A stretch of 61,881 bases of DNA. Origin: Nitrospirota bacterium (GTDB taxonomy: Bacteria; Nitrospirota; UBA9217). The number at the start of each line of letters is the position of its first letter. The first letter of the stretch is position 1. The DNA is taken from assembly GCA_963751455.1 (NCBI GenBank), contig CAVVUN010000005.1, positions 1-61,881 on the forward strand. Reading direction: 5' to 3'. The notes beneath the pieces are model-generated. The model saw nothing but the letters and a program-made list of their open reading frames with translations, ran no database searches and was not told where the DNA came from. The position numbers were made by a program, and so were the translations under genes. Shown here piece by piece: positions 1 to 61,881 of the stretch.

Positions 1-204
1 TGCAGGCAGATAATAAATTCTTATTTTCTTGATTTCATCCGTGTTAATAAGCCTGTGGCCGGCGTTAATGAGTGCCAGGCGCGAATGCAGGCTATGTCCA
101 TCCGTGGCAAACAGATTTTTAGATTTTTCTTGCCATTTTGGGAAGAATTTCATTCTTCAGCAACTAAAAGCGGCTCACTCCCGATATGCCGTAAATGAGC
201 TTTT

Positions 205-1218
205 TCAGACCCCCTTAAAAACGTTGTTCATGGCCCGTTCTTTGTTCTCGATTACCTTCTCAGGTATTATGGTCTCTGTTGATTTCCGGTAATTATCAAT
301 TATAAAAATCGGCCTGTTTTTGACTTCATCGTAGATCCTTGACAAATACATGCCTAATATCCCCATACTGACCATAATGATGCTGGACAACATCAGGGTA
401 ATAAGGATCACGGTCGTGAACCCGCTTACCGCCAGTCCCTGAATTTTGTTATATAAGGTTTGCAAGCCAAGAATAACTGAAAACAAAAACGTAAATAATC
501 CCAGGAACGTAACGAGGTGTAACGGTTTGGAGGTATATGCTGTAATAGCATCAAAAGAAAGCCTCGCGAGCTGGATCAGACCCCATTTTGATTTCCCTGC
601 TTTTCGATCTTCCACTTTAAATTCAATTTTGCGATGCTGCAACCCGATCCAATTTGTCAGTCCCCTGAAAAATCGGTTTTTTTCGTTCAACGTTTTTAAC
701 AGCTCGATAGCTTTTCTGTCTATGAGCTTATAATCGGATGAGCCCGAAAAATCCATGTTGGTCAGGTTGTTCATCAATTTGTAGAAACCGAGACTGAGAT
801 ATTTGACCAGGAAGTTTTCTTTTTGTCGTTGCACCTTTACTGCATCTACTATATTTGCACCGTTCTCCCATTCAAAGATCAAGCTCGGGATCAGGTGCGG
901 AGGATGCTGCAGATCGCTGTCAATAATAATTGCAGCGTCGGCATCGCATAATTCAATGCCGGCTCTCAAGGCCGATTCTTTTCCGAAGTTTCGTGACAGC
1001 TTGATGATATTAATGTTATTTCTCTTTTTAGCGCACTCCGCTATTTTATGATGTGTATCATCGGTACTGCCGTCATCAATAAATGTAAATTCATAGTTGT
1101 AATTCAGGTTTTTTACATACCTGTCGATATCATCTATAATGAGGTTTATGTTTTCTGCTTCATTGCAGCACGGTATGATTATGTCAATTTTCTTTTTCAT
1201 TTTTGAGATCCTGCTCAC
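205..1218 (-). CDS. GT2 glycosyltransferase (GtrB/ArnC/DPM1-like, two C-terminal TM helices)
   Basis: IIIPCCNE, DDGSTD, SRNFGKESA, DSDLQHPP motifs and the C-terminal 'IYDEVKNRPIFII'. True start is probably the ATG at 1200. Confidence 0.9.
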   Translation of the reverse strand: MSRISKMKKKIDIIIPCCNEAENINLIIDDIDRYVKNLNYNYEFTFIDDGSTDDTHHKIAECAKKRNNINIIKLSRNFGKESALRAGIELCDADAAIIIDSDLQHPPHLIPSLIFEWENGANIVDAVKVQRQKENFLVKYLSLGFYKLMNNLTNMDFSGSSDYKLIDRKAIELLKTLNEKNRFFRGLTNWIGLQHRKIEFKVEDRKAGKSKWGLIQLARLSFDAITAYTSKPLHLVTFLGLFTFLFSVILGLQTLYNKIQGLAVSGFTTVILITLMLSSIIMVSMGILGMYLSRIYDEVKNRPIFIIDNYRKSTETIIPEKVIENKERAMNNVFKGV

Positions 1219-1415
1219 GTTTAATCAATTGTCATTGCTCTCCAAATAATCCAAGAGCCCTTCAAGAAATAAAGCGCGCGGCGAGCCATCCACAGACATC
1301 AAGAACCATGGGGGCTTGTGGGTAACTGCTGAAATCCCCTTCATTATCCGGCGCGCCTCGAACAAAGCGAAGTAACTGCCCGGAGTAGTCACCCTTACAA
1401 AATGAATTGCACTGA

Positions 1416-2564
1416 TCAGGCAAGCCCCAGGAACCGGGCTATTATGTTTCTCTGGATCTCCGAAGTCCCGGAATAAAGTGTACTTCCGATGGAATCCCGC
1501 AAATCGCGTTCAACTTCGTATTCCGTCGTATAACCATACCCTCCATGAATTTGAACAGCGTCGAGACAGGATTTTATCCAGGACTCGCTCACGTATAATT
1601 TTGCAATTGCTGCTTCCATAGCGGCTTTACCGCGGGCTTGTTTCATCGAGGCGACTTTGTACAAAATAAGCCTTGCTGTCTCCATTCGGACCTTCATATC
1701 GACAATCTTATTGGCAATGGACTGGTACTTCCCGATGGGCTTGCCGAATTGTTTCCTTTCCCTGGAATATTTTATACATTGCTCCAGTTGCCTCTCCATC
1801 CCGCCCAATAAACCGGCCAGAATGCAGCTCCTTTCCCATTCTACGGTATCCTCGAAGATGGCCGCTCCGTTACCCTCCTTGCCAAGCCGATTTTCTACAG
1901 GCACTTTGCAGTCTTCAACAATCAACTCGGCCATGGGAGCGGTTCTCAACCCCATTTTTCCGATCTTCCTGCCCACCCTGAAGCCTGGAAAATCTCTTTC
2001 CACAATGAAGGCGGTAACGCCCATAAAACCCTTGCGTTTATCTATAGTAGCAAAGATCATGAAGACATCCGCTGCCGGCGCCATCGTGCAAAATGTTTTA
2101 GTGCCGTTCAGTATATAATAGTCGCCTTCCAGTCTTGCTGAAGTCCTGAGACTGAAAGCATCGGAACCCGAGTCCGGTTCCGTCACGCCATTCGCTCCGA
2201 TCAACTCACCGCTGCAAAGCCTGGGCAAATATCTTTCTTTTTGCGCGTCAGTGCCGAACCTCAGAATAGGCATTTGCACAGTCCACATCTGGCCGTTGAT
2301 TGCGAAAATCAAGCCGCTGTCTTTACACCCGTATCCCAATCCCTCCATGAGCAGCATAGTACTGACTATATCAGTGTTGAGTCCTCCGTATTGTTCCGGA
2401 AACGCAGAACCCTGTATGCCGAAATCAGCGCATTTTTTCCAGAGCTCACGGGAGAAGACGGCGTCTCTGTCCCTTTCAATGACCTCATCGTTGAGCGTTC
2501 TTTGAGCAAAGCGGATAGCGCTTTTTTTGAACTCTATTTGTTCCTTATTAAATTCGAAATTCAC
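1416..2564 (-). CDS. Acyl-CoA/acyl-ACP dehydrogenase
   Basis: TEPDSGSD, LNGTKTF, RKQFGKPIG, QIHGGYGY and GTSEIQR motifs. Confidence 0.93.
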   Translation of the reverse strand: MNFEFNKEQIEFKKSAIRFAQRTLNDEVIERDRDAVFSRELWKKCADFGIQGSAFPEQYGGLNTDIVSTMLLMEGLGYGCKDSGLIFAINGQMWTVQMPILRFGTDAQKERYLPRLCSGELIGANGVTEPDSGSDAFSLRTSARLEGDYYILNGTKTFCTMAPAADVFMIFATIDKRKGFMGVTAFIVERDFPGFRVGRKIGKMGLRTAPMAELIVEDCKVPVENRLGKEGNGAAIFEDTVEWERSCILAGLLGGMERQLEQCIKYSRERKQFGKPIGKYQSIANKIVDMKVRMETARLILYKVASMKQARGKAAMEAAIAKLYVSESWIKSCLDAVQIHGGYGYTTEYEVERDLRDSIGSTLYSGTSEIQRNIIARFLGLA

Positions 2565-2586
2565 AATATGATCTCCTTCTGCACTC

Positions 2587-2910
2587 CTATTGCGGGGGCA
2601 TCACTGGCAAGATCTCAACAAGATGCCGGCCGGAGTCCGGGAGCGCAACCTTCTCTTTCCGCATCTTCTGTTCGACAAACTTGACTATGCTGTTAATAGT
2701 TTGAAAGTTCTCAGGGACCACGTCCTCGTCTGCCACCTGTATGCCGTGGGCTTTCTCCAGAAAAACCACCAGCTTCAGAATCCCCAGGGAATCAATAATT
2801 CTTTGCTCAAGAAGATCTTCTTCGGGACTTAGTGATTGCTTGCCAAGATCAGCGGCAATTTCGGAAAGCAAAAACCTTTCAATACTTTTTAGATTCGTCA
2901 TTATCGGCAC
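2587..2910 (-). CDS. Acyl carrier protein
   Basis: 'IIDSLG' phosphopantetheine site, 'PENFQTINSI' C-terminal ACP pattern, and a GAGGAGG RBS upstream. Confidence 0.85.
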   Translation of the reverse strand: MPIMTNLKSIERFLLSEIAADLGKQSLSPEEDLLEQRIIDSLGILKLVVFLEKAHGIQVADEDVVPENFQTINSIVKFVEQKMRKEKVALPDSGRHLVEILPVMPPQ

Positions 2911-2944
2911 GCCTCCTCACAGTTGGGTTTAAACTTCTTTGCCT

Positions 2945-3676
2945 CTATTTCGGCCCGTTGCCCCCGGGCGAAGAATTACGCGCTCTTACAGGCCACGTCA
3001 GCCAGGTCCTCAACTGATCACTTCGTCTTGGATGTAGATCCGCCGGGGGATTAATATACACTCCTCGCTCCTGAGTATCTCTGGTTATCGATATGCCGCT
3101 GCCGACAAGGCACTCTCTGGCGACCTTGACCTCCTCTTTCACTGTCGCGTTCGCCCCGATGAAGCAGTATTCTCCCAGCGTGACTCCTCCCAGGATAATA
3201 GCGCCGGGAGCAACGAAGCAGTGGTCCTTTATCACCGCATGGTGTGAAATTATCGCGCCATCTGTGACCATTACATTATTACCAATCTGAACAAATGGGC
3301 CAATAAAGGTGTTATTCAATATGATGCAATTGTCGCCTGTAACCAGGCCCGGGAACGACGTCGCCTTGGAACTAATGTAATTAATCAGCTGATACCCCTT
3401 GGTTTTCGCCTGAAAATACTTCTCTTCTCTCAATTTATTGACCTTTTGAAAACTGATTGGGATGGACATTTTGTACTCTGAGGGAGGAAACAGGGATTCA
3501 ACGGTTTCGAAAGGAACAACAGGCAGCCCGAACAAGGTATCTCCCGCTATATATTTCTCGTCTACGGTAAAAGCCGCTACTTCATACGGAGAATCATGTG
3601 TCAGCAGAAAGTAAATCGTTTCAGCAAATAGACTGTTTCCAAAGAGAATGATTTTTTCCATTTTTGGTTTCCTCAC
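2945..3676 (-). CDS. Sugar O/N-acyltransferase, NeuD/PglD-like hexapeptide family
   Basis: N-terminal Rossmann-like 'IILFGNS' followed by left-handed beta-helix hexapeptide repeats. Confidence 0.85.
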   Translation of the reverse strand: MRKPKMEKIILFGNSLFAETIYFLLTHDSPYEVAAFTVDEKYIAGDTLFGLPVVPFETVESLFPPSEYKMSIPISFQKVNKLREEKYFQAKTKGYQLINYISSKATSFPGLVTGDNCIILNNTFIGPFVQIGNNVMVTDGAIISHHAVIKDHCFVAPGAIILGGVTLGEYCFIGANATVKEEVKVARECLVGSGISITRDTQERGVYINPPADLHPRRSDQLRTWLTWPVRARNSSPGGNGPK

Positions 3677-3863
3677 AAGACAGATTTATCTGAAAACGGC
3701 AGTTGAACGCAGATAACCGCAGATCAAACAAAAGAATTTTTAGAGAACAAAGTTCACCCGCAGGGTGACTGCTTTTACGATACAAGAACGTTTTATTTAT
3801 CCGTCCTTATCTGCGTTTATCCGATTTTTCTGCGTCCCAAATGCTTTTTTTAGGATTATGATC

Positions 3864-5045
3864 CTAACTTATTTTTACCATTTCTCTCGGCTTGACAATG
3901 ACATGCATCTTGCTCTTCATTCCCTGCTGCAGAGAGAGAATGATCTCGCAGATGATCTGGACATCGGGAAGCCCCAGGCCATCGTAAATCGGCAGTGTCA
4001 ATATGCGATCGGCCGTTTGACGCGCAACGCTCAAGGAGCCATTCACTGAAATGCTGCGATAACACGAGTAATCGCATATCAACGGATAGAAATAGCGGCG
4101 AGTGTGTACATTCCATTCCTTCAGCTTTTCATACAGCGCATCACGGTCCATTCCAAATTCTTTTTCATCAACCTCGATAGGCATATATGCGTAGTTGTAC
4201 TGTATGTCAGGAGACAGGACCGGAGCGAAGCGAATGCCGGGGATATCTTTGAGTCTGTTTCGATACAGGTTGGTGATCCGTTCGCGCTTTTGTATTGTTT
4301 CCTCGAGGTATTTCAGAACTTGAATTCCCATCAAGGCCTGCATTTCATTCATTTTAGCATTGGTGCCCGGCATGACCACTTCGACTTCGTTTTTGAATCC
4401 GAAGTTTTTCAAATAGTCAAACAGGCCTTTCAGTCCTGCTTCCCGGAAGATGACCATTCCTCCCTCTATGGAATGAAACAATTTAGTGGAATGAAAGCTG
4501 AACATGCTCAGGTCTCCAAAGCGGGCAATCGGCTTATTGCCGACTTTTACGCCAAAGGCGTGAGCTGCATCATAAATGAGTCTCAAATTGCGCCGTTGTG
4601 CAATGTCGGCCAGCGCATCGAGCTTGCAGGGATGGCCGTACACATGAACCGCCAGGATGGCTGTTGTCCAAGGGGTAATCGCCGCTTCGACCTTTTCAGG
4701 ATCAATGGTATAATAGTCAGGTTCAATGTCCACGAAGACCGGCCTGATCTTGTTCCAGAACAAGGCATGGGTCGTCGCCACAAAGGTAAACGGAGTGGTA
4801 ATAACCTCTCCTGAGATTCCCATACCCTGCAAGGCTATCTGAAGAGCCAGGGTCCCATTATTAAAAAGACAGATATTGTCCGTTTCCAGCAAGGTAGACA
4901 GTTCTTGAGTAAAACGCTGAAGAACAGGTCCATTGTTTGTTAACCACCGGGTCTCCCAGATTTCTTCAAGTCCCCGGCAAAACTCCTCCAGCGGCGGTAA
5001 AAAAGGCCTGGTAACATAAATAGGTTTTTCAAACGGTTTTATCAT
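3864..5045 (-). CDS. DegT/DnrJ/EryC1/StrS sugar aminotransferase (VioA-like)
   Basis: WLTNNGP, TTPFTFVAT, YDAAHAFG, SFHSTK (PLP lysine) and GTNAKMNE motifs. Confidence 0.93.
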   Translation of the reverse strand: MIKPFEKPIYVTRPFLPPLEEFCRGLEEIWETRWLTNNGPVLQRFTQELSTLLETDNICLFNNGTLALQIALQGMGISGEVITTPFTFVATTHALFWNKIRPVFVDIEPDYYTIDPEKVEAAITPWTTAILAVHVYGHPCKLDALADIAQRRNLRLIYDAAHAFGVKVGNKPIARFGDLSMFSFHSTKLFHSIEGGMVIFREAGLKGLFDYLKNFGFKNEVEVVMPGTNAKMNEMQALMGIQVLKYLEETIQKRERITNLYRNRLKDIPGIRFAPVLSPDIQYNYAYMPIEVDEKEFGMDRDALYEKLKEWNVHTRRYFYPLICDYSCYRSISVNGSLSVARQTADRILTLPIYDGLGLPDVQIICEIILSLQQGMKSKMHVIVKPREMVKIS

Positions 5046-5336
5046 AAACCACCCACACAGTACATTGTTCCGCCTGTCGCAATCATGATTTTATAGCGGA
5101 GGGGTCAATGGAAAACTATTCCGTGATCGCAAAGAGGAAAGAAAAAATAACCTCAAAGATTAAATTTTACTCTGCGATCCTCTCTCTCCGGTTAATGAAG
5201 TTCTCTGCGGCAAAATGCTTTTTCTAAGACTCATAATCCCACGCGGCTGCCAGGCCGGTGAAGCGCGGACGGCACCTGCGTGCCGGCCTCGGTTCACCTT
5301 TGAAGACCGGTTCAGACTTGATCTCCTGCCCTCTGC

Positions 5337-5957
5337 TTAAGCAGAGAGCTTCCATTTTTTGCTCAACATTGCTGCTTGGAGTTTCAGAACGAGTTTGTAC
5401 TGGGCGCGCGCCTTGCGGGCGAACCCCGTTTCAGCATAGAGCTCTGCGGCCCGCATGTATTCCGAGATTGCCGACCATTCCCGGTTCAGCTTCCGGTGCG
5501 CATCACCGATTCTCACACGGAGGATCGGGTCCGGGTCGATCTTGAACAATCGTTCCATTTCTCCGATCGCCGCTTTCCAATCCTGCGCTTCGATGCAGTT
5601 CTGAACGCGTTCGCTGAGAATACTTCTTTCCGATCTTCTGCTGTCGAGTCTCAAAGCCACCCTGTACTGAGCGAGCGACTGAGCCATAAGCCCTTTTTCC
5701 GCATACAGGTCCGCAGTCCGCATATGTTCCCTGATTGCCGATTCTTTCCGATTCGGCTTCGGGTATGCGCGGATAATCGGGTTCGGGTCGATATCGAAAA
5801 ACTTTTCCATCTCTCCGATCGCCGCTTTCCAATCCTCTTGTGCAATCAAATTCTGTACTCGTTCGACCAAGACAGCGTTTTCCGACAGAAACCCCGTTCT
5901 CCCCTCACGCATGATGCGTTCTTCCTGGGAATTTATGATGGTAAGGCTCTCGTTCAT
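5337..5957 (-). CDS. Helical/TPR-like hypothetical protein made of two tandem ~84-aa copies
   Basis: Repeated 'ERVQN.I...DWKAAIGEME..F.IDP.PI.R' and 'SAI.E.MR.A.LYAE.G...AQY'. Start at the ATG at 5957 is inferred. Confidence 0.55.
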   Translation of the reverse strand: MNESLTIINSQEERIMREGRTGFLSENAVLVERVQNLIAQEDWKAAIGEMEKFFDIDPNPIIRAYPKPNRKESAIREHMRTADLYAEKGLMAQSLAQYRVALRLDSRRSERSILSERVQNCIEAQDWKAAIGEMERLFKIDPDPILRVRIGDAHRKLNREWSAISEYMRAAELYAETGFARKARAQYKLVLKLQAAMLSKKWKLSA

Positions 5958-6033
5958 AATTCTGATATCCTTTGCTTTTAAGGGGAAAGCAAGGCCCCCT
6001 GCTTTCCGCCCGATGAATCGCCTGCCCGGCGAT

Positions 6034-6556
6034 TTATGGTTCCGCTTCCAGTCGAGGAGAGACTGGAACGGCATCCGGTTCAGCTTCGATTTTCCGGACG
6101 ATTCGCGCAGGCACTCCCGCCACGACTGTGTTCGGGGGCACATCCTTCGTGACGACGCTGCCCGATCCTATGATGGCATTTTCTCCGACGGTAATGTTGC
6201 ACAGGATCGTCGCTCCGGATCCGATCGAAGCGCCTTTTTTGATGAGGGTGGGAACAACATGCCAGTCTTTCTTCGCTCTGTAATCCGCCGTTCCCGTTCG
6301 TCGCCCGGGGATATTTGTCGTTGATAAAGATGACGCCGTGTCCCACGAACACGCTGTCTTCGATCGTCACACCCTCGCAGATGAACGTGTGGCTCTGTAT
6401 CTTGCAGTTTCGGCCGATAGAAGCGTTCTTCTGCACCTCGACGAAAGCGCCAATTTTAGTGTTATCGCCGATGCTGCACCCGTAGAGATTGACAAACTCC
6501 GAGATTATTATGTTTTGTCCGAGTCTCACGTCAGGAGCTATCGAGTAATATTTCAT
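6034..6556 (-). CDS. Hexapeptide N-acetyltransferase (WbpD/WlbB-like), frameshifted in this sequence
   Basis: MKYYSIAPDVRLG...FINDKYPRATN continues in another frame as DWHVVPTLIKKGASIGSGATIL...VAGVPAR to a TAA at 6034. There is one extra base near 6268-6270. Confidence 0.82.
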
Positions 6557-7554
6557 ACCGGTATCTCCTGCCCGTTTTTTTTCAGCGATTGGCTGCATGC
6601 TTCAAGCAGTTTTACGACGCGGAAGCCGCTGGCGGCGTCGTTGACCGGTTTTTCGCTCCGGTTCAGGCAGGAAATAAAATACTCGGTTTCCATTTTCAGC
6701 GCCTCAACCTGTTCCACCCGGGGTGCATGCATGTCTCCCGACCGATAGCTTACTCTCAGGTTATATGCGCTTTCTTTCGTGCTCACCTCGACGCCCTTGT
6801 CGTATATCTTGATCTTCTCGTCCGCTTCAAGATCGTTCCATACGAGCATCTTCTTTTCCCCGCCGATAAGCGTAGTTCTCACCTTGACCGGCGAAAGCCA
6901 GTTGACGTTGAAATGCGCGATCATGTTGTTGCTGAATTGCACCGTAATATAGGCGGTATCCTCGAAGCCGTTCACATGCGCTTTTCCGCAGGCCGAAACC
7001 GCGGAGGGCTTTTCGGGAAGAAGGTAGTCCATGACCGCGAAATCATGTGGCGCCAGGTCCCAGATGACGTTCACATCCGACTGAAAAAGACCCAGGTTGA
7101 CCCTGACCGAATCATAGTAGTAGAGATCTCCGAGCGCCTTCTCAACGAGAAGCTGTTTCATTTTTCGGACTGCTCCGGTGAAGATGAAGGTGTGGTCGAC
7201 CATGATCGTAAGGTTGCGCTTTTCTGCTAGGTCGATCAGTTCCTCGGCCTGGGCCGTGTTTGCGGTGAACGGCTTTTCTATGAAAACATGCTTCCCGTTT
7301 TCAAGTGCCCTTTTAGCCAGCGGATAGTGCGTCGATACCGGCGTGATGACGGCCACAGCGTCGATTTTCGAAGACTCGAGGACCTCGCGGCAGTCAGTCG
7401 TCACGAGCGTATTGGGATACGCTTTTTTCGCGCGCTTCAGCAGCTCCTGATTCTGATCGCAGATCGAAACGACCTCCGCTCCATTTACGCTGCTGAAATT
7501 TCGCACAATATTCGGGCCCCAGTAGCCATAACCGATAATGCCCACGTTGATCAT
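6553..7554 (-). CDS. Gfo/Idh/MocA family NAD-dependent oxidoreductase (sugar-nucleotide)
   Basis: GIIGYGYWG, HVFIEKP and WDLAPHD motifs. Confidence 0.92.
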   Translation of the reverse strand: MINVGIIGYGYWGPNIVRNFSSVNGAEVVSICDQNQELLKRAKKAYPNTLVTTDCREVLESSKIDAVAVITPVSTHYPLAKRALENGKHVFIEKPFTANTAQAEELIDLAEKRNLTIMVDHTFIFTGAVRKMKQLLVEKALGDLYYYDSVRVNLGLFQSDVNVIWDLAPHDFAVMDYLLPEKPSAVSACGKAHVNGFEDTAYITVQFSNNMIAHFNVNWLSPVKVRTTLIGGEKKMLVWNDLEADEKIKIYDKGVEVSTKESAYNLRVSYRSGDMHAPRVEQVEALKMETEYFISCLNRSEKPVNDAASGFRVVKLLEACSQSLKKNGQEIPV

Positions 7555-7640
7555 AGGTACCTCCTAACACACGGCATAGCGCATGGAGCATGGCGCATGG
7601 AGTTTGATATCCTTTCGCTCTGCGCTTTGCTCTATGCTGA

Positions 7641-8828
7641 TTAATACGCTCCCTTGCCTGCTATAACCACCCATGGCGTCTTCAGCATAATCTTGATGTC
7701 CAGCCATATGGACCACTCTTTCGAATATTTGAGATCCAGCCGCACCATTTCGTCAAACGTTGTGGAACTTCTCCCTTCGACCTGCCACAGACCGGTAATG
7801 CCGGGTTTTACCTCCATGACACGCCGCCGGTGCCACAAGTCGTAATTATCGAACTCATACGGTATCGGAGGCCGGGGACCCACGAGGGACATCTCTCCCT
7901 TCAGCACATTCAAAAACTGCGGAAGTTCGTCGAAGCTCGTCTTTCGCAAGAACCTGCCGATTGGCGTGACCCTCGGATCGTCTTTGATTTTGAACACGCC
8001 GTTCGAGCCGTTACCCTCGTAGCTTTTCTGCTCGAGGATAAGTTTTTTTATGTAATCCTGATGGATCTGCGGGTTATTGTTTTCGTACATAGTCCTGAAT
8101 TTGAGAAAAACGAACCGTTCTCCGTATCGGCCGATCCTCTCCTGCCTGAACAGGACCGGCCCTTTTGACGAGGCCTTAATCAGCAGCGGCAGCACAATGA
8201 ACAGCGGCGAAAAGAGCATTATGCCCGCAGCGCCGCCTGCGATATCCATCGCGCGTTTCAGAAAAAAAGCGATTTGTCGTCTTTTTTCGACGTTCAGGGC
8301 TTCCGGGTAAAACAGGGCGTTTTCCTTGAAGCCCTCCGGATTGTCCCCCGGTCCTGCGTCGGGAAACGATCGAAAGATGAGTTTGAGGCTACGAGCGTCC
8401 TGAGCCCACGGCAATTGGGACAGGTTGGTAAAAAGCGTTGTCCGCACTCTGTCTTCAAGTTTCTCCCCGTACTCGGTAAAGACCGCGCCGAGGATGCTCT
8501 CGTTCTTGTACCATCCCTTGACATGGGCATCCTGTCTCAGGTCGTTAAGCGCGTTCGCGGCGTTTCTCAGGATCGCGCATCGCGCCCTCTGATGATTGAC
8601 CGTTCCGACGTCCAGAAGCATCAGCAGTATGTTCTTTCGCGAACGCTCCGATCGCTTTCTTTCAAAACAGAGGACTTCGTGAAAGGTCTCTTCCGTTAAG
8701 AAGTCACTGTCCCTGATGTAGAGATCAGCGGTCATGGCTTTGATATTTTTTTCGGTTTTCATGGACGAGGAACCAATGCGTTTGGTTCCGGTGCTCAGGT
8801 CGGATGCGCTGGTCATGATTTTTTTCAA
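7641..8828 (-). CDS. Priming sugar transferase (Bac_transf family)
   Basis: [50 protein letters not shown]. Start uncertain (ATGs at 8816, 8763 and 8735). Confidence 0.92.
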
Positions 8829-9118
8829 CTGTCGATGGAACGCTAGTTTCTATCGTGCCCGCCCGGCGTCTCAGGGATCGCGGCATCGACGGCGAAAATG
8901 ATGCGGTCGGAAGGCCCGTCCAGGCAGGAGCTTTTTGAGTCGGTCGGTATTGAATCAGGCTTTTTTTTGATAGAAAGCGGCTCGGGCGTTGCCCTTAATT
9001 CACTGGTTCTCCGGTGGAAACAGGGTCTGCACAATTTTTTTCTCCCCTCTGATTGCTGCAACACAGCGGATCGCTTTTCCGCTCCTTCATCACGTGGGCC
9101 CGGCAGGGCCGAAGGCCT

Positions 9119-10480
9119 TCAATCTCCGCTCCTCCGGAAGCGCGCCGTCACGGTGCAATCAGCAGTGATCGGACCGGTTCTGTAGGTGTACCCGAAGAAC
9201 GTGTCGCCTTCCAGCTTGCCGTGACAGCCTCTTACATCTTCAATCCTGTATTTTTCTGCTGCGGCGATCGAGAATGATGCCCTCTCGTTATAACCTACCT
9301 GTTGAATCTCAGGCTCAATAGAACCGTTCCCTTCAACAATTGTCGATATCGTAAAGGCAGTCTGTGCGAAGCTCGCGCTGATCGTATGGTCTGCCGTCAC
9401 ATTCTCGAATTTATAGCTTGCAACAGCGCCCACGAAAATGCCGTCCACAATGACCGTGGAAACTGAATACCCGGTATACGGTTTGATCGTGAAGGATTTA
9501 TCAGCACCTTGATTCACTATGACTGTTCCCGAGGGTGTTATGGTGCCGTTGCCATCCGTGACGCTCGCCGTAATAGTATAGGTCGTGACAGGATTGACCG
9601 CAAAAATTGCGGTTATCGCATGATCGGCCGTCACATTGCTGAAGGTATACGTCGTTACGGCGCCCGCGGAATGGCCGTCCACGACCACATCGGCAACGTG
9701 ATATCCGGATGCCGGGGCAATGGTGAATGACTGAGATGCGCCATCAGGCACTTTCACCGGACCGGAAGGGCTGATGCTGCCGTTCGCGCCAGCAGTCGCC
9801 GTGATAGTATAGGTAGTGGCGGGATTCACCGCGAAACTTGCGGAGATCGCGTGATCGGCCGTTACATTGCTGAAGGTATACGTCGTTACGGCGCCCGTGG
9901 AACGGCCGTCCACGACCACATCGGCAACTTGATATCCGGATGCCGGACTGATGGAGAATGATTGAGCTGCGCCATCAGGCACTTTCACCGGACCGGAAGG
10001 GCTGATACTGCCGTTCATGCCCGCTGTTGCGGTGATTGTGTAGTAAGACGTGGTTGTCGTGCCGGTCGTAAAGGGGCAGGCATACGGTCCTACCATGGCA
10101 TTCCCGGCAACATCCTTTATCCCGGAGCTGATAGTTAATCTATATTCAGTGTTCACGCTCAGGTTCTCATTCGGCGTAAATGCAGCGGTCATGCCGCTAT
10201 AGGTTACCGTGCCGTTCATGACGCTCGTTCCTGTGTTGTCGGTCACGATAAGGGAAATGGTCTGGTTGTTGATGGTCGATGCATCCATCTCTTCATTGAA
10301 TGTCACCGTGATGCTGACATTGACCGGCACATTCTGTTCGTTGTAAGAAGGGCTGGTCGAGCTTACCAGCGGCGGTGTCGTATCAGGCGGATCCTCCGGC
10401 CCTTTCCTGCCGCAGGCATGAAATGCGATTGCTCCGGCGAGAACGAGCACAATCAGTATGATCAGAATTTTGTTCTTCAT
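9119..10480 (-). CDS. Surface lipoprotein: Ig-like (Big_5/SbsA-type) domain plus ~4 InlB-B-like beta repeats
   Basis: Signal with lipobox-like 'FHAC', then 'DTTPP..STSP...VTFNEEMD..TIN...KDVAGN' and repeated 'YTITATAG.NGSISPSG...P.SGY.V.DVVVDG...TF.NVTADH.I.A.F'. Confidence 0.8.
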   Translation of the reverse strand: MKNKILIILIVLVLAGAIAFHACGRKGPEDPPDTTPPLVSSTSPSYNEQNVPVNVSITVTFNEEMDASTINNQTISLIVTDNTGTSVMNGTVTYSGMTAAFTPNENLSVNTEYRLTISSGIKDVAGNAMVGPYACPFTTGTTTTSYYTITATAGMNGSISPSGPVKVPDGAAQSFSISPASGYQVADVVVDGRSTGAVTTYTFSNVTADHAISASFAVNPATTYTITATAGANGSISPSGPVKVPDGASQSFTIAPASGYHVADVVVDGHSAGAVTTYTFSNVTADHAITAIFAVNPVTTYTITASVTDGNGTITPSGTVIVNQGADKSFTIKPYTGYSVSTVIVDGIFVGAVASYKFENVTADHTISASFAQTAFTISTIVEGNGSIEPEIQQVGYNERASFSIAAAEKYRIEDVRGCHGKLEGDTFFGYTYRTGPITADCTVTARFRRSGD

Positions 10481-10530
10481 ATGGCGACTTTTCGATCAAA
10501 GAATCATCGACACACGGGTCTTCCTGATTT

Positions 10531-12438
10531 TCAAGGGACTTGCGTCGCTGCAGTAAAGCTTGCAGTACACGTCCTGGCCCCGTCCATCACGACCGTTGTC
10601 GGACTCACCGTGCCGGAGCAGTCCCCGCTCCAGCCCGTAAAGGCAGCACCGTCGCCGGCTGCAGCAGTTACCGTGGCCGTTGCACCGTAATTGTATGTGC
10701 CCGCGCCGCCGACCGTACCGGTCCCGGTCCCTTCTTTGTTCACCGTCAGCGTGTACGCGTTGATCGAAAAACTTGCAGTACACGTCTTGTCCCCGTCCAT
10801 CACGACCGTTGTCGGACTCACCGTGCCGGAGCAGTCCCCGCTCCAGCCCGTAAAGGCAGCACCGTCGCCGGCTGCGGCAGTTACCGTGGCCGTTGCACCG
10901 TAATTGTATGTGCCCGCGCCGCCGACCGTACCGGTCCCGGTCCCTTCTTTGTTCACCGTCAGCGTATACGCGTTGATCGAAAAACTTGCAGTACACGTCT
11001 TGTCCCCGTCCATCACGACCGTTGTCGGACTCACCGTGCCGGAGCAGTCCCCGCTCCAGCCCGTAAAGGCAGCACCGTCGCCGGCTGCTGCAGTTACCGT
11101 GGCCGTTGCACCGTAATCGTATGTGCCCCCGCCGCCGACCGTACCGGTTCCGGTCCCTTCTTTGTTCACCGTCAGCGTGTACGCGTTGATCGAAAAACTC
11201 GCATGAATCTTATGGTCACTCATTACATTCTCGAATATCCAGGATTCGACGCCGCCCTTGCTCACATCGTCAACAATAACGTCGACTGCGTAACCAGGTT
11301 GCGGTGTTACTGCGAATGTCCTGCTGTCGCCGTCTTCGACCTCAACGGGGCCGCTGGGCAGGATTCCCTTGTTCGCTTCCAGCGTGGTTGTCGCGCTGAT
11401 GGTATGTTTTATCCTTGCAAAGTCTGCGGTGACCCTCTTTGATTCCGTCATATACACGCGGCATTCGTTCTCCCGGTCACTGTCGCAGCCTGACCATCCT
11501 TCAAACGTCGACCTGTCATTCGCGTCCGCAGTCAAGACGACCTCGGTGCCCGTTCCGTACGTTGCTGATCCTACCCTGCCGTTCCATGTAACCGGTGGTG
11601 TTATGGGTTCCGCGGTCACGGTGCCGGACCCTCTACCCGTCATCTCTATGGTGAGCGTAGAAGTCTGCGGAGCCGGCATGGTTACAGTCTTAAAGGTCCA
11701 GCTGTAATTTTCCACAAGCGTATTGCCGGCCAAGTCTTTTACGCCGGCAACACCGGGCGCATCCGCTAGGATCGTGGCCGTGTAGTCAGTTTCGTACGAA
11801 AACTGGCTAAATGTAAGGACCGCTTGCACGCCGTCTTCGAGCGTGACGCTTTCTGGCACAATTGGGACTCCGGCACTGACGGTAATTGTAGTTTCGTTCA
11901 CGGTCAGCGGGTCCATCGGCCTGTTGAAGGTGACGGTGACAGAAGAAAATATAGAGACTGAGCCGGAACCCGCGGTCGGTTCGACACTCTCTACCTTAGG
12001 AGGCATCGTTACCGGTGCAGAGCCTGTGATGAATATGCACACCTGCTTGTTTACCATCGCGTTGCCGGCAAGATCCAGTACTCCCGCGTCAATGGTGAAT
12101 GTATAAGTACTGTTGGGACTCAAGGCCGCGGCAGGCGTAAAAATGACGGACTTTTCGCTATAGGTCACGGTACCGCTGACTGGGCTGCTTCCCTGCATCA
12201 GCACGACTGTTTGATTATTGATCGTCGCCAGATCAAGCTCTTCGCTGAACGTCGCGCTTAGCATGTTGATATTCGTCGGAACGCTCTGGGTTCCATCCTC
12301 GGGACTGGTCGTGATGATCGTCGGCGGCGTTTTATCGGGCGGCGCTTCCGGTCCTTTTCTGCCGCATGCCAAAGAGAAGGAAAGGACCACCGCGAGCAGG
12401 ACAAGGACGTACAGATTGAGGACAATCCCTTTTTTCAC
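10531..12438 (-). CDS. Surface lipoprotein: two Big_5-like Ig domains plus InlB-B-like repeats
   Basis: Lipobox 'SLAC' followed by GRKGPEAPPDKTPP, paralogous to the gene at 9119. GTG start at 12438 is inferred; the ORF-track extension to 12684 overlaps the neighbouring gene. Confidence 0.8.
   Translation of the reverse strand: MKKGIVLNLYVLVLLAVVLSFSLACGRKGPEAPPDKTPPTIITTSPEDGTQSVPTNINMLSATFSEELDLATINNQTVVLMQGSSPVSGTVTYSEKSVIFTPAAALSPNSTYTFTIDAGVLDLAGNAMVNKQVCIFITGSAPVTMPPKVESVEPTAGSGSVSIFSSVTVTFNRPMDPLTVNETTITVSAGVPIVPESVTLEDGVQAVLTFSQFSYETDYTATILADAPGVAGVKDLAGNTLVENYSWTFKTVTMPAPQTSTLTIEMTGRGSGTVTAEPITPPVTWNGRVGSATYGTGTEVVLTADANDRSTFEGWSGCDSDRENECRVYMTESKRVTADFARIKHTISATTTLEANKGILPSGPVEVEDGDSRTFAVTPQPGYAVDVIVDDVSKGGVESWIFENVMSDHKIHASFSINAYTLTVNKEGTGTGTVGGGGTYDYGATATVTAAAGDGAAFTGWSGDCSGTVSPTTVVMDGDKTCTASFSINAYTLTVNKEGTGTGTVGGAGTYNYGATATVTAAAGDGAAFTGWSGDCSGTVSPTTVVMDGDKTCTASFSINAYTLTVNKEGTGTGTVGGAGTYNYGATATVTAAAGDGAAFTGWSGDCSGTVSPTTVVMDGARTCTASFTAATQVP
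10560..11198. repeat. Three near-identical 213-bp (71-aa) coding tandem repeats
   Basis: 'ttgcagtacacgtc' recurs at 10560, 10773 and 10986. Each unit encodes 'SINAYTLTVNKEGTGTGTVGG.GTY.YG...FTGWSGDCSG...TCTASF'. Confidence 0.97.
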
Positions 12439-12490
12439 GAGCGACTCAGCTGTTATTTCTGAACCGATAAAGAAAGACGGAAGACGTATT

Positions 12491-13771
12491 TTAAAATCGT
12501 GCCGTGATTTCCACGGAAATTCTGTTATTCTGATAATTATTGAAATAATAATCCGGAGAGTACACATTGGTATACCGGTAATGAAGGGCGAGCGTAGCCC
12601 TCTCCAGGAGCTCATGTTCAAGCCGAAGCGCGGGGAGATACCGGCTTGTGTACGTATTGCTTCGGTCGTCCACCAGTCGTTCAACGGTCAGGCTGCCGAT
12701 GATCGTTGTTTGCGTTGTCAGCGCGTGACTGAGGGTGCCGGTGCCGAAATAGACGGATGTGCGCAGATGCTTCGTTTTTGCCGACCGGTATTCACGCAGT
12801 CCGAATGAACCGCTGACACCGGTCCGTTCCGTCTGTTTCGAGAGCGTTACCACATAACTGTCCTCGCGAGTCAGCGTTCCCTGAGGGTCGTCGAGATAAT
12901 TTAATGCGGCCAGAAAGGAAAATGAAACGGTAGGAAGCTTGTGCACAATCGTGCCGTTCCAGAAAACCTGCGTCGTGCTCTCGCCGGTCTCGAAGTCGAA
13001 CCAGCTGTTTCCAAGTGTGAGAGAGACTATTCCGCCGTCCATGTACTCGTAGAGTCCGAAAACGTAAAAATCGTTTTTTGTATAGTCTTCAGCGTCATTG
13101 GTTTCATTGTTATATTTGTAGCCGGTCGAGAAGCTAAAGCGTGAGGCAAGCTCGTGCGAGGTCTCGATGTACACGGCGTTATGGATCTTGTCAATCGCCG
13201 AAGGGTCTTCGTACCAGCTGTTGAGGTAGATATAACCCATGGTGACAGTATCTGTAGACGTTGCCCTGATCCTGAGGTATGGATTTACCGTAAAAACATT
13301 GCTGTCGGACTGATTGACAAAAAGGCTTTCTTGCGTGTAATCCCGTGCGGGAGAGAGTGAGATTCTCCGGTAAGTGTCCCTGATGTCCAGAGAAAGGAAG
13401 TCGTCCAGCAGCCGTGTATGATTGACGAGATTCATTCTGTGCGTGTCGTTCTGCTCGATGGCGTGCCTCGCAAAGTAGCGGTAATCATATGCATAACTGA
13501 GGTCCCAGTCCCAGAGCGCCGTGCCGTAGCGCAGGCGGATGGACGGTACAATGCGGGTGATATAATCGCTTTCCGGGTCATTCGGTGCCAGAAAGATGTT
13601 GTCGTTATACTCTTCGCTGACGCTGACCGCGGGCTCGAGCCGGAATTCGGCATATGCAGGAGACGCCGCGAGACAAATGACTGCGGCAAGGGCCGCTGCC
13701 GGCAGCAATAATTTTATATAGTCGCTGAAGAACACCTGGCTGGTCTCTGATGCCGTGTTTCTCGACAACAC
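12491..13771 (-). CDS. Outer-membrane beta-barrel, PEP-CTERM/EPS-associated (TIGR03016-like)
   Basis: Signal peptide ending AYA, 'P.VSVSEEYNDNIF' N-terminal motif, alternating beta pattern and C-terminal Phe. Confidence 0.82.
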   Translation of the reverse strand: MLSRNTASETSQVFFSDYIKLLLPAAALAAVICLAASPAYAEFRLEPAVSVSEEYNDNIFLAPNDPESDYITRIVPSIRLRYGTALWDWDLSYAYDYRYFARHAIEQNDTHRMNLVNHTRLLDDFLSLDIRDTYRRISLSPARDYTQESLFVNQSDSNVFTVNPYLRIRATSTDTVTMGYIYLNSWYEDPSAIDKIHNAVYIETSHELASRFSFSTGYKYNNETNDAEDYTKNDFYVFGLYEYMDGGIVSLTLGNSWFDFETGESTTQVFWNGTIVHKLPTVSFSFLAALNYLDDPQGTLTREDSYVVTLSKQTERTGVSGSFGLREYRSAKTKHLRTSVYFGTGTLSHALTTQTTIIGSLTVERLVDDRSNTYTSRYLPALRLEHELLERATLALHYRYTNVYSPDYYFNNYQNNRISVEITARF

Positions 13772-13959
13772 TTGACATGTCAGCGTGAATTACTGGGGAA
13801 AAATTGCATAGTGCAGAATGCAAAGTGCAAAATGATTGAAATGAATGCATGGCCTCCTGCCATACCACGAATTTGAGTTTGCATTTTGCAATAGGAGTCA
13901 GGGAATTGCGTGTCTGCTTCGCAGGAAAGATTGCCGGCGTTCGGGAACCGGTTGGCATT

Positions 13960-13999
13960 GCTCCGCCCTCTCGGTTACAGGCTGCGAACCGAAAAGGGG
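13960..13999 (-). promoter_or_regulatory. Possible ops/JUMPstart-like antitermination loading element
   Basis: Minus strand CCCTTTTCGGTT-cgcagcctgt-AACCGAGAGGG hairpin running into GGGCGGAGC (compare ops GGCGGTAG), just downstream of the NusG paralog. Confidence 0.35.
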
Positions 14000-14111
14000 T
14001 CTCGAATGTCGCCAGGATAGAAGCAATGTCAAAGATTAAGAGCTCAGAGTAACAGCTTTAAAACTATATCCACCTTTGACACTGTGATACTTTGACCCTT
14101 ATACTAATCTC

Positions 14112-14627
14112 TCACGCTTGCTCTACTTCGTCCGCGTTGATCTTGAGCGCGACGCTCCTGCCGAGGATCTCGATATTGATGCAAAACCAGTGATGATCTG
14201 CTTTTTTCGTCAGGATGCCTTCGGCCCCCTGAAGCGGTCCCCTGCGGACTCTCACGCGGGCTCCCTCTTGAAACTGGGGGTACACGTCGAAGGAGCTTCC
14301 GCATCCGATCACTGTTTTAAGCGCTTGGATCTCCTCGCAGGGAACCGGGGTGGGATGCCCAGGTTCCTGTGATAAAAGCCCGACACTCCCCCTTGTCTTG
14401 ATAGCGCGCAGAAAGTCGTCCGCGGACGGGGCCAGGCAGACGAACAGATATCCGGGAAAAACAGGGAACTCCACCTTTTTTTTCCGGTCGCGCCACTGGC
14501 GAACTTTTTTGACCAGGGGAAGAAACGTCTCCACCCCTTTCTCCACCAGTTCGTCGCGGGCAATAAATTCGTGCCGTGACTTCACCCAGAGGGCATACCA
14601 GTTCAGTTCCATCCTGCATCGCTCCAT
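14112..14627 (-). CDS. NusG paralog, UpxY/RfaH/LoaP-type antiterminator
   Basis: WYALWVKSRHE, 'PVFPGYLFV' NGN motif and KOW 'VRVRRGPLQGAEG'. Confidence 0.9.
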   Translation of the reverse strand: MERCRMELNWYALWVKSRHEFIARDELVEKGVETFLPLVKKVRQWRDRKKKVEFPVFPGYLFVCLAPSADDFLRAIKTRGSVGLLSQEPGHPTPVPCEEIQALKTVIGCGSSFDVYPQFQEGARVRVRRGPLQGAEGILTKKADHHWFCINIEILGRSVALKINADEVEQA

Positions 14628-14756
14628 TCAATGGCGGCTGGGAGCGCCGTTATGCCTTCGTGCAGCTGACAGCAGTCGTCTCTCAGCTTTCAGCCGGCCG
14701 CTCTGCTGATTGATAATTCCGACCCGCTGATTGCTGGCCGCGCGCAGCTCCGGTGA

Positions 14757-15569
14757 TTATTTATAATGGTCGTAATATCCATGATAGGAGTACCGGCCGT
14801 TCAACCCGTCCGGCCCCGCATCATTATAAACAATGCCGAGTATGTGTTCTTCTTTAAGGGAATCGAAGGCTTCGAGGATATGTTGCAGCGGGGCCCGTCC
14901 CTCCCTGATAACGAACACGATGCCGTCGACGAGAGCGCTGAGTATTTTCGTCTCCGCGAACAGAAGCGACGGGGGCGAATCGATAATGATATACCGGTTG
15001 GGATACCTGCTTTTCAGTTCGGCAAGCATCGTTTTCATTTTCTGTGATGAAAACAACTCGACCGGATTTTCCGGCCTCTTCCCGGAGGGCAGAAACGTAA
15101 GATCGCCTCTGCCGAGTCTGATCAACGCAGAACCGATATCGGCGCCTTCCGCAAGACATTCGGAAAGGCCGGTTTTCGGATGCAGCTTAAAAAGGGTGTG
15201 AAGCGTCGGCTTCCTCGTGTCCGCGTCTATGAGCAGGACCGAATGGTCGTAATCCTGGGACAGCGAGAGGGCGAGGTTTGCCGCCGTAAGCGTCTTGCCT
15301 TCTCCCCCCACTGAACTCGTGACGAGGATCACGTTTCTGAAAGGCTCCTGCTTCGTCATTTTCATGATCTTTGCCTTCAGTTTCTTATACTCCTCGAAAA
15401 CCGGCGAATGGCGTTGTCCGTTGGCCACAAGGAGGGGATGGCTGATCACTGCGGCCGCACCCGGCAGCGAGGGCCGCGTTTTGGCGCCTGGCTCCGCTGC
15501 CGGCTTCCACGCTGCATGCGTCGAATTATTTTTGCTTCGGATTGCCTTTTCGAAAGCGTCTTCCACCAT
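14757..15569 (-). CDS. BY-kinase (XrtA-associated polysaccharide tyrosine autokinase)
   Basis: Walker A GEGKT, LLIDAD, IIIDSPP and C-terminal Tyr cluster YSYHGYYDHYK. ATG at 15569 has a GGAGA RBS. Confidence 0.9.
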   Translation of the reverse strand: MVEDAFEKAIRSKNNSTHAAWKPAAEPGAKTRPSLPGAAAVISHPLLVANGQRHSPVFEEYKKLKAKIMKMTKQEPFRNVILVTSSVGGEGKTLTAANLALSLSQDYDHSVLLIDADTRKPTLHTLFKLHPKTGLSECLAEGADIGSALIRLGRGDLTFLPSGKRPENPVELFSSQKMKTMLAELKSRYPNRYIIIDSPPSLLFAETKILSALVDGIVFVIREGRAPLQHILEAFDSLKEEHILGIVYNDAGPDGLNGRYSYHGYYDHYK

Positions 15570-15824
15570 ATTCGATCTCCCTGAACTCTGGAGGGAGCGC
15601 TGTCCCCGTCCCGCTGGTGCGGGAGTGCGGGAAACTTCCATTAATCCTGAAAACGGCGGTTCGGGACACGGGAAAACCGGTAACAACGGATAAAAGCGGA
15701 AGAAGAATCAACTTCTCATTATGAAAAAGATTTATCCATTTGGTGAATGGCTCATGCTTGAATTTTTAATATTTTATCCGCCTTTTCCGCCGTTATCCGT
15801 GTCCAACTGCTGTTTCTAGGTTAA

Positions 15825-17144
15825 TCAGCGCATTTTTTGCAAAGTATTGCTGATTTCGATTCTGGCTTCCTGAATCAGATCATTCATCGGCGAGATCCCG
15901 GCCATCTCGAGCATGGTAATCGCGAGAAGGCAGGCCAGATACAGGCCCGCGATGGTATAGATAAATACATTCTTTTTCCTGACAGCCGCTGTTTCCTGCT
16001 CCGTTTTCATGTTGGGGATCACGGCCAGGATCGGGAGTCCCATTTTTTTCAAGGTGTCGACCGTTTTCACGGAACTGTCCGTAAGATCAATCCCGATGAG
16101 AAGGCCGGCAGCCGAAACAGCTCCGGTCAAAACCGACAGCAGCAGCATTTGCGTGATATCGGGGCTGATCGGCCTGGTCGGGACAATGGCGGGATCGAGA
16201 ATTCTGAACGCGCCCGCTTTGTCCTGGATCTCCACTTGCGTCGAAACCTCGGATTTGTTCAGGGTCGAAAGCAGGTCTTCGTATATCTTCCTGATCGTGT
16301 CGCGTTCCCGTATAAGGTCCGTAAGTTCCTTGTCGTCCCGTTCCAGGGCGGGCGGGGCCGTTCGGATCTGTTCCTTGACGAGCTCTATCTCCGCATTGAT
16401 CTTTATCACTTCGGGATGATTGACGGTATACTGCGAAAGCAACGCGATTTTTTTTCTGGTCAGGGCGAGTAGCTGCTCGCTCGGGGAAAGACTTCTCTGT
16501 GACGGGTCGGTACCGGCAATCTTACTCTCCGAAATTCCTTTTTCCCTGCTGAGCTTCGTGATTGCCGATTCCGTTTTTGCCAGTTTCGCCTTGAACGTGT
16601 CGATCTGCTCGAGCAGAAAGCGGTTGGCGCCGTATGCCTCTTCCCGCTTTATCGAGAGATTTTCTTCAATGTAGCGCCTGACCAGGGCGTTCACGAAATC
16701 GCTTGCCATTTTCGGATTGCCGTTGATATGGGTAACGTGAAAAAGGTCCATGTTTTTTCTGGAGTCTTTACTGATTTCGACCGTAATCTCGGTGTTGTCC
16801 TGAAAATTCTTCACGAGTGCTTCAATTTCCTGGGATTTTTTGTTCTTCAGGTCGATGTCCAGGTCGCTCATGACTTTCAGGATGAGGGACCTGCTTTTCA
16901 TCACGATGGTAACCGCCTTGATCTTTTCCTCGAATGAGGGCGTGACCGTTACATCCTTGATGAGCTCGTTGATGACGTTTCGTTCGATGAAGATCATCGA
17001 CTTTGCCTCGTACTTCTTGGGCCACAAATACGTCTCGATGATCATCACGGTGGTCACAATTATTGCCGTTGCAAGAAAAAGCGCTTTCTTGGCGAAGATC
17101 AGCCGCAGGATCCGCTTCAAGTCGAGTTCGGACCGTTGTTCCAT
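15825..17144 (-). CDS. Polysaccharide chain-length determinant (Wzc N-terminal/PCP)
   Basis: Two TM segments flanking a coiled coil, with 'YTVNHPEV' and 'FRILDPAIVP..PISP'. Confidence 0.9.
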   Translation of the reverse strand: MEQRSELDLKRILRLIFAKKALFLATAIIVTTVMIIETYLWPKKYEAKSMIFIERNVINELIKDVTVTPSFEEKIKAVTIVMKSRSLILKVMSDLDIDLKNKKSQEIEALVKNFQDNTEITVEISKDSRKNMDLFHVTHINGNPKMASDFVNALVRRYIEENLSIKREEAYGANRFLLEQIDTFKAKLAKTESAITKLSREKGISESKIAGTDPSQRSLSPSEQLLALTRKKIALLSQYTVNHPEVIKINAEIELVKEQIRTAPPALERDDKELTDLIRERDTIRKIYEDLLSTLNKSEVSTQVEIQDKAGAFRILDPAIVPTRPISPDITQMLLLSVLTGAVSAAGLLIGIDLTDSSVKTVDTLKKMGLPILAVIPNMKTEQETAAVRKKNVFIYTIAGLYLACLLAITMLEMAGISPMNDLIQEARIEISNTLQKMR

Positions 17145-17154
17145 GGTTGGCCTC

Positions 17155-17964
17155 CTAGAAAATGCCTTCCTTCACCACGATGTAGTCACCCGGCTTCAGT
17201 TTTGCGTTCTGGCCAAGGTCGCCGTCGTTGAGCAGCCGCTTCATCTTGACAGGAATCGCTATTTCCCTTCTGGACTCGTCTTTCCGGTAAATAATGGTAT
17301 CATTCTGGCTGGCGAACTTCGTGAACCCTCCGGCCTCGAGGATCGCCTCCATGACGGTAAGCCCTTCCCGGTATTCTATGAACTTCGGCGTGGCGACCGC
17401 CCCCATTACGTAGACGTTCTTCTCCATGTTCGTCGGAATAAAAATGACGTCATTCGGGTCGATGGTTATGTCTTCGGAGGTATCGCCCTGGATGAAGAGC
17501 CGGGAAAAATCGACTTTTATCTTCGCATTGTTCCTGAGCACATATGCCCTTTTAAGGTCCGCCTTCTTCACGTCCTCGATCTGGCACAGCAGCTGAAGCA
17601 GCGTGGTCCGCTGGACCAGCGAGTAGACGCCCGCCTTCACGCCGCCGCCGAAGATGTAAACCTTATTGTTCGTAATTTCCATGACGACGACCGTCACTAT
17701 CGGGTTTTTTACGATGCCCTTCAGCCTGCTGGCCAGGACGGCTTGAAGGTTTTTTGCCGTGGTGTTTGCGGCGCTGACTTCGCCGAGCGCCGGGAGCGTT
17801 ATTTTCCCGTCGGGCCGGACTTTTACCGAGAGGCTGAGGTCCTTTTCTCCCCAGACCGATATCAGGAGTGTGTCGCCCTCGCCGATTACGTAATCTGCTG
17901 CATAAGAGGCCGCGAAGGGGACCAGCAGCACGAAAAACATAAGGTACGGCGTGTATTTTTTCAT
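17155..17964 (-). CDS. wza: Polysaccharide export protein (Wza-like, SLBB domains)
   Basis: DYVIGEGDTLLISVW, VRPDGKITLP, two SLBB repeats and LKPGD. Confidence 0.88.
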   Translation of the reverse strand: MKKYTPYLMFFVLLVPFAASYAADYVIGEGDTLLISVWGEKDLSLSVKVRPDGKITLPALGEVSAANTTAKNLQAVLASRLKGIVKNPIVTVVVMEITNNKVYIFGGGVKAGVYSLVQRTTLLQLLCQIEDVKKADLKRAYVLRNNAKIKVDFSRLFIQGDTSEDITIDPNDVIFIPTNMEKNVYVMGAVATPKFIEYREGLTVMEAILEAGGFTKFASQNDTIIYRKDESRREIAIPVKMKRLLNDGDLGQNAKLKPGDYIVVKEGIF

Positions 17965-18154
17965 TGTTATTTTCCTTTCCGGGTTTATTTGGTTTTTCTA
18001 GTTGTCCTGGTTTGTCTGGTTTAAAACCAAAAGAACTACACAAACCGGAATGACCAAACAAACCTCCTGAATCACATGCCGTTCAGCCGGGCAAGGAGGT
18101 GCTGCCTCGCTGCGTTCCCGGAATTGACCCGCGGCGAGGACGAAACCGGTCAGG

Positions 18155-18538
18155 TCATACAAGGTTGTAGCCTCCCCGTGCCGTGACGTCCCCGTTGATC
18201 ACTTTTTTTACAAGCGCTTTGAACTTATCGTAATCCAGAGGTTTTACCATGCAGTAGGAATTGTCGAAACCTCTGAGCGTATCGATAAGATTTTCGTCGA
18301 CATTGTCGGAGAGAATAATGGTCGGAAGGTTGCGCTTTTTGATTTCGTCGAACAAGAACGCGCCGAAAGGATAGCTCGTAACGATCAGGCCGAGATCGCT
18401 TTTTGCCAGCTTTGTAACCGCGTCCTTGGCATGCGAAATCATGTCCGTTCCGTACCCGACTGTTTCAAGAATCGCTGAACAGATGCGGGAGAAGCCGTGC
18501 TCGTCGATGATCAGAATACTTTTCGTCTCATTCGGCAT
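18155..18538 (-). CDS. Single-domain receiver-like protein (atypical; no clear phospho-Asp)
   Basis: 'SILIIDE...IILSD...VKPLD' receiver pattern. The start was moved to the ATG at 18538 because the longer ORF overlaps a sigma54 site. Confidence 0.65.
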   Translation of the reverse strand: MPNETKSILIIDEHGFSRICSAILETVGYGTDMISHAKDAVTKLAKSDLGLIVTSYPFGAFLFDEIKKRNLPTIILSDNVDENLIDTLRGFDNSYCMVKPLDYDKFKALVKKVINGDVTARGGYNLV

Positions 18539-18550
18539 ATTCGATATAAA

Positions 18551-18566
18551 AGCAAGTTCGATGCCG
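18551..18566 (-). promoter_or_regulatory. sigma54 (-24/-12) promoter of the EPS export operon
   Basis: CGGCATCGAACTTGCT (GG-N10-GC). Confidence 0.75.
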
Positions 18567-18905
18567 CACAAATAGGCTCATGGAATCAGCCGGTTACTAT
18601 TTTCCTGTAGTGACTCTTCATTGTTTTGTTTCCGGGGGAAACAGCCGCTCTTTCAATTGTCGTATGGGGGGATGGATGGAAGTGCCTCTTGAAGGAACAA
18701 TGAATATGGATTGAACTTCGGAAGGAGAAAAAACTCTTCAAATTCGTTGTTTTTCAGCATTAATTTTTTGAACTTTGTCGGGAAACTTTACATTGGAAAA
18801 AATTGATGAACTGAATCGACGGCTGCATGAAAAAAGGGCAACCCGTTAAAGTTGCCCTTTAAAACTCCCGCAGATGCACTTACCTGGTTGAGCCTTTTGA
18901 TCAGA

Positions 18906-19607
18906 TTACTCCAATACGATGACACCCTCAGGCGAATTGGTGGCCCTGATCTCCTCGATGGTAAGAGAGCCCTGGCCGATAGACGCCCAGGCGTTTGCAG
19001 TGCCGTTCGCAGATGTCGTTGAGCTGCTGATTTCAGCCTTAACAGCAACGGTATGATCTCCCGGTGCCAGGTTGGCAACGATAAAATTAAAGTGGTGCGC
19101 TGACATGGTCTTCAGGATCAGCTCGATCATTTCATCGGTAACAACGCAGTCTTCGCCGATAACGATGGTTCCGGTACCGGTTGCCGGATCTACTGATACC
19201 GTGCAGCTCTCGATCACGCCGCCCAGCTCGGCAGAGAGGGTCTGGCTGCGCTCGTCAAAGGTGACAACACCAGGCTTTGCAGTCTGCTCATAGGGCGTGC
19301 CTTCATCGATGACCACCTTTATCTTTATTCCTGCCGTAGCATTCGAGGAATCCAGGGTTCCGAGCTTGCTCTTGACCTGGGTCAGCGTATAGAGGGCGGT
19401 CTCAAGGGAAACGCCGATAAGAAGGTCTTTCTGGTTCGGAGTCTTGATTACGGAGCTTAAAACAGGATCAAAACTGTGGGTCTGATCCGTTGCATTGATT
19501 AATGTCAACGACGTCACAGCGACGCCTGCCTTCGAAGACGGCTGTGCAAAAACTGCGGTAGCCATAATGCAAAATGCTGCTATTGACAAAACTATAACTT
19601 TCTTCAT
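18906..19607 (-). CDS. Secreted beta-rich hypothetical protein
   Basis: Sec signal MKKVIVLSIAAFCIMATAVFA with an AGGAGA RBS. No recognised domain. Confidence 0.75.
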   Translation of the reverse strand: MKKVIVLSIAAFCIMATAVFAQPSSKAGVAVTSLTLINATDQTHSFDPVLSSVIKTPNQKDLLIGVSLETALYTLTQVKSKLGTLDSSNATAGIKIKVVIDEGTPYEQTAKPGVVTFDERSQTLSAELGGVIESCTVSVDPATGTGTIVIGEDCVVTDEMIELILKTMSAHHFNFIVANLAPGDHTVAVKAEISSSTTSANGTANAWASIGQGSLTIEEIRATNSPEGVIVLE

Positions 19608-19824
19608 TGTGTTCTCTCCTTGTTGGTTTAATTTTGAGATAAAAATGTTGCCCGCGATAAATCGATCCAAATAACCAATACTCCGCAGCTCTGTAATAGA
19701 TTACATTCCTCCGCCCCTCCTTTCCCGGCATGTGAACCCCGCGTCCACAGAAACTGCGCGAGCCTTTCCTGCCGTTTTTAACAGTATGACCATGTAGCGC
19801 ATCCAACGCGTCCTTTCTTACATC

Positions 19825-19890
19825 GTCATTCCCGCCAAAGCGGGAGTCCAATTTAAGGTATTGGACTCCGGGTCAGCCCGGAATAACGAC
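19825..19890. repeat. GTCATTCCCGC-type intergenic palindromic element
   Basis: gtcattcccgccaaagcgggagtccaa...ttggactccgggtcagcccggaataac forms nested stems. Confidence 0.75.
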
Positions 19891-19966
19891 AAATTGAGAG
19901 AGTCACAGCACTACATTAGTCTCTTAGCCAGCGATCAAGCCGTCCGAACTTTCAGGGCCTGTTCGA

Positions 19967-20341
19967 TCAGGCCGTCACCCATTGGTCCCAATAGATTTGG
20001 TCGTAAGATCTGTTCTTCTTCGGTCTGCGGTCTTTTTCTCCATGCTGCTGCGACTCATGAGCGGATGGATAGACATGCGATCCTTTATTCTGAAGTTCCA
20101 TAACCGGGACTGATGAGGTCCCTGTCCTGTCGACTGTCATATTCACCAAATCTTTATGGACGAATCGCGCGTTCATGACCTTGACGAGCGGGCGTGAGAT
20201 TCCGTGCCGATGTCCGGGCCCGGTCCAGGAGAAGGCGGCTGAAAGGGAAAACGCGGCTGCGAGCACAATAACAATGAACATGACGATTATCTCGATCAAA
20301 GTGTTTATGTTAAATATTTCCATAAAATGGAATCTTTTCAC
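19967..20341 (-). CDS. Small hypothetical protein with one TM/signal segment
   Basis: GTG start behind an AAGGAGGT RBS, hydrophobic N-terminus, directly downstream of the tad operon. Confidence 0.5.
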   Translation of the reverse strand: MKRFHFMEIFNINTLIEIIVMFIVIVLAAAFSLSAAFSWTGPGHRHGISRPLVKVMNARFVHKDLVNMTVDRTGTSSVPVMELQNKGSHVYPSAHESQQHGEKDRRPKKNRSYDQIYWDQWVTA

Positions 20342-20442
20342 CGTAATGCACCTCCTTTTGGTTGGAGTGATTCTGGATCGACCTCCTCTATCCCGCCTTG
20401 GCAATGTTTGTCTTAAGGGGCCGTACTTTATGGTCCGCCCCG

Positions 20443-21369
20443 TCAGTTTCCGGCCCCTCCTCTTGCTTTTTGCAGGTTATCGTGCGCTTTCGCATAAAAA
20501 GACGGGCTCAATTCTATGGCCTTTTCGAACGAGGCCGCTGCATCCTCTTTTTTCCCCTCGACCAGGTAGAGATAACCTATGTTGTTCCGGGCCGTTGCGT
20601 CGCTGCCGGCCTGTTTAAAGGCCTCGTAGGCATCGTCGTATTGTCCCAGCTTCGCCAGCACGAGCGCGAGATTATTATAAACCTTGCTCCCTTCCTCTTT
20701 TTTCTCTATCGCCGTGACAAACGCGGTCTTGGCGTTCTCATACTCGCCGTTCATCGTATAGGAGACGCCGAGATTGTTGTAAATCGCCCCTGCGTCCGGT
20801 TTTAGCGAGATGGCCATCCAGTAATGATAAACGGCAAGATCGAATTTCCTTTGCCGGTCGTGGGCGATGCCGAGCAGGTTATGGGATTCCCACAGAAGCT
20901 TGTCCCTGTTCACGGCCTTCGTTAAATATTCGATGGCCTTGTCAGTGTCGCCGTCGAGAAGATAACACCTTCCCATTCCCTCACAGGCAAGAGCGTTGTC
21001 CGGATCTTTTTTGAGTATCTTCTCGAATTCATTTCGGGCTTCCTCGGTCATGCCCTTCAGCAAAAACAGCCGTCCCGTTTTATAGGAGATTGACGACCTT
21101 TCAGGGTCCATCTGGAGTGCTCTGGTGTAGCTTATGAAAGCGTTGTTCATATCGCCCCTCCTGAGATTGAGGTCTCCGAGGCGCTCGTACTCTTCCGCGG
21201 TAGCGAGCACTTCCGTCTTCTCGCCCTCCGGCGTCAATAACCTGCGCTGCCCCGGCGTTCCATATTGTGAGCTCTTTGCTGCAGGCGCGACTGTCCGGGT
21301 CGTTGCGCAGCCGGAAAAAAAGACTCCGGCAGCCAGGCAAAAAAGAAGCATATTTGTTTGTACTATCAC
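20443..21369 (-). CDS. tadD: TPR lipoprotein, TadD-like
   Basis: Lipobox FSGC, multiple TPRs (YNNLG, RNNIG), located after tadC. Confidence 0.75.
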   Translation of the reverse strand: MIVQTNMLLFCLAAGVFFSGCATTRTVAPAAKSSQYGTPGQRRLLTPEGEKTEVLATAEEYERLGDLNLRRGDMNNAFISYTRALQMDPERSSISYKTGRLFLLKGMTEEARNEFEKILKKDPDNALACEGMGRCYLLDGDTDKAIEYLTKAVNRDKLLWESHNLLGIAHDRQRKFDLAVYHYWMAISLKPDAGAIYNNLGVSYTMNGEYENAKTAFVTAIEKKEEGSKVYNNLALVLAKLGQYDDAYEAFKQAGSDATARNNIGYLYLVEGKKEDAAASFEKAIELSPSFYAKAHDNLQKARGGAGN

Positions 21370-22316
21370 GACAAGACCCCTCCTTTTATTACAGTCCGGT
21401 AGAATTTTATGATGCCCGGTCCCACCAGAGTCATCACGAGAGCAGGCAAGATGAAGAACACGAGGGGAAAAAGGATCTTTATGGGTATCTTGGCGGCCAT
21501 CTCTTCCGCCCTCAGGTATCTCTTCGACCGCATCGAATCGGAATGTACCCTCAGCGCCTGTCCCACCCGGGTGCCGAATTTGTCGGTCTGGATGAGAAGG
21601 GTAACGAGACCCGCCACATCTTCGAGGTCCGTCCTCATGGCAAGGTTGCGCAGGGCATCGGCCCGGGTCTTGCCGGCCCGGAGTTCAAGACTCAGCATCC
21701 TGAACTCATCGCTCAAGGTTTTATTTTTAAGAGCCATCTCGTCGCCCACACGCTTGATGGCCGCATCGAGCCCCATGCCGGCCTCAACGCAAACGACCAT
21801 AAGATCCAGGGCATCGGGGAATCCTTCGAAGATTTTTTTCTTTCTGTCCCGCGTTCTTCGGTAAAGATGAAGATCGGGAAGATAAAAGCCCGCAAGGGCG
21901 GAAAACAAAATGAGTGCCAGAAACTGCTGGGCCGGGAGGGCCTTCAGGACCATGAGTTTCAGGATCGCGGAAAGCAACGGGAGAAGGAGGGCCAGAAAAA
22001 CCTTTGCGCCGAAATAGACGATTGAATCGTTTTCTCCCTGGTATCCTGCGCATACGAGCCTCTTCCTGGTTTTTGTGATATTCCCTTCGTTTTTCGGTTT
22101 TATCGCTTCACCGAACCTGCTTACGAACTGGCGGACGTACCCTATCAATTTTCCGTCTCCCGAGTTGCCTTCGTTCTGTTCGGGGGCAGCTGCTTTCCTG
22201 ATCCGTTCTCTGACGCCTTTTTTCTTTTCAAAAAGATCAGAGTAATAGAACCCGAGCAGGCTGACAAGCAAGATTAGAACGAATAAGGATCCCGCTATCA
22301 ATAGAGTGCTGTCCAT
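21366..22316 (-). CDS. tadC: Tad pilus inner-membrane platform protein TadC
   Basis: FPDALDLMVVCVEAGMGLDAA and AEEMAAKIPIKILFPL. Confidence 0.93.
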   Translation of the reverse strand: MDSTLLIAGSLFVLILLVSLLGFYYSDLFEKKKGVRERIRKAAAPEQNEGNSGDGKLIGYVRQFVSRFGEAIKPKNEGNITKTRKRLVCAGYQGENDSIVYFGAKVFLALLLPLLSAILKLMVLKALPAQQFLALILFSALAGFYLPDLHLYRRTRDRKKKIFEGFPDALDLMVVCVEAGMGLDAAIKRVGDEMALKNKTLSDEFRMLSLELRAGKTRADALRNLAMRTDLEDVAGLVTLLIQTDKFGTRVGQALRVHSDSMRSKRYLRAEEMAAKIPIKILFPLVFFILPALVMTLVGPGIIKFYRTVIKGGVLS

Positions 22317-22327
22317 TTTCTCCCTCC

Positions 22328-23290
22328 TTAGGCCTTTATGGCCACCAGTTTTTTTATTACAAGGCTGCCGAAGCCCATCATGGTAAGGCCGGCTGCGATA
22401 ATAACCGTCCCTAACGGGTCGGAAAACAGCACTTTTATATATTCGGGATTGCCCAGGTAAAAAATTCCCACCACGACAAAGGGCATCGCCACGAGTACCA
22501 TAGCCGACATCTTGCCTTCGGCGGAAAGGACCCGGACGTGCCCATGGAATTTGAAGCGTTCCCGTATCAGGCGGCTCAGGTTCTCAAGTATCTCGGCAAG
22601 GTTGCCGCCGGTCTCTCTCTGTACAACAACGGAGACAACGAAAAACTTCAGATCTTCGCTGTCAATCCTGTGCGTCAAATTCATCAGGGCTTCAGGCACC
22701 CCGATCCCGAAATTGATCTCATCGAGTGCCTTTTTGAATTCCGGGCCCGCCGGGTCGGCGAATTCCTCGGCTACCAATCTCAAGCCCCCGGTAAAAGCGT
22801 GACCGGCCTTAAGGGCCCGGGCCAGGAGTTCAAGGGCTTCGGGCAATTGCCTTTCGAATTTCTCCATCCTTTTCTTCCTCTTGTACGAGAGGAAGAAAAA
22901 GGGGGTTGTTGCCAGAAGGAGCGACGGCAGCGCCACGGCAAAAAGGTCTATTCTCATGACTTTTGCTGGAAGAAACCCGGCAAAGAAAAGGCCCGCGGAA
23001 AAAAGCATGTAAACTCCCAGCGGATGGGGTGCGTTCGCTTCGTCGCGGAGGCGTTCGAGCCTGACAAGGAAGGTTGCTTTGAGCAGTTTCCTGTTGAGCC
23101 AGGGGATCTCACTCAGGATTTTTTTCTTGGCGATGTCTATCGTTTCGCTTCCTCCTGCCATCGAGAGAAATCTCAGCCGTCTGTACACCTCGCGCTGTTC
23201 CGGTTTGTAAATTTTTTTTACTAACAAATATCCTCCGCATATTAAAAGCAGCGTCAGCACGAACACGCTTGCTCCGATCAGTGTTTCCAT
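22328..23290 (-). CDS. tadB: Tad pilus inner-membrane platform protein TadB
   Basis: QLPEALELLARALKAGH, QRETGGNLAEIL, SAEGKMSA. Confidence 0.93.
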   Translation of the reverse strand: METLIGASVFVLTLLLICGGYLLVKKIYKPEQREVYRRLRFLSMAGGSETIDIAKKKILSEIPWLNRKLLKATFLVRLERLRDEANAPHPLGVYMLFSAGLFFAGFLPAKVMRIDLFAVALPSLLLATTPFFFLSYKRKKRMEKFERQLPEALELLARALKAGHAFTGGLRLVAEEFADPAGPEFKKALDEINFGIGVPEALMNLTHRIDSEDLKFFVVSVVVQRETGGNLAEILENLSRLIRERFKFHGHVRVLSAEGKMSAMVLVAMPFVVVGIFYLGNPEYIKVLFSDPLGTVIIAAGLTMMGFGSLVIKKLVAIKA

Positions 23291-23390
23291 TGTTCACCTC
23301 CTCTCTGATTTGATCCAATTCGTATAGAGTCTCATTACTGCAGCGCTGTTCTCAGCGAACGGTGTGAAAGTCCTCTTTTTTGAGAATTCG

Positions 23391-24767
23391 TCAGATTTCC
23401 GAGGTCTTTTTTTCATCGAAGAGCTCGTATGGCACGGGTATGTTCATGACCTTGAACTTCTCAATAAACCTGGGCATGATTCCTCCCGCAACAAACCTTC
23501 CCCTGACCATACCCTTGTCGTCTATGCCGGTTTGTCTGAAGGCGAATATCTCCTGCATGGTTACGACGTTGCCTTCCATGCCGGTTATCTCGTGAACGCT
23601 CACGACCTTTCGCGTCCCGTCAACGAGACGTGAAAGCTGGATCAAGACGTTGATCGCCGAGCTGATATACTTCCTGACTGCCTCGTTCGGAATATTGAGC
23701 CCTGCCATGGATATGATCGTCTCCAGACGCATCAGGGCATCGCGCGGAGAATTCGCGTGGAGCGTGGTCAGAGAGCCGTCGTGGCCGGTATTCATCGCCT
23801 GCAGCATGTCCACGGCCTCGTGGCTGCGGACTTCGCCCACGATGATCCTGTCCGGCCGCATCCGGAGGCTGTTTCGTACGAGATCGCGTGCCGTGATTTC
23901 TCCCCTGCCTTCTATGTTCTGCGGCCTCGTTTCGAGGCGGACGACATGTTCCTGTTTGAGCTGCAGTTCCGCTGAATCTTCGATGGTGACGATTCGTTCG
24001 TCGCCGGGAATAAAGCGGGACAGGACGTTTAAAAACGTCGTCTTTCCGGTCCCGGTGCCGCCCGATATCATTACATTGAGCCGCGCCCTGACAATGCCTT
24101 TGAGAAGGGCGCCAAGCTCAGGAGTCAGGGTCTTCAGGCCGATCAAATCCTCGAGCTCGAGGGGGTCAACCGAAAAGCGCCTTATTGAGAGCGTCGGGCC
24201 GTCGATCGCCAGGGGCGGTATGATCGCATTCACCCTCGAGCCGTCGGCAAGACGCGCATCCACCATGGGGCTCGATTCATCGATCCTCCGTCCCACCGCG
24301 GAAACAATCTTCTCGATGATCCTTCGCAAGTGCGCATCGTCCTTGAACCGGGCCTCGGTCTTCTCGAGCTTTCCGAACCGCTCGAGGTATATCTGCCGGT
24401 ACGTGTTTACGAGAATGTCCGATACCGTCGGGTCGTGCAGGAACGCTTCTATCGGGCCCAGGCCCATCACCTCGTCCTCTATGTCCTTAAGAAGTTTTTC
24501 ACGTTCCTGGAAATTAAGAGGCACCCTGATCTTTTCTTCGGAGAGTACGCGCTCGGCGAGTCTTCTTATCTCTTGCCTGAGCTGACCGTTTTCTACGGTC
24601 TCGAGGAGCTTGAGGTCGATAACGTCCAGAAGCCTGTTTTGGACGGCGATCTTCAGTTCCTGGTATTCGTTGGTGGCGACAAAGCCGCGGTTGACCACGG
24701 CGTGCGGGTTCACCCTTTTAAATGCATGGGTCTCCATCGTATTTCCCGGCCCTTTTATGTCCTGCAT
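23391..24767 (-). CDS. cpaF: Tad/Cpa assembly ATPase
   Basis: [39 protein letters not shown]. Confidence 0.96.
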
Positions 24768-24833
24768 TTGGACCCTCCGCTAAGATGATGTACACGAACT
24801 ACTTTTGATAATCTCGTAAAGGTCCCCAAATAA

Positions 24834-24921
24834 TGTCATTGCGAGCGAAGCGAAGCAATCTCGCCTTTCATAACTCGTTGAACATCCGAGATTGCCGCGT
24901 CGCTCCGCTCCTCGCAATGAC
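24834..24921. repeat. GTCATTGCGAG...CTCGCAATGAC palindromic intergenic element
   Basis: Terminal inverted repeat gtcattgcgag/ctcgcaatgac with an inner gcaatctc/gagattgc stem. Confidence 0.8.
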
Positions 24922-25038
24922 GGCATGAAATACTTTTACAATCTCATCACTTTTGATGCTCTTGTAAAAGATCCCAAACCAACTTAGAAGACTCTTCGCT
25001 TCGCTCAGGGTGACGGTTTCAGAGTTCCTACGAAACCG

Positions 25039-26280
25039 TTACTTCTTCCCGGTGGCGTTTACGGGAAAAACGGGTTTTCTCTCCTGACGACTTCCCTTAT
25101 GAACGCGCAGGGCCAGTTCCCTGAAATTCTTCATTACGCGGGAAAAAGAGGATTTTTCCTTCTTGACGGCTTCTTTATTGAGGAGTAAGGCAGCCAGTTC
25201 TCTGAAGCTCTCCATGATCGTGGATTTCAGGGCCACGTCCGAAATGGTTTTCCCGTTATTGATTGCCGACATGGTTGTCTCGTAATCATTCGGGATCATG
25301 GCAACTATTTTTCTCCCAAGGGTCTTTTCCGCATCATCCTGAGATACCATCGGATTTTTCTGAAAACGATTGATAAGGAATTTTATGTCCTTCCCGCGGG
25401 AGAGTCCCAGACCCTCGAAGGCTTCCTGAATTTTTTTTGCGTTAACGAGGGCGGGGAGGTTCAATTCAGTGACCACCAGTATTGTGTCTGAAAGGGCGAG
25501 CATCCGGAGCGACAATTCGTCAAAGGATTTGCAGCCGTCCACGACGATAAGATCGAAAGCCGACCGCAGGAGACCGACAAGCCTTTCCATGGCGTCGGGC
25601 GTCACTGTCTCCAGTCCCCATGGATGGAGAGGAGAAGGCAGGACATGGATGCCCGCGGGATGCTCGTAAAGCGTGTTCAATAGATAGGTCGTATCCATGC
25701 GTGCGATCTCCCTGGCCGCCTCTGCCCAACTGAAAGAGCTTTTCATGTCGAGGAAAAGATGGATGCTGCCGAGGAGCGGGGTCATGTCCATCAGTACAAC
25801 CGCTTTTTCTCTTTCCAATTCCTTGAGTGAAACGGCAAGGTTTACGGCCGTAGTCGTCGCGCCCACTCCGCCCTTGCTGCCGATGATACTGATAAGACGC
25901 CCATTTTTTTCCTTCGCCTTTCCCGAGACTTCCGCCTTGATGCTCCTTTTCAGTTTCTCAAGGGCGGCAACGACTTCTTCCTTGTTGATCGGCTGGGGAA
26001 AAAATTCCTTCACACTCGTCTTCAATGCCCTCAAGAGGACCTCCGGGTCCTTGCGCGAAGATGTGAGGAAGACCTCCCTGGCCAGGCCTTTTGCCTTGAT
26101 CCGTTCTATGTGCAAGAACTCCTCCTCGAGGTCTCCGCCTATTTCCACGAACATTACGTCGCAGGTGTTGCCGTTGCTGCTTATGAAGAAACCCGGGACA
26201 GCGGAAACAGCTTCTTTCAGGTCGGCGGTCGTTTCGGGATTTTTGATATTCAGTTTGACAGCTAGGGTTTTTTCAGACAT
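25039..26280 (-). CDS. cpaE: CpaE/TadZ (receiver-like + MinD/ParA-like domain)
   Basis: GSKGGVGATTTAVNLA, IPNDY and AINNG motifs, upstream of cpaF. Confidence 0.88.
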   Translation of the reverse strand: MSEKTLAVKLNIKNPETTADLKEAVSAVPGFFISSNGNTCDVMFVEIGGDLEEEFLHIERIKAKGLAREVFLTSSRKDPEVLLRALKTSVKEFFPQPINKEEVVAALEKLKRSIKAEVSGKAKEKNGRLISIIGSKGGVGATTTAVNLAVSLKELEREKAVVLMDMTPLLGSIHLFLDMKSSFSWAEAAREIARMDTTYLLNTLYEHPAGIHVLPSPLHPWGLETVTPDAMERLVGLLRSAFDLIVVDGCKSFDELSLRMLALSDTILVVTELNLPALVNAKKIQEAFEGLGLSRGKDIKFLINRFQKNPMVSQDDAEKTLGRKIVAMIPNDYETTMSAINNGKTISDVALKSTIMESFRELAALLLNKEAVKKEKSSFSRVMKNFRELALRVHKGSRQERKPVFPVNATGKK

Positions 26281-26297
26281 TTCACGACCTCTCCGTT

Positions 26298-27416
26298 TTA
26301 TTGCACCAGGTTTGGGATGCCGCCCAGGGTCCCGGCATTAGGTCCTCCCCCGGGAGAATACACGATTTTATCGCAAACAACCTGGGCGTTGATCTGCTGC
26401 GGAGCGGGGGGAGCGGTAACCGCTGAAATAACGACCGTGGATAACCCCACGATGATCATGGTTCCATGTGGAGCGCTGCAATCAGGCAGCTCATAGACCG
26501 GCACTGTGGCAGTCCATGTGCCGGAGTCGGTATCCTGGTCCAGTACTCCGTCGTTTTTCTTCCTCATGGTGTCAAATAGCGTTGTTAAGTTGACGAGGGC
26601 CGCTGCAACATTGCCGCCCGTAAAATCAAATTGAGTGACACCCGTCGTGGTCTTCGGGCTGACATAGGCGCCGTCATTTAATCGGTCTATGGTATTTCTC
26701 AGCGTATTGGCGCTGGACGGACTTTGATCGTATACATGCCAACCGGCGCAGCCTGAGGCCACGTTCGTGGGGTAAAGAACTATAGGGTTGTTGCAATAGA
26801 CGGCCGGGTCCGAGAACCATGCCGACGATATTCCCACCGGAACAGGAAGCCCCCCTTCGGGAACGCTTGGCAGGCCGGTCAAGGCCGCTGTGGCCATGGC
26901 TGAGGCGTTAAACGAACCGACTCCGACTACTCCGGCGAGGAACATAAGAACGGGCCCGTTTGCCGCACCGTCTCTTCTGGCGATTACCCTCACTGCATTC
27001 GGCGTGATCGGCTGCGGTGTCGTGGTAAAAGTTCCGGCGCCGGGGTCCCAGAGACCGAGTATGATATCGGCGCTGCTGACGCTGATGCTCTGCCCGGCCA
27101 CTTTGACTGCGGCCATGCCCGTCATTTCAGTGACTTTCGCAACAATTTCATCCTTGTGCCCGTATGCATAATATTCCCGTGCGGAATAAGACAGGGACGT
27201 GTACGCGGGCGAGCTGTAGACGGAACTGAGCTGGCTTGTAGCCGCGAGAGCGCAGGCATCGGCGACGTTCTGCAGCTCGTTCCTGGTAACCATCATATGA
27301 CCCACATCTATGCCGAGGGCTGCAAAGCCTATAAGCACGATCAGTAGCAACGCCACTATTACAGTCACTGTCCCTGTTTTGTTTTTTAGCCTGTCAAAAA
27401 GCGTCTTTCCGTTCAT
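26298..27416 (-). CDS. TadG-like pseudopilin/adhesin
   Basis: G-TVTVIVALLL...ALGIDVG...RNELQNVADACALAA. Confidence 0.85.
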   Translation of the reverse strand: MNGKTLFDRLKNKTGTVTVIVALLLIVLIGFAALGIDVGHMMVTRNELQNVADACALAATSQLSSVYSSPAYTSLSYSAREYYAYGHKDEIVAKVTEMTGMAAVKVAGQSISVSSADIILGLWDPGAGTFTTTPQPITPNAVRVIARRDGAANGPVLMFLAGVVGVGSFNASAMATAALTGLPSVPEGGLPVPVGISSAWFSDPAVYCNNPIVLYPTNVASGCAGWHVYDQSPSSANTLRNTIDRLNDGAYVSPKTTTGVTQFDFTGGNVAAALVNLTTLFDTMRKKNDGVLDQDTDSGTWTATVPVYELPDCSAPHGTMIIVGLSTVVISAVTAPPAPQQINAQVVCDKIVYSPGGGPNAGTLGGIPNLVQ

Positions 27417-27435
27417 GCGGGCTTCTCCTCTCTTA

Positions 27436-27858
27436 CTATTCGCATCTCATGACGGTGGCCCCGTTAAGGACAAGTGGGCCGGTCAACCTCGTGAGGAAAT
27501 TGGGCAAAACTAAAAAATTATAAGGGTATGAGACTGCAACCGTAAGCAGATCGCCGGGATTGACACACGCGGCGGATACGGTAGTGGTGATCGGAGCTGC
27601 GCCGAAGGAAATCAAGTTGCTTGCGCAGTACGTCGTAACCGTGGCTGTGATTTCACCCGGGGTAACTCTTGGAGGCGGCTGCATCACGATCCCCCTCCTC
27701 GCCCCCTCCCTGCTGGCGTTGGTGATTACGGCCTTGTCATACATGGCGCTGCTGAACTCGATTACCGCAAAAAGTATGAGAAGGAGCAGCGGCAGTATAA
27801 GAGCGAACTCCACCGCTGATGCGCCTCTATTTCCATATTTTTTATTTGCCGTATACAT
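27436..27858 (-). CDS. tadE: TadE-like pseudopilin
   Basis: RGASAVEFALILP and NASREGAR. Start at the ATG at 27858. Confidence 0.88.
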   Translation of the reverse strand: MYTANKKYGNRGASAVEFALILPLLLLILFAVIEFSSAMYDKAVITNASREGARRGIVMQPPPRVTPGEITATVTTYCASNLISFGAAPITTTVSAACVNPGDLLTVAVSYPYNFLVLPNFLTRLTGPLVLNGATVMRCE

Positions 27859-28150
27859 CTTGTCCCGTCCCCTTAGCGCCCGGCGTGGGCGCAATTGTAA
27901 AACCCTGCCGGGCCGGCTGGTCACAGCCCTTGCTGAAGCTGTCTGTGTAATTATTCATGGTCTGTTCCGCGGCCTTGCCGCTGAGCCCGGTAACGGGCGC
28001 CAGGTTCTTCGAGGCCTGCGGGTTCAGGATCTGGCCGTGCTTCGCCATGGTGTACGATTTTCCGTAGTCTTCTTCGAGCGCGCCATAGTGAGCGCACCCG
28101 GCCCCGATCATAAAAACTGCGATCAGTGCGGCATATGATTTTCTTTTCAT
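27842..28150 (-). CDS. Small Tad-associated lipoprotein
   Basis: Lipobox GAGC, GGAGG RBS, located between the secretin gene and tadE. Confidence 0.75.
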   Translation of the reverse strand: MKRKSYAALIAVFMIGAGCAHYGALEEDYGKSYTMAKHGQILNPQASKNLAPVTGLSGKAAEQTMNNYTDSFSKGCDQPARQGFTIAPTPGAKGTGQDVYGK

Positions 28151-28285
28151 AAACTACCTCCCGCGTTAAGTTAAGCTTTTCGTCTGATTGTTGTCGGCAC
28201 AGCCATAGCCGGGATGTCTTTGCCGTAAACTGCCGCCATGAGCTGCTTGTCCCGGAGCACAACGATGACCCATGAGTTTATTTTT

Positions 28286-29725
28286 TTACGGCACAATGTG
28301 TCCCACTTCTCCGTCAAAACCTTTCTTACTAAGCGGCACGGACGAGATACGTGCTTTCGGTTTTCCCACCAGATCGCCCATGAGATAGAATGCGAAGTCG
28401 CCGGGATCGCCGTACTTGTCCGTGGGCAGCGTCTGCTTGCTCATGTCGAGCGGTTTTACGAGATGGGGGGTCACGATCACGACGAGTTCCGTCTCGTTTT
28501 TCTTGAAGGCGGAGCTGCGAAACAGCGCTCCCAGGACCGGTATGTCCCCGAGGAGGGGAAATTTAGCGATATCTTCGGTAACCTTCTCGCTTAAAAGTCC
28601 CGCTAAAGCAAAACTCTGCCCATCGGCAAGTTCGATGACGGTGGAGACATCTCTTTCCGTAAAAGCCGGGATAAGGAAGCCGTTCGAGACGATGGCGTTT
28701 GAGAAATCAATGTCCGAAACCCTCGGCGCAACGTGCATCGAGATTTTCCCTTCGCTCAGAACTGTTGGCGTAAAGCTCAGTCCAACGCCGAATTTTTTGT
28801 ACTTGATGGAAACGGAGCCCAGCCCGGCGGCTTCGGGTATCGGCACTTCTCCCCCGGCGTTGAAGCTCGCTGTCTGACCGCTCAGGGCCGTAAGCGTCGG
28901 CTCGGCAAGGATCGTTAACAGGCCGTTGTCCTTGAGAGCGTCAATAAAGCCCGTCCAGGAAGCCCCGTTATGAACGAATCTGAACAGTGCGTTGATGCTC
29001 GGGGAGACCGCGACTCCTCCCGGGGCGGAAATATCCGAACTCCCAAATGGAAACGCGAGAGGCGGTTGAGTTTTAAGACTCGTAAGGTTGTTCAGGACGG
29101 CTGCACCGAATTTATCGCCGTTTGCCGATACCCCGTTGAAATTGATGCCGAGCCTTCTCAGGGTGCTTTTCTGTATTTCGGAGACCCTCACTTCGAGCAT
29201 CACCTGCTGGACGCCGCCGACCTCAAGAAGGTCGACCACCTTGCCGAACGGCCCGGCCAGGGAAACCGCCATCGCGTGATTGGCGGCATTTGAGACTGTG
29301 CCCGAAAGCGTGATGCTGTCATGGATAGAAGAAACTTTTATGTTCTCTTCCCGTGGGAGGAGGTCGTGAAGCTTCTCCTTGAGACGGACAATGTCCGGTG
29401 AGACTTCAACGTCATACGCGGCAAGAACGGCGTTGTCTTCCCACAGGGTGAGATTGGTCATGCCCGGCGTTTTCCCCGTCAGGTACACTTGCCGGGGCGA
29501 GAGTACGAGGGCGTCCGCGAAGGCCGGCGCGGCCAAGGAAACACGTTTTACCGCGGCAGGGCTCTCGATGACGATGGATTTCCCCACCACAAGGCTTAAC
29601 TTCTGGGGTGATGTGACGTTGAGCGTCACGAGCGAGTCTTTCGCCAAGGCCTCACTGACAAATATGCTGTATGTTAGGATAATGAGTGCGAATATTAGTA
29701 AAGCGCCCCGTCGTCTTTTCATCAT
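28286..29725 (-). CDS. cpaC: Tad secretin CpaC/RcpA
   Basis: QQVMLEVRVSE, LAEPTL..LSGQTASF.AGGE.P, PLLGDIPVLGALFRS, ETELVVIVTP. Confidence 0.95.
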   Translation of the reverse strand: MMKRRRGALLIFALIILTYSIFVSEALAKDSLVTLNVTSPQKLSLVVGKSIVIESPAAVKRVSLAAPAFADALVLSPRQVYLTGKTPGMTNLTLWEDNAVLAAYDVEVSPDIVRLKEKLHDLLPREENIKVSSIHDSITLSGTVSNAANHAMAVSLAGPFGKVVDLLEVGGVQQVMLEVRVSEIQKSTLRRLGINFNGVSANGDKFGAAVLNNLTSLKTQPPLAFPFGSSDISAPGGVAVSPSINALFRFVHNGASWTGFIDALKDNGLLTILAEPTLTALSGQTASFNAGGEVPIPEAAGLGSVSIKYKKFGVGLSFTPTVLSEGKISMHVAPRVSDIDFSNAIVSNGFLIPAFTERDVSTVIELADGQSFALAGLLSEKVTEDIAKFPLLGDIPVLGALFRSSAFKKNETELVVIVTPHLVKPLDMSKQTLPTDKYGDPGDFAFYLMGDLVGKPKARISSVPLSKKGFDGEVGHIVP

Positions 29726-29730
29726 GACTC

Positions 29731-30609
29731 TTATTCACTCCCTTCTTTGAATTTCACTTCATTCACTTTATGGCCCTCTATTAATTGCACCCGGGAATAG
29801 GATTCCTGAACAGGTTCCTTGACCGGATCTTTTACAGCATCCACTGCTGCGACTTTCTTCTGTTTTATCTTCCTTTCGGATTTTCCGCTTAATATCGTGA
29901 TCAGCGACTGGACCGTAGCCCCTTTGGTCGACATATTTTTGGTATCGATATAATTTCTGAGCGAGAGTTGAAGTTTCCCTTCAGTCGAGGAGAGGGCAAG
30001 CACTTCCGCCTCCTCCGGAGACACTTCAAGCGTGATGACGTCGACTTCTACGGGCTTTTCCTGCTTGTTTTTGATCTCTGTTTCCGTCCCGGTAGCGAGT
30101 ACGGGGATGTTTTCGAGTACGGTCAAGGTCATCGGCATCGCTGAATACGTAGGTCGGAAGGTGGCGACAACGTCCACCCTGTTCCCCGGATGGATAAAGC
30201 CCGAAACGCCCTTCACTTTGTCGACCCGCACGGTCATGGCCCGTTTGTTCTGGGATATGACGGCCGCAACCCCGCCCTTGGTAATGTCAGAGGTGGCCAG
30301 GCGCGATCCGAATATCGGCTCGTCGGCCTTTAGGGGCGCGATGATGACGCGTCCGGTAAGCGAGGCCGGGTCTGTAAAAAAGTCCGCGGTCAGACTTCCC
30401 TTAAGAAAGGGAACCGTCTTAACCATCTCCGGCTTGATGACCGTCCCCCAGCTCAGGTCCGTAACTGCCACGGCCACGTTCACAATCTCCCCGCGCTGGT
30501 TTGCTAATGCAATGGATCGGACCTTGAGCCACTGGTAAACGAGAAAGCTCGTGGCCAGAGCGACCAGCACGATCAAGACGATAAGTATTGCGGGTTTATA
30601 TCTTTTCAC
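29731..30609 (-). CDS. cpaB: Flp pilus assembly protein CpaB/RcpC
   Basis: SAF-like domain, KRAMTVRVD..GVSGFIHPGNRVDV and VITLEVSPEEAE. Confidence 0.92.
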   Translation of the reverse strand: MKRYKPAILIVLIVLVALATSFLVYQWLKVRSIALANQRGEIVNVAVAVTDLSWGTVIKPEMVKTVPFLKGSLTADFFTDPASLTGRVIIAPLKADEPIFGSRLATSDITKGGVAAVISQNKRAMTVRVDKVKGVSGFIHPGNRVDVVATFRPTYSAMPMTLTVLENIPVLATGTETEIKNKQEKPVEVDVITLEVSPEEAEVLALSSTEGKLQLSLRNYIDTKNMSTKGATVQSLITILSGKSERKIKQKKVAAVDAVKDPVKEPVQESYSRVQLIEGHKVNEVKFKEGSE

Positions 30610-30652
30610 GTCACACCCCCGGATTTACGGACAAATTTTTTCATTTATTGGT

Positions 30653-30681
30653 GGGAGAGATGCTCGGAAGGCATCTCTCCC
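30653..30681. terminator. Strong hairpin just downstream of flp (attenuator or mRNA stabiliser)
   Basis: GGGAGAGATGC-tcggaag-GCATCTCTCCC, a perfect 11-bp stem without an adjacent U-tract on the minus strand. Confidence 0.6.
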
Positions 30682-30690
30682 GAGAGGCTG

Positions 30691-30873
30691 CTAACTCGTT
30701 GTAAGCGCGGTTGTAATGTTGTCAATCGCCGCCTGCAGCGCCGAAGAGACTCCTGGCGAAAAAACCAGGACGATAATGCCTGCCATGATGACCGCGACGA
30801 GCGCCCACTCCACGCTCACTTCGCCTTTTTCCTCTTTCAGTTTCATCAGCATGTTCTTCAACGTCTCCTTCAT
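30691..30873 (-). CDS. flp: Flp (type IVc) pilin
   Basis: 60 aa, basic leader, G|EVSVEW with Glu+5, hydrophobic helix and an AAGGAGGTG RBS. Confidence 0.88.
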   Translation of the reverse strand: MKETLKNMLMKLKEEKGEVSVEWALVAVIMAGIIVLVFSPGVSSALQAAIDNITTALTTS

Positions 30874-31000
30874 TTTCTTTCACCTCCTTTCATCATGAAG
30901 TTAAAGCCGTCTTGATGCCGGTACAAGTACTTGGGGAAAAGCCGTAACTGATAGCTTTGGGTGGAGCCTTGATCGGCGCCGCTTATGAGCAATGAGCCGC

Positions 31001-31663
31001 CTAAAATATCCCCGGTATAAAGCGGGCACTCTTCATGGAATAGGGCTCATACTCCGGGAATGCGCCCGCGAGTACCCTTTCTTCCTGCAAGGCCCTGTAA
31101 ATCTGCAAGGCCGTGAGCAGGCAAAATACGGCCATGGTTGAAATGGAGAAGCGCGCCAGGACGACGCCGAGGATGGCGATCAATTCACCCAGATACAGCG
31201 GATGACGAACAACCTTGTAAGGCCCGCTTCGCACGAGCGATCTGGCCTGGGGAATAATGCTGAAACTTCTGCCGAGCACACTGAGCGAATAGAGCGTGAG
31301 GCTCATCCCAAATATCGTAACCAGGTTAGCGAAGAGCATGATATCGGGATTGCTCGCCGGTTTGCTCAATGCCGGTATTGCAAACGGCATAAATGTCGCG
31401 ATTACAGCCGTGGTTTTGGCGATAAACGAGTTCGTGGTAGCTTTGGCGGAACTTCGTATGAGGTAGAGAAAGACCGATAAAGCATAGAAGCATGCGATAA
31501 GCACGCAGTGAATCAGTCTTGCCATTTTAATCGGGCTGACTGAATCCAAAGCTTTTATTTCGCCCGTTAGAACTCGTATATTAATAATCATGAGCAGGGT
31601 GAATATAGGAAGGATTACTAATCTGCCGATATCGATTGTCCGTGGTGCTTGTTTTATGAACAT
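31001..31663 (-). CDS. Isoprenylcysteine carboxyl methyltransferase/Ste14-family membrane protein
   Basis: Multi-TM protein with LVRSGPYKVVRHPLYLGE, EERVL and RFIPGIF. Confidence 0.85.
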   Translation of the reverse strand: MFIKQAPRTIDIGRLVILPIFTLLMIINIRVLTGEIKALDSVSPIKMARLIHCVLIACFYALSVFLYLIRSSAKATTNSFIAKTTAVIATFMPFAIPALSKPASNPDIMLFANLVTIFGMSLTLYSLSVLGRSFSIIPQARSLVRSGPYKVVRHPLYLGELIAILGVVLARFSISTMAVFCLLTALQIYRALQEERVLAGAFPEYEPYSMKSARFIPGIF

Positions 31664-31752
31664 TCAAACTGCTCCCGCATCAATGATATTTAAATGCCGT
31701 TTCTCGCTCCAGTGGGTTCCCTGTTTCGTAAATGCATTTAGTGTATGCCTAT

Positions 31753-31768
31753 AGCAAGTCCGATGCCG
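31753..31768 (-). promoter_or_regulatory. sigma54 promoter of the methyltransferase-flp-tad operon
   Basis: CGGCATCGGACTTGCT, 15/16 identical to the site at 18551. Confidence 0.75.
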
Positions 31769-32247
31769 TGTCGAAAAACTTGTCATTTCAATTCATTTGT
31801 CGGATTTCCGAACAGCTTCTTTGTCGAAATTGCTTCCGCCGGACACAGCAATTCTCAAACAGCCTCTTTTCCTGTTGTTCTTCCTGTCCCTTTGGGACAC
31901 AGTTTCAAAGCCCTTGGATTTAACCAACGGAAAACTATGCATTGCCGCGGAATTTGCTGTATACCGCGGACACGCGGTATACAGCCGGGACTTCGTGTGA
32001 GCTGCTTGATGTGTCACACTATTGATTGAGGACCCGGAGCTTTTCTGAATTTTTCGCGGCCTGATCGGAAGGAGGAATGACGTGAATTGGAGTAATAACA
32101 TCGGCTTGCGCAGAACTGAAGTGTGCTTGAAATAAATTGCACGCCGAGCGGCGTCTATTTTGACGGCACTCATCTTGCTTACAGTTCTTCATCCGCTCGC
32201 TTTTGATGAGCTGAGCGGCATTTTCAAATCAACAAGGAGAGAAAGCC

Positions 32248-32526
32248 ATGAAGGTATCGAATACGGTTGTTTGCCTCGATTGTGATGAATTGTTCCTCGA
32301 AATCCGGGAGTCCTGTCCGTTTTGCGGCAGTCTATCTCACGTTTTTCTTCGCCGTTACTTTCCCTCGCTCCATCAAAACGGAGCAATGAAAAAGTATCAC
32401 GCTAGACCTCTTTTGAAAGACAATGCGGGAACATCTTCGGCAGTCCTTCACAAGCCGGTGCTTGACAACGGAATACCACAAGCGAATCACACATATGCAA
32501 GGTTTTTTGCTCTGTCCCGAAGATGA
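32248..32526 (+). CDS. Small zinc-ribbon protein
   Basis: CLDC-x10-CPFC with an AAGGAGA RBS. Confidence 0.6.
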   Translation: MKVSNTVVCLDCDELFLEIRESCPFCGSLSHVFLRRYFPSLHQNGAMKKYHARPLLKDNAGTSSAVLHKPVLDNGIPQANHTYARFFALSRR

Positions 32527-32542
32527 TCGCCGGAGTCGGACC

Positions 32543-32740
32543 ATGCACGGAGGATTAGGAATTCTGCAGGGGATATGGCTAAAAAAATGCCCGCAATGCG
32601 GGAACCATATAAAGCAGAAGGATCCTGAAGAACCATGCATGTGCTGTGCGTGCGGTTGGGAAGAGCATACCGGCTCCTTTTTCTGTCCTGTGGTCAACAA
32701 TTACTGCTCGGACACGGGAAAGGGTAAAGGCGCCGTTTGA
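32543..32740 (+). CDS. Small Cys-rich protein
   Basis: CPQC...CMCCAC...C...C; GGAG precedes the ATG at 32543. Confidence 0.45.
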   Translation: MHGGLGILQGIWLKKCPQCGNHIKQKDPEEPCMCCACGWEEHTGSFFCPVVNNYCSDTGKGKGAV

Positions 32741-33050
32741 CTCGACATGACTATTTCAAATGCTGCTCCTTCCGTCCGCCGGATTCAATTTTACTTCTCC
32801 GCGATGTGGACGCATTATCGCCTTGTTTATATCCGGGTGAGAAAAATCACTGTCTAAGGTCTTATGGAGCTTTAAACCGGGAAACATGTTGATATGTTTT
32901 ACATGTGCTGCTTTACGGAATCAAATCTCCCCGGAGAAATATACTGAACAACCAACAGATTATTAAACCGAAAACTCCAAGCTTAGTCGGCTAAGTTAAC
33001 GGTGCTTTTCCCTTAATCGGATTTGGCAGCAAAATCAGGCACTAAAGATT

Positions 33051-33066
33051 CGGCATATATATTGCT
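33051..33066 (+). promoter_or_regulatory. sigma54 promoter of the PEP-CTERM gene
   Basis: CGGCATATATATTGCT (GG-N10-GC), about 50 bp before the ATG. Confidence 0.7.
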
Positions 33067-33112
33067 CTATTGATAGCCGTGTTTAAATCCATAATCGAGG
33101 AGGAGCATATAT

Positions 33113-33526
33113 ATGTTGAGCAGGACAGTTTTAACAGCATTTTTCATGTTGGCAGTGCTTCCACTGTGGGGGACGGCAGTCAAGGCTATGCCTTCTCTGG
33201 ATCCGGCAGGTGACAAGTTCAATTGTGCGGGAGCAGACGAAAACCGGATATATTTAGGCGGCCCGGAAAGCCATCGCTTCGCCGATACAAATTTCAGCTG
33301 GAAAAATCTGAGCTTAGTAGGATCAGCAGCATTTGGCCTCGATAAAAAGAAAGCGATTTCAAACGAAGCCGCTTTTGTTACCGCGCTTGGCGCCACTCAG
33401 AAAAACCAAGTTCGGCCGCGCGGCCCCATCGAGGCGCCTGAACCGGGAACGTTTATTTTATTAGGAGCAGGATTTCTCGCCATCCCTGCCTTCGGCCGGA
33501 AATTAAGAAAAAAGAACGCTTTATAA
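33113..33526 (+). CDS. PEP-CTERM sorting-domain protein
   Basis: Signal peptide plus C-terminal APEPGTFILLGAGFLAIPAFGRKLRKK. Confidence 0.88.
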   Translation: MLSRTVLTAFFMLAVLPLWGTAVKAMPSLDPAGDKFNCAGADENRIYLGGPESHRFADTNFSWKNLSLVGSAAFGLDKKKAISNEAAFVTALGATQKNQVRPRGPIEAPEPGTFILLGAGFLAIPAFGRKLRKKNAL

Positions 33527-33542
33527 CCGGGTTTAGTTGATA

Positions 33543-33573
33543 AAAGGAAGCCGGCCCCGGCTTCCTTCGTTTC
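33543..33573 (+). terminator. Rho-independent terminator
   Basis: AAGGAAGCCGG-cc-CCGGCTTCCTT followed by a pyrimidine tract. Confidence 0.65.
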
Positions 33574-33658
33574 ATTCCTCCATAAACTATCCTTCGTTGT
33601 TCTTCAGAAAATTGGCTTTCCAGTTCGCTCTATAACTCTTTTTTGATCAATACTTTAC

Positions 33659-33688
33659 TTGACAAAGAGGCTGAATTAGACATATTAT
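33659..33688 (+). promoter_or_regulatory. sigma70 promoter of the ACT/liv/paaK region
   Basis: TTGACA-N18-TATTAT. Confidence 0.6.
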
Positions 33689-33717
33689 TAAACGTTTTCA
33701 TGACCTAAGGAGTCCAT

Positions 33718-34149
33718 GTGAAAGTCGAGCAGATATCCGTATTTCTTGAGAATAAATCAGGCCGTCTTGCCGATGTAACGCAGCTTCTTGCCGGAAGCGG
33801 AATCAATATACGCGGGCTTGCCCTGGCGGATACTGCTGATTTCGGGATCCTGCGGCTGATCGTAAATGACCCCGAAAAGGCGGAAACTGCGCTGAGGAAA
33901 GGCGGGTTTACGATCGCGAAGAACGAAGTGGTTGCGGTAGAAGTTTCTGATCGTCCCGGCGGACTCGCGAAAATTCTGAACGCTCTTCAGGAAAGCCGTA
34001 TCAACGTGGAGTACATGTATGCATTTATTCAGAAAAATGCAGGCAATGCGATTCTCATCTTTCGGTTCGACGAGATTGAAAACGCGATCGAAACGCTTAA
34101 AAAGACGGGATTAAAAGTCCTGAGCGGCGACGACGTGCGAAAACTGTAG
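33718..34149 (+). CDS. Double-ACT domain protein
   Basis: [13 protein letters not shown]...[13 protein letters not shown]...DRPGGLA...NVEYMYAF. Confidence 0.92.
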
Positions 34150-34349
34150 TGTCTCCCCGGCAGCAACCAACCTTAACGTGAAACGGTTATGATGCCCGTA
34201 TCGTGGTTCGGATGCAGCTGCGTCTTGAAAACAGAACCGCGTGGCCGAAACCAGCCTCGTCGCCGTAGCCGAACAAGAAAAACGGACAAACATTTGCGCT
34301 AACATGTCAGATCTTGCGAAAAAATAACAGATAAGGGAGGAGCCAACAA

Positions 34350-35492
34350 ATGAAAAGATTCGGATTTCTTGCAGTAGCGGCAAGCACCATTATCGCCTTG
34401 TGCGCAGCGCCGGCACTGGCAGCCACCATCAAAATCGGCGCTATCCTGGCCGAGACCGGACCCGCCTCGTTCCTGGGAGCACCGGAGGTTAAAACGCTCA
34501 AGATGCTCGTCGAGGACATCAATGCGAAGGGCGGGATAAAGGGCAACAAGCTGGAGCTTGTGATCAAAGATTCGAGCGCCAGCCCTGAAAAAGCGGTTTC
34601 TTTTGCCAAACAGTTGATAGAGGAAGAGAAAGTCTTTGCAATCATCGGGCCTTCCACAAGCGGCGAAACCATGGCGATCAAAAACATCGCCGAGGAGGGT
34701 AAGACGATACTGATGTCATGCGCAGCCGCAGAAGTGATTGTGAACCCGGTCGCCAAGTACGTTTTTAAAACGCCGCAGATGGACCGGGATGCGGTCATAA
34801 AGATCTTCCAGCAGATGAAGAAGGCGGGCATCACGAAGATCGGCGTTCTGTCGAGCAATACGGGGTTCGGCAAGGCAGGCAAGGAACAGCTCGAAAAACT
34901 TGCTCCTGAGCACGGCATCCAGATCCTGATCAGTGAAGTTTACGATAAAGCAGCTACGGACCTGACAGCAGAAGTGACCAAGATCAAGGCTGCCAACATA
35001 CAGGGCCTTGTCAACTGGTCGATCGAGCCGGCACAGGCGATCGTAATCAAGAACGCCCGCCAGATCGGCCTCACGGTACCCATCTTCCAGAGCCACGGGT
35101 TCGGTAACATCAATTATGTGAAGGCTGCGGGCTCCGCAGCCGAGGGCGTCATCTTCCCGGCCGGCAGGCTGCTGGTTGCCGATACGCTCTCCGACAAGAA
35201 CCCGCAGAAAAAAGTTCTCATGTCTTATAAAAAGGAATATGAAGCAAAGTACAAGGAAGACGTAAGCACCTTCGGCGGCCATGCCTATGATGCGATGATC
35301 ATCCTTGAGCAGGCAATCAAGACCGCGGGAGCGGACAAGGAAAAGGTCAGAACAGCCATCGAGAATATCAAGGGGCTGGTCGGAACGGCGGGTGTCTTCA
35401 ATTTCTCGGCCACGGACCACAACGGCCTGGACCTGAACGCCTTTGAAATGCTGACCGTCAAGGACGGCAAGTTTACGGTCCTGGAGAAATAA
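34350..35492 (+). CDS. livK: Branched-chain amino acid-type ABC substrate-binding protein
   Basis: Signal peptide, IKIGAIL..TGPASFLG and IIGPSTSG. Substrate not determinable. Confidence 0.85.
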   Translation: MKRFGFLAVAASTIIALCAAPALAATIKIGAILAETGPASFLGAPEVKTLKMLVEDINAKGGIKGNKLELVIKDSSASPEKAVSFAKQLIEEEKVFAIIGPSTSGETMAIKNIAEEGKTILMSCAAAEVIVNPVAKYVFKTPQMDRDAVIKIFQQMKKAGITKIGVLSSNTGFGKAGKEQLEKLAPEHGIQILISEVYDKAATDLTAEVTKIKAANIQGLVNWSIEPAQAIVIKNARQIGLTVPIFQSHGFGNINYVKAAGSAAEGVIFPAGRLLVADTLSDKNPQKKVLMSYKKEYEAKYKEDVSTFGGHAYDAMIILEQAIKTAGADKEKVRTAIENIKGLVGTAGVFNFSATDHNGLDLNAFEMLTVKDGKFTVLEK

Positions 35493-35643
35493 AATTAATC
35501 ACAGAGCAGAGGCAAGAAACTCTATCCACAGATTACGCAGATTTCACGAATTAAAACCGTTTCTACGCCGTCTTAAAGACGGAATCTGTGTCATCTGCGA
35601 AATCTGCGGATATGTTTTTCCGTGCGTCTTACCTGTGTGTTAA

Positions 35644-36561
35644 TTGATTTTTTGCAGTTATTCGGAGTTTGTTTTGATTGAGCTTTTCTTTCAGTACCTC
35701 GTGGCCGGCCTCACCTACGGCACTATCTACGCAATCGTCGGTATCGGCTTCAATATAATATACAACACAACGGGAATCATCAATTTTGCCCAGGGCGAGT
35801 TCGTTATGCTGGGCGGCATGATCGCTGTCACCCTGCATTCGTTTCTGCCGCTGCCGGTGGCCATCGGCTGCGCTGTACTCGTGACAATGCTGATCGGCGG
35901 ACTCATTGAAATGACCTTCATCCGCTGGCTGGTGAAGCCCGCGGTCCTGCGGATGATTATTATTACCATCGGGATCTCGATTCTCATCCGGGAAACCGCA
36001 TTGGCCTTGTGGGGAGAAGGGGTGCATTCTCTGCCTTATTTTACCGGGGACGAGATTTCGGCTCTCTCTGTGGCAGGCGTACGCGTTTCGCCCCAGGTAC
36101 TCTGGAGCATCGGCATCTGCTCGGTCATTGTTCTTTTCCTCAACCTTTTTTTCAAATATACGATGCTCGGCAGGGAGATGCGCGCATGCGCTGCGAACCG
36201 CGAGGCGGCCGCGCTCTGCGGTATTCCGACCAAAAACATGGTGACCTTCTCCTTTGTCCTGAGCGCGGGCATCGGCGCCCTGGCGGGCTGCGTGGTCTCT
36301 CCCATAACCTATACCCAGTATAATATCGGTACGGGGCTGGCCATTAAAGGCTTTACCGTCGCAATCCTGGGCGGGCTCGGAAACAGCATGGCTGCTGTCG
36401 GCGCCGGGTTGATTCTCGGCATCCTCGAATCATTCAGCATCTGGGTGATGCCGACCGCCTATAAAGACGCAATCTCCATATCCATCCTGCTTGCCATGCT
36501 TGTTCTCAGGCCGAGCGGACTTTTTGGCGACCGTGAGGCTATGAGGTTAAAGGATTTTTAA
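35644..36561 (+). CDS. livH: HAAT ABC permease LivH
   Basis: GIINFAQGEF, GREMRACA.N and ILGGLG. True start is probably the TTG near 35674. Confidence 0.9.
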   Translation: MIFCSYSEFVLIELFFQYLVAGLTYGTIYAIVGIGFNIIYNTTGIINFAQGEFVMLGGMIAVTLHSFLPLPVAIGCAVLVTMLIGGLIEMTFIRWLVKPAVLRMIIITIGISILIRETALALWGEGVHSLPYFTGDEISALSVAGVRVSPQVLWSIGICSVIVLFLNLFFKYTMLGREMRACAANREAAALCGIPTKNMVTFSFVLSAGIGALAGCVVSPITYTQYNIGTGLAIKGFTVAILGGLGNSMAAVGAGLILGILESFSIWVMPTAYKDAISISILLAMLVLRPSGLFGDREAMRLKDF

Positions 36562-36800
36562 GCAAACAAAATCAATCCTACCTTTCAGCAGGAGCAGAGC
36601 GCGGGAATCAGGAAATCTGACAAGAAACATTTTTTCGCGCAAAGGCGCCAAGACGCAAAGAAAGGATATACAAATTCGGTTTTAATTTCGGCTTTTCTCT
36701 GCGAGCTTCGCGGCTTTGCGAGTGTAGTGTCTCTTAAATGGACGGTGTTATGATGATTTCATCGAAAACTTATCTTCGCATAAATATTTGCTGATGAATT

Positions 36801-36867
36801 TGTAGGGCGACCCTTTAGGGTTGCTGCTGTTCCGGCGCTTTCAGCAAGGCTAAAGCCTTGCCCTACA
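36801..36867. repeat. GTAGGG...CCCTAC REP-type palindrome
   Basis: tgtagggcgaccctttagggttgc...gcaaggctaaagccttgccctaca. Confidence 0.75.
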
Positions 36868-36945
36868 AGTTTGGCTGCGGCCTACTGCTGCGCTATGATA
36901 ACACCAGTCGTTTGTGAGACACAACACTAGAGATACGGTTTTCTT

Positions 36946-38028
36946 ATGAAATCTTCCAGATACATACCTGTGCTTTTCCTTGCCGCAGCAGTAACCGTCA
37001 TCCAGATCCTGACGCTTATCACCGGCAAAGGGTTCTACCTGACGCAGCTTACCATGACTGCGTACTATTCGCTCATCGTTATCGGACTTTGTCTTCTCAT
37101 GGGCTTTGCCGGCCAGATCTCGCTTGGGCACGCAGGCTTTTTCGCGATCGGCGGCTATACTTCGGCCGTCCTTACCACCATGAATCTTGCGGCCCGCAAA
37201 GATGAGTCCCTTGTTTCAATGCTTGCTCAGGTCAATGTCCTTGTTGAGCGTCAGGACCTCTACGGCGGCGCCGTTTTGACTGTGCACCCGTGGATCGCAT
37301 GTGCCGTGGCTGTGCTGTTGTCGCTGCTTGTCGCGTATTTGATCGGAATTCCCGTACTCAAGCTCAAGGGACATTACCTTGCGATGGCCACGCTCGGCTT
37401 CGGCACGATCATATTCAGCATCGTGCTCGGAACGCAGGCCTTCGGCGCCGCGGACGGCATTTCAAGCGTTCCCCCGTTTCCACTGCTTCCCGGAATCGGC
37501 GTGAGCGGAGGTTTATCGGTCCGCATCGTGAATTATTATTTTGCGTGGCTGCTCGTTGTCGCGGCCATGCTGCTCCTGACAAACCTCATCGGTTCCCGGG
37601 TGGGACGCGCCCTGCGTTCCATCCATGGCGCAGAAGACGCTTCCAACGCTATGGGCGTCGATACCTCCCGGTACAAGTTGTACACGTTCATGTTGAGCGC
37701 AGTTCTGGCTTCTGTAGCGGGCGTCTTTCTGACGCACTTCAACGGCGGCATCGGGCCGACCGAGGCTTCGATTATGAAGTCGGTACGCTACGTTGCCATT
37801 GTCGCTGTAGGGGGAATGGCAAGCCTCTGGGGCACGCTGATCATGAGCATTGTCCTTAATTTCTTTTCGCTGCGCGGCTATTTCGGTTCGTTTGACGATG
37901 CCGTTTTTGGGGGCATTTTGATTCTGATAATGCTCTTCGCTCCCGACGGGATCATGGGATCGGATGTACGAGAGCTGATAAAGAAGTTGGTACCACGCGT
38001 GAAAAACGAAGCAAGACCTGAAACGTGA
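36946..38028 (+). CDS. livM: HAAT ABC permease LivM
   Basis: AGQISLGHAGFFAIGGY, LKGHYLAMATLGF and SRVGRAL. Confidence 0.9.
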   Translation: MKSSRYIPVLFLAAAVTVIQILTLITGKGFYLTQLTMTAYYSLIVIGLCLLMGFAGQISLGHAGFFAIGGYTSAVLTTMNLAARKDESLVSMLAQVNVLVERQDLYGGAVLTVHPWIACAVAVLLSLLVAYLIGIPVLKLKGHYLAMATLGFGTIIFSIVLGTQAFGAADGISSVPPFPLLPGIGVSGGLSVRIVNYYFAWLLVVAAMLLLTNLIGSRVGRALRSIHGAEDASNAMGVDTSRYKLYTFMLSAVLASVAGVFLTHFNGGIGPTEASIMKSVRYVAIVAVGGMASLWGTLIMSIVLNFFSLRGYFGSFDDAVFGGILILIMLFAPDGIMGSDVRELIKKLVPRVKNEARPET

Positions 38029-38139
38029 ATTTGTAACCACGGATGAACACACCCTGCACTCGCGCTAGCCGCTGGGTGCAGGCTGATAAACACTGATGAC
38101 GGCGATTAATGCCCGTGTGTCGCGACGAACTCGAGACCC

Positions 38140-38919
38140 GTGGTTCTAAAATCTATGTCTCTGCTTGAAGTAAAAAACGTAAGCAAACGCTTCGGGGGTC
38201 TGCAGGCGGTTAAGGACGTAAGCTTCCGCGTTGAGGACGGCAGCATCAAGGCGGTCATAGGCCCGAACGGCGCCGGCAAGACCACGCTCTTTAACCTTGT
38301 TTCCGGATTTCTGTCTCCTGATTGCGGCGGAATTCTTTACAAGGACATGCCGATCCACGGCCGGACTCCGCACGAGATCGCCTGGCAAGGCATGTCGCGC
38401 ACATTCCAGCATATCCGGCTTTTCGCGCATATGACCGCGCTTGAGAACGTGATGGTCGGACGCCACGTCAGAAGCAGAGCCGGATTTATCGCGGGCATGC
38501 TCAATCTGCCGTGGACCAGAAACGAGGAGCAGGAAATCCGTGATAAGGCGCTCGAAACCATGGACTTCCTGGGCATTGCCCAGCTTGCCGGATCCAATGC
38601 AATGAGCCTTTCATACGGCCAGCAGCGGTCCGTGGAACTCGCACGGGCTCTGGCCGCGGCGCCCTCGATGCTGCTGCTCGATGAACCGGCTGCAGGACTG
38701 AACATGCGCGAAACAGCGGACATCGCACGGCTCATAACCAGGATACGCGAACGGGGAATAACCGTTTTGATCGTGGAGCACGACATGTCCCTTGTCATGA
38801 ACATTTCCGACGAAATCGTCGTTCTCTGTTACGGCGAAAAAATAGCGGACGGCGCCCCCCGGGAGGTCCAGAACAACCCCGAGGTGATCCGCGTGTACCT
38901 GGGAGATGACAATGCTTAG
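38140..38919 (+). CDS. livG: HAAT ABC ATPase LivG
   Basis: GPNGAGKTT, SRTFQ, LSYGQQR, LLLDEPAAGLN. Likely start is the ATG at 38155. Confidence 0.92.
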   Translation: MVLKSMSLLEVKNVSKRFGGLQAVKDVSFRVEDGSIKAVIGPNGAGKTTLFNLVSGFLSPDCGGILYKDMPIHGRTPHEIAWQGMSRTFQHIRLFAHMTALENVMVGRHVRSRAGFIAGMLNLPWTRNEEQEIRDKALETMDFLGIAQLAGSNAMSLSYGQQRSVELARALAAAPSMLLLDEPAAGLNMRETADIARLITRIRERGITVLIVEHDMSLVMNISDEIVVLCYGEKIADGAPREVQNNPEVIRVYLGDDNA

Positions 38920-39676
38920 GATCCGGAACCTGGACGCAGGGTACGGGGACTTGGCCGTTCTCCGGCGCGTCTCGCTTCATGTGAATCCGGGCGAAATCGT
39001 GACGATCATCGGCGCGAACGGCGCGGGCAAAACCACCCTCCTCAAAACCATTACCGGGCTGCTAAGGCGGCGCGCCGGCGAAATTGTTTTTAACAGCAGG
39101 GACGTGTCTGCGCTTGCCACGGAGCAAATTGTGTTCGACGGCTGTTCGCTGGTACCCGAGGGAAGGCAGGTATTTCCCGCCATGCCCGTCAAGGAGAACC
39201 TTCTCCTCGGCGCCTACGTGCAGTTCAAGCGTGGCAACAAAAACGTTGTCGAGCGGGAGCTCGAGCACGTGTACAGCCTTTTTCCCGTGCTCAGCCAGCG
39301 GGAAAACCAGCTGGCTGGAACGCTGTCCGGGGGAGAACAGCAGATGCTTGCGATCGGCCGGGCGCTGATGGCGCGTCCCAAACTCATCATGCTCGATGAG
39401 CCGTCAATGGGACTGGCCCCCCTGATCGTAAAGGAAATCTTCAACATCATCCTGAAGATCCGCGAGGAGGGAAACACCGTGCTGCTCGTGGAGCAGAACG
39501 CGCGGAGCGCACTCAGGATCGCTAACCGCGGCTACGTGCTTGAAACGGGAAGGATCATCGTCGAAGGCGAGGCCGAGGACCTTCTTGCGAACAGGGACGT
39601 GCAGAGGGCGTATCTGGGCCGGGACGTCCATGAAGAGTCACGAGGGGCGAGGGACGAGGGACGACAGAAGCTTTAA
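38906..39676 (+). CDS. livF: HAAT ABC ATPase LivF
   Basis: GANGAGKTT, VPEGRQVF, LSGGEQQMLA, LDEPSMGLAP. Confidence 0.93.
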   Translation: MTMLRIRNLDAGYGDLAVLRRVSLHVNPGEIVTIIGANGAGKTTLLKTITGLLRRRAGEIVFNSRDVSALATEQIVFDGCSLVPEGRQVFPAMPVKENLLLGAYVQFKRGNKNVVERELEHVYSLFPVLSQRENQLAGTLSGGEQQMLAIGRALMARPKLIMLDEPSMGLAPLIVKEIFNIILKIREEGNTVLLVEQNARSALRIANRGYVLETGRIIVEGEAEDLLANRDVQRAYLGRDVHEESRGARDEGRQKL

Positions 39677-39739
39677 ATCTTTTATCGTCCTTCGTCCATC
39701 GTGCTTCATCCATCGGTTTTTTAAACTGCGGAGGTGCGT

Positions 39740-41037
39740 ATGTACTGGCAGCCCGAATGTGAATGCATGGACAGGGAGGAGCTTGAGCAGCTCCAACTCG
39801 AGCGGCTCGAATCCACCCTGAACCGCGTGTACAGAAATGTTCCCTTTTACCGCAAGAAGTTCGATGAGCTCCGGTTCAATCCTGACGACCTCCGCTCTCT
39901 GGACGATCTTCGCAAGCTGCCGTTTACGGCCAAGAACGATCTGCGGGAAAACTACCCGTACGGCCTCTTTGCGGTGCCGCTCAGGGAAGTGGTGCGCGTC
40001 CACGCTTCATCGGGGACGACCGGCATGTTCACGGTCGTGGGCTATTCGCGGAACGATATCAAGACGTGGTCAAACCTGGTTGCGAGGGTCCTGGCAGCCG
40101 GGGGAATAACCAAGGACGACGTTATTCAGATCTCCTTTAATTACGGTCTTTTTACAGGCGCCTTCGGTCTTCACTACGGCGCGGAACGTCTCGGCGCCTC
40201 GGTGATACCCATCTCGAGTGGAAATACCAAGCGGCAGATCAAGATCATGCAGGATTTCAAGACAACCGCGCTCGTCGGTACCCCGAGCTATGCAATGCTG
40301 ATCGCGGACACCATGATGGAGATGGGCATCAATCCGAATTCGTTGTCGCTCAAATACGGCCTTTTCGGGGCTGAGCCGTGGTCGGATGCGATGCGCAAGG
40401 AAGTCGAAAACAAGCTGAAGATTATTGCCACAGACAACTACGGTCTTTCAGAAGTGATGGGCCCGGTGTGGCAGGTGAATGCCTCGAGCGGAACGGCCTG
40501 CACATCGCCGAAGACCACTTTTACGCGGAAGTGATCAACCCGGAGACGCTCGAACCGGTAAAGCGCGGGGAAGTGGGAGAACTGGTGATCACGACCCTGA
40601 CGAAGGAAGCGTTCCCGGTAATCCGCTACAGGACCCGCGATCTTACGCGCGTGATAGAAGACCAGTGCCCGTGCGGCCGCACCATGCGCCGCATGACGCG
40701 GGTCTTCGGCAGGACGGACGACATGCTGATCATCCGGGGAGTGAATGTCTTTCCGCAGCAGATCGAAACCGTGCTCTTTGAAGTCGATGGTGTCGCTCCT
40801 CATTACCAGATAGTGATTGACCGTAAGGGCGCGCTTGACGAGACGACCGTGAACGTTGAGGTCTCTGAATCGATGTTTTTTGACGAAATGAAAAAGCAAA
40901 GCGAGCTCAGGGAAACGATCAAGAAGCGGCTCGCTTCCGAGCTCGGCATCTCGGTTGATGTGAAACTGGTTGAAAAGAAAACACTGGAGCGGTTTGAAGG
41001 AAAAGCCAAGCGGGTCATAGATAATAGAAAATTTTAA
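39740..41037 (+). CDS. paaK: Phenylacetate-CoA ligase family, split by a 1-bp deletion near 40462
   Basis: [17 protein letters not shown] and [11 protein letters not shown], continuing in another frame as GVAGEC...IRYRTRD...[16 protein letters not shown]...GKAKRVID. Confidence 0.9.
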
Positions 41038-41173
41038 AGGAGAAAAACGCAAAGCAGAGCGCAAAGCGCATAGAGCGGAACGCAGAGGGGGGAGCGGAGA
41101 TATTTTACGCTTTGCGCTATGCGCCATGCGCTATGCTGATTCTTGCGCCATGCTCTATGCGCCATGCGAAATC

Positions 41174-41980
41174 ATGAACTACATTGACTTCCACACCCAC
41201 ATCTTCCCGGACAAAATCGCGAAGCAGGCAATGGATGCCCTTGCAGCGGAATCCGGGCACTACCAGCCCCACACGGACGGGACGCTCCGCGCCCTGCTCG
41301 AGTCCATGAAGACCGCCGGCATTTCCGCAAGCGTTGCGGCCAATATCGCAACCAGGCCAAGCCAGATGATGCCGATACTCAAATTTTGCAAACAGATCAG
41401 GAGCGAGGCCATCCACCCTCTCATCTCTTTCCACCCGTCGAACGATACGTATGACGTCGAGGATATGTTCGGCGAAGCCCAGCGCGAAGGACTTCGCGGA
41501 GTAAAGCTGCATCCCATGTACCAGGGCTTCTTCATCGACGACAAGTACATGTACGGCTTTTACGAGCTGATGGCGAGCTTCGGCTTTTACGTGATATTCC
41601 ACACCGGATACGATATCGCATTCCCGAACAATGAGCAGGCCGACGTCGAGCGCATCAAAAAAGTTGCGGACTGGTTCAAGGACCTTACGATCGTCTGTAC
41701 CCATGTAGGCGGATGGAAACAGTGGGATCGGATTGAGTGCTTACGGGGCTGCAGGAATGTCTACACCGAGACTTCCATGACGCTTTCCGAAATGGGCGAC
41801 GAAGAATTCATCAAGCTCATTTCGAAATTCGACGAGGACAGGGTTCTGTTCGGAAGCGACAGCCCCTGGACCCATCAGAAGGAAATGCTCGACCGGACCT
41901 TGAACCTGAAAATATCCGATCAGAGGAAAGAGAAGATGATGTATGGGAATGCAGCGAAGCTGCTGGGGTTGAAGAGTTAA
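41174..41980 (+). CDS. Amidohydrolase_2 family metal-dependent hydrolase
   Basis: IDFHTH, GVKLHP, FHTG, HVGG and FGSDSPW. Confidence 0.9.
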   Translation: MNYIDFHTHIFPDKIAKQAMDALAAESGHYQPHTDGTLRALLESMKTAGISASVAANIATRPSQMMPILKFCKQIRSEAIHPLISFHPSNDTYDVEDMFGEAQREGLRGVKLHPMYQGFFIDDKYMYGFYELMASFGFYVIFHTGYDIAFPNNEQADVERIKKVADWFKDLTIVCTHVGGWKQWDRIECLRGCRNVYTETSMTLSEMGDEEFIKLISKFDEDRVLFGSDSPWTHQKEMLDRTLNLKISDQRKEKMMYGNAAKLLGLKS

Positions 41981-42020
41981 TGAAGTAATTTAATAGGAAC
42001 CGAGTTTAAGATAACACCTG

Positions 42021-42248
42021 CTATTTTTCAAGAGCTTCCATGAACTCTTCAATCGTCATTCCTGCTCTTGCTATAAGGCTTCTCAGTGTACCGCGGGCTA
42101 CCGTTGGATGATTTGGGACGGACAATGTCGCGATGTGTCCTGTTTTAGTGAGGATTATATGACTGCCGCGCTGGCGGGCAACTTCCCAGCCAAGAGTCTC
42201 GAGCGTTTTCACAACTTCCCGAGGTCTCAGGACCGGGATAGGCGGCAT
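42021..42248 (-). CDS. hicA: HicA toxin
   Basis: RQRGSHIIL...SVPNH...GTLRSLI. The ATG overlaps the hicB stop (TAATG). Confidence 0.9.
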   Translation of the reverse strand: MPPIPVLRPREVVKTLETLGWEVARQRGSHIILTKTGHIATLSVPNHPTVARGTLRSLIARAGMTIEEFMEALEK

Positions 42249-42454
42249 TAAACGAGAACCTCGACTTGGCGGGTTGTGACGGTCAATGGCATTCCCTTCT
42301 CCGCCCTTACCTCCAAACACTCCTTTATGGCTTCCTGGATATTCTTCTCTGCTTCTTGCTCGGTTGCGCCCTGGCTGACACAGCCAGGAATAGATGGACA
42401 TTCGGCTATATACATCCCGTCTTCATCCTGAGTTATTGTTATAACGAACTTCAT
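42248..42454 (-). CDS. hicB: HicB antitoxin (short, no DNA-binding domain)
   Basis: DEDG.YIAECPSIPGCVSQG.T..EA..NI.EAI with an AGGAGG RBS. Confidence 0.9.
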   Translation of the reverse strand: MKFVITITQDEDGMYIAECPSIPGCVSQGATEQEAEKNIQEAIKECLEVRAEKGMPLTVTTRQVEVLV

Positions 42455-42511
42455 AACCGGGTTTCCTCCTTTGTATAATTTCATTCTATCCGAATACTGT
42501 CGCAAAATCAA

Positions 42512-43150
42512 TCACTGAAAAAAGTTGGCCCGTTCCGTCGGTCTTTCATCCTGATCCGGTTTACTCGTCTCCACATAGGCAATGCGGTCCGCCTGTATCT
42601 CATAGGCCCGTTCAATTAATCCGTTCGGATCTGCATCCTGGAACATATCAGGATGCAGCTTTAATTGCGCTATCAAGCGTTGCTCCAGGTCAGCTTGCGT
42701 GTCGGTCATCTCGTAATCTATAATGTGCCGAATCGCGATTTGCCGACCGCGAAGATGCCTGCAAACCAATATGGACCTATGGCATGTCATCGGGTCTTTT
42801 TCCGCGCACATCAGCGCAAGAACATATTTTTTTTCCAGCCCGAGCCTGATCCGCTCCAATCCATTCTTGAACAACTGTGAGTCCGCTATCTTTTGATGGA
42901 CTGCCTTCCCATCCACATAACACGAACGGTCTTTCGGCCTCGCTCCCAATTCTTCACCGAGGAAAACATAGTCAATTCCATGGGACTTAAGGAATGTATT
43001 GAGTGGTTCCCGATTGAACTGTGGATTCCGGCTGCTATACGGTACAGATCGCACGTCACACAATGCGCTTATTTTGTACTGTTTGAGAAGGACCGTAAAA
43101 TTATTTATTGATCGGTCCGATTAGCCGATAGTGAAAAGCATGTTACTCAT
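42512..43150 (-). pseudogene. DUF488 family protein with an in-frame TAA at codon 10
   Basis: Reads MSNMLFTIG*SDRS...DVRSVPYS...LMCAEKDP..CHR. The stop at 43121-43123 falls on the conserved TIG(H/Y)S position. Confidence 0.8.
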
Positions 43151-43364
43151 ATGATGCAAAGCTCAAGGCACAGCTTTCACCTACAAATTACAACGGAGCT
43201 CGGTGAAAGTTACTGATTATTGATTGAAATGTGGCATGAACGCTCTGCTTGAAAGAGCAATTTTCGCTCTTCTTCTCGTGAATGTTAATAATCCTGTTAT
43301 TCACAGAAATAACTGGAGAGACCTCTCGACGAATCAAAAGCAAACATGCAACCTCTCGCTGAAA

Positions 43365-43760
43365 TTAACTATCGTTTCCATCTTTATGCCTTCGTCTGAC
43401 TTGACCTAGCCCATACCCACCTAGGCCGACGCTAATTATAGTGGCTACAAGTTTAATTAGCTCCATAGCTGATGAATCTTTACCCTGATATATTAAAAAG
43501 CCAGCAAGTATCAAAACAAAAACGGCAATAATGGTTCCACTTATTAGCAAATTTCTATCACGTCTGTTATCATGTACGAAAATCCTTTCTTCAAAGTCAT
43601 ACGACTGTTTCTCCATATCTTTTTGCCCCTCGATATACGAAGTAACAAGTGGACCAGCTGCTTTCAATAGGTCTTCTAATGTTGGCTGCATTTGCGCGGT
43701 TTTATGAGGAGAACCATGTACCACGACCTCATTTTCTTCTATTTGATTATCTGAATTCAT
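43365..43760 (-). CDS. Small two-TM membrane protein
   Basis: AGGAGG RBS, hydrophilic N-terminus and two C-terminal hydrophobic helices. Confidence 0.7.
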   Translation of the reverse strand: MNSDNQIEENEVVVHGSPHKTAQMQPTLEDLLKAAGPLVTSYIEGQKDMEKQSYDFEERIFVHDNRRDRNLLISGTIIAVFVLILAGFLIYQGKDSSAMELIKLVATIISVGLGGYGLGQVRRRHKDGNDS

Positions 43761-43796
43761 TTTTTCCTCCTAGTATAGATTGATCTATGCTAAATT

Positions 43797-44786
43797 TTAC
43801 ACTTCACATAAGAACCAATATTCGTCCTTATCAAAAGTCGCATTCTTTGTGAAGTCGTGAGAGTACCTCGAGTTCTCGATGAAAACTTGTATTTTTTCTC
43901 CGACCGGGTATATATGGATATTGCCGCATTGATTGTTCGTAAAATAGAGAAGATTTCGATAGTTCCATGCGGAATAAGCCAAGTGGTCGCTTGGTGCACA
44001 TCCAAAAAATGTAACGCGCGGGTTAACTGTGTCGAGAAAAGAGTAGTTTCGTTCAGATTTCCGTCCATGATGTGGCGCAAAAAGGACTGCAACATTTGTG
44101 ACTAAATCTTTGTGTTTGTCAAGTATGTATTCCCAAGTTTTATCGTTCGAATCTCCTGCGAATATAATTCGGCCTGCCGAACTGCGATAAACGATAACAT
44201 ATGACGCATCGTTAATATCTCCGCCATCATTAGCAATCCTTATAAGTTCCTCATTAGGCGACACAATGGAGATGTAATCTCCGTTTCCCTCTTTTTTATC
44301 GTTGTCGGCATTCCAATATATATTTGTGTCACCCGCGCGCGGCGTAATTACGCTTGTATTTTCGACTTTTCCCGCAATAATGTTCTGATAGAAATCCCAG
44401 TCGTCTTCACTATATGGGCATCCATTATTGAAATCAGGTTTCTCTCTCCGTATGCCACAATCCCAAAAATGCTTAACCGTTATCTTTCGAAAAAGATTCT
44501 TGATTCCATCCATATGATCCATATCGGGATGAGTCAAAATGAATCGCCAAATCGAAAAGATTCCTTTGCTCTCAAGGTAATCTATCGGATTAGTTGGGTA
44601 AGCGCACATGTTATAATTACCTAAAGGTTTCTGTGCTCGGCGCTCCTCGAACTCTGCCTTTGATATCTGTTCAAAATTTCCACAGCAAACGTCAATCATA
44701 GTGATACGATTACTGGAGCGTTCGAGAAGAAAACAGTCGCCCTCCTGGACATTCAGACAGTGTATTTTGGGATCAGGCATTGTCAT
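43797..44786 (-). CDS. ComEC/Rec2-type metallo-beta-lactamase-fold hydrolase (putative nuclease)
   Basis: LNVQEGDC, THPDMDHMDG, NDASYV, FAGDS and PHHG motifs. Confidence 0.88.
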   Translation of the reverse strand: MTMPDPKIHCLNVQEGDCFLLERSSNRITMIDVCCGNFEQISKAEFEERRAQKPLGNYNMCAYPTNPIDYLESKGIFSIWRFILTHPDMDHMDGIKNLFRKITVKHFWDCGIRREKPDFNNGCPYSEDDWDFYQNIIAGKVENTSVITPRAGDTNIYWNADNDKKEGNGDYISIVSPNEELIRIANDGGDINDASYVIVYRSSAGRIIFAGDSNDKTWEYILDKHKDLVTNVAVLFAPHHGRKSERNYSFLDTVNPRVTFFGCAPSDHLAYSAWNYRNLLYFTNNQCGNIHIYPVGEKIQVFIENSRYSHDFTKNATFDKDEYWFLCEV

Positions 44787-45234
44787 CCTCCTTTGCCGAC
44801 GTACGGCTCTTCTTGATGCCCCATGTTACTTGTGCAATGTCTTCTACTTTATCAATAAACTTATCGACATTAAGCCCGGCAATGAATGCAAGGGCATAGA
44901 AAGCGAGATTTGTTGGGCTGTCAGACTGTTTTGCTTCAAGAACGATTAACCCAGCTTTCAAAAATAAGCTGCTTATTACCCCGGTTATTATGCTCACAAT
45001 CGGTCGAATGAAGTACCACGGCAGCCACTTTTCACTCCATCGATCATAAACGCAGGCATTCAGATAGACTCCTCTAAGGCAGTAAGTTATTCCACCGATA
45101 CCGCCGCTAATTCCACAATAGAAAGCGAGCCTCAGTGAATCTGATGGGAGATCAATTTTTCCAAGGAGCAACAGCAAGCCGACAACGCAGTAGCTAGACA
45201 AGAGTAGAATTAAATATAAAAAAACACGTTTCAT
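44773..45234 (-). CDS. Membrane protein with 3-4 TM helices
   Basis: Hydrophobic segments with 'GGIGG', 'WYFIRPIVS' and 'AFIAGL'. Its stop overlaps the MBL start; AAGGTGAGG RBS. Confidence 0.75.
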   Translation of the reverse strand: MKRVFLYLILLLSSYCVVGLLLLLGKIDLPSDSLRLAFYCGISGGIGGITYCLRGVYLNACVYDRWSEKWLPWYFIRPIVSIITGVISSLFLKAGLIVLEAKQSDSPTNLAFYALAFIAGLNVDKFIDKVEDIAQVTWGIKKSRTSAKEDDNA

Positions 45235-45372
45235 ATGTAGATCCTCACCTTTGCGGTATTTAAGGTCCTCGTAATGAATTAGAAATGGATATTTTGCAAA
45301 AAATAGAAAATATATCTTAGCCGAATGTTCCTCGGTTAGGGCTGTTGTTATTGACCGCGTGACTTCCTCATT

Positions 45373-45879
45373 TCAAGCCCCTTCTGCTTTACAACTGTAA
45401 AGATATATTTCCGCTATCTCTTGGATTATGATTTTCCCTTCGTTTGTTGATGTATAGTTCCACACGGCGATTTTCCACTTCCTCTTTCCGGATAATATTG
45501 CCATTACCGGGTTCCGTGCCCTAGCACTTTTGCAACGCGCTATATTATCAAGTGTTGCAATGTCCCTTATGCTGAGCGACCCGAATCCGTCAGGGTGTGT
45601 ATGCCAATCTCCCAAATATGTGTGCCGGCGCCCTGACTCTTTATAGAGTCGAGCCACCTCCTGATCATGCCAAGTATAATCGGGAGTAAATGTCCCTACC
45701 TCATGTTTTGCCGACTTACCAGGCCCTATTACATCAACAATAACTACCTCGGTTTCCATAAAATATCCAATCAGGATGCCGCCTGTCTCAAGGGGATGCC
45801 TCAGATTGGCTTCCTGGAGCATCTTCTCTGCTGCTTCTATTTTGATCCAAACTTTTTTCTTTATTGATGGTTTTTGCAT
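45373..45879 (-). CDS. JAB/JAMM (Mov34/MPN+) metallo-isopeptidase
   Basis: ETGGILIG and YLGDWHTHP-x5-S-x2-D JAMM motif. Overlaps the 3' end of the E1 gene. Confidence 0.93.
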   Translation of the reverse strand: MQKPSIKKKVWIKIEAAEKMLQEANLRHPLETGGILIGYFMETEVVIVDVIGPGKSAKHEVGTFTPDYTWHDQEVARLYKESGRRHTYLGDWHTHPDGFGSLSIRDIATLDNIARCKSARARNPVMAILSGKRKWKIAVWNYTSTNEGKIIIQEIAEIYLYSCKAEGA

Positions 45880-47671
45880 GCAGGATGTCTAACAATCGAT
45901 TGGGTTATTCTTTCTATCGGGATCGCGTTGCCGGATGCATCCCGAAGATTGATAATTTCAATGTCCCACGGTATCCGAGGATACCCTCCCTGAATCCCTT
46001 CCATAACTGTTGAAATAGCCATTCGAACGCCGGCCAGGGATGTTTGAAGAGCGTCAAAGTTATTGCCGGTAAAAGTTGGGTCGCTGCAGCCCGCAGGGAT
46101 TACCTCGCCGACCGTCGTCTCATCTGCATTTGGAACAGGAATCTTTTTCTCCTCTATAGAGTGCCGTAGACAGTGACAACAGCCGTCCGATTCTCCATGT
46201 CTAAACCGCGCGACCATTCCTCCCCACGTACCGTTTGTTGCTGAAATAAATATATAAGGGATCCCCTTTCTCTGGCCATATCTGCCAAAAAATTCTGAAC
46301 GCCTTCATCCGCCGTAGCGTCAACGATGACATCAGCTTCGTTCAACATCTGCTCAACAATATCGTTTAAGGTGAGCGACACTTGCTCTTTACCATACAGA
46401 GATTGATCTCCTATTCTGGCATCATAACCAATCACCTTTGTATAGGGATAGTTCTTATTTAAAAGTTCCATGACCGCAATTGTTTTTCGTTTCCCCACTG
46501 CAGACAAGCCTATTATCCATCGTACTCCGTTACCCGCCGAGACCGTATCACAGTCAAGGATTCTCAGCTCACCGATGCCCGCTTTAGCAAATTCAATGGC
46601 ACAGGGAGATCCTATACAACCAAGACCAAACAGTGCGATTTTTTTCTCTGCCAAACCCCTCAGTTCCGGTACTCTACTGCTCATATCATCCTTTCCGGCT
46701 CTTTCTCCCTTGATAAAGAAAGGCTGTGTCTTTATTGTTGTAATTTTTTTTCCGCTCTTGATCGCCCTTTCCTGCCTAAAAATCCATCGAGCTATAAATA
46801 TCCAGGAGAGCGTTCCATCACTATCTCGATGAGACGTTTCATCTTCATATACGGACGCCACAACGTCTATCTTGAGATCTATCTCCCCTGGCACATCTGT
46901 TTTAATATTCCGTGCTGGCTGGGGTATAGTAGTTAAAATTGCAGGATTTTCTTTCGCCAATTGTTCAATGTATTGTTGTGGTTCGTTGCTTACGATCGGC
47001 TTATCTGTATGCTGCCATCTACCTTTAACTTTATGCGGATATAGCTTTGCTATAGATGGCGCTGCTGTGTACAGAATTTTGTTATTTCGATCTTTGACCT
47101 CGATAACTGCTCCCGCAAGCACGCTATGTTTGTCTGATGCCATGAATCCGACGACGAGGGCGCCATTCGGTCCTGCAAGCTTCCATTTGCTATCAATGAT
47201 GATATATGTACCTGGCGTAAAATCCATGTACCTTTCAACAGGTTCTGGATCACGAGATTCTAATTTATAACCACAGAGCGTTTCATGCGCCAGGACCTCT
47301 TCCTTGCTCGCCAGCTGGTTTGCTATCCTGATTTGCGCGAGCTGAGAGGAGAGAACAGCTGCGGCAGTATCTTCATAATGCCATTCCTGAGCAGACGCCG
47401 TAAGTAGGCAAAGGTTCTTTTGAAACAGTTGTTGATGGTACCGGAGGTTGAGTTCCGGAGCAACAGCCATGAATCGAAAATATGGATAATGGTCAGGGTA
47501 AACGATTTCAAGGTAAATCATCTCCGACCCTATCGGGAATCTCCCTTTAAGAACAACGACGCCTCTTTCAAATAGGTTTCTATCCACTTTGAAAGAGGCG
47601 CCTAATTTCGCGAGTGCTTTGAGCTCAAACTTGAGTCGCCCGCGATGGCGTTTCCACCATTTTTCTGCCAT
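45861..47671 (-). CDS. E2(UBC-like)-E1(ThiF) fusion protein, ~600 aa, split by a 1-bp deletion near 46263-46269
   Basis: N-terminal 'YPDHYPY...HQ...NLCLL...W' (E2 Cys). ThiF part has GLGCIGS, LDCDTV..GN.VR, GKRK and IVDATAD. After the frameshift it reads GIPYIFISAT.G.WGG, CCHC, PAGCSDPTF (E1 Cys) and HPAC. Confidence 0.88.
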
Positions 47672-47693
47672 TTCCTTTTTCTCCCACTTTGTG

Positions 47694-47828
47694 TTATCCT
47701 ACTTGCCTGTGATGTGATGGCTTAGGCGGTGATGCCGGACCAGGCGGCACCGGCGGATGATGCGGATGCTCCGGGTGTTCGGGATGGCCTGGCCGCTTTT
47801 CGTCATCCTTCTTATTTTCCTGACTCAT
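47694..47828 (-). CDS. Unannotated 44-aa His/Pro-rich peptide ending in Gly: MSQENKKDDEKRPGHPEHPEHPHHPPVPPGPASPPKPSHHRQVG
   Basis: Hand-translated from ATG 47828 to TAA 47694. AAAGGAGGGG RBS, first ORF after a consensus promoter, 22 nt before the E2-E1 start. Confidence 0.8.
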   Translation of the reverse strand: MSQENKKDDEKRPGHPEHPEHPHHPPVPPGPASPPKPSHHRQVG

Positions 47829-47952
47829 AGTTGTTGGCCCCTCCTTTCATCGGGATTGCTAACTACGAACGTAGAGTTAGCACTTATTACATGAGCTTTT
47901 TAGATATCATAAGTTAAATTGATCTTTTAAATACGTCAGTCAAACTTTCATT

Positions 47953-47982
47953 ATTATAATTCAAGAGCCTATGGTTTGTCAA
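47953..47982 (-). promoter_or_regulatory. Consensus sigma70 promoter of the peptide/E2-E1/JAB operon
   Basis: TTGACA-N18-TATAAT on the minus strand. Confidence 0.8.
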
Positions 47983-47992
47983 GATAAAGTAC

Positions 47993-48007
47993 TTGAATTA
48001 AATTCAA
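47993..48007. promoter_or_regulatory. Palindromic candidate operator
   Basis: TTGAATT-a-AATTCAA, 10 bp upstream of the -35 box. Confidence 0.45.
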
Positions 48008-48088
48008 TAAAATCAATGCTATACATTTTCCTAAAAAAATAATTAATAAGGTCATTTAAATTATTTAAAAAAACATAGTCATTTAAAT

Positions 48089-48115
48089 TTGACAAATAGG
48101 ATTTAGTGGTATAAT
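48089..48115 (+). promoter_or_regulatory. sigma70 promoter of the HTH/peptidase pair
   Basis: TTGACA-N15-TATAAT with an extended -10 (TGgTATAAT). Preceded by the direct repeat GTCATTTAAATT at 48051 and 48078. Confidence 0.65.
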
Positions 48116-48163
48116 ATTTCCAACTTAGAAACTCTCCTACCGATTCTTTCTGGAATTTCTCTC

Positions 48164-48505
48164 ATGCTTTGGGTTTACGGCATAATAGGCAAAAAAATAT
48201 ACGACCAGCGAAAGGCCTCAGGAAAAAGCCAAGAAGAATTGGGGAAGATTCTAGATCTTACCAGGACTTCAATCGCAAATTTCGAAGCAGGCACGCAGGC
48301 AGTTTCAATAAGTGACCTTTATAAAATTGCCTTATTTTTTAACAAAGACATAAATGACTTTTTACCAACTACCGACGAGGTCAAAAATTTACAAAAAAAG
48401 CCAGAAGAAAAGGTAATAGAAGATGGTTCTTTGGATGAGACAACAAGATCTGAGCTATCTGCATTTCTTCAAAGGATAAAAGAAGAGAAGAGTAAAAATA
48501 GTTAG
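48164..48505 (+). CDS. XRE/Cro-C1 HTH transcriptional regulator
   Basis: IGKKI...RK..GKSQEELG..L.LTRTSIANFEAG.Q. Confidence 0.9.
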   Translation: MLWVYGIIGKKIYDQRKASGKSQEELGKILDLTRTSIANFEAGTQAVSISDLYKIALFFNKDINDFLPTTDEVKNLQKKPEEKVIEDGSLDETTRSELSAFLQRIKEEKSKNS

Positions 48506-48518
48506 GAAAGGAGCAAAT

Positions 48519-49016
48519 ATGCGCGGCTCAAGTTCAGCCAAAAGGCAAGCTAGAAGAATTAGAGCTAAGCTGGAGAGCAATCAGAGAGATATAGACATTA
48601 AGCAGGTAGCAGAATCACAGGGTATTCGAGTTTATGAAGAGGATTTTAGTGGCGATACTATCTCCGGACTTATGCTGAGAGATGAAAAGGGTTACATTAT
48701 TGCCGTAAATAAGGGACACGCAGATACTAGAAAGAGATTTACAATTGCTCATGAGCTCGGCCACTTCTTATTACATAAACAAGAAAACTTGCACTATGAT
48801 CTTCAGCAGAATGGTAAAGAAGTTTTCTTTAGAGCTGATGGCATCATAAGCTCTCATGAAAGAGAAGCTAACCATTTTGCTGCCGAACTTCTCATGCCAG
48901 AAGATATGATTCGTGAAGACTTCCAGGATAATCCAGACATAAACAAGTTAGCTAACATATATAAAGTAAGTGAATCAGCGATGATGTATAGACTATCTAA
49001 TTTGAACCTTGTGTAG
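48519..49016 (+). CDS. ImmA/IrrE family Zn metallopeptidase
   Basis: RKRFTIAHELGH and EREANHFAAELLMP. Confidence 0.93.
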   Translation: MRGSSSAKRQARRIRAKLESNQRDIDIKQVAESQGIRVYEEDFSGDTISGLMLRDEKGYIIAVNKGHADTRKRFTIAHELGHFLLHKQENLHYDLQQNGKEVFFRADGIISSHEREANHFAAELLMPEDMIREDFQDNPDINKLANIYKVSESAMMYRLSNLNLV

Positions 49017-49340
49017 TTTCGGATAACTGATACTCGCCTGGCAATGAAACAAAAAGAAAGGCTTAGAGAATTTTTAACTCTAAGCCTTTTCATTTTCCTT
49101 AAATACGCCGCTTAACACTGTCTTCTCAGGGTGCAGGTCTATACTGTTTACCTTTCCCCCGAGTGGGCTCTCGGGTACACAACTGAGTGATCGCCGATCA
49201 TCTTGGATGCACTTCCCGTTCGAGATGGGAAACTTCTCTCCCGATTTTCTATCAAGATTAAAACCCGCGGCTAGAGACAAATATTGGGGTCGGGTCGAAG
49301 TCCCCTGGGTCAAATCTCATTTATCCAAAACGAAGCAGAA

Positions 49341-49464
49341 GACCACGTGGCGTTAGCCCGTGGTTGAATGCGTCCCTCTTGTTTCCCTCCTCCTTCAGGG
49401 GGAGTTAGGAGGGGGTGCTTCTTTTGAATTCAAGTGCCACGGGCGTAAGCCCGTGGGTATCTAC
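49341..49464. mobile_element. Possible non-autonomous IS200/IS605-like or REP-like miniature element
   Basis: Two related hairpins, ccacg(t)ggcgttagcccgtgg and ccacgggcgtaagcccgtgg, flank a ccctcctccttcagggggag hairpin. No transposase. Confidence 0.4.
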
Positions 49465-49843
49465 TGACAAGGAGTAACCATATTGCGTTTGCCCTTCGCT
49501 TGCCTACTGCCACTCGGTACTTTGTCCTGCTCTCTTTCGCTATAAATCCGATGCCGTATTCAGTAAAAACATTACACGCTTTGAAAACGTCAGGCAAAAC
49601 GATGGATATTCCTTCGCACCGCCTGGTTTGGACACGTATCTCAACTCCATAAAGCTGCGCCAATAAGAGCCTGCATGACCTGCACAGCATCATATCCAAA
49701 AAGCCGTTGTAAATATACCGCAAAGCGGTATCGACTTTTTCCCCACTTGGTCCCGAGTTAGTCCCTGACTCTAGCCGTGACTCTGGCCGTGAGCGCCCCC
49801 TCTCCCTCCACCTCTCTCGCAAGGGGCGAGGAAACCGGGTGCA

Positions 49844-50206
49844 TTATGCATTCTCCTCGATGATATGTTTCCCTTTTTCGGTCAGCCGGTATTTCTGTAG
49901 ACGGCTGTTTGGCTTGTCCGGAATGGTATATTCAACCAGTTCTTGGGTAAGCAACTCACCCACAGTTTTTTTCAAAACTCCGGTCTTGCTTCTCAGCCCC
50001 AGGGTATTCACCAATTCGTTCATGGAAAGCGGTCCTTGCCGCAGGGCGCGCATGATTTGATTCGACTGGGCCTCTGACCGGGCTCCCTGCTCGACTTGAA
50101 CAACTGCTTCAGAAACGGCTTTACGCCAAAGCGTCAGGATGAAATATCCGGAATCTATACGGAACTCGGGCTGCCGTATGCCTGCGGTCCGGCAGCGTTC
50201 GAGCAT
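49844..50206 (-). pseudogene. C-terminal fragment of a RecG-C/Fic-associated winged-helix protein
   Basis: 'EYTIPDKPNSRLQKYRLTEKG' terminal motif; N-terminal domains are absent. Confidence 0.6.
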
Positions 50207-50220
50207 ATCGACAGTTCACC

Positions 50221-51416
50221 TCAGCGAGCGACCCATTCCGCCGCCGGAGTAGCAGGAACTTTTCCAGGGGGATGCCGTCTTCGCCGACCAACAGTTTTCT
50301 CTTCGGCTTGAAGGCTTTTTCAAAGGCGTCCGTCCCCGGAAGCCCCTCCTTGAGAGCTCCGCTCTTGATCTCAATGGCGACAACGGTCTTGCCGGATGTT
50401 AGGACGAAATCCACCTCCCGGCTTCTTTCGCGCCAATAAAAAATCTCGACGCCCATTCCCGCGGCGCTATTGATCAGATGGGCGCCGACCGCCGATTCCA
50501 CCAGCCTGCCCCAAGTCTCCCGGTCCTCCCGGGCTTCATCGAAGGCGAGCCGCGCTTGCGCGCTGATGAGCGCCGTGTTCAATACCTGAAGCTTGGGGCT
50601 CGACGCCCGCTCGCGGACCCGATGCGCGGCGAACTTGTGCAGGCCGGTCAGCATGCCGGCGCCGGCAAGCAGCTCCAGGTAGTGGCCAGGGTCGTCGTAT
50701 TGCCGGCGTCCTGGAGCTGCCCGATCATCTTCTGATAAGAAAGGATCTGGCCGGAAAATGAGCAGCCCAGTTGAAAAAGACGCCTGAGCAGCGCGGGTTT
50801 GTCAACCCGTGTCAGGAGCAGAATGTCGCGGGAAAGAGTCGTCTCGATGAGCGAATCGATTATGTAGCGCGACCAGCGCTGCCGGTCGGCGATCAGGTCC
50901 GCCGCTCCGGGATAGCGCGCCGAAATAGATGAAACGGTCAAGGTCCCACCCGAAGGCTTCACGCATCTCGGCGTAGGACCAGTGGACCACGGGAATGGTC
51001 TCGAACCTGCCTGCAAGGCTTTCGGTCAGCCCCCGCTGAATGAGGAGCGGCGCCGAACCCAGGAGAACGACCTTGAGGGATATTTTTCTGCGGGTATCGC
51101 TGTCCCAGAGCCTTTTTACCACGTCTGACCATCCGGTCACCTTCTGGACCTCGTCCAGAACAAGGAGCGCCTCGCCCTTGCCCGCGGTCTCCGCTGCCAG
51201 CGACCTTCCCGTTTCCCACTGCTGTTCGATCCATGCCCGGCTCTGAAGGGTTGGTTCATCCGCTGAGGCATAATGGACCGGGACCCGGGTCTCGTCAGCC
51301 ATCTGGCGCACCATCGTGGTCTTCCCCGTTTGCCTCGGCCCCGCGAGGACCTGGATGAACCGGCGCGGCTCCTGCACTCTCTTCACCAGCGTATGATACA
51401 TGGGGCGATGATACAT
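50221..51416 (-). pseudogene. AAA+ ATPase with DUF4143 domain, three frameshifts
   Basis: GPRQTGKTT, LDEVQK, ESLAGRF, (GGYP), GRLVESAVG and EVDFV..IEIKS. Frame breaks near 50917, 50684 and 50251. Confidence 0.82.
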
Positions 51417-51487
51417 CCCTGTCCGATCCTCCAGAATGAACGAAACCGACCACCTTACAAATTACTCAATACGTTGAGTTATTTTAC

Positions 51488-51727
51488 TCACAACATTACG
51501 CAATGTAAAGCACGGGCTTCCAACATACCCGCGAGTTTCAGGCAAGAAGCGATGCGACTCTGTTTGAATGAGTTTCGGCAACAATGGGGTTCAACATTCT
51601 CCGCTTGCAATCTGACAAATTCAGATTCGTCTTTCTTGGTTAAAATGATAAGATCCTTAAGCTCTTCCTTGGCCAGCGTCGATGAATTGTCCACGAAACC
51701 GTCAATGTAATCCGTGAACTTGCTCAT
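51488..51727 (-). pseudogene. Probably truncated hypothetical protein
   Basis: AGGAG RBS and a plausible helical N-terminus; the C-terminus looks like non-coding read-through. Confidence 0.35.
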
Positions 51728-51738
51728 GGAGGCTCCTG

Positions 51739-52272
51739 TTATTTATCTTTGTTTTTCAAGTTTTCAGTCGCTATGGCAATATCGAAGGCCTGCCCGAGAA
51801 CTCTTGCCGCCTCGTTAAAATATTTTGGACCAAGTGTCCCGTTCCCATTTGCCCGGTATTCCGCTATGTCTTCGTCCAGCAATTTCCGGATCTTATCAAA
51901 CTGCTCCATTGTTTTACTGTTTGCGATACCTTTCCCTTTTTCGTACTCGTACGCTTTGCGAAATTTCAGCGTGATGTCAGCTATAGCTGTCTCATTCTCG
52001 GTAAAGGACTTTGTATCAAATGTCTCAACAAGCATCATGGCTTCGGCTTTAAGATCAGTCAGGTTTCTATAAGTAGTAACGTCGTGGTAGGTAATGGGGA
52101 TGGCACAACTTATCAGCCACGTGCTCAAGGGCAACGTGACAACGAGCGAGAAAATATAACGCGGTAAAGGATTATGGATTTGTGCCAAGTGACGCTGATT
52201 CCGTAAGGGGATACTCTTTTTCTGGATGGATTCTAAATCAACCATAATCCTCCATGAGTGATTTGGATGCAA
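51739..52272 (-). CDS. Hypothetical lipoprotein
   Basis: Hydrophobic stretch ending LISC followed by a helical domain. Start uncertain. Confidence 0.6.
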   Translation of the reverse strand: MHPNHSWRIMVDLESIQKKSIPLRNQRHLAQIHNPLPRYIFSLVVTLPLSTWLISCAIPITYHDVTTYRNLTDLKAEAMMLVETFDTKSFTENETAIADITLKFRKAYEYEKGKGIANSKTMEQFDKIRKLLDEDIAEYRANGNGTLGPKYFNEAARVLGQAFDIAIATENLKNKDK

Positions 52273-52338
52273 ATAGTTGAATTAATGAAAAGATTACTAC
52301 AAAGGGTTTCAAGTCCAGAAAAGAGAGACGGGGTGAGA

Positions 52339-52797
52339 TTAAGCAACTGAATCAGAATTACAACGCGAAATGTGGAGGTTTCGAGGAGATACGACCACCG
52401 CAAGTTTCAGGAAGAAATTAATGCTCTTCTCAAATTTTGTCGGGTGTTCGTCTCCTGCCTGTTTCTCTCGGTAATACTGTGTTTGGATCATTTGCTTGGC
52501 GATCGGAAGACGATTTTTGATTGTGCTCCAGACGAGATTATAATCGACTCCAAAGTAACCGTGAATCAACCGATCTCTCATTCCGGACATTTCTCTCCAG
52601 GGAACGTCCGGATACCGCTGTTTGACCGTATCAGGAATATTTCTTGATGCCTCACCGATGATCTCAAATTTCCTTATCACGGCGCTTGCTGTTTTATCGT
52701 CCTGCTGGAAATCGTCAAAGGACATCCTCTCAATAAAACGCTCAATGCTCTCGATCGCAGCCAGAACATCGGCAAGGTAGAGTTTATGATCTCTCAT
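52339..52797 (-). CDS. hepT: HepT/DUF86 HEPN ribonuclease toxin
   Basis: EIIGEA, PW..M.GMRDRLIHGYF (RX4H). Confidence 0.9.
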   Translation of the reverse strand: MRDHKLYLADVLAAIESIERFIERMSFDDFQQDDKTASAVIRKFEIIGEASRNIPDTVKQRYPDVPWREMSGMRDRLIHGYFGVDYNLVWSTIKNRLPIAKQMIQTQYYREKQAGDEHPTKFEKSINFFLKLAVVVSPRNLHISRCNSDSVA

Positions 52798-53084
52798 GCA
52801 GGAACTACCTCTTTCAGTACTGTATCTCTGATCTCCTTCCTCAAGGCTCTCTTCGGGACAACGTCAACCTTCGACCCGAGCTGCTCCTCGAGAAATAATC
52901 CCAGACCGACGAGATCGAAAAGATCTGCATCTTCTTCGAAATCGACAAGGACATCGATATCGCTTGACTGCTTCTGTTCGCCTCTCACGACAGATCCGAA
53001 AACGCCGATCTCGTGCACCTTGTACTTCTTCATCTCATTATGCAAATTTTTTATGATTTTAATTATGTCTTCTTTGTTTTTCAT
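52794..53084 (-). CDS. mntA: MntA-type minimal nucleotidyltransferase antitoxin
   Basis: GVFGSVVRGE...SDIDVLV...KVDVV, with an ATGA overlap onto hepT. Confidence 0.9.
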   Translation of the reverse strand: MKNKEDIIKIIKNLHNEMKKYKVHEIGVFGSVVRGEQKQSSDIDVLVDFEEDADLFDLVGLGLFLEEQLGSKVDVVPKRALRKEIRDTVLKEVVPA

Positions 53085-53437
53085 AGGAAGCTTCAATAAG
53101 GAACTCGTCAATCGTCTTTAATACAATTTTATACAAATCTTACGTCAAAATCAATCGCCACCATGCGGCTGCCAGGATTTCTCCTCCTGATGAGTCGAGA
53201 ATAACGCATTTTGAAGGAAGGGGCAAGGGAAATTGTGTAGCCGATGGGGTGACAGTGAGACGACAGAGAAGCGAGTGAGAGTCGACGAGAGACAGCCCGA
53301 GCGACAGAGAGGCGAGGAGGCAGCCGCGCTGATCCGAGCTTTGGATGCATCTATTACGGAATCTTCGCTCTCCTTATCACCCTTATAATAAATCTCGATA
53401 AACTCTATTTTGTCCTCTTCCTCGTGACTAGGCGTAG

Positions 53438-53609
53438 ATGAAGGCCAAGCCCGGAGACGCCCTGACTCTTACCAAAAAGATCGGCACCCGCGGTCGCCTA
53501 TGGCTGTGACCTGAACAGGAAGGCCGGGAAAGTAGCGAACGTGGAACAAATCAACGAAATATTTTGCAGACAGTCAGGCGAGTACCTGATCACTGCTTGG
53601 CCTGTTCAT
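53438..53609. ncRNA. Putative structured non-coding RNA (long rod with central bubble)
   Basis: Nested pairings ATGAAGGCCAAGC/GCTTGGCCtgTTCAT and CGCCCTGACT/AGTCAGGCG enclose A-rich unpaired flanks and an inner stem-loop. No credible ORF. Confidence 0.45.
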
Positions 53610-54110
53610 TCAGAAAACAGAATTATTGACACTTTATCATAAAGATTGACTAACAATTGACAGGTGGTGTATTCATTTTATTACATTTTATTACACATTC
53701 ATATTCTCATTAACATTGTAAGTTGCTAATTTCGCATATAACTTATTCGTATTTTCCTTTTTCGGCTCCTGGGAACAATTATTGCTTATATCATAATATT
53801 GACATCACGGTAATCTGCGTATTCAATTGCATTCATCAGATCTCGCTGCGTTACGGCACGACCGGCACAGTCCATCAAAAACCGCTTTGCACCGGAGGCA
53901 CTGGAGAGTTGAGAACTATGGTCGACTGTTTGGAGACAAGCGATCAAGAGGAAACATGGGGCAATTGGTTGTCAGCAAGGAGGGGTTTTATATGTTCAAG
54001 GACGTGAGCCTCGGTGGAAATGATTATACCGCCTAGCCGTGAGAGGGATCAAGAAAAATACAAGTTCAATTCGCCTGAGTTGAAATAATAAAAAAAGGAG
54101 AAACGACGAA

Positions 54111-55115
54111 ATGGGAAAAGAGAAAAGATCTTTAAAAAATATGAACCGCCGTCAATTCTTGAAAACGAGCGCGGTTGGATGCGCCGCTCTCGGCCTGAGC
54201 ACTCTTGGATTTCCTTCAATAGCTATTTCAAAAACTACGATGAAGGTGGGGTATATCCCGATTCTCGATCATTTTGCCATGCTGATGTCCCACGCAAGGG
54301 ACAATAGTTCATTCAAGGCCATAGATATAGAGCCGATGCTGTTCAAGTCATGGGACGCGCTTTCCGGCGCGCTCAAGGCGAACGTGATCGGCGGAGCCAT
54401 GATCCTGTCGAACTTTGCAATGGATCTGTTCAACAATGGCCTGGATATCAGGTCGGTCGCGATAGGCCACCGGCACGGCTCCGGCTTAACCGTCAGGGCC
54501 GACTCTTCGATAAAATCGGCGGCGGACCTCAAGGGAAAGACCATCGCGGTTCCGTACAGGGTATCCACCCATGCGGTCATTCTCGATAAATATCTCAAAA
54601 GCGCGGGGCTGTCCCTGAAAGACGTAACCGTTATGGCAGTCCCGCCCCCGAATATGCCCGAGTCGCTGAAGAGCGGCAGCATCGACGCCTATCTCGGTCC
54701 GGAGCCTACCGGCGAGAGGGCGGTACAGGCGGGAACCGGGAAGATACTGAAACTTTCCAAAGACATAATGCCCAACCACATTTGCTGCATCGCGGTCGCT
54801 CACAAACAGCAACTGACGTCCAACCCCGAGGGGATCCGGGAATGGGTGCACAGCATGCAGCGGAGCGGCAAGTTCATCGATGCGGACAAGGCCAAAGGTT
54901 CGCAGGAAGTCGCGACACTGGCGCAGAAGTATGTGCAGATCGACCCGCGTGTGATCGTCAATGTAATGCAGCAGCCTTCGAACCGTATTATATACAGCGA
55001 CCTCGCGCCCAAACTGGCGGATTATCAAACGATCCACGATATGTCGGTGTCCGCCGGCTTGATCCAGAAGACGGACCTGAAGACTTTCGTGGATGAAAGC
55101 TTCGCCAAGGGCTGA
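54111..55115 (+). CDS. Tat-exported NrtA/CmpA/CynA/SsuA-family substrate-binding protein
   Basis: NRRQFLK twin-arginine signal, VGYIPILDH, DLKGKTIAVP..STH, PEP and PNHICC. Confidence 0.88.
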   Translation: MGKEKRSLKNMNRRQFLKTSAVGCAALGLSTLGFPSIAISKTTMKVGYIPILDHFAMLMSHARDNSSFKAIDIEPMLFKSWDALSGALKANVIGGAMILSNFAMDLFNNGLDIRSVAIGHRHGSGLTVRADSSIKSAADLKGKTIAVPYRVSTHAVILDKYLKSAGLSLKDVTVMAVPPPNMPESLKSGSIDAYLGPEPTGERAVQAGTGKILKLSKDIMPNHICCIAVAHKQQLTSNPEGIREWVHSMQRSGKFIDADKAKGSQEVATLAQKYVQIDPRVIVNVMQQPSNRIIYSDLAPKLADYQTIHDMSVSAGLIQKTDLKTFVDESFAKG

Positions 55116-55407
55116 TATGCCTGCTCAAACTCCGCAGATTCGCGGTAAACCAGATTCGATAAAGTCGTAAAAAGGCGGATTTAACCACAGAGGCACGGAG
55201 GTCACAGAGAAAAAACACTTTATTTTATTATTTTTTTTCCTCCGTGTCTCTGTGTCTCCGTGGTGGATTTTGATTTTTAAGAATGCATCAGATTTGACTC
55301 ATGGATTTTTTAAAACTGCGCAATCTGCGGACAAACGTTTTTTCCGCAAAAGGTTTTCGTTTCGGGGCTGTCGAATAATCACGAGCTGACAAGAAAGGCT
55401 CTCCATT

Positions 55408-57066
55408 ATGAAAATAAAATCCAAATTGCTGTTGAATGCCGTGATATCGATAACCTGCCTGCTTTTCGCGGGCGGGATAGGGTTTTTTTTCACTAACAGC
55501 GTTGCAAATATCGCGCTGTCGATTGTGAAAGCCGAGGCTATTCCCCTGGTCAAGGTCGGTGAGATCGAGAAGACCCTTTCGGAAGTTCTGCGATATCTGA
55601 TCATACATTCCGCCTTGACCGACCCGGAGGGAGTCAAGAAGGTGGGACAGGTCATCGGTGAAATGACGGATAAGCTCGGCAAGGAAATAGCGGGTTATGA
55701 AGAAATGACGCGGAATGCCGGGTCCTCGGAGGTTTCGGAGCGCATGGCAACGTTTAAGAAAGAGTGGGCCTCTTTCAGCGGGCTCAAGGCAGAAGCCCTG
55801 AGGTTGAGCGACGCATTTGCAAAAGAAGACGCCCTTAGACTCCTGACGTCGACGGGAAGGGAGTCTTGCGACAGGATGCTGGAAACTCTTCATCAAATCG
55901 GCTTGTACCATCAGGAGAGCATGAACCAGGCCGTCGAGCGATCAACTGCCTCAAAGAGAAATGCCGTACTCTGGATCGTACTGCTGACTTTGTTGCTGGG
56001 AACCTCCGTCATCGTCGGGGGGATAATGATCAGCCGCTCGATCATCGTGCCTATCGGCGGGGAGCCCGCGCATATCGCGGAAATCGCCCGGAAGATTTCC
56101 GACGGTGACCTGTCCGTCATGTTTGCGGCGGAGGGAAAGAATGAAACAGGCATCTACTCCGCTATGAAGACAATGGCCGAGAAGCTTCGTCAGGTCGTTG
56201 TCGACGTCAAGAACGCGGCGGACAACGTGGCTTCGGGAAGCCAGCAACTCAGCGAAGGCACGGAGCAGATGTCCCAGGGCACTACCGAGCAGGCGGCGTC
56301 GGCCGAGGAAGCATCGTCCTCCATCGAGGAGATGAACTCCACTATCAGGCAGAATGCGGACAACGCCTTACAGACCGAGAAGATCGCCTTGAAGTCGGCG
56401 GCTGACGCACAGGAGAGCGGAAAGGCGGTAACCGAGGCGGTGGCCGCCATGAAAGACATCGCGACCAGGATCTCAATCATCGGAGAGATCGCCCGGCAGA
56501 CAAACCTGCTTGCACTGAACGCCGCCATCGAGGCGGCCCGGGCGGGTGAGCACGGCAAGGGATTCGCAGTGGTCGCGGCGGAAGTCCGGAAGCTCGCGGA
56601 ACGGAGCCAGACAGCGGCCGCTGAAATAAGCCAGCTCTCCACGTCCAGCGTGGAGGTGGCCGAGCGTGCCGGCCAGTTGCTCTCAAAGCTCGTGCCGGAC
56701 ATCCAGAAGACCGCTGAACTGGTGCAGGAGATCAGCGCCGCGAGCAAGGAGCAGACCTCCGGGGCCGACCAGATCAACGCTTCCATACAGCAGCTGAATC
56801 ACGTGATCCAGCAGAACGCGGGGGCCGCCGAGGAGATGTCGTCCACCGCCGAGGAACTGGCTTCGCAGGCCGGGCAGCTTCAGGGCGCGGTAGCATTCTT
56901 CAAGGTAAGCGACGCGGCTGTTCAGGCTTCGCATAAAATAAATATCGCGCATCTCGCTAAACCGAGGATTGCGGCGACGGTTAATCGTCCGGTCGTGGCT
57001 ATCAATATGGGGCATGAAGTCAAAGGCAAGGCTGATCACTGCGATCACGAGTTTGAGAAATTTTAG
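55408..57066 (+). CDS. Methyl-accepting chemotaxis protein (4HB-type sensor)
   Basis: TM-periplasmic helical domain-TM, IGGEP, and [38 protein letters not shown]-terminal pentapeptide EFEKF. Confidence 0.96.
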
Positions 57067-57214
57067 AGACAGAGGACAGACAGCAGACAACAGCATGCTG
57101 TCAGCTGCTGTTTTTGCGTAAACACTCTAAGTATAGGAGGTGATGATCACAGCGCTTTATAAATGAATTTTTTTTCAAAAAATGTACTAAATTATAATAA
57201 TAAATGGAGGTGTT

Positions 57215-57778
57215 ATGAAGAAGACGTTACTGACAGTTTCGACAATTATCGTTGCAGGCCTTTGTTACTTTTCACCGGCACAAGCTACTGATAACACCAG
57301 TGTAGTAGATTCGCTTGCGCTTGATAGTTACGAGCAGCGCAAGCCGACATTGGATTTGGCAAATAAGGCGGCTATTAAAAAGGGGTTAACCCTGGAAGCC
57401 ATGGGTAAGGCCTGCAGCCTCCTGCCCGTCCGGGTTGGAGCAATCCTCACCGGCCAGGCTCCTTTAGAAAAACCTACGCAGGATTGCCTTGAAAAAGAAC
57501 TTGAGTTGAAAACCGGCTCTTTGGCCCCCTTGGCCCCACCCCCGGTACGTTGGCAAACCGGCGCTATTTATCGCATACATGAGGCGACAGAGGTGTATGG
57601 ACCGGCAATTCAGCGCTGGATGAATGAGCGGTTTGGCGATGCGATCATGTCAGCTATCGACTTCGATGTAATCGTCGAAGAGACCAAGGGCTCGCATGGT
57701 GAACGCCGCATTCGTATCATTTTCGATGGTAAGGCGCTGCCCTATTCGAAAGACGAGGGATGGAAGCCGGCCCCGTGA
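57215..57778 (+). CDS. cynS: Cyanate lyase (cyanase) homolog with an N-terminal Sec signal peptide
   Basis: IYRIHE..EVYG..I...NERFGDAIMSAIDF...IIFDGKALPY matches the CynS catalytic domain. The N-terminus is MKK-hydrophobic-AQA. Confidence 0.85.
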   Translation: MKKTLLTVSTIIVAGLCYFSPAQATDNTSVVDSLALDSYEQRKPTLDLANKAAIKKGLTLEAMGKACSLLPVRVGAILTGQAPLEKPTQDCLEKELELKTGSLAPLAPPPVRWQTGAIYRIHEATEVYGPAIQRWMNERFGDAIMSAIDFDVIVEETKGSHGERRIRIIFDGKALPYSKDEGWKPAP

Positions 57779-57877
57779 TTATTCGGGCGCCAATTCCCGT
57801 CCATGTCCCCTAAGTTGCGACTGAGGGGTTGACATCTTGCGGGACGTAAGCTCCCCAGCATAAAAAACTAGTTAATA

Positions 57878-57913
57878 AAAAAGGCTTGCAGGTTATAACC
57901 TGCAAGCCTTTTT
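57878..57913. terminator. Bidirectional rho-independent terminator
   Basis: Perfect 36-bp palindrome AAAAAGGCTTGCAGGTTA/TAACCTGCAAGCCTTTTT. Confidence 0.85.
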
Positions 57914-58174
57914 CTGCTTTTATGAAAATTATTTCATCTTATCTGAACGAATTCACCTTTTGTGAAAGCCTGCATCGATTTATACTTTCAGCGCGATAAA
58001 TTCAATCGCTTTCTATACGACGCACATTGCACGCATTTATCCAAGTGAAAATTCTCTGTATTAGTTAATTTGATGTCAATCGTTTTGAATTCATCTTTCC
58101 GGTTTAATATTCACAGCTTATGCTATAATAAGCAACTTGTTTTGAAAGATAGTTTTAATTCGAGGGAGCAGGCG

Positions 58175-58873
58175 ATGAAAAAAGTTTTGATCGCGAGGGA
58201 ATTGGACGAGATATTGCGCAGACACGACAGTTTCTTGAACCGGGTGGGCATTCATTTGCTGACGGCCTCGTCTAACGACGAGTTGCTTGAGATCCATCGG
58301 GCAGAACGCGCCGACCTCATTATCACCCGGATCGATCTGCCGGGCACAGGCATCGAGCAGGTCGCTTCAAGCATCAGAGAAGACAAGGAACTGCAGCGGG
58401 TCCGGTTGCTCATTGTATGTTCGAATACGCGGAGCGATATCGAAATGTGTTCCCGCTGCGCTCCGCACGCCGTGGTTCTTCAACCGGTGAATCATCTTGT
58501 CCTGTCGGCGAGAGCGCTGCAGCTGCTCGATATTGCCTGGAGAGAGAACTACCGTGAAATCATCAATATCGCTGTTCGGGGTAATGCCGGAAATGAAAAT
58601 TTCCTGTGCAGCTCTCGCGATATCAGCATATCGGGCATGCTTATTGAAACAGAGAAGATGCTCAGGGTCGGCGACAGGATAATCTGTTCCTTCTCTCTTC
58701 CGGATTCGAAACGGATTAATGCGGCCGGCCGGATCGTCAGGCTTGTGACCGGAATTCAGGGGAAGGTTTTGAATCAGTACGGGGTGAAATTCCTGCAGAT
58801 GTCTTCTGAAGAACGAAAGAACCTTGAGTCATTCATGAATGACACTTCGCTGTTCTCTGACAGGCAGTCCTGA
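58175..58873 (+). CDS. Atypical receiver + PilZ domain protein
   Basis: Receiver-like N-terminus lacking the canonical Asp; PilZ motifs RENYR and DISISG. Confidence 0.8.
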   Translation: MKKVLIARELDEILRRHDSFLNRVGIHLLTASSNDELLEIHRAERADLIITRIDLPGTGIEQVASSIREDKELQRVRLLIVCSNTRSDIEMCSRCAPHAVVLQPVNHLVLSARALQLLDIAWRENYREIINIAVRGNAGNENFLCSSRDISISGMLIETEKMLRVGDRIICSFSLPDSKRINAAGRIVRLVTGIQGKVLNQYGVKFLQMSSEERKNLESFMNDTSLFSDRQS

Positions 58874-58899
58874 TGAATGCGAAGATTATTGTTTCAGCG

Positions 58900-60756
58900 T
58901 CACATGATGACTCCGTCCGCAATCTCTGTGTTGATGCGGTGAATCCACTGAATGACGCGGCCCGTTGCTTCTTCATTCAGGTCTTCAAAACAAATGCCGA
59001 GATGATAGACCGTATTCTGCTTTCTGGCATGGTTTACCCTGGCCTTGACCTTGATCTCGCCCAGTACCGAGAGGTTCAAAGTAATAGTAAGCTTCGAGCC
59101 GATGGCAAGGGGTGAATTTACCTCGAGAAGACATCCGAACGGGCTGATGTTTTTGACGATCGCGGTGCTTGTTTCATCCGAATAACCTTCAAGCGAATAA
59201 GCGAACACCAGATCGGTGGCCTTTCGCATGTACCGCCTGGTCCCGCCTTTGACCTCCACGACCTCAGCGACCAGGAGCGGCTTGTCCTTTCCTTTCACCT
59301 GCACAGCGGGTAATTCGTTCCAGACAGCCTGGTCGCCGATTTCGTCCGCAACCGTCCTGGTTACCAGAACCTGCCCCGCTTTTGCAATTCCGCACAGACG
59401 CGCGGCTATGTTGATATTGTCGCCGATGACCGTGTAATCCATCTGGTCTTCAGAACCCATGTTGCCCATGACAACGTCGCCGCTGTTTAATCCTATCCCG
59501 ATGTGTATCTGTTTCTGGCCGGAGGCCGAGCGGGCAAAGTTCAAGGATTTGCAGTAGCTTTGTATCTCGACTGCCGCTCGAACCGCGTTGATTTCCTTGC
59601 CCTTCCCCTCAAAGATAGCCATCACCTCGTCCCCGACGAATTTGTCGACGGTGCCGCCCCAGTGGTGAACCACGGCTGTCTGCATGTTCAAGTAGATATT
59701 CAGCAGGCTTACGACCTCCTCGGGGCTCATCTTCTCCGAAAGGGACGTGAAACCGCGCGCGTCCGAGAACAGCGCAGTTACGTATTTCCGCTCTCCTCCC
59801 AGCTTCAGCTCGGAAATATCGCGGTTCTCTCTAATGCAGCGCACCGTTGACTGGGAGAGGTATTTCTCCATGTGTATCTTTTCGCGAAGACTGAGAATCA
59901 TCTGGTTGAATACGTTCGTAAGGTTGCCTATTTCGTCGCCTGAAGTGACCGCGACAAGGGTCCGAAGGTCTCCCGCCGCCACGGCATGGATGCCCTCTGA
60001 AAGCAGATCCAGCGGCTTCGTAATAAGGCGGGCCAGCGCAAAAGCTAACACCAGTCCTACAATGACAAAGCCGAGCGCAATCAAAAAATAGGTGATTTTC
60101 TGCTGCCGTATGGATTGGTTCAATGTCTTGAGCGAAAGTCCTATCCGCGCTACCCCGACCTTGATATTTTTGGCTTTCAGGATGATGGGGACAGATGCGT
60201 CCAGAACGGGATCGTTATTGAATTTGATTTCCTGGAACAACAGGTCCTTTGCCTTTAATACCGCCTGATCTTCGGCCCCTTTCAGAACGGTGCCGTTCTT
60301 CGAAAAGTCGCTGTGAACGAACACTTTCCCTTCGTCGTCCATGACCATTGCATAAACGATATCGTCGCGCTTTTGAATGTCCGTAATAGTGGAAATGACG
60401 GGCAATTCCTGCTTCATCAACAATGCTTCCTTGCCGACGTTCGCCAGCTGCTGAACAATAACCGAGGCGCGGCTTTTCATTTCATACCGGAGCATTGTTG
60501 TCTGTCTTGCGAAGGTTACGATACCGAGGGACAGGACCGCCAGGCAGAGGATGATCACGAGCGTACCCGCGATTTTATACCGGACGCTGACAGAGGAGAG
60601 GAATTCCAGGAATTTGGAAATGAAGGAAGGTGTAGCGTTTGCCTGCTTTACAGCGGCAACATCAACGACTTTTTCAGGTATGTCCTTGCTTTGTTCCGTA
60701 AAGGGTGGAACGACAGGGTCAGGTTCATTCCCGTCATGCACCGGATCATCGCTCAT
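58900..60756 (-). CDS. Membrane class III adenylate cyclase with HAMP and C-terminal PilZ
   Basis: Two TMs and a HAMP domain, then FSDARGFT, DKFVGDEVMA and YTVIGDNINIAARL. PilZ motifs RRYMR and NISPFG. Confidence 0.9.
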   Translation of the reverse strand: MSDDPVHDGNEPDPVVPPFTEQSKDIPEKVVDVAAVKQANATPSFISKFLEFLSSVSVRYKIAGTLVIILCLAVLSLGIVTFARQTTMLRYEMKSRASVIVQQLANVGKEALLMKQELPVISTITDIQKRDDIVYAMVMDDEGKVFVHSDFSKNGTVLKGAEDQAVLKAKDLLFQEIKFNNDPVLDASVPIILKAKNIKVGVARIGLSLKTLNQSIRQQKITYFLIALGFVIVGLVLAFALARLITKPLDLLSEGIHAVAAGDLRTLVAVTSGDEIGNLTNVFNQMILSLREKIHMEKYLSQSTVRCIRENRDISELKLGGERKYVTALFSDARGFTSLSEKMSPEEVVSLLNIYLNMQTAVVHHWGGTVDKFVGDEVMAIFEGKGKEINAVRAAVEIQSYCKSLNFARSASGQKQIHIGIGLNSGDVVMGNMGSEDQMDYTVIGDNINIAARLCGIAKAGQVLVTRTVADEIGDQAVWNELPAVQVKGKDKPLLVAEVVEVKGGTRRYMRKATDLVFAYSLEGYSDETSTAIVKNISPFGCLLEVNSPLAIGSKLTITLNLSVLGEIKVKARVNHARKQNTVYHLGICFEDLNEEATGRVIQWIHRINTEIADGVIM

Positions 60757-61106
60757 TTTGCTTGGATTTCCTCCAGTGTTTTCAGAATCTGCTGTATCTT
60801 TTTGAGGTTTTCCTGAGATTTCAAGCCGACCGTCGTATTGGGACCAAGCTGGACTGCCTGTTGAAATGCCGCCCTCGCTTGCTTATAATTTTCTTTGGAA
60901 TAAAGCTGAAGGCCTCGATCGTAATGCTGCTGCTGCGCTTTCGTGTCTATTGATTTTTGCTGAGGGCGTGCTTTCGGGGCTGGCGCAGGAGGCGGTGCTT
61001 TGTGACATGAAACGCTTCCCATAACCATGAAAACCGGAACAGTATAAAGAAACAGCTTGAAAAAGATTCTTGTTATGATCGACCCGCTTGGTTCCATTTG
61101 TAACAC
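60753..61106 (-). CDS. Small TPR (lipo)protein
   Basis: Hydrophobic stretch ending SVSC, Pro-rich linker and a single TPR. ATGA overlap with the cyclase gene. Confidence 0.65.
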   Translation of the reverse strand: MLQMEPSGSIITRIFFKLFLYTVPVFMVMGSVSCHKAPPPAPAPKARPQQKSIDTKAQQQHYDRGLQLYSKENYKQARAAFQQAVQLGPNTTVGLKSQENLKKIQQILKTLEEIQAK

Positions 61107-61396
61107 GCTCCGATAATTGTTTTACTGGTATTTTCAGAGAACACGCTTGTGAGGATCATTAACAATTAGCCAACCGAACCAGCCATGGTTCGGGGAACTG
61201 TAACCGGTCGCCTGCATGGGATCAAATAATCTGGTTAAAGGGGCAAGATGTGCGATACCACGCAGGGGTAATACAATGTCGAAAGGGCCCCGACCAATCT
61301 CTCGAAGGCATCGAATAACCGGGCAGGTTATGCGACCAAAGTTTTAACAAGTTTAATTATAGGCGTCTGCATTTTTTTGTCAAGAAGATTAATACT

Positions 61397-61881
61397 TCAC
61401 GGCTTTTGGTGCCTGCCCGCCAAGAATGCCTTTTGATTGATCTCGAGAACTTTTTGGGGAACCGTGTTTTTGATTGCCTTAAGGATAAATTCTTCTTTGA
61501 GCGGCAGGAACGGGAGCGCGGCGCCGAGCAGCACCAGGTTGAGTGTGCGTTTATCGCCTGCATTTATTGCCAGCTCCGTGCCGTCGAACGGCAATACCGT
61601 TTTTACCCTGCCTTTGATGCCGGCGTCGATGTCTGCCGGGTATTTCTCCGCTCCGATCGAAACACCGATCGTGCCGATCGGGCGTGTATTGTAAATGACC
61701 GAGGCGTCATCCTTCAGGAAGTGAAGATACCGGGCAGTCTCGAGCGGCTCGAACCCGATCAAAATGTCGGCCTCGCCTTCACTCACGATCGGCGAGAAAA
61801 CCTTTTCACCGAAGCGCACCTGAGACAGCACGCTGCCGCCCCTCTGCGCCATGCCGTGCACCTCGCTCTGCTTTACGTCCA
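61397..61881 (-). CDS. iorB: Indolepyruvate:ferredoxin oxidoreductase beta subunit (5'-truncated by the window edge)
   Basis: DVKQSEVHGMAQRGGSV.SQVRFG...SP....GEAD, N.VLLGA and N.KAF..G. Confidence 0.9.
   Translation of the reverse strand, partial: DVKQSEVHGMAQRGGSVLSQVRFGEKVFSPIVSEGEADILIGFEPLETARYLHFLKDDASVIYNTRPIGTIGVSIGAEKYPADIDAGIKGRVKTVLPFDGTELAINAGDKRTLNLVLLGAALPFLPLKEEFILKAIKNTVPQKVLEINQKAFLAGRHQKP

Follow-up and report, generated by a model that had tools for sequence, protein, structure and literature searches.

In the window, by which we mean the whole 61,881-nucleotide stretch of DNA from a Nitrospirota bacterium that was analysed, three adjacent genes appear to form a ubiquitin-like tagging cassette whose modifier, in place of ubiquitin, is an unfolded, proline-rich peptide. 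We give this reading, which builds on sequence comparison and on the analogy with Cap2 and Cap3, a probability of roughly three in four. Judged by related loci, the conserved unit is a gene for a 44-amino-acid proline/histidine peptide, a Cap2-like E2-E1 fusion and a JAB metallopeptidase, and the glycine-ending peptide is likely the conjugated modifier.

The three core genes

The genes described in the earlier note for positions 43365..49016, namely those for the peptide, E2-E1, JAB, membrane, MBL, HTH and IrrE-like proteins, are all present in the list of open reading frames of the window. The peptide gene (47694..47828, minus strand) has a strong Shine-Dalgarno sequence and encodes a predicted conjugation tag of 44 residues, rich in proline and histidine and ending in PPKPSHHRQVG. 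It is followed on the same strand by the gene for the Cap2-like E2-linker-E1 fusion (45861..47671), which lies in two frames with a frameshift near 46,260, and by that for the JAB/Cap3-like metallopeptidase (45373..45879; Prok-JAB, 1e-11), which overlaps the end of the E1 part. A consensus sigma-70-type promoter (TTGACA-18-TATAAT; 47953..47982, minus strand) is predicted some 125 nt ahead of the start of the peptide; it is the sole 12/12 site among 16 sites found in 43000-49200, and it is a pattern match only, since that total is not above shuffled sequences (13.7 +/- 3.8). The GC content is 0.40-0.45 across about 43-50 kb as against 0.50-0.58 in the flanks, and HicAB and HepT/MNT pairs border this stretch, which agrees with the AT-rich island among TA modules that had been proposed. 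Likewise, no cyclase and no beta-grasp protein was matched in a Pfam scan of 18 window proteins or a PADLOC scan of 11, as had been claimed, and the peptide itself had no match in Pfam, PADLOC or NCBIfam.

The window E2-E1 is matched by ThiF and by the PADLOC E1-E2 model, and it keeps the E2 cysteine (Cys88), the adenylation motifs and the conserved C-terminal cysteines, each in its respective frame. The best PDB match of the family profile is Cap2 (7TO3, E 3e-21), and the model of an intact homologue, P0002 (pLDDT 94), finds the same structure best in Foldseek (E 4e-23, TM 0.61), with 16% identity to 7TO3; a structural re-ranking, which was dominated by the E1 domain, does not list Cap2. Residues C88, C501, C529 and C599 (P0002 numbering) are invariant in 85 of 85 sequences. 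A Cap2-type fusion with catalytic cysteines is thus seen in P0002 and in the family, the window copy being frameshifted. The JAB gene comes after E2-E1 in all 102 loci with room for it, and 92 of 106 readable copies have the pattern HxHP..S..D. By domain and position it is of the Cap3 type, at 55 bits against a cut-off of 200 for the NCBIfam Cap3 equivalog.

With respect to the frameshift, when 49 genes of this assembly were set against their orthologues in a same-family genome, one was frameshifted, and two further window genes look split (39734-41037 and 50121-51416). These observations allow an assembly error at E2-E1 without demonstrating it; if the frameshift is real, the window copy of the core is inactive.

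A conserved tail upstream of the ligase

An open reading frame ending in P..P..[RK]x[VIY][GA], with zero to four further residues, lies directly upstream of E2-E1 in 90 of the 98 related loci that could be scored, whereas the same pattern occurs in 41 of 36,967 background segments. The presence of the tail at this position is far beyond chance, and six of the eight misses show a visible variant (L043, L061, L064, L094, L119 and L028). The 98 loci remain from 120 that were fetched, after 12 were dropped for want of the E2-E1 N-terminus and 10 for having <200 nt upstream. The pattern was written after inspection of L001-L040; a held-out metagenome set, scored separately, gave 53 of 59. Since the loci are the best-scoring 40 and 80 among those that match one or two short E2-E1 patterns (for the metagenomes, the best 80 of 226), divergent members of the family are under-sampled; the search used a 7-sequence subset, the broad alignment A1 being too divergent. 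The tail was also present in all six plasmid loci examined, out of 13 plasmid records. The earlier note had considered that homologous loci might lack the peptide or consistently carry a cyclase, but relatives keep the upstream peptide, mostly without a cyclase, a result in favour of its proposal that the peptide is the modifier.

Among 77 distinct tails, 71 end in VG, three in VA and three in YG, and 12 carry one to four extra residues thereafter. The final 16 residues, PGPxxPPxPPxxRxVG, are conserved at the protein level, with the conserved residues using all synonymous codons (third-position entropy of 1.8-2.0 bits over 80 distinct tails). The free peptides, which occur across many phyla, are 33-69 residues long with 36% proline, 7% lysine and almost no hydrophobic residues, and they matched no family. 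The same-family genome G173 encodes a near-identical peptide of 47 residues, and at one locus (L031) two tails are encoded in tandem. Of 74 candidate starts, some of which are internal to fusion genes, 52 have a Shine-Dalgarno-like site, and the stop codon mostly lies no more than a few bases away from where E2-E1 starts. Searching 1.84 billion proteins with the peptide profile gave 14 matches, all with the motif. The peptide is listed in only one of six plasmid gene tables examined, these tables being incomplete. Viral copies were not confirmed in IMG/VR or in 50,697 phage records. A literature search, which barely covered subscription papers and supplements, did not turn up any account of the free peptide; among the supplements, the Ledvina table of 1556 cyclase tails and Figure S10A of the TIR preprint may show such tails.

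Proposed conjugation mechanism

In the accessible part of the biochemical literature, CD-NTase is described as being conjugated by Cap2 through its disordered C-terminus (10.1101/2022.03.31.486616; PMC11153139). By analogy with Cap2/Cap3, the dimeric E1 domain would adenylate the terminal glycine of the peptide, which would then pass via thioesters on the E1 and subsequently the E2 cysteine, before the E2-E1 would join it to an amine, the likeliest acceptor being a lysine in a protein of the host or the phage. The JAB protein would both trim the extensions of one to four residues seen in some copies and take the tag off again. Extra residues before JAB processing are also carried by BilA, as stated in the accessible part of its description (10.1101/2023.09.26.559546).

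We consider it unlikely that E2-E1, while using the peptide as its substrate, passes it on to a lipid, to a small molecule or to the peptide itself rather than to a protein, as in ATG8-like lipidation, chains or a microcin-C-like product. The E1 part is structurally as near to UBA5, MoeB, ThiF and MccB as to anything, Cap2 itself is said in the accessible literature to resemble ATG7/ATG3, and the lysines of the free peptides would be compatible with such an acceptor. So would the lack of a target gene nearby: within 3.5 kb of the core, 107 non-redundant loci show no conserved effector or target gene beyond the regulators and DUF2188 (7/107), the latter being neighbours which we take to be DUF2188 from their likeness to a PDC-S16 match. 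However, the best match of the whole chain is Cap2, which, from the same partial sources, ligates to protein lysines, the JAB gene is always present, and the 107 loci contain no recurrent transporter or tailoring gene family. Neighbours found at single loci include Septu-like, Thoeris, Kiwa, AbiEii and McrBC genes.

Neighbouring genes and regulators

Downstream of the core, and on the same strand, lie the genes for a 153-amino-acid membrane protein of no named family (44773..45234), an MBL-fold hydrolase similar to PDC-M48B (43797..44780; PADLOC PDC-M48B, 1.6e-29), whose start overlaps the stop of the membrane gene, and a 131-amino-acid membrane protein (43365..43760) with a weak DUF2335-like lead (an atlas score of 0.91 to a cluster with 40% DUF2335). 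Both membrane proteins have hydropathic helices, two and one in a strict hydropathy scan, rather than the three to four and two that had been counted. The MBL protein has a THPDMDH motif and ends in CEV, as had been read, without the peptide tail. The earlier note took these proteins as effectors of the system, with the caveat that they might be a separate unit.

That they are effectors or partners of conjugation under common HTH-IrrE control now seems quite improbable to us. The genes all lie on one strand, and the 138-nt gap between JAB and the first membrane gene holds no significant terminator, a candidate there having been rejected because its fold is not better than that of shuffled sequences (z 0.93). 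Their relatives also recur near ubiquitin-like systems: the 153-residue protein has relatives in 180 plasmid records, and the two whose surroundings were inspected both adjoin true 6A-MBL genes; the MBL has 1661 relatives, which at each of the two plasmid loci inspected have other E2 genes nearby. Nevertheless, none of 61 core loci carries any of the three genes, and E2-E1 or JAB is absent beside the MBL relatives in all four genome loci. The closest relative, G173, shares the three core genes only, with the DNA likeness confined to 45539-47837 of the window. Neither the membrane proteins nor the MBL matched CBASS effector models beyond a weak CARF_TM match (E 0.008). Going by these neighbourhoods, the membrane and MBL genes are co-resident cargo of a defence island, and the caveat is the better reading.

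Upstream of the core and divergent from it, on the plus strand, are genes for a CapH-like XRE HTH repressor (48164..48505; HTH_3, 9e-12; PADLOC capH, 2.6e-8) and for a 165-residue, short-form HExxH metallopeptidase of the ImmA/IrrE type (48519..49016; Peptidase_M78, 9e-27), both likely optional regulators. This arrangement is that of CapH/CapP; however, the match of the peptidase to the CapP model, which has 242 positions, is limited to 4-153, so that the protein has an ImmA-like size and no C-terminal part, which in CapP is a GAF domain. An IrrE-like gene lies on the opposite strand in 16 of 63 loci, 12 of which had been used to build the profile, and WYL is found in 3 of 63. The HTH-IrrE control claimed earlier is therefore common but optional. 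From this context and from the neighbours at single loci, it is slightly favoured that DNA damage or infection induces the core by way of the divergent pair (or of WYL at other loci) and that the system has an anti-phage or stress role, these being the weakest steps of our reading.

Tail fusions to other proteins

In 74 of the 90 loci with the tail it belongs to a free peptide, while in the other 16 it ends a larger protein: CD-NTases accompanied by patatin or SAVED effectors (L001, L003 and L072, which are complete type II CBASS operons using the tail), TIR proteins (L104, L111 and L114), and DUF1508 (two loci), DUF3892 (six) or helical-domain (two) proteins. In a quick, unrooted tree of 76 rows, these fusions fall at four separate places among the free-peptide loci. 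As some CD-NTases end in the same tail, and Cap2 has been proven to act on CD-NTase C-termini, the free peptide, too, is likely a conjugated modifier, and the tail may be a portable "conjugate me" signal that was fused to several cargo domains.

The fusions also weigh on a very improbable reading, in which the peptide would act as a leader that stalls ribosomes by its polyproline and so adjusts how E2-E1 is translated. Its proline content and the closeness of its stop to the E2-E1 start would suit such a leader, but the same tail ends enzymes of 200-340 residues from classes known or proposed as Cap2 substrates, Arg-x-Val-Gly is kept even when extra residues follow, and the tail exists as a tandem copy. 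Least probable of all, and largely refuted already, is that the loci stem from type II CBASS operons by decay, with only the tail of the cyclase left; this would fit the three complete sister operons but not the many free peptides with their own start, mostly a Shine-Dalgarno-like site, a distinct repeat-rich N-terminus and a spread over many phyla, which surround a single CD-NTase/TIR branch in the same tree, nor the intact catalytic residues.

Comparison with known systems

The tagging cassette most resembles type II CBASS with Cap2/Cap3 (Iyer-Aravind class 6b; 7TO3) in its cysteine-bearing E2-linker-E1 fusion, its separate JAB gene and a substrate gene directly upstream that encodes a disordered Gly/Ala tail. 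It differs in that most of the present loci have neither CD-NTase nor effector, the slot holding a foldless peptide of 33-69 residues; at the window, too, the peptide fills the CD-NTase slot and a second-messenger-sensing effector is missing. Row 6b of Table 1 in Iyer 2006 lists RhNGR234a and Asp., which, going by the names, could be the plasmid copies that we see in NGR234 and Arthrobacter. Thoeris operons with Cap2/Cap3 have a TIR protein with a glycine-bearing C-terminal tail beside cap2/cap3, as do L104, L111 and L114, but the tails in the accessible part of that preprint are described on TIR enzymes and not as free peptides (10.64898/2025.12.03.692087).

The 6A-MBL systems (Iyer class 6a; van den Berg 2024) likewise combine E2, E1, JAB and an MBL neighbourhood and can lie under CapH/CapP. 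However, in the accessible part of their description they have E2-E1-JAB in one chain and an MBL family of their own, whereas the window JAB is a separate gene. The window ligase scores 84 bits against a cut-off of 320 (NF058523) and the MBL 30 against 220 (NF058524), as compared with 662 and 426 for true members, and none of the 61 core loci has such an MBL beside the ligase. Bil/Bub systems, as far as the accessible sources describe them, share a free-standing modifier, JAB pre-processing after glycine, DUF1508 fusions and frequent control by CapH/CapP or WYL; their modifier is a beta-grasp protein, unlike that of the window, their E1/E2 architecture is another one, and Bub lacks the catalytic cysteines. 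Pup is a small disordered bacterial protein tag, like the present peptide, but it is ligated by a glutamine-synthetase-like enzyme and not by E1/E2.

Implications

A broader picture, which we regard as evenly balanced between right and wrong, is that many phyla run an E1-E2-DUB cascade with a foldless polyproline modifier of 35-60 residues as a minimal ubiquitin, whose last 16 residues would serve as a portable ligation tag that evolution has also joined to CD-NTases, TIR enzymes and small DUF domains. In this clade, immune enzymes may then have become subject to Cap2-type conjugation by capturing a free tag. Once DNA damage has occurred, the tag would inactivate or label proteins of the phage or the host. 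Gene annotation has mostly missed the bare peptide that is the predicted substrate. If the tagging reading is true, Cap2 conjugation would be separated from cyclase signalling, and the purpose of Cap2 ligation would become testable in a three-gene system that is present in cultured Sinorhizobium fredii NGR234, S. meliloti LMB1, Hymenobacter and Arthrobacter FB24. It would also yield a genetically encoded ligation tag of small size, together with an enzyme that erases it.

A conserved peptide tail ahead of the E2-E1 gene

The cassette consists of three minus-strand genes, encoding a 44-aa peptide (47694-47828), a Cap2-like E2-E1 (45861-47671) and a JAB (45373-45879), and the loci gathered here indicate that it is real and widespread. 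A protein search yielded 19 relatives at E <= 1e-10. With a seven-sequence alignment, species-representative genomes gave 40 loci, distributed over about ten phyla according to the record titles; metagenomes gave 226, of which the 80 best-scoring were taken. Upstream regions could be scored in 98 of these 120 loci (12 lacked the E2-E1 N-terminus, and 10 had less than 200 nt upstream). In 90 of the 98, a frame no more than 160 nt from the E2-E1 start ends in the tail P..P..[RK]x[VIY][GA] plus 0-4 residues, a pattern that ends 41 of 36,967 other stop-bounded segments. The pattern was composed after the first 40 loci had been viewed; in the metagenome set, which was held out, 53 of 59 loci have the tail. 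Of the eight loci that miss the pattern, six have a visible variant tail, and the two without one (L038, L056) both match the query only in part. Among 13 plasmid records, six loci were inspected, and every one of them has the peptide.

Some loci are near-copies, such that 77 tails are distinct, with the consensus PGPxxPPxPPxxRxVG. The conserved residues are encoded by all synonymous codons, which places the constraint on the protein. A profile built from 42 peptides matched 14 of 1.84 billion proteins, and all 14 carry the motif.

The peptide as a predicted modifier

The slot before the E2-E1 gene holds a free peptide in 74 of the 90 tail-bearing loci, i.e., the tail preceded by a brief leader rich in repeats (57 distinct peptides have a median length of 48 aa and 36% Pro). 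In the other 16, the tail terminates a larger protein: a CD-NTase behind a patatin or SAVED effector (L001, L003, L072), a ThsB-like TIR (three loci), a tandem DUF1508 (two), a DUF3892 (six) or an unnamed helical domain of about 85 aa that matches nothing in Pfam or NCBIfam (L096:932-1285, L117:6640-6990). In a quick tree of 76 rows, which is unrooted and so gives no order of events, the fusions sit in four different positions, interspersed with free-peptide loci, and the window copy clusters with the latter.

In earlier work, the disordered CD-NTase C-terminus is adenylated and conjugated by Cap2, and Cap3 cuts after it (10.1101/2022.03.31.486616); a Bacillus report describes an isopeptide bond to PspA lysines (PMC11153139), and another noted Gly-tailed TIR proteins beside cap2/cap3 (10.64898/2025.12.03.692087). 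Given this chemistry and the fusions to CD-NTase and TIR, the slot ahead of the ligase would hold its substrate, which mostly comprises tail and leader only. The proposal of the earlier note that the Gly-ending peptide is the modifier is thus the favoured reading, since the free peptide predominates and shares its tail with Cap2-type substrate classes; we put the probability that it is the modifier of the predicted conjugation system at roughly three in four.

One to four residues follow the Gly in 12 of the 77 tails, resembling untrimmed BilA, whose residues past Gly are removed by its JAB (10.1101/2023.09.26.559546). One peptide gene (L031:395-676) carries two tails head to tail, reminiscent of a polyubiquitin precursor.

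The enzymes

Where 600 nt or more of downstream sequence is available (102 loci), JAB always lies 3′ of E1. The best solved relative of the E2-E1 family profile is Cap2 (7TO3, E 3e-21), and the N-terminal part matches eukaryotic E2s. The model of an intact homologue (P0002, pLDDT 94) also has 7TO3 as its best whole-chain match (E 4e-23, TM 0.61, 16% identity), and structural re-ranking is dominated by E1 domains. The E2 cysteine, the adenylation residues and the C-terminal cysteines show little or no variation among 85 sequences; the E1 catalytic Cys is putatively one of the latter, as assigned by position and not by alignment to Cap2 C548. In four loci (L004, L005, L008, L011), E2-linker and E1 are two ORFs, parted in the same Lys/Arg-rich loop at about residue 300 and in L008 overlapping by ATGA, which is possibly a natural split form.

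The window locus

All ORFs named in the earlier note are present in the window, at the positions given there. They lie in an island with a GC content of 40-45% against a background of 50-58%, and a domain scan found HicAB, DUF488, Fic-like, AAA/DUF4143 and HepT/MNT genes flanking it. The DUF488 protein (42512-43063) matches PADLOC PDC-M45B at 9e-58; a 177-aa lipoprotein-like ORF in the same island (51739-52272) has no family match. Neither does the window peptide match a family in Pfam, PADLOC or NCBIfam. A sigma-70-like perfect match (47982-47953) lies 5′ of its gene, one of 16 sites whose total is not above shuffles.

The window E2-E1 (47671-45861) is split between two frames at a break near 46,260. 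The frameshift truncates the E1 domain ahead of the conserved C-terminal cysteines, such that this copy would be inactive if the break is real. An assembly error is plausible, since one of 49 orthologues compared with a same-family genome is frameshifted in this assembly and two further window genes look split by frameshifts, at 39734-41037 (which we take to be a phenylacetate-CoA-ligase-like gene) and 50121-51416 (AAA_14/DUF4143).

Neighbouring genes

The membrane proteins and the MBL had been proposed as effectors, which was not borne out. The 153-aa membrane protein (44773-45234), the MBL (43797-44780) and the 131-aa membrane protein (43365-43760), all on the minus strand, lack tblastn relatives in every one of the 61 loci for which 3 kb of downstream sequence was available; those loci also contain no MBL metal motif within 4 kb. 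Only one of 60 related genomes searched, the same-family G173, has the system, with an intact 602-aa E2-E1 (63-65% identity), a near-identical peptide and a JAB at 69%; DNA likeness is limited to window positions 45539-47837, and the other five genes named in the earlier note's locus are absent from the 18 kb of G173 covered. The G173 cassette (L151:6265-11039) lies between what we take to be mobile-element-like genes (AAA ATPase, phage-like proteins).

The MBL family is large (1661 relatives). Of 400 other genomes from the phylum, 4 encode a member, and in none of these is the core nearby. Its loci (L122-L125, L132, L133) usually have, 5′ of the MBL, a gene for 210-270 aa that matches no PADLOC family and often a second MBL 3′, and the family with its neighbours looks like a candidate defence module of its own, PDC-M48B-like. 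Two findings speak against a clean separation: both relatives of the 153-aa protein that were inspected (L138/L152, L132) adjoin genes that score above the NCBIfam cut-off for 6A-MBL, and the gap after JAB shows no evident terminator. This protein, which belongs to no named family, may be a partner of Cap2-like systems that has gone unrecognised. Relatives of it are present in 180 records of plasmids, most of them enterobacterial, and the one on E. coli pSE11-2 has 6A-MBL neighbours behind a WYL gene.

HTH-IrrE control, suggested by the divergent HTH (48164-48505) and IrrE-type peptidase (48519-49016) genes, would be optional: an IrrE-like gene lies upstream on the opposite strand in 16 of 63 non-redundant loci (a WYL gene in 3 of 63), comparable to the CapH/CapP association reported for Bil (15%) and Bub (31%). 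In NGR234 and Sphingobium (L126, L128), the cassette is instead divergent from an Xre/MbcA-RES toxin-antitoxin pair. Three of six plasmid copies (L127, L128, L130) lie among copper/cadmium resistance genes; given the His-rich peptides, a link to metal stress is conceivable, though clustering of plasmid cargo may explain this setting. At L053:9302-13603, a distinct operon comes after the free-peptide cassette; it includes two CD-NTase-like genes, of which one has another kind of tail at its end, along with additional genes.

Relation to known systems

Likened from its genes, the cassette would work like Cap2/Cap3. Type II CBASS is rejected for the window, whose scanned proteins include neither cyclase nor effector, as is 6A-MBL, the window proteins scoring 84 and 30 bits against NCBIfam cut-offs of 320 and 220; Bil/Bub fails for want of a beta-grasp modifier. 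Iyer 2006 defined classes 6a and 6b and mentions no peptide in its accessible text (PMC1779556); Lau 2022 links CapH/CapP to 6a, 6e, DUF2188 and DUF3892 operons (10.1101/2022.04.27.489752), and Gong 2024 describes DUF1508-Ubl fusions (10.1101/2024.11.21.623966). Full-text searches, which covered largely open-access papers and the main text of bioRxiv preprints, turned up no account of a free peptide serving as substrate. As for what the cassette does for its hosts, the balance tips slightly towards a role in defence or stress.

Follow-up and report, generated by a model that had tools for sequence, protein, structure and literature searches.

A foldless proline-rich peptide as the likely modifier of a Cap2-like E2-E1 conjugation cassette

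A 44-residue proline-rich peptide encoded in the 61,881 nt window (the whole stretch of DNA analyzed here) is likely the foldless modifier of a three-gene cassette, which further comprises a Cap2-like E2-E1 enzyme and a Cap3-like JAB peptidase, and it would be joined via Gly44 to lysines of target proteins. The cassette would work like the conjugation of type II CBASS, yet it is not a CBASS, Bil, Bub or 6A-MBL system. The preliminary description of this DNA had proposed a non-β-grasp, disordered tag for an E1/E2 cascade, and the placement of an extended peptide of this kind as modifier of E1, E2 and JAB is supported; it was silent on the frameshift in the E2-E1 gene, on the kinship of the enzyme with Cap2, and on fusions of the peptide tail to CD-NTases, TIR and other domains. 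The peptide gene and its signals are located as follows:

47694..47828, minus strand: gene of the 44-residue Pro/His-rich peptide, a predicted conjugation tag with a free C-terminal Gly44
47697..47738, minus strand: conserved 14-residue tail (position frequencies, codon use)
47840..47847, minus strand: Shine-Dalgarno sequence AAGGAGG, with an 11 nt spacer before the ATG
47953..47982, minus strand: σ70 promoter, TTGACA-18-TATAAT, 12/12 consensus

The ORF and its translation, as first reported, were found to be exact on the minus strand (47828-47694), and the perfect promoter claimed ahead of the gene was confirmed at 12 of 12 consensus positions. Perfect TTGACA/TATAAT sites occur twice in the window and never in 100 shuffles; the other one, TTGACA-16-TATAAT, lies at 61356-61383 on the minus strand. 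As for the ribosome binding site, which had been called strong, AAGGAGG is a good match but its spacing is slightly long. What had been described as a polyproline tract consists of PP pairs only: Pro accounts for 12 of the 44 residues, and the peptide contains no PPP and no aromatic residue. The contrast of a GC-rich ORF with AT-rich flanks holds upstream (57% vs 28%) but not for the downstream gene, which has 46% GC, and the excess is due to the Pro/His/Gly codons. The 44-residue peptide had no match in Pfam, PADLOC or NCBIfam and no usable match in the ESM Atlas, and none of five peptide sequences looked up was present in a collection of 15 billion proteins. The lack of profile and Atlas matches is no sign of novelty.

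An intact cassette with a 47-residue peptide and adjoining phage-type genes (locus L121) is present in G011, a genome of the same family as that of the window. The AlphaFold2 model of the L121 peptide alone had a pTM of 0.28, and neither helix nor strand was assigned. Comparison of the window with L121 over the last 33 codons gives 15 synonymous against 4 non-synonymous changes; of the 22 differences, 18 fall at third positions. Judged from sequence comparison, the 44-residue ORF is a real gene and the peptide is under purifying selection.

Related loci were gathered by E2-E1 alignment, giving 40 genome loci and the best 80 of 229 metagenome matches, and those with a detectable E2 start formed, together with the window, 89 lineages under 90% identity. 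In each lineage, the upstream ORF was picked by the highest Pro content in the C-terminal 25 residues, irrespective of the terminal motif. Six of the 89 lineages were left out, five of which were ended by the contig end (two of these still have the motif), while the sixth, L031, has the tail motif with a 15-residue extension. All 83 scorable lineages, drawn from the 40 genome loci, the best 80 of 229 metagenome matches and the window, carry the tail PPxPP[RK]PPxxR[PEQ]VG or a close variant; the window tail departs from this consensus at positions -13 and -7. The tails end in VG (76), VA (3), YG (3) or AG (1), and Arg occupies position -4 in 93%. Conservation of the terminal Gly, on which the earlier reading had been made to depend, thus survived the check (Gly in 80/83, Ala in 3/83). 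Extensions of 1-4 residues after the fixed Gly, found in 17/83 lineages, resemble those of BilA pre-proteins. Among the 13,506 other ORFs of the same loci, only 14 end in RxV[GA]. In 78/83 lineages, no more than 18 nt separate the peptide stop from the estimated start of E2-E1, the JAB gene comes next after E2-E1 in 79 of the 81 lineages with sufficient sequence, and no further conserved gene was found among the related loci. These counts are valid for this E2-E1 clade only, because the loci were collected by motifs of that clade.

A short ORF so close to the next gene could also be a leader peptide or translational coupler, in which a Pro-rich stretch stalls ribosomes in an EF-P-dependent manner or the VG codons form the Shine-Dalgarno sequence of E2-E1. 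PP is present in all 71 stand-alone peptides, stop and next start are at most a few bases apart in the majority of loci, and the Gly of the tail is most often encoded by GGA (35/80). However, across lineages the tail draws on the full codon sets for Arg (six), Val (four) and Gly (four), and SD-like codon pairs are found in only 17/83. Moreover, 12 lineages with the next start at a distance of 13-77 nt retain the RxVG/KxYG end, and the tail also terminates proteins of 116-339 residues. The full range of synonymous codons and the retention of the motif ahead of distant starts place the constraint on the protein rather than on an overlapping Shine-Dalgarno sequence. We consider the leader or coupler highly improbable, although ribosome stalling at the peptide ORF could still tune expression.

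The stand-alone peptides (n = 71) are 31-93 residues long (median 48) with 36% Pro, and only the tail is fixed within these sequences. The metal binding suggested earlier is not a core feature because the His content is not conserved, 16 of the 71 having 0-1 His. Obligatory Lys chains were likewise ruled out as a core feature, as five of the 71 peptides lack Lys. We also rejected an in-frame peptide-E2 fusion, since none of 12 long homologues carries the tail at its N-terminus. In L030 (395-676), a 93-residue peptide consists of two tandem tag units with an internal RPVG and a terminal REVGR, like a poly-ubiquitin precursor. On a divergent branch of Bacillota (L037, L039 and L040), the peptide has a K-[KR]-Y-G terminus, and the gap of 56-77 nt behind it includes a short inverted repeat. 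In L021, L023, L051 and L103, a same-strand gene of the DUF2188 type lies ahead of the peptide, and its cluster occurs in nine lineages.

The 40 genome loci cover 13 named phyla, and the cassette is sparse in the host phylum (2 of 401 genomes, the window's genome included). Among plasmids, it was found in 13 of 72,556 at a coverage of at least 80%. The peptide was present in all six opened plasmid loci of the clade, but its gene is listed in only one of six plasmid records checked (that gene table is incomplete). Two more distant plasmid matches belong to an MBL-type operon and a CBASS operon, both with other tails.

The two enzymes of the cassette are encoded downstream of the peptide:

45861..47671, minus strand: Cap2-like E2-linker-E1 gene of ~600 residues, frameshifted into 505- and 118-residue ORFs, intact in L121
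47408..47410, minus strand: E2 catalytic Cys88 (NLCL), invariant in 145/145 sequences
46086..46088, minus strand: predicted E1 catalytic Cys (PAGC; C528 in L121), invariant in 145/145 sequences and located 3′ of the frameshift
45373..45879, minus strand: Cap3-like JAB/JAMM peptidase with E31, H93, H95, S103 and D106 intact

The E2-E1 gene of the window matches the profiles of ThiF (E 1e-15) and PADLOC E1-E2 (E 2e-29), and its relatives carry the E2 domain Prok-E2_B. Between 144 and 145 of 145 sequences keep E2 His79, Cys88, Gly350, Gly353, Arg383, Lys395, Cys528 and the Zn ligands Cys497, Cys500 and Cys598, and 76 of 78 JABs have the JAMM motif. The AlphaFold2 model of the L121 enzyme had a pLDDT of 95.6. 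Its top PDB match in a fold search was Cap2 (7TO3; E 2.6e-24, TM 0.61, 15% identity), followed by Atg7 (4GSK at rank 3) and BubCD, with MccB/PaaA among the weaker E1-domain matches.

The resemblance to MccB/PaaA bears on the alternative raised in the preliminary description, a RiPP-like precursor. In this case E1 would convert the C-terminus to an adenylate, thiocarboxylate or amide, the modified peptide being the end product; a short precursor-like gene does head the operon. Yet E2 His/Cys and E1 Cys are retained in 145/145 sequences and the JAB in 79/81, the related loci yielded no conserved exporter, immunity, tailoring or other modifying gene, and the same tail terminates folded enzymes (CD-NTases and TIR domains). 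A RiPP-like product is thus very unlikely.

Atg8 is conjugated to phosphatidylethanolamine via Atg7 and Atg3, and the same activation chemistry could deliver the peptide to a non-protein acceptor, be it a lipid amine, nucleotide, nucleic acid or small metabolite. The likeness of the enzyme to Atg7 and the lack of a conserved E3 or target gene would fit such an acceptor, as would the unidentified 'target molecule' mentioned in the available text of the Cap2 preprint (bioRxiv 2022.03.31.486616). In contrast, B. cereus Cap2 forms isopeptide bonds to PspA lysines according to the available part of PMC11153139, and the cassette has no conserved lipid-binding or membrane gene. We regard a non-protein acceptor as unlikely and favor target lysines.

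The break in the window's E2-E1 gene is read through by its homologues, and the second frame is 65% identical to intact L121, so that one base is missing at the G run 46263-46266. We lean toward an assembly error rather than a true break. Other split genes on the contig encode a phenylacetate-CoA ligase-like protein (39734-41037) and an AAA_14/DUF4143 protein (50121-51416), as judged by paralogues that are in frame on other contigs, and across the genome a frameshift affects 2 of 102 conserved orthologues. The window's copy of the cassette may be dead, as the E1 Cys and Zn site lie beyond the frameshift. In nine lineages (L001, L011, L015, L058, L068, L077, L079, L080 and L102), E2-linker and E1 are two ORFs split near residue 283-320, which unlike the break in the window is probably a natural split.

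The preliminary description had named the E1 adenylation pocket as the place to look for the terminal Gly, and a complex of the peptide with the E1 dimer was modelled for the L121 pair in place of the window's own. The model comprised linker-E1 in two copies, the cognate peptide and ATP, and was run together with three controls. The complex score was 0.65 vs 0.00 for the best control; of 157 solved complexes, 116 reach the mark for this score, as do 2 of 215 mismatched pairs. At least 32% of the contacts were common to the runs, and the partner pLDDT was at least 36. The placed part of the peptide is its last five residues, 43-47, which contact E1 residues 350-353, 451-455, 476-479 and 532-533. 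Gly47 lies on the GxGxxG loop, and the tail also docks on the DATA motif and the strand 476-479, in agreement with the proposed location. The score possibly reflects memory because similar complexes have been solved (Cap2-CdnD, ThiF-ThiS and MoeB-MoaD). The model supports the E1 nucleotide pocket as the predicted site, as distinct from binding in a cell.

The tail is not confined to the peptide. In the same lineage set, which includes the best 80 of 229 metagenome matches, 71 of 83 lineages are peptide-only, and 12 carry the tail on larger proteins of 116-339 residues, namely SMODS cyclases (3), ThsB-type TIR (2), tandem DUF1508 (2), DUF3892 (3) and an unknown domain (2). The three tailed cyclases sit with SAVED, patatin or HNH-SAVED effectors in bona fide CBASS loci; their mutual identity is 21-26%, and their best PADLOC models differ. 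Fusions are nested among peptide-only lineages in a FastTree phylogeny of 81 rows, which leaves out 18 lineages with split, partial or truncated enzymes. A 28-row IQ-TREE agrees, and the AU test gave p 0.039 against a single cyclase clade, the tested group having been chosen after the first tree. Repeated exchange of cargo on the tail is well supported by these phylogenies, whereas peptide-first polarity is only moderately supported, because the group was tested post hoc and the root rests on three long outgroup branches. The cassette may represent, as a tentative wider reading, a widespread unannotated conjugation system whose ancestral modifier was a portable foldless tail, which alone would be a minimal tag and, joined to unrelated domains, would have repeatedly captured defence proteins, rebuilding the architecture of type II CBASS more than once.

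The tail on cyclases in three CBASS loci of the clade also suggests the reverse history, in which the peptide is a relic, the leftover tail of a deleted CD-NTase, or a decoy, that is, a sacrificial substrate occupying the ligase; the peptide locus of L054 adjoins a separate cyclase operon. This alternative is at odds with the peptide-only majority across the tree (71/83) with fusions nested inside, with the low identity and different PADLOC models of the tailed cyclases, and with purifying selection on the peptide. In addition, G011 is without a SMODS match at 98% completeness, and the sole cyclase found in the window's genome has another tail and its own E2. A relic or decoy is accordingly quite improbable, and a modifier in its own right remains our preferred reading. 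As to a phage-borne decoy, the degenerate tail pattern had one match in viral contigs, in a phage structural region without an E2-E1 ORF, which was read as chance and rejected; no E2-E1 relative was confirmed among 123 viral candidates.

Several fusion loci have features of their own. In L098 (4981-5996), L099 and L101 (5346-5987), a ThsB/PDC-M50B TIR protein with an RxVG tail is followed by E2-E1 and JAB, with PDC-M50A upstream in L098; by gene content, these loci are a Thoeris-like system coupled to a Cap2-type ligase. The tail of L097 (5640-5990) and L115 (932-1285) is on a 116-residue protein of no known family with several Cys, and an HNH gene lies upstream in L097. In L054 (8311-12272), the peptide cassette is followed by an operon of two SMODS cyclases, a 180-residue ORF and a second ThiF protein.

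The divergently oriented neighbours and the genes beyond the JAB are as follows:

48164..48505, plus strand: divergent CapH-like HTH repressor (PADLOC capH E 2.6e-8; Pfam HTH_3)
48519..49016, plus strand: divergent CapP/ImmA-like metallopeptidase of 165 residues (PADLOC capP E 1.7e-33, positions 4-153 of 242; Pfam Peptidase_M78)
48051-48062 and 48078-48089, no strand assigned: two identical 12 nt repeats, a candidate operator adjoining a divergent promoter-like site at 48089-48117
43365..45234, minus strand: non-conserved accessory genes for a 153-residue hydrophobic protein, a 329-residue MBL-fold protein and a 131-residue membrane protein

A divergent regulator of the HTH/ImmA, WYL or LexA-like type is found in 27 of 73 lineages. 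The accessory genes are absent after the JAB gene in L121, and a search of the 120 related loci (40 from genomes, the others being the best 80 of 229 metagenome matches) found no homologue of the 153- or 329-residue protein. The MBL-fold protein matches PADLOC PDC-M48B and has no Gly tail; as it has no tail and is not conserved, it was ruled out as substrate or effector. A hairpin between the JAB and 153-residue genes, considered as a terminator, folds no better than shuffles (z +0.93).

The cassette shares with type II CBASS Cap2/Cap3 (E. cloacae Cap2-CdnD, 7TO3; B. cereus) the enzyme architecture, fold, catalytic residues and JAB partner, the order of substrate, E2-E1 and JAB, a disordered tail ending in Gly/Ala, and CapH/CapP-like control. 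An E2-linker-E1 with both Cys is present in L121 and the 145 sequences, the window copy being frameshifted, and the JAB has the JAMM motif but scores 55 against the 200-bit cut-off of NCBIfam Cap3. Unlike type II CBASS, 71 of 83 lineages are without a cyclase or effector, the substrate gene being the tail alone. The window locus has neither a CD-NTase in the operon nor a cyclic-nucleotide-sensing effector; SAVED, STING, patatin and TIR had no match by Pfam and PADLOC among the neighbours of the peptide, and the hydrophobic 153-residue protein, which is not conserved, has no family assignment. The window's genome has a single SMODS match, located on another contig; the cyclase ends in a different tail and has an E2 of its own. 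This separate CBASS (L153, G000:C6:270132-273527) consists of a patatin, a 393-residue cyclase and a 143-residue E2-like ORF.

From the available descriptions of Bil (BilABCD) and Bub, the cassette is similar to them in its small modifier with predicted Gly activation, presumed JAB trimming, lack of a separate effector, DUF1508 modifier fusions, and CapH/CapP or WYL regulators, and it likewise has a C-terminal Gly, presumably the reactive residue, at times behind a short extension (Gly 80/83, extension 17/83). Their modifier is a β-grasp protein, whereas that of the cassette is foldless and its enzyme is Cap2-like with two Cys. Bub also lacks the catalytic Cys and includes BubE (DUF6527), while the Cys of the cassette are invariant and no fourth gene is conserved. 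The 6A-MBL type (operon class 6a) likewise combines E2-E1 with JAB, and the window has an MBL-fold gene. However, the JAB of the window is separate with no E2-E1-JAB fusion, the NCBIfam scores fall far short of the cut-offs (59 vs 320 and 30 vs 220 bits), and the MBL gene, which in 6A-MBL lies upstream and bears a tail, is located downstream, with no Gly tail and no homologue in the 120 related loci. Class 6b is defined by a pol-β nucleotidyltransferase, and its row in Table 1 of Iyer et al., 2006 (PMC1779556) names Arthrobacter sp. and the NGR234a plasmid, with no mention of a peptide in section 14 and the table rows read. Both hosts also harbor this clade (L125 and L126), and from these rows we infer that their class 6b genes are those of the clade.

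Pup is a short disordered tag joined via its C-terminus by PafA, a glutamine-synthetase-like ligase, and removed by the depupylase Dop. The cassette peptide would be a similarly short, disordered, C-terminally attached tag, but it goes with E1, E2 and JAB. The cassette also differs from the MccB/PaaA-type RiPP pathways in that its E1 has an E2 domain and no conserved exporter was found.

The cassette would operate in four steps. Under stress, the CapP/ImmA-like peptidase would cut the CapH-like repressor and free the strong promoter, by analogy with the stress induction by CapH/CapP in the available text of bioRxiv 2022.04.27.489752. The E1 dimer would then take the R-x-V-G end in its nucleotide pocket, as predicted by the model, and adenylate Gly44 as Cap2 does. 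Held in thioester linkage, the tag would move from the catalytic Cys of E1 to Cys88 of E2 and on to a target amine; the residues are invariant, and the available parts of bioRxiv 2022.03.31.486616 and PMC11153139 describe adenylation, E1-to-E2 thioester transfer, lysine ligation and JAB reversal for Cap2/Cap3, the CBASS cyclase being the known Cap2 substrate. Finally, the JAB would trim extensions after the Gly, in the way BilC, a JAB, trims BilA pre-proteins in the available text of bioRxiv 2023.09.26.559546, and, as in Cap2/Cap3, take the tag off targets. Because no effector gene is conserved, the output of the cassette is likely the attachment as such, which would most plausibly hinder phage or stress-damaged assemblies sterically, as Bil does. 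Our best guess is steric tagging in the course of a phage infection; as no target or effector gene is conserved, an anti-phage role would rest on context, namely the divergent regulators and the neighbouring toxin-antitoxin and defence-like genes.

The E1/E2 cascades described in the available literature attach a β-grasp protein or the tail of a folded enzyme, and within its CBASS, Bil and Bub part we found no description of a peptide-only substrate; subscription papers and bioRxiv supplements, which are outside this scope, could mention the clade. If our reading is true, an unfolded peptide of 31-93 residues (median 48) would be the whole modifier, the tail alone would be the recognition unit, and ubiquitin-style tagging would be performed by a bare peptide rather than a folded protein. 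As the simplest such system, the cassette would help to find the targets and the purpose of Cap2-type ligation, still an open question for most CBASS, and the peptide would offer a short, portable ligation tag accompanied by a protease of its own. The peptide gene is mostly missed by annotation, and the clade has cultured hosts, with intact orthologues in S. fredii NGR234, Arthrobacter FB24 and a Sphingobium plasmid.

The surroundings of the cassette (window 42021-53111) resemble a defence island, with HicA/HicB, DUF488 (PDC-M45B), MBL-fold (PDC-M48B), a Fic-like C-terminal fragment and a HepT/MNT pair.

Follow-up and report, generated by a model that had tools for sequence, protein, structure and literature searches.

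A rare, leader-bearing clade of cyanase-family proteins, predicted to be exported, in Nitrospirota and other bacteria

The cyanase-family gene and its surroundings

The window analysed here, a stretch of 61,881 nucleotides from a Nitrospirota bacterium, carries three consecutive forward-strand genes for a substrate-binding protein, a methyl-accepting chemoreceptor and a 187-residue protein of the cyanase family (Table 1). The N-terminus of the latter reads MKKTLLTVSTIIVAGLCYFSPAQA, as in the first-pass annotation, which had also considered that the true start might lie downstream of the signal. The ribosome-binding site fits the annotated ATG and no alternative in-frame ATG, GTG or TTG occurs in the first 40 codons, so that a mis-called start is excluded and the leader lies inside the open reading frame; the next possible start is a TTG (Leu46), the use of which would delete Ala35 and Arg42, both invariant in a 56-row family alignment. 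The protein passed the gathering score of Pfam Cyanate_lyase (PF02560; 75.2 bits, cut-off 25) and stayed below the cut-offs of Pfam CYNS_N (15.1, cut-off 27.1), the NCBIfam cynS equivalog TIGR00673 (66 bits, cut-off 113.3) and PRK02866 (79.8, cut-off 150). Sequence comparison with the PDB gave 14 matches, each of them a cyanase (5uk3 according to its entry title, the other 13 by name), with identities to the solved enzymes of ~30-33%, and the top Foldseek matches are cyanases followed by XRE-type helix-turn-helix proteins; a helical, HTH-like N-terminal domain is supported by the structural model (pLDDT 81, helices at residues 30-95). By these scores and matches the protein is a member of the cyanase superfamily outside the cynS equivalog. 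Its earlier description as CynS-like is thus borne out by the Cyanate_lyase score and the solved cyanases retrieved, and the YRxxE and SAI(D/N)F motifs claimed for it were found as YRIHE (119-123) and SAIDF (146-150), aligned without gaps to the E. coli-type Arg96, Glu99 and Ser122.

Table 1. Features of the locus, in window coordinates
Feature	Position	Strand	Basis
Tat-signal NMT1-like substrate-binding protein, no adjoining permease/ATPase	54111..55115	+	
Methyl-accepting chemoreceptor, four-helix-bundle sensor domain, between binding protein and cyanase	55408..57066	+	
GGAGGT ribosome-binding site 5' of cyanase ATG	57206..57211	+	
Cyanase-family gene, 187 aa, leader-bearing clade member	57215..57778	+	profile, alignment and tree
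Predicted Sec/SPI signal peptide, residues 1-24, cleavage after AQA	57215..57286	+	family alignment
Cys67, invariant in 121/121 family sequences, predicted disulfide partner	57413..57415	+	
Cys91, invariant in leader-bearing members, four losses on leaderless branches	57485..57487	+	
Shortened loop WQTGAI in place of longer [DE]P-containing loop	57551..57568	+	
Arg120 to Glu123 (equivalents of E. coli Arg96/Glu99)	57572..57583	+	
Ser146-Ala147 (equivalents of E. coli Ser122; Thermomyces Ser127/Ala128)	57650..57655	+	
Terminator-like hairpin, 16 pairs, 3' of cyanase gene	57878..57913	+	

A CynABD-type layout is absent from the locus, no permease or ATPase gene lying beside that of the binding protein, and the best match to a CynB query in the own genome reaches 28% identity. 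This genome, rated 100% complete, contains no other cyanase that we could find; searches of it for an FNT-family protein, a close CynB or a urease were likewise negative, and it has two amt genes, glnA and a dsrAB locus, whose dsrA is broken up between two reading frames, possibly through an assembly error (G000:C2:327037-328180). Its sole beta-carbonic anhydrase match is unlinked to the locus and carries a signal-like leader (G000:C9:269739-270447; L075:1441-2148, minus strand); if truly leader-bearing, such an enzyme would parallel the cytoplasmic cynT/cynS pair. The binding protein shares 40% identity over 125 residues, and an H-x-C-C motif, with the one encoded in a cyn cluster of Nitrospiraceae. 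Its best solved match is S. aureus 3un6, which also has Cys-Cys; since the motif is thus partly present in an unrelated solved protein, it does not settle the ligand. A single-sequence structure model of the binding protein was discarded (pLDDT 36).

An Rfam scan of positions 53000-58200 returned no riboswitch or known RNA at gathering score. A sigma-54-like element lies 341 nt before the binding-protein gene, with an 11/14 match to the consensus that 36 of 2000 random stretches equalled or bettered, and it is not conserved in five relatives. The ~300 nt preceding that gene (53790-54110) are near-identical in two related loci (L002, L068) and not in three others (L003, L064, L067), while a TTCAATTCG motif just 5' of its ribosome-binding site is kept in all six loci and has no Rfam match. 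The spacer between the binding-protein gene and the chemoreceptor gene holds a long, imperfect inverted repeat (55178-55270), for which Rfam gave sub-threshold hairpin matches only. After the chemoreceptor gene a second hairpin with a T run (57067-57115) is followed by an AT-rich stretch with sigma-70-like sites, which suggests that the cyanase gene may also be transcribed alone. One RNA sequencing run contained 7% of the words searched for and contigs of relatives that cover all three genes, many of the matches being generic chemoreceptor sequence; one contig of 873 nt extends from the end of the chemoreceptor gene over most of the cyanase gene, and the mutS control gave short, poor matches only. 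These data come from a single study and consist of contigs without strand or level, and we give them no weight as evidence of expression. The flanks of the three-gene cassette differ between genomes. In the window they comprise an XRE regulator and IrrE-type peptidase pair (48164-49016), followed by a split ATPase-like gene and two small open reading frames (50121-53111), the last two of which we take to resemble a nucleotidyltransferase/HEPN toxin-antitoxin pair, and, downstream, a receiver-PilZ protein gene (58070-58873, plus strand) facing that of an adenylate/guanylate cyclase that contains Cache and HAMP domains and, at its C-terminus, a PilZ domain (58900-60756, minus strand).

Clade, leader and cysteine pair

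A word search gave 155 matches, the best 120 of the 155 at 63-93% identity; the closest named relatives are Nitrospirota MAGs (87-90%), and several NCBI records call clade members 'hypothetical protein'. When a profile built from 56 clade sequences was run against 1.84 billion cluster representatives, one full-length clade member scored 337 bits. Among full-length proteins it was followed at 152 bits by a clade member with a frameshift and by a cyanase with two domains, and then by scores of less than 100. Matches at 70-100% identity occur in six of 401 genomes of the phylum; all others lie at 34-47%, and those of the latter that were extracted are leaderless and 144-152 residues long. A pattern scan of 185,579 species genomes, which can miss clade members, returned 26 loci, of which 25 belong to the clade; a canonical cyanase from Mycobacterium (L027) was left out of all locus counts. 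Carriers are mostly Nitrospirota, together with Nostoc, Fortiea, Thiomargarita, Massilia, a Brocadiaceae MAG and a deltaproteobacterium. In two quick maximum-likelihood trees all 58 clade rows group on a single long branch, with SH-aLRT support of 100 for the full sequences and 97 once the leaders are removed, a result that answers in the affirmative the question, raised with the first annotation, whether signal-bearing homologs form a clade. A recent duplication of the adjoining cynS was ruled out by ~35% identity and separate branches. Among the 25 carrier genomes the clade gene is the sole cyanase match in 10, and a further cyanase-domain match exists in 15. As judged from alignments and trees, we consider the clade a real, rare and conserved leader-bearing branch of the cyanase superfamily.

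Other leader-bearing bacterial cyanases lie outside the clade, namely P0170 (with P0318-P0320), P0206/P0321 and P0202/P0322; the first has two tandem cyanase domains and a cluster member from Ca. Hypogeohydataceae (class Brocadiia). Since these groups occupy two further regions of the tree, export may have arisen several times. One leaderless clade member labelled Klebsiella pneumoniae (P0129, on a 494-nt contig) is probably a mis-binned fragment.

The leader of the query combines a KK n-region, the hydrophobic stretch LLTVSTIIVAGL and AQA at -3/-1, the features of a Sec/SPI signal. Across the family it is at least 18 residues long in 106 of 121 sequences, 6-17 residues in five (four resembling truncated signals and one polar) and essentially missing in ten. 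A hydrophobic core is found in all 106 full leaders, with Ala at -1 in 104, Ala or Val at -3 in 105 and a basic n-region in 97. Leaders are, by median, 30% identical to that of the query and mature parts 73%, and sequence that drifts while its properties are conserved is a hallmark of functional signal peptides. A custom signal rule is passed by 46 of 47 leader-bearing rows and by none of 10 leaderless rows or 14 canonical cyanases, though it is lax, 442 of 2110 open reading frames of the own genome passing as well; it stops at the first fit, residue 22, while the family alignment favours cleavage at 24. The classical SPI signal of the first-pass annotation thus stands as a predicted signal conserved through most of the family, and export of the clade protein appears very probable.

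Leaderless members are genuine at four loci, where a purine-rich ribosome-binding site directly precedes the Met and the frame upstream of it encodes no hydrophobic stretch, observations on which we rejected the 165-residue forms as annotation errors; a fifth leaderless locus is L016. These forms start at the predicted mature N-terminus. They emerge at two separate places within the clade in both trees, so that the leader is most simply ancestral. Two leaderless genes (L060:5001-5498 and L061:5001-5498) directly follow narGHJI, and others form a tandem pair after an FNT-family transporter gene (L059:2929-4038).

The two cysteines of Table 1 behave differently on these branches. Both are kept in all 106 full-leader sequences; Cys67 is unchanged in leaderless rows too, and Cys91 is lost in 5 of 11 sequences with no leader or a polar one, as well as in L016. 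Among 36 columns that do not vary across 48 leader-bearing rows, 35 are unchanged in 10 leaderless rows and Cys91 alone changes, four times, on branches that make up 14% of the clade tree length; the leader losses behind this pattern are two independent events, too few for a sign test. Decay of Cys91 only where the leader is missing is what would be expected of a periplasmic Cys67-Cys91 disulfide, a bond we infer from the alignment. A DsbB or VKOR match was found in 10 of 25 carrier genomes, many of them incomplete MAGs; none was found in the own genome, where two DSBA-family matches were the only hits. The even-cysteine bias among predicted exported proteins of the own genome is weak (0.51 vs 0.45) and lends the disulfide no support. 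At query position 109, seven of ten leaderless sequences gained a Cys, leader-bearing ones having mostly Pro.

Active site, predicted assembly and gene context

Arg120, Glu123 and Ser146 are kept in 121 of 121 family sequences and Ala147 is invariant in the 56-row alignment. In other cyanases mutation of the Arg, Glu or Ser abolished or reduced activity (PMC7801690; PMC3070753, as far as the latter was available to us). The accessible part of PMC7801690 describes Arg101, Ser127 and Ala128 of the Thermomyces enzyme as ligand-binding, with Glu104 holding the Arg, and the equivalents of all four are invariant in the clade alignment. Numbered from the predicted mature start (57287-57775), the catalytic residues become 96, 99 and 122, as in E. 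coli; residues gained at the N-terminus make up for those lost from a loop, and the match is probably a coincidence. This loop, which precedes the catalytic helix, is ~6-7 residues shorter than in most cyanases, and an [DE]P two residues before YRxxE, an empirical feature counted in this analysis and not drawn from the literature, occurs in 122 of 124 non-clade cyanase matches versus none of 120 clade members. Cyanases form decamers of intertwined dimers. A four-copy structure model is compatible with self-assembly and scored 0.52 (best control 0.00), above a threshold that 20 of 30 solved pairs and 1 of 23 single chains also passed, in a job unlike the calibration, so that the pass may stem from likeness to solved cyanases. 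Contacts agreed by at least 63% between runs, with partner pLDDT of at least 74, and the C-terminal strands are paired between copies in a predicted intertwined dimer.

Upstream of the clade gene, eight of the 25 genome loci have a leaderless cyanase, as a gene or as a fragment; cynB/cynD-type ABC genes occur in six, amt is directly downstream in six, with two further contigs ending right after the clade gene, and glnA is upstream in four, the amt- and cyn-linked loci being from related Nitrospiraceae and not independent. The fullest order is glnA, sigma-54 activator, cynABD, cynS, clade gene, amt. At 12 of the 25 loci the queries used detected no neighbour related to cyanate or ammonium transport, and no glnA. 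This context ties the clade, on the evidence of gene order, to nitrogen and cyanate metabolism. The cassette seen in the window is complete at L002, L003, L064/L065, L067 and L068 and cut at L004 and L062, and it was found in three genera of the host's bacterial family. Its binding protein is encoded in 3 of 64 genomes of that family, each time beside the clade gene, and in a fourth carrier of the family the contig ends inside the chemoreceptor gene.

Proposed role and comparison with known cyanate systems

Taken together, these findings are best explained by a divergent, Sec-exported cyanase that would release ammonium in the periplasm, a reading to which we assign a probability of roughly two in three; given export, turnover of cyanate would be likely. 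The clade protein would be exported unfolded by Sec, cut after Ala24 and assembled into the cyanase oligomer in the periplasm. There, cyanate that had crossed the outer membrane would react with bicarbonate to yield ammonium and CO2. The ammonium could then be taken up by Amt and fed to glutamine synthetase, so that a toxic compound would be removed and its nitrogen harvested without a cyanate importer. In the host the orphan binding protein and the chemoreceptor may sense the same or a related anion, which we offer as a weaker suggestion. The exported cyanase proposed in the first-pass annotation thereby gains support as a prediction, from the signal-bearing clade, the upstream start and the nitrogen- and cyanate-related gene context. 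It is tempting to speculate further on a second, extracytoplasmic route of cyanate use, in which a disulfide-stabilised periplasmic cyanase supplies ammonium to Amt or to neighbours and, in the host, acts as the sink of a cyanate-sensing chemotaxis module, export having been invented at least three times, as the other leader-bearing cyanases outside the clade would suggest; this broader picture we regard as tentative.

The repurposed enzyme envisaged earlier keeps some standing, the clade having lost a loop motif that nearly all other cyanases possess. An exported enzyme with a cyanase active site might thus act mainly on another small C1-N or C1-S anion, the short loop having changed access or specificity. 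The absence of [DE]P from 120 of 120 members and the long stem branch would fit such a shift, as would the leaderless members found after narGHJI at two loci, and in the 15 of 25 carriers with a further cyanase-domain match the exported copy could diverge freely. We nonetheless find it unlikely, since all four ligand-contacting residues named in the part of PMC7801690 available to us are invariant, the gene sits directly behind a canonical cynS and cynABD-type genes in several Nitrospiraceae, and no other cyanase was found in the own genome or in 10 of 25 carriers. Conservation of the catalytic residues need not imply turnover, because in the portion of PMC3070753 at hand they are reported also to stabilise the decamer. 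An exported, non-catalytic oligomer that binds an anion and buffers it or presents it to the binding protein and chemoreceptor would suit the cassette shared by three genera, but the cassette is confined to one subgroup, the gene elsewhere accompanies amt and glnA, and the same residues are kept in leaderless, cytoplasmic members; of the readings weighed here we judge this the least probable.

Only slightly less improbable is that nothing is released into the periplasm, the leader serving as an uncleaved anchor or being bypassed, with the enzyme in or on the cytoplasmic side. Viable leaderless members exist, no known disulfide-forming oxidase was found in the own genome and cyanases are presented as cytoplasmic in the text consulted of PMC12342949. 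Against this, a conserved A-x-A lies directly before a conserved mature N-terminus and an internal start is absent, and the leaderless forms, which begin where the mature protein is predicted to, are the only ones to lose Cys91.

An exported cyanase would, if confirmed, break the rule that these enzymes are cytoplasmic and dependent on importers. Neither CynABD nor NirC would then be required for using or detoxifying cyanate, and neighbouring ammonia oxidisers could draw on ammonium set free beyond the inner membrane. The clade is rare, yet present in cultured cyanobacteria, among them Nostoc sp. FACHB-190 and Fortiea sp. LEGE XX443, the latter with no second cyanase found; as several NCBI records name its proteins 'hypothetical protein' and the query misses the cynS cut-off, surveys can overlook it.

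Our literature search, which did not extend to subscription journals, found no description of a periplasmic, secreted or extracellular cyanase in the partial texts it returned, and no account of what the loop shortened in the clade does. In the sections available to us, PMC12342949 states that cyanases are cytoplasmic and distinguishes two types in Nitrospirota, PMC12625717 delimits two cyanase clades without the words 'periplasm' or 'signal peptide', and PMC7078480, PMC11104535 and PMC6504805 do not mention an exported cyanase; likewise, the Trichinella cyanase is reported to have no signal peptide in the portion of PMC9079694 consulted, and the word 'signal' is absent from 12 of the 14 supplements of PMC8776842. 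A bioRxiv preprint, of which part was accessible, presents a tree of 8,358 CynS sequences from GTDB that may include this clade.

Canonical CynS, as solved from E. coli (1dw9), Serratia (4y42/6tv0), Pseudomonas (7o74) and Thermomyces (6xgt), shares with the clade the two-domain layout, the C-terminal Cyanate_lyase domain and the Arg/Glu/Ser/Ala active site. The canonical enzyme is leaderless, whereas the clade protein has a conserved, signal-type leader of 24 residues, an extra N-terminal helix, Cys67 and Cys91, a short loop without [DE]P and a C-terminal extension that ends in an invariant Trp. Closer to the host, from the same phylum, are the Nitrospirales CynS types that accompany CynABD or NirC (Kop et al. 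2025, PMC12342949, in the part accessible to us). These proteins are leaderless, 144-152 residues long and ~35% identical to the clade protein, which branches in the tree apart from both Nitrospira-type and L026-type CynS; a canonical cynS of the Nitrospirales type lies directly upstream of the clade gene in several carriers. The upstream neighbour in the window shares the NMT1_2 domain with binding proteins of the CynA/NrtA/CmpA type and, unlike them, is a 334-residue protein without a permease or ATPase alongside. Finally, the periplasmic thiocyanate dehydrogenase, a protein unrelated to the clade cyanase, belongs to a pathway in which, according to the text available of PMC6504805, cyanate is formed by a periplasmic enzyme, and cyanate from this source would supply an exported cyanase.
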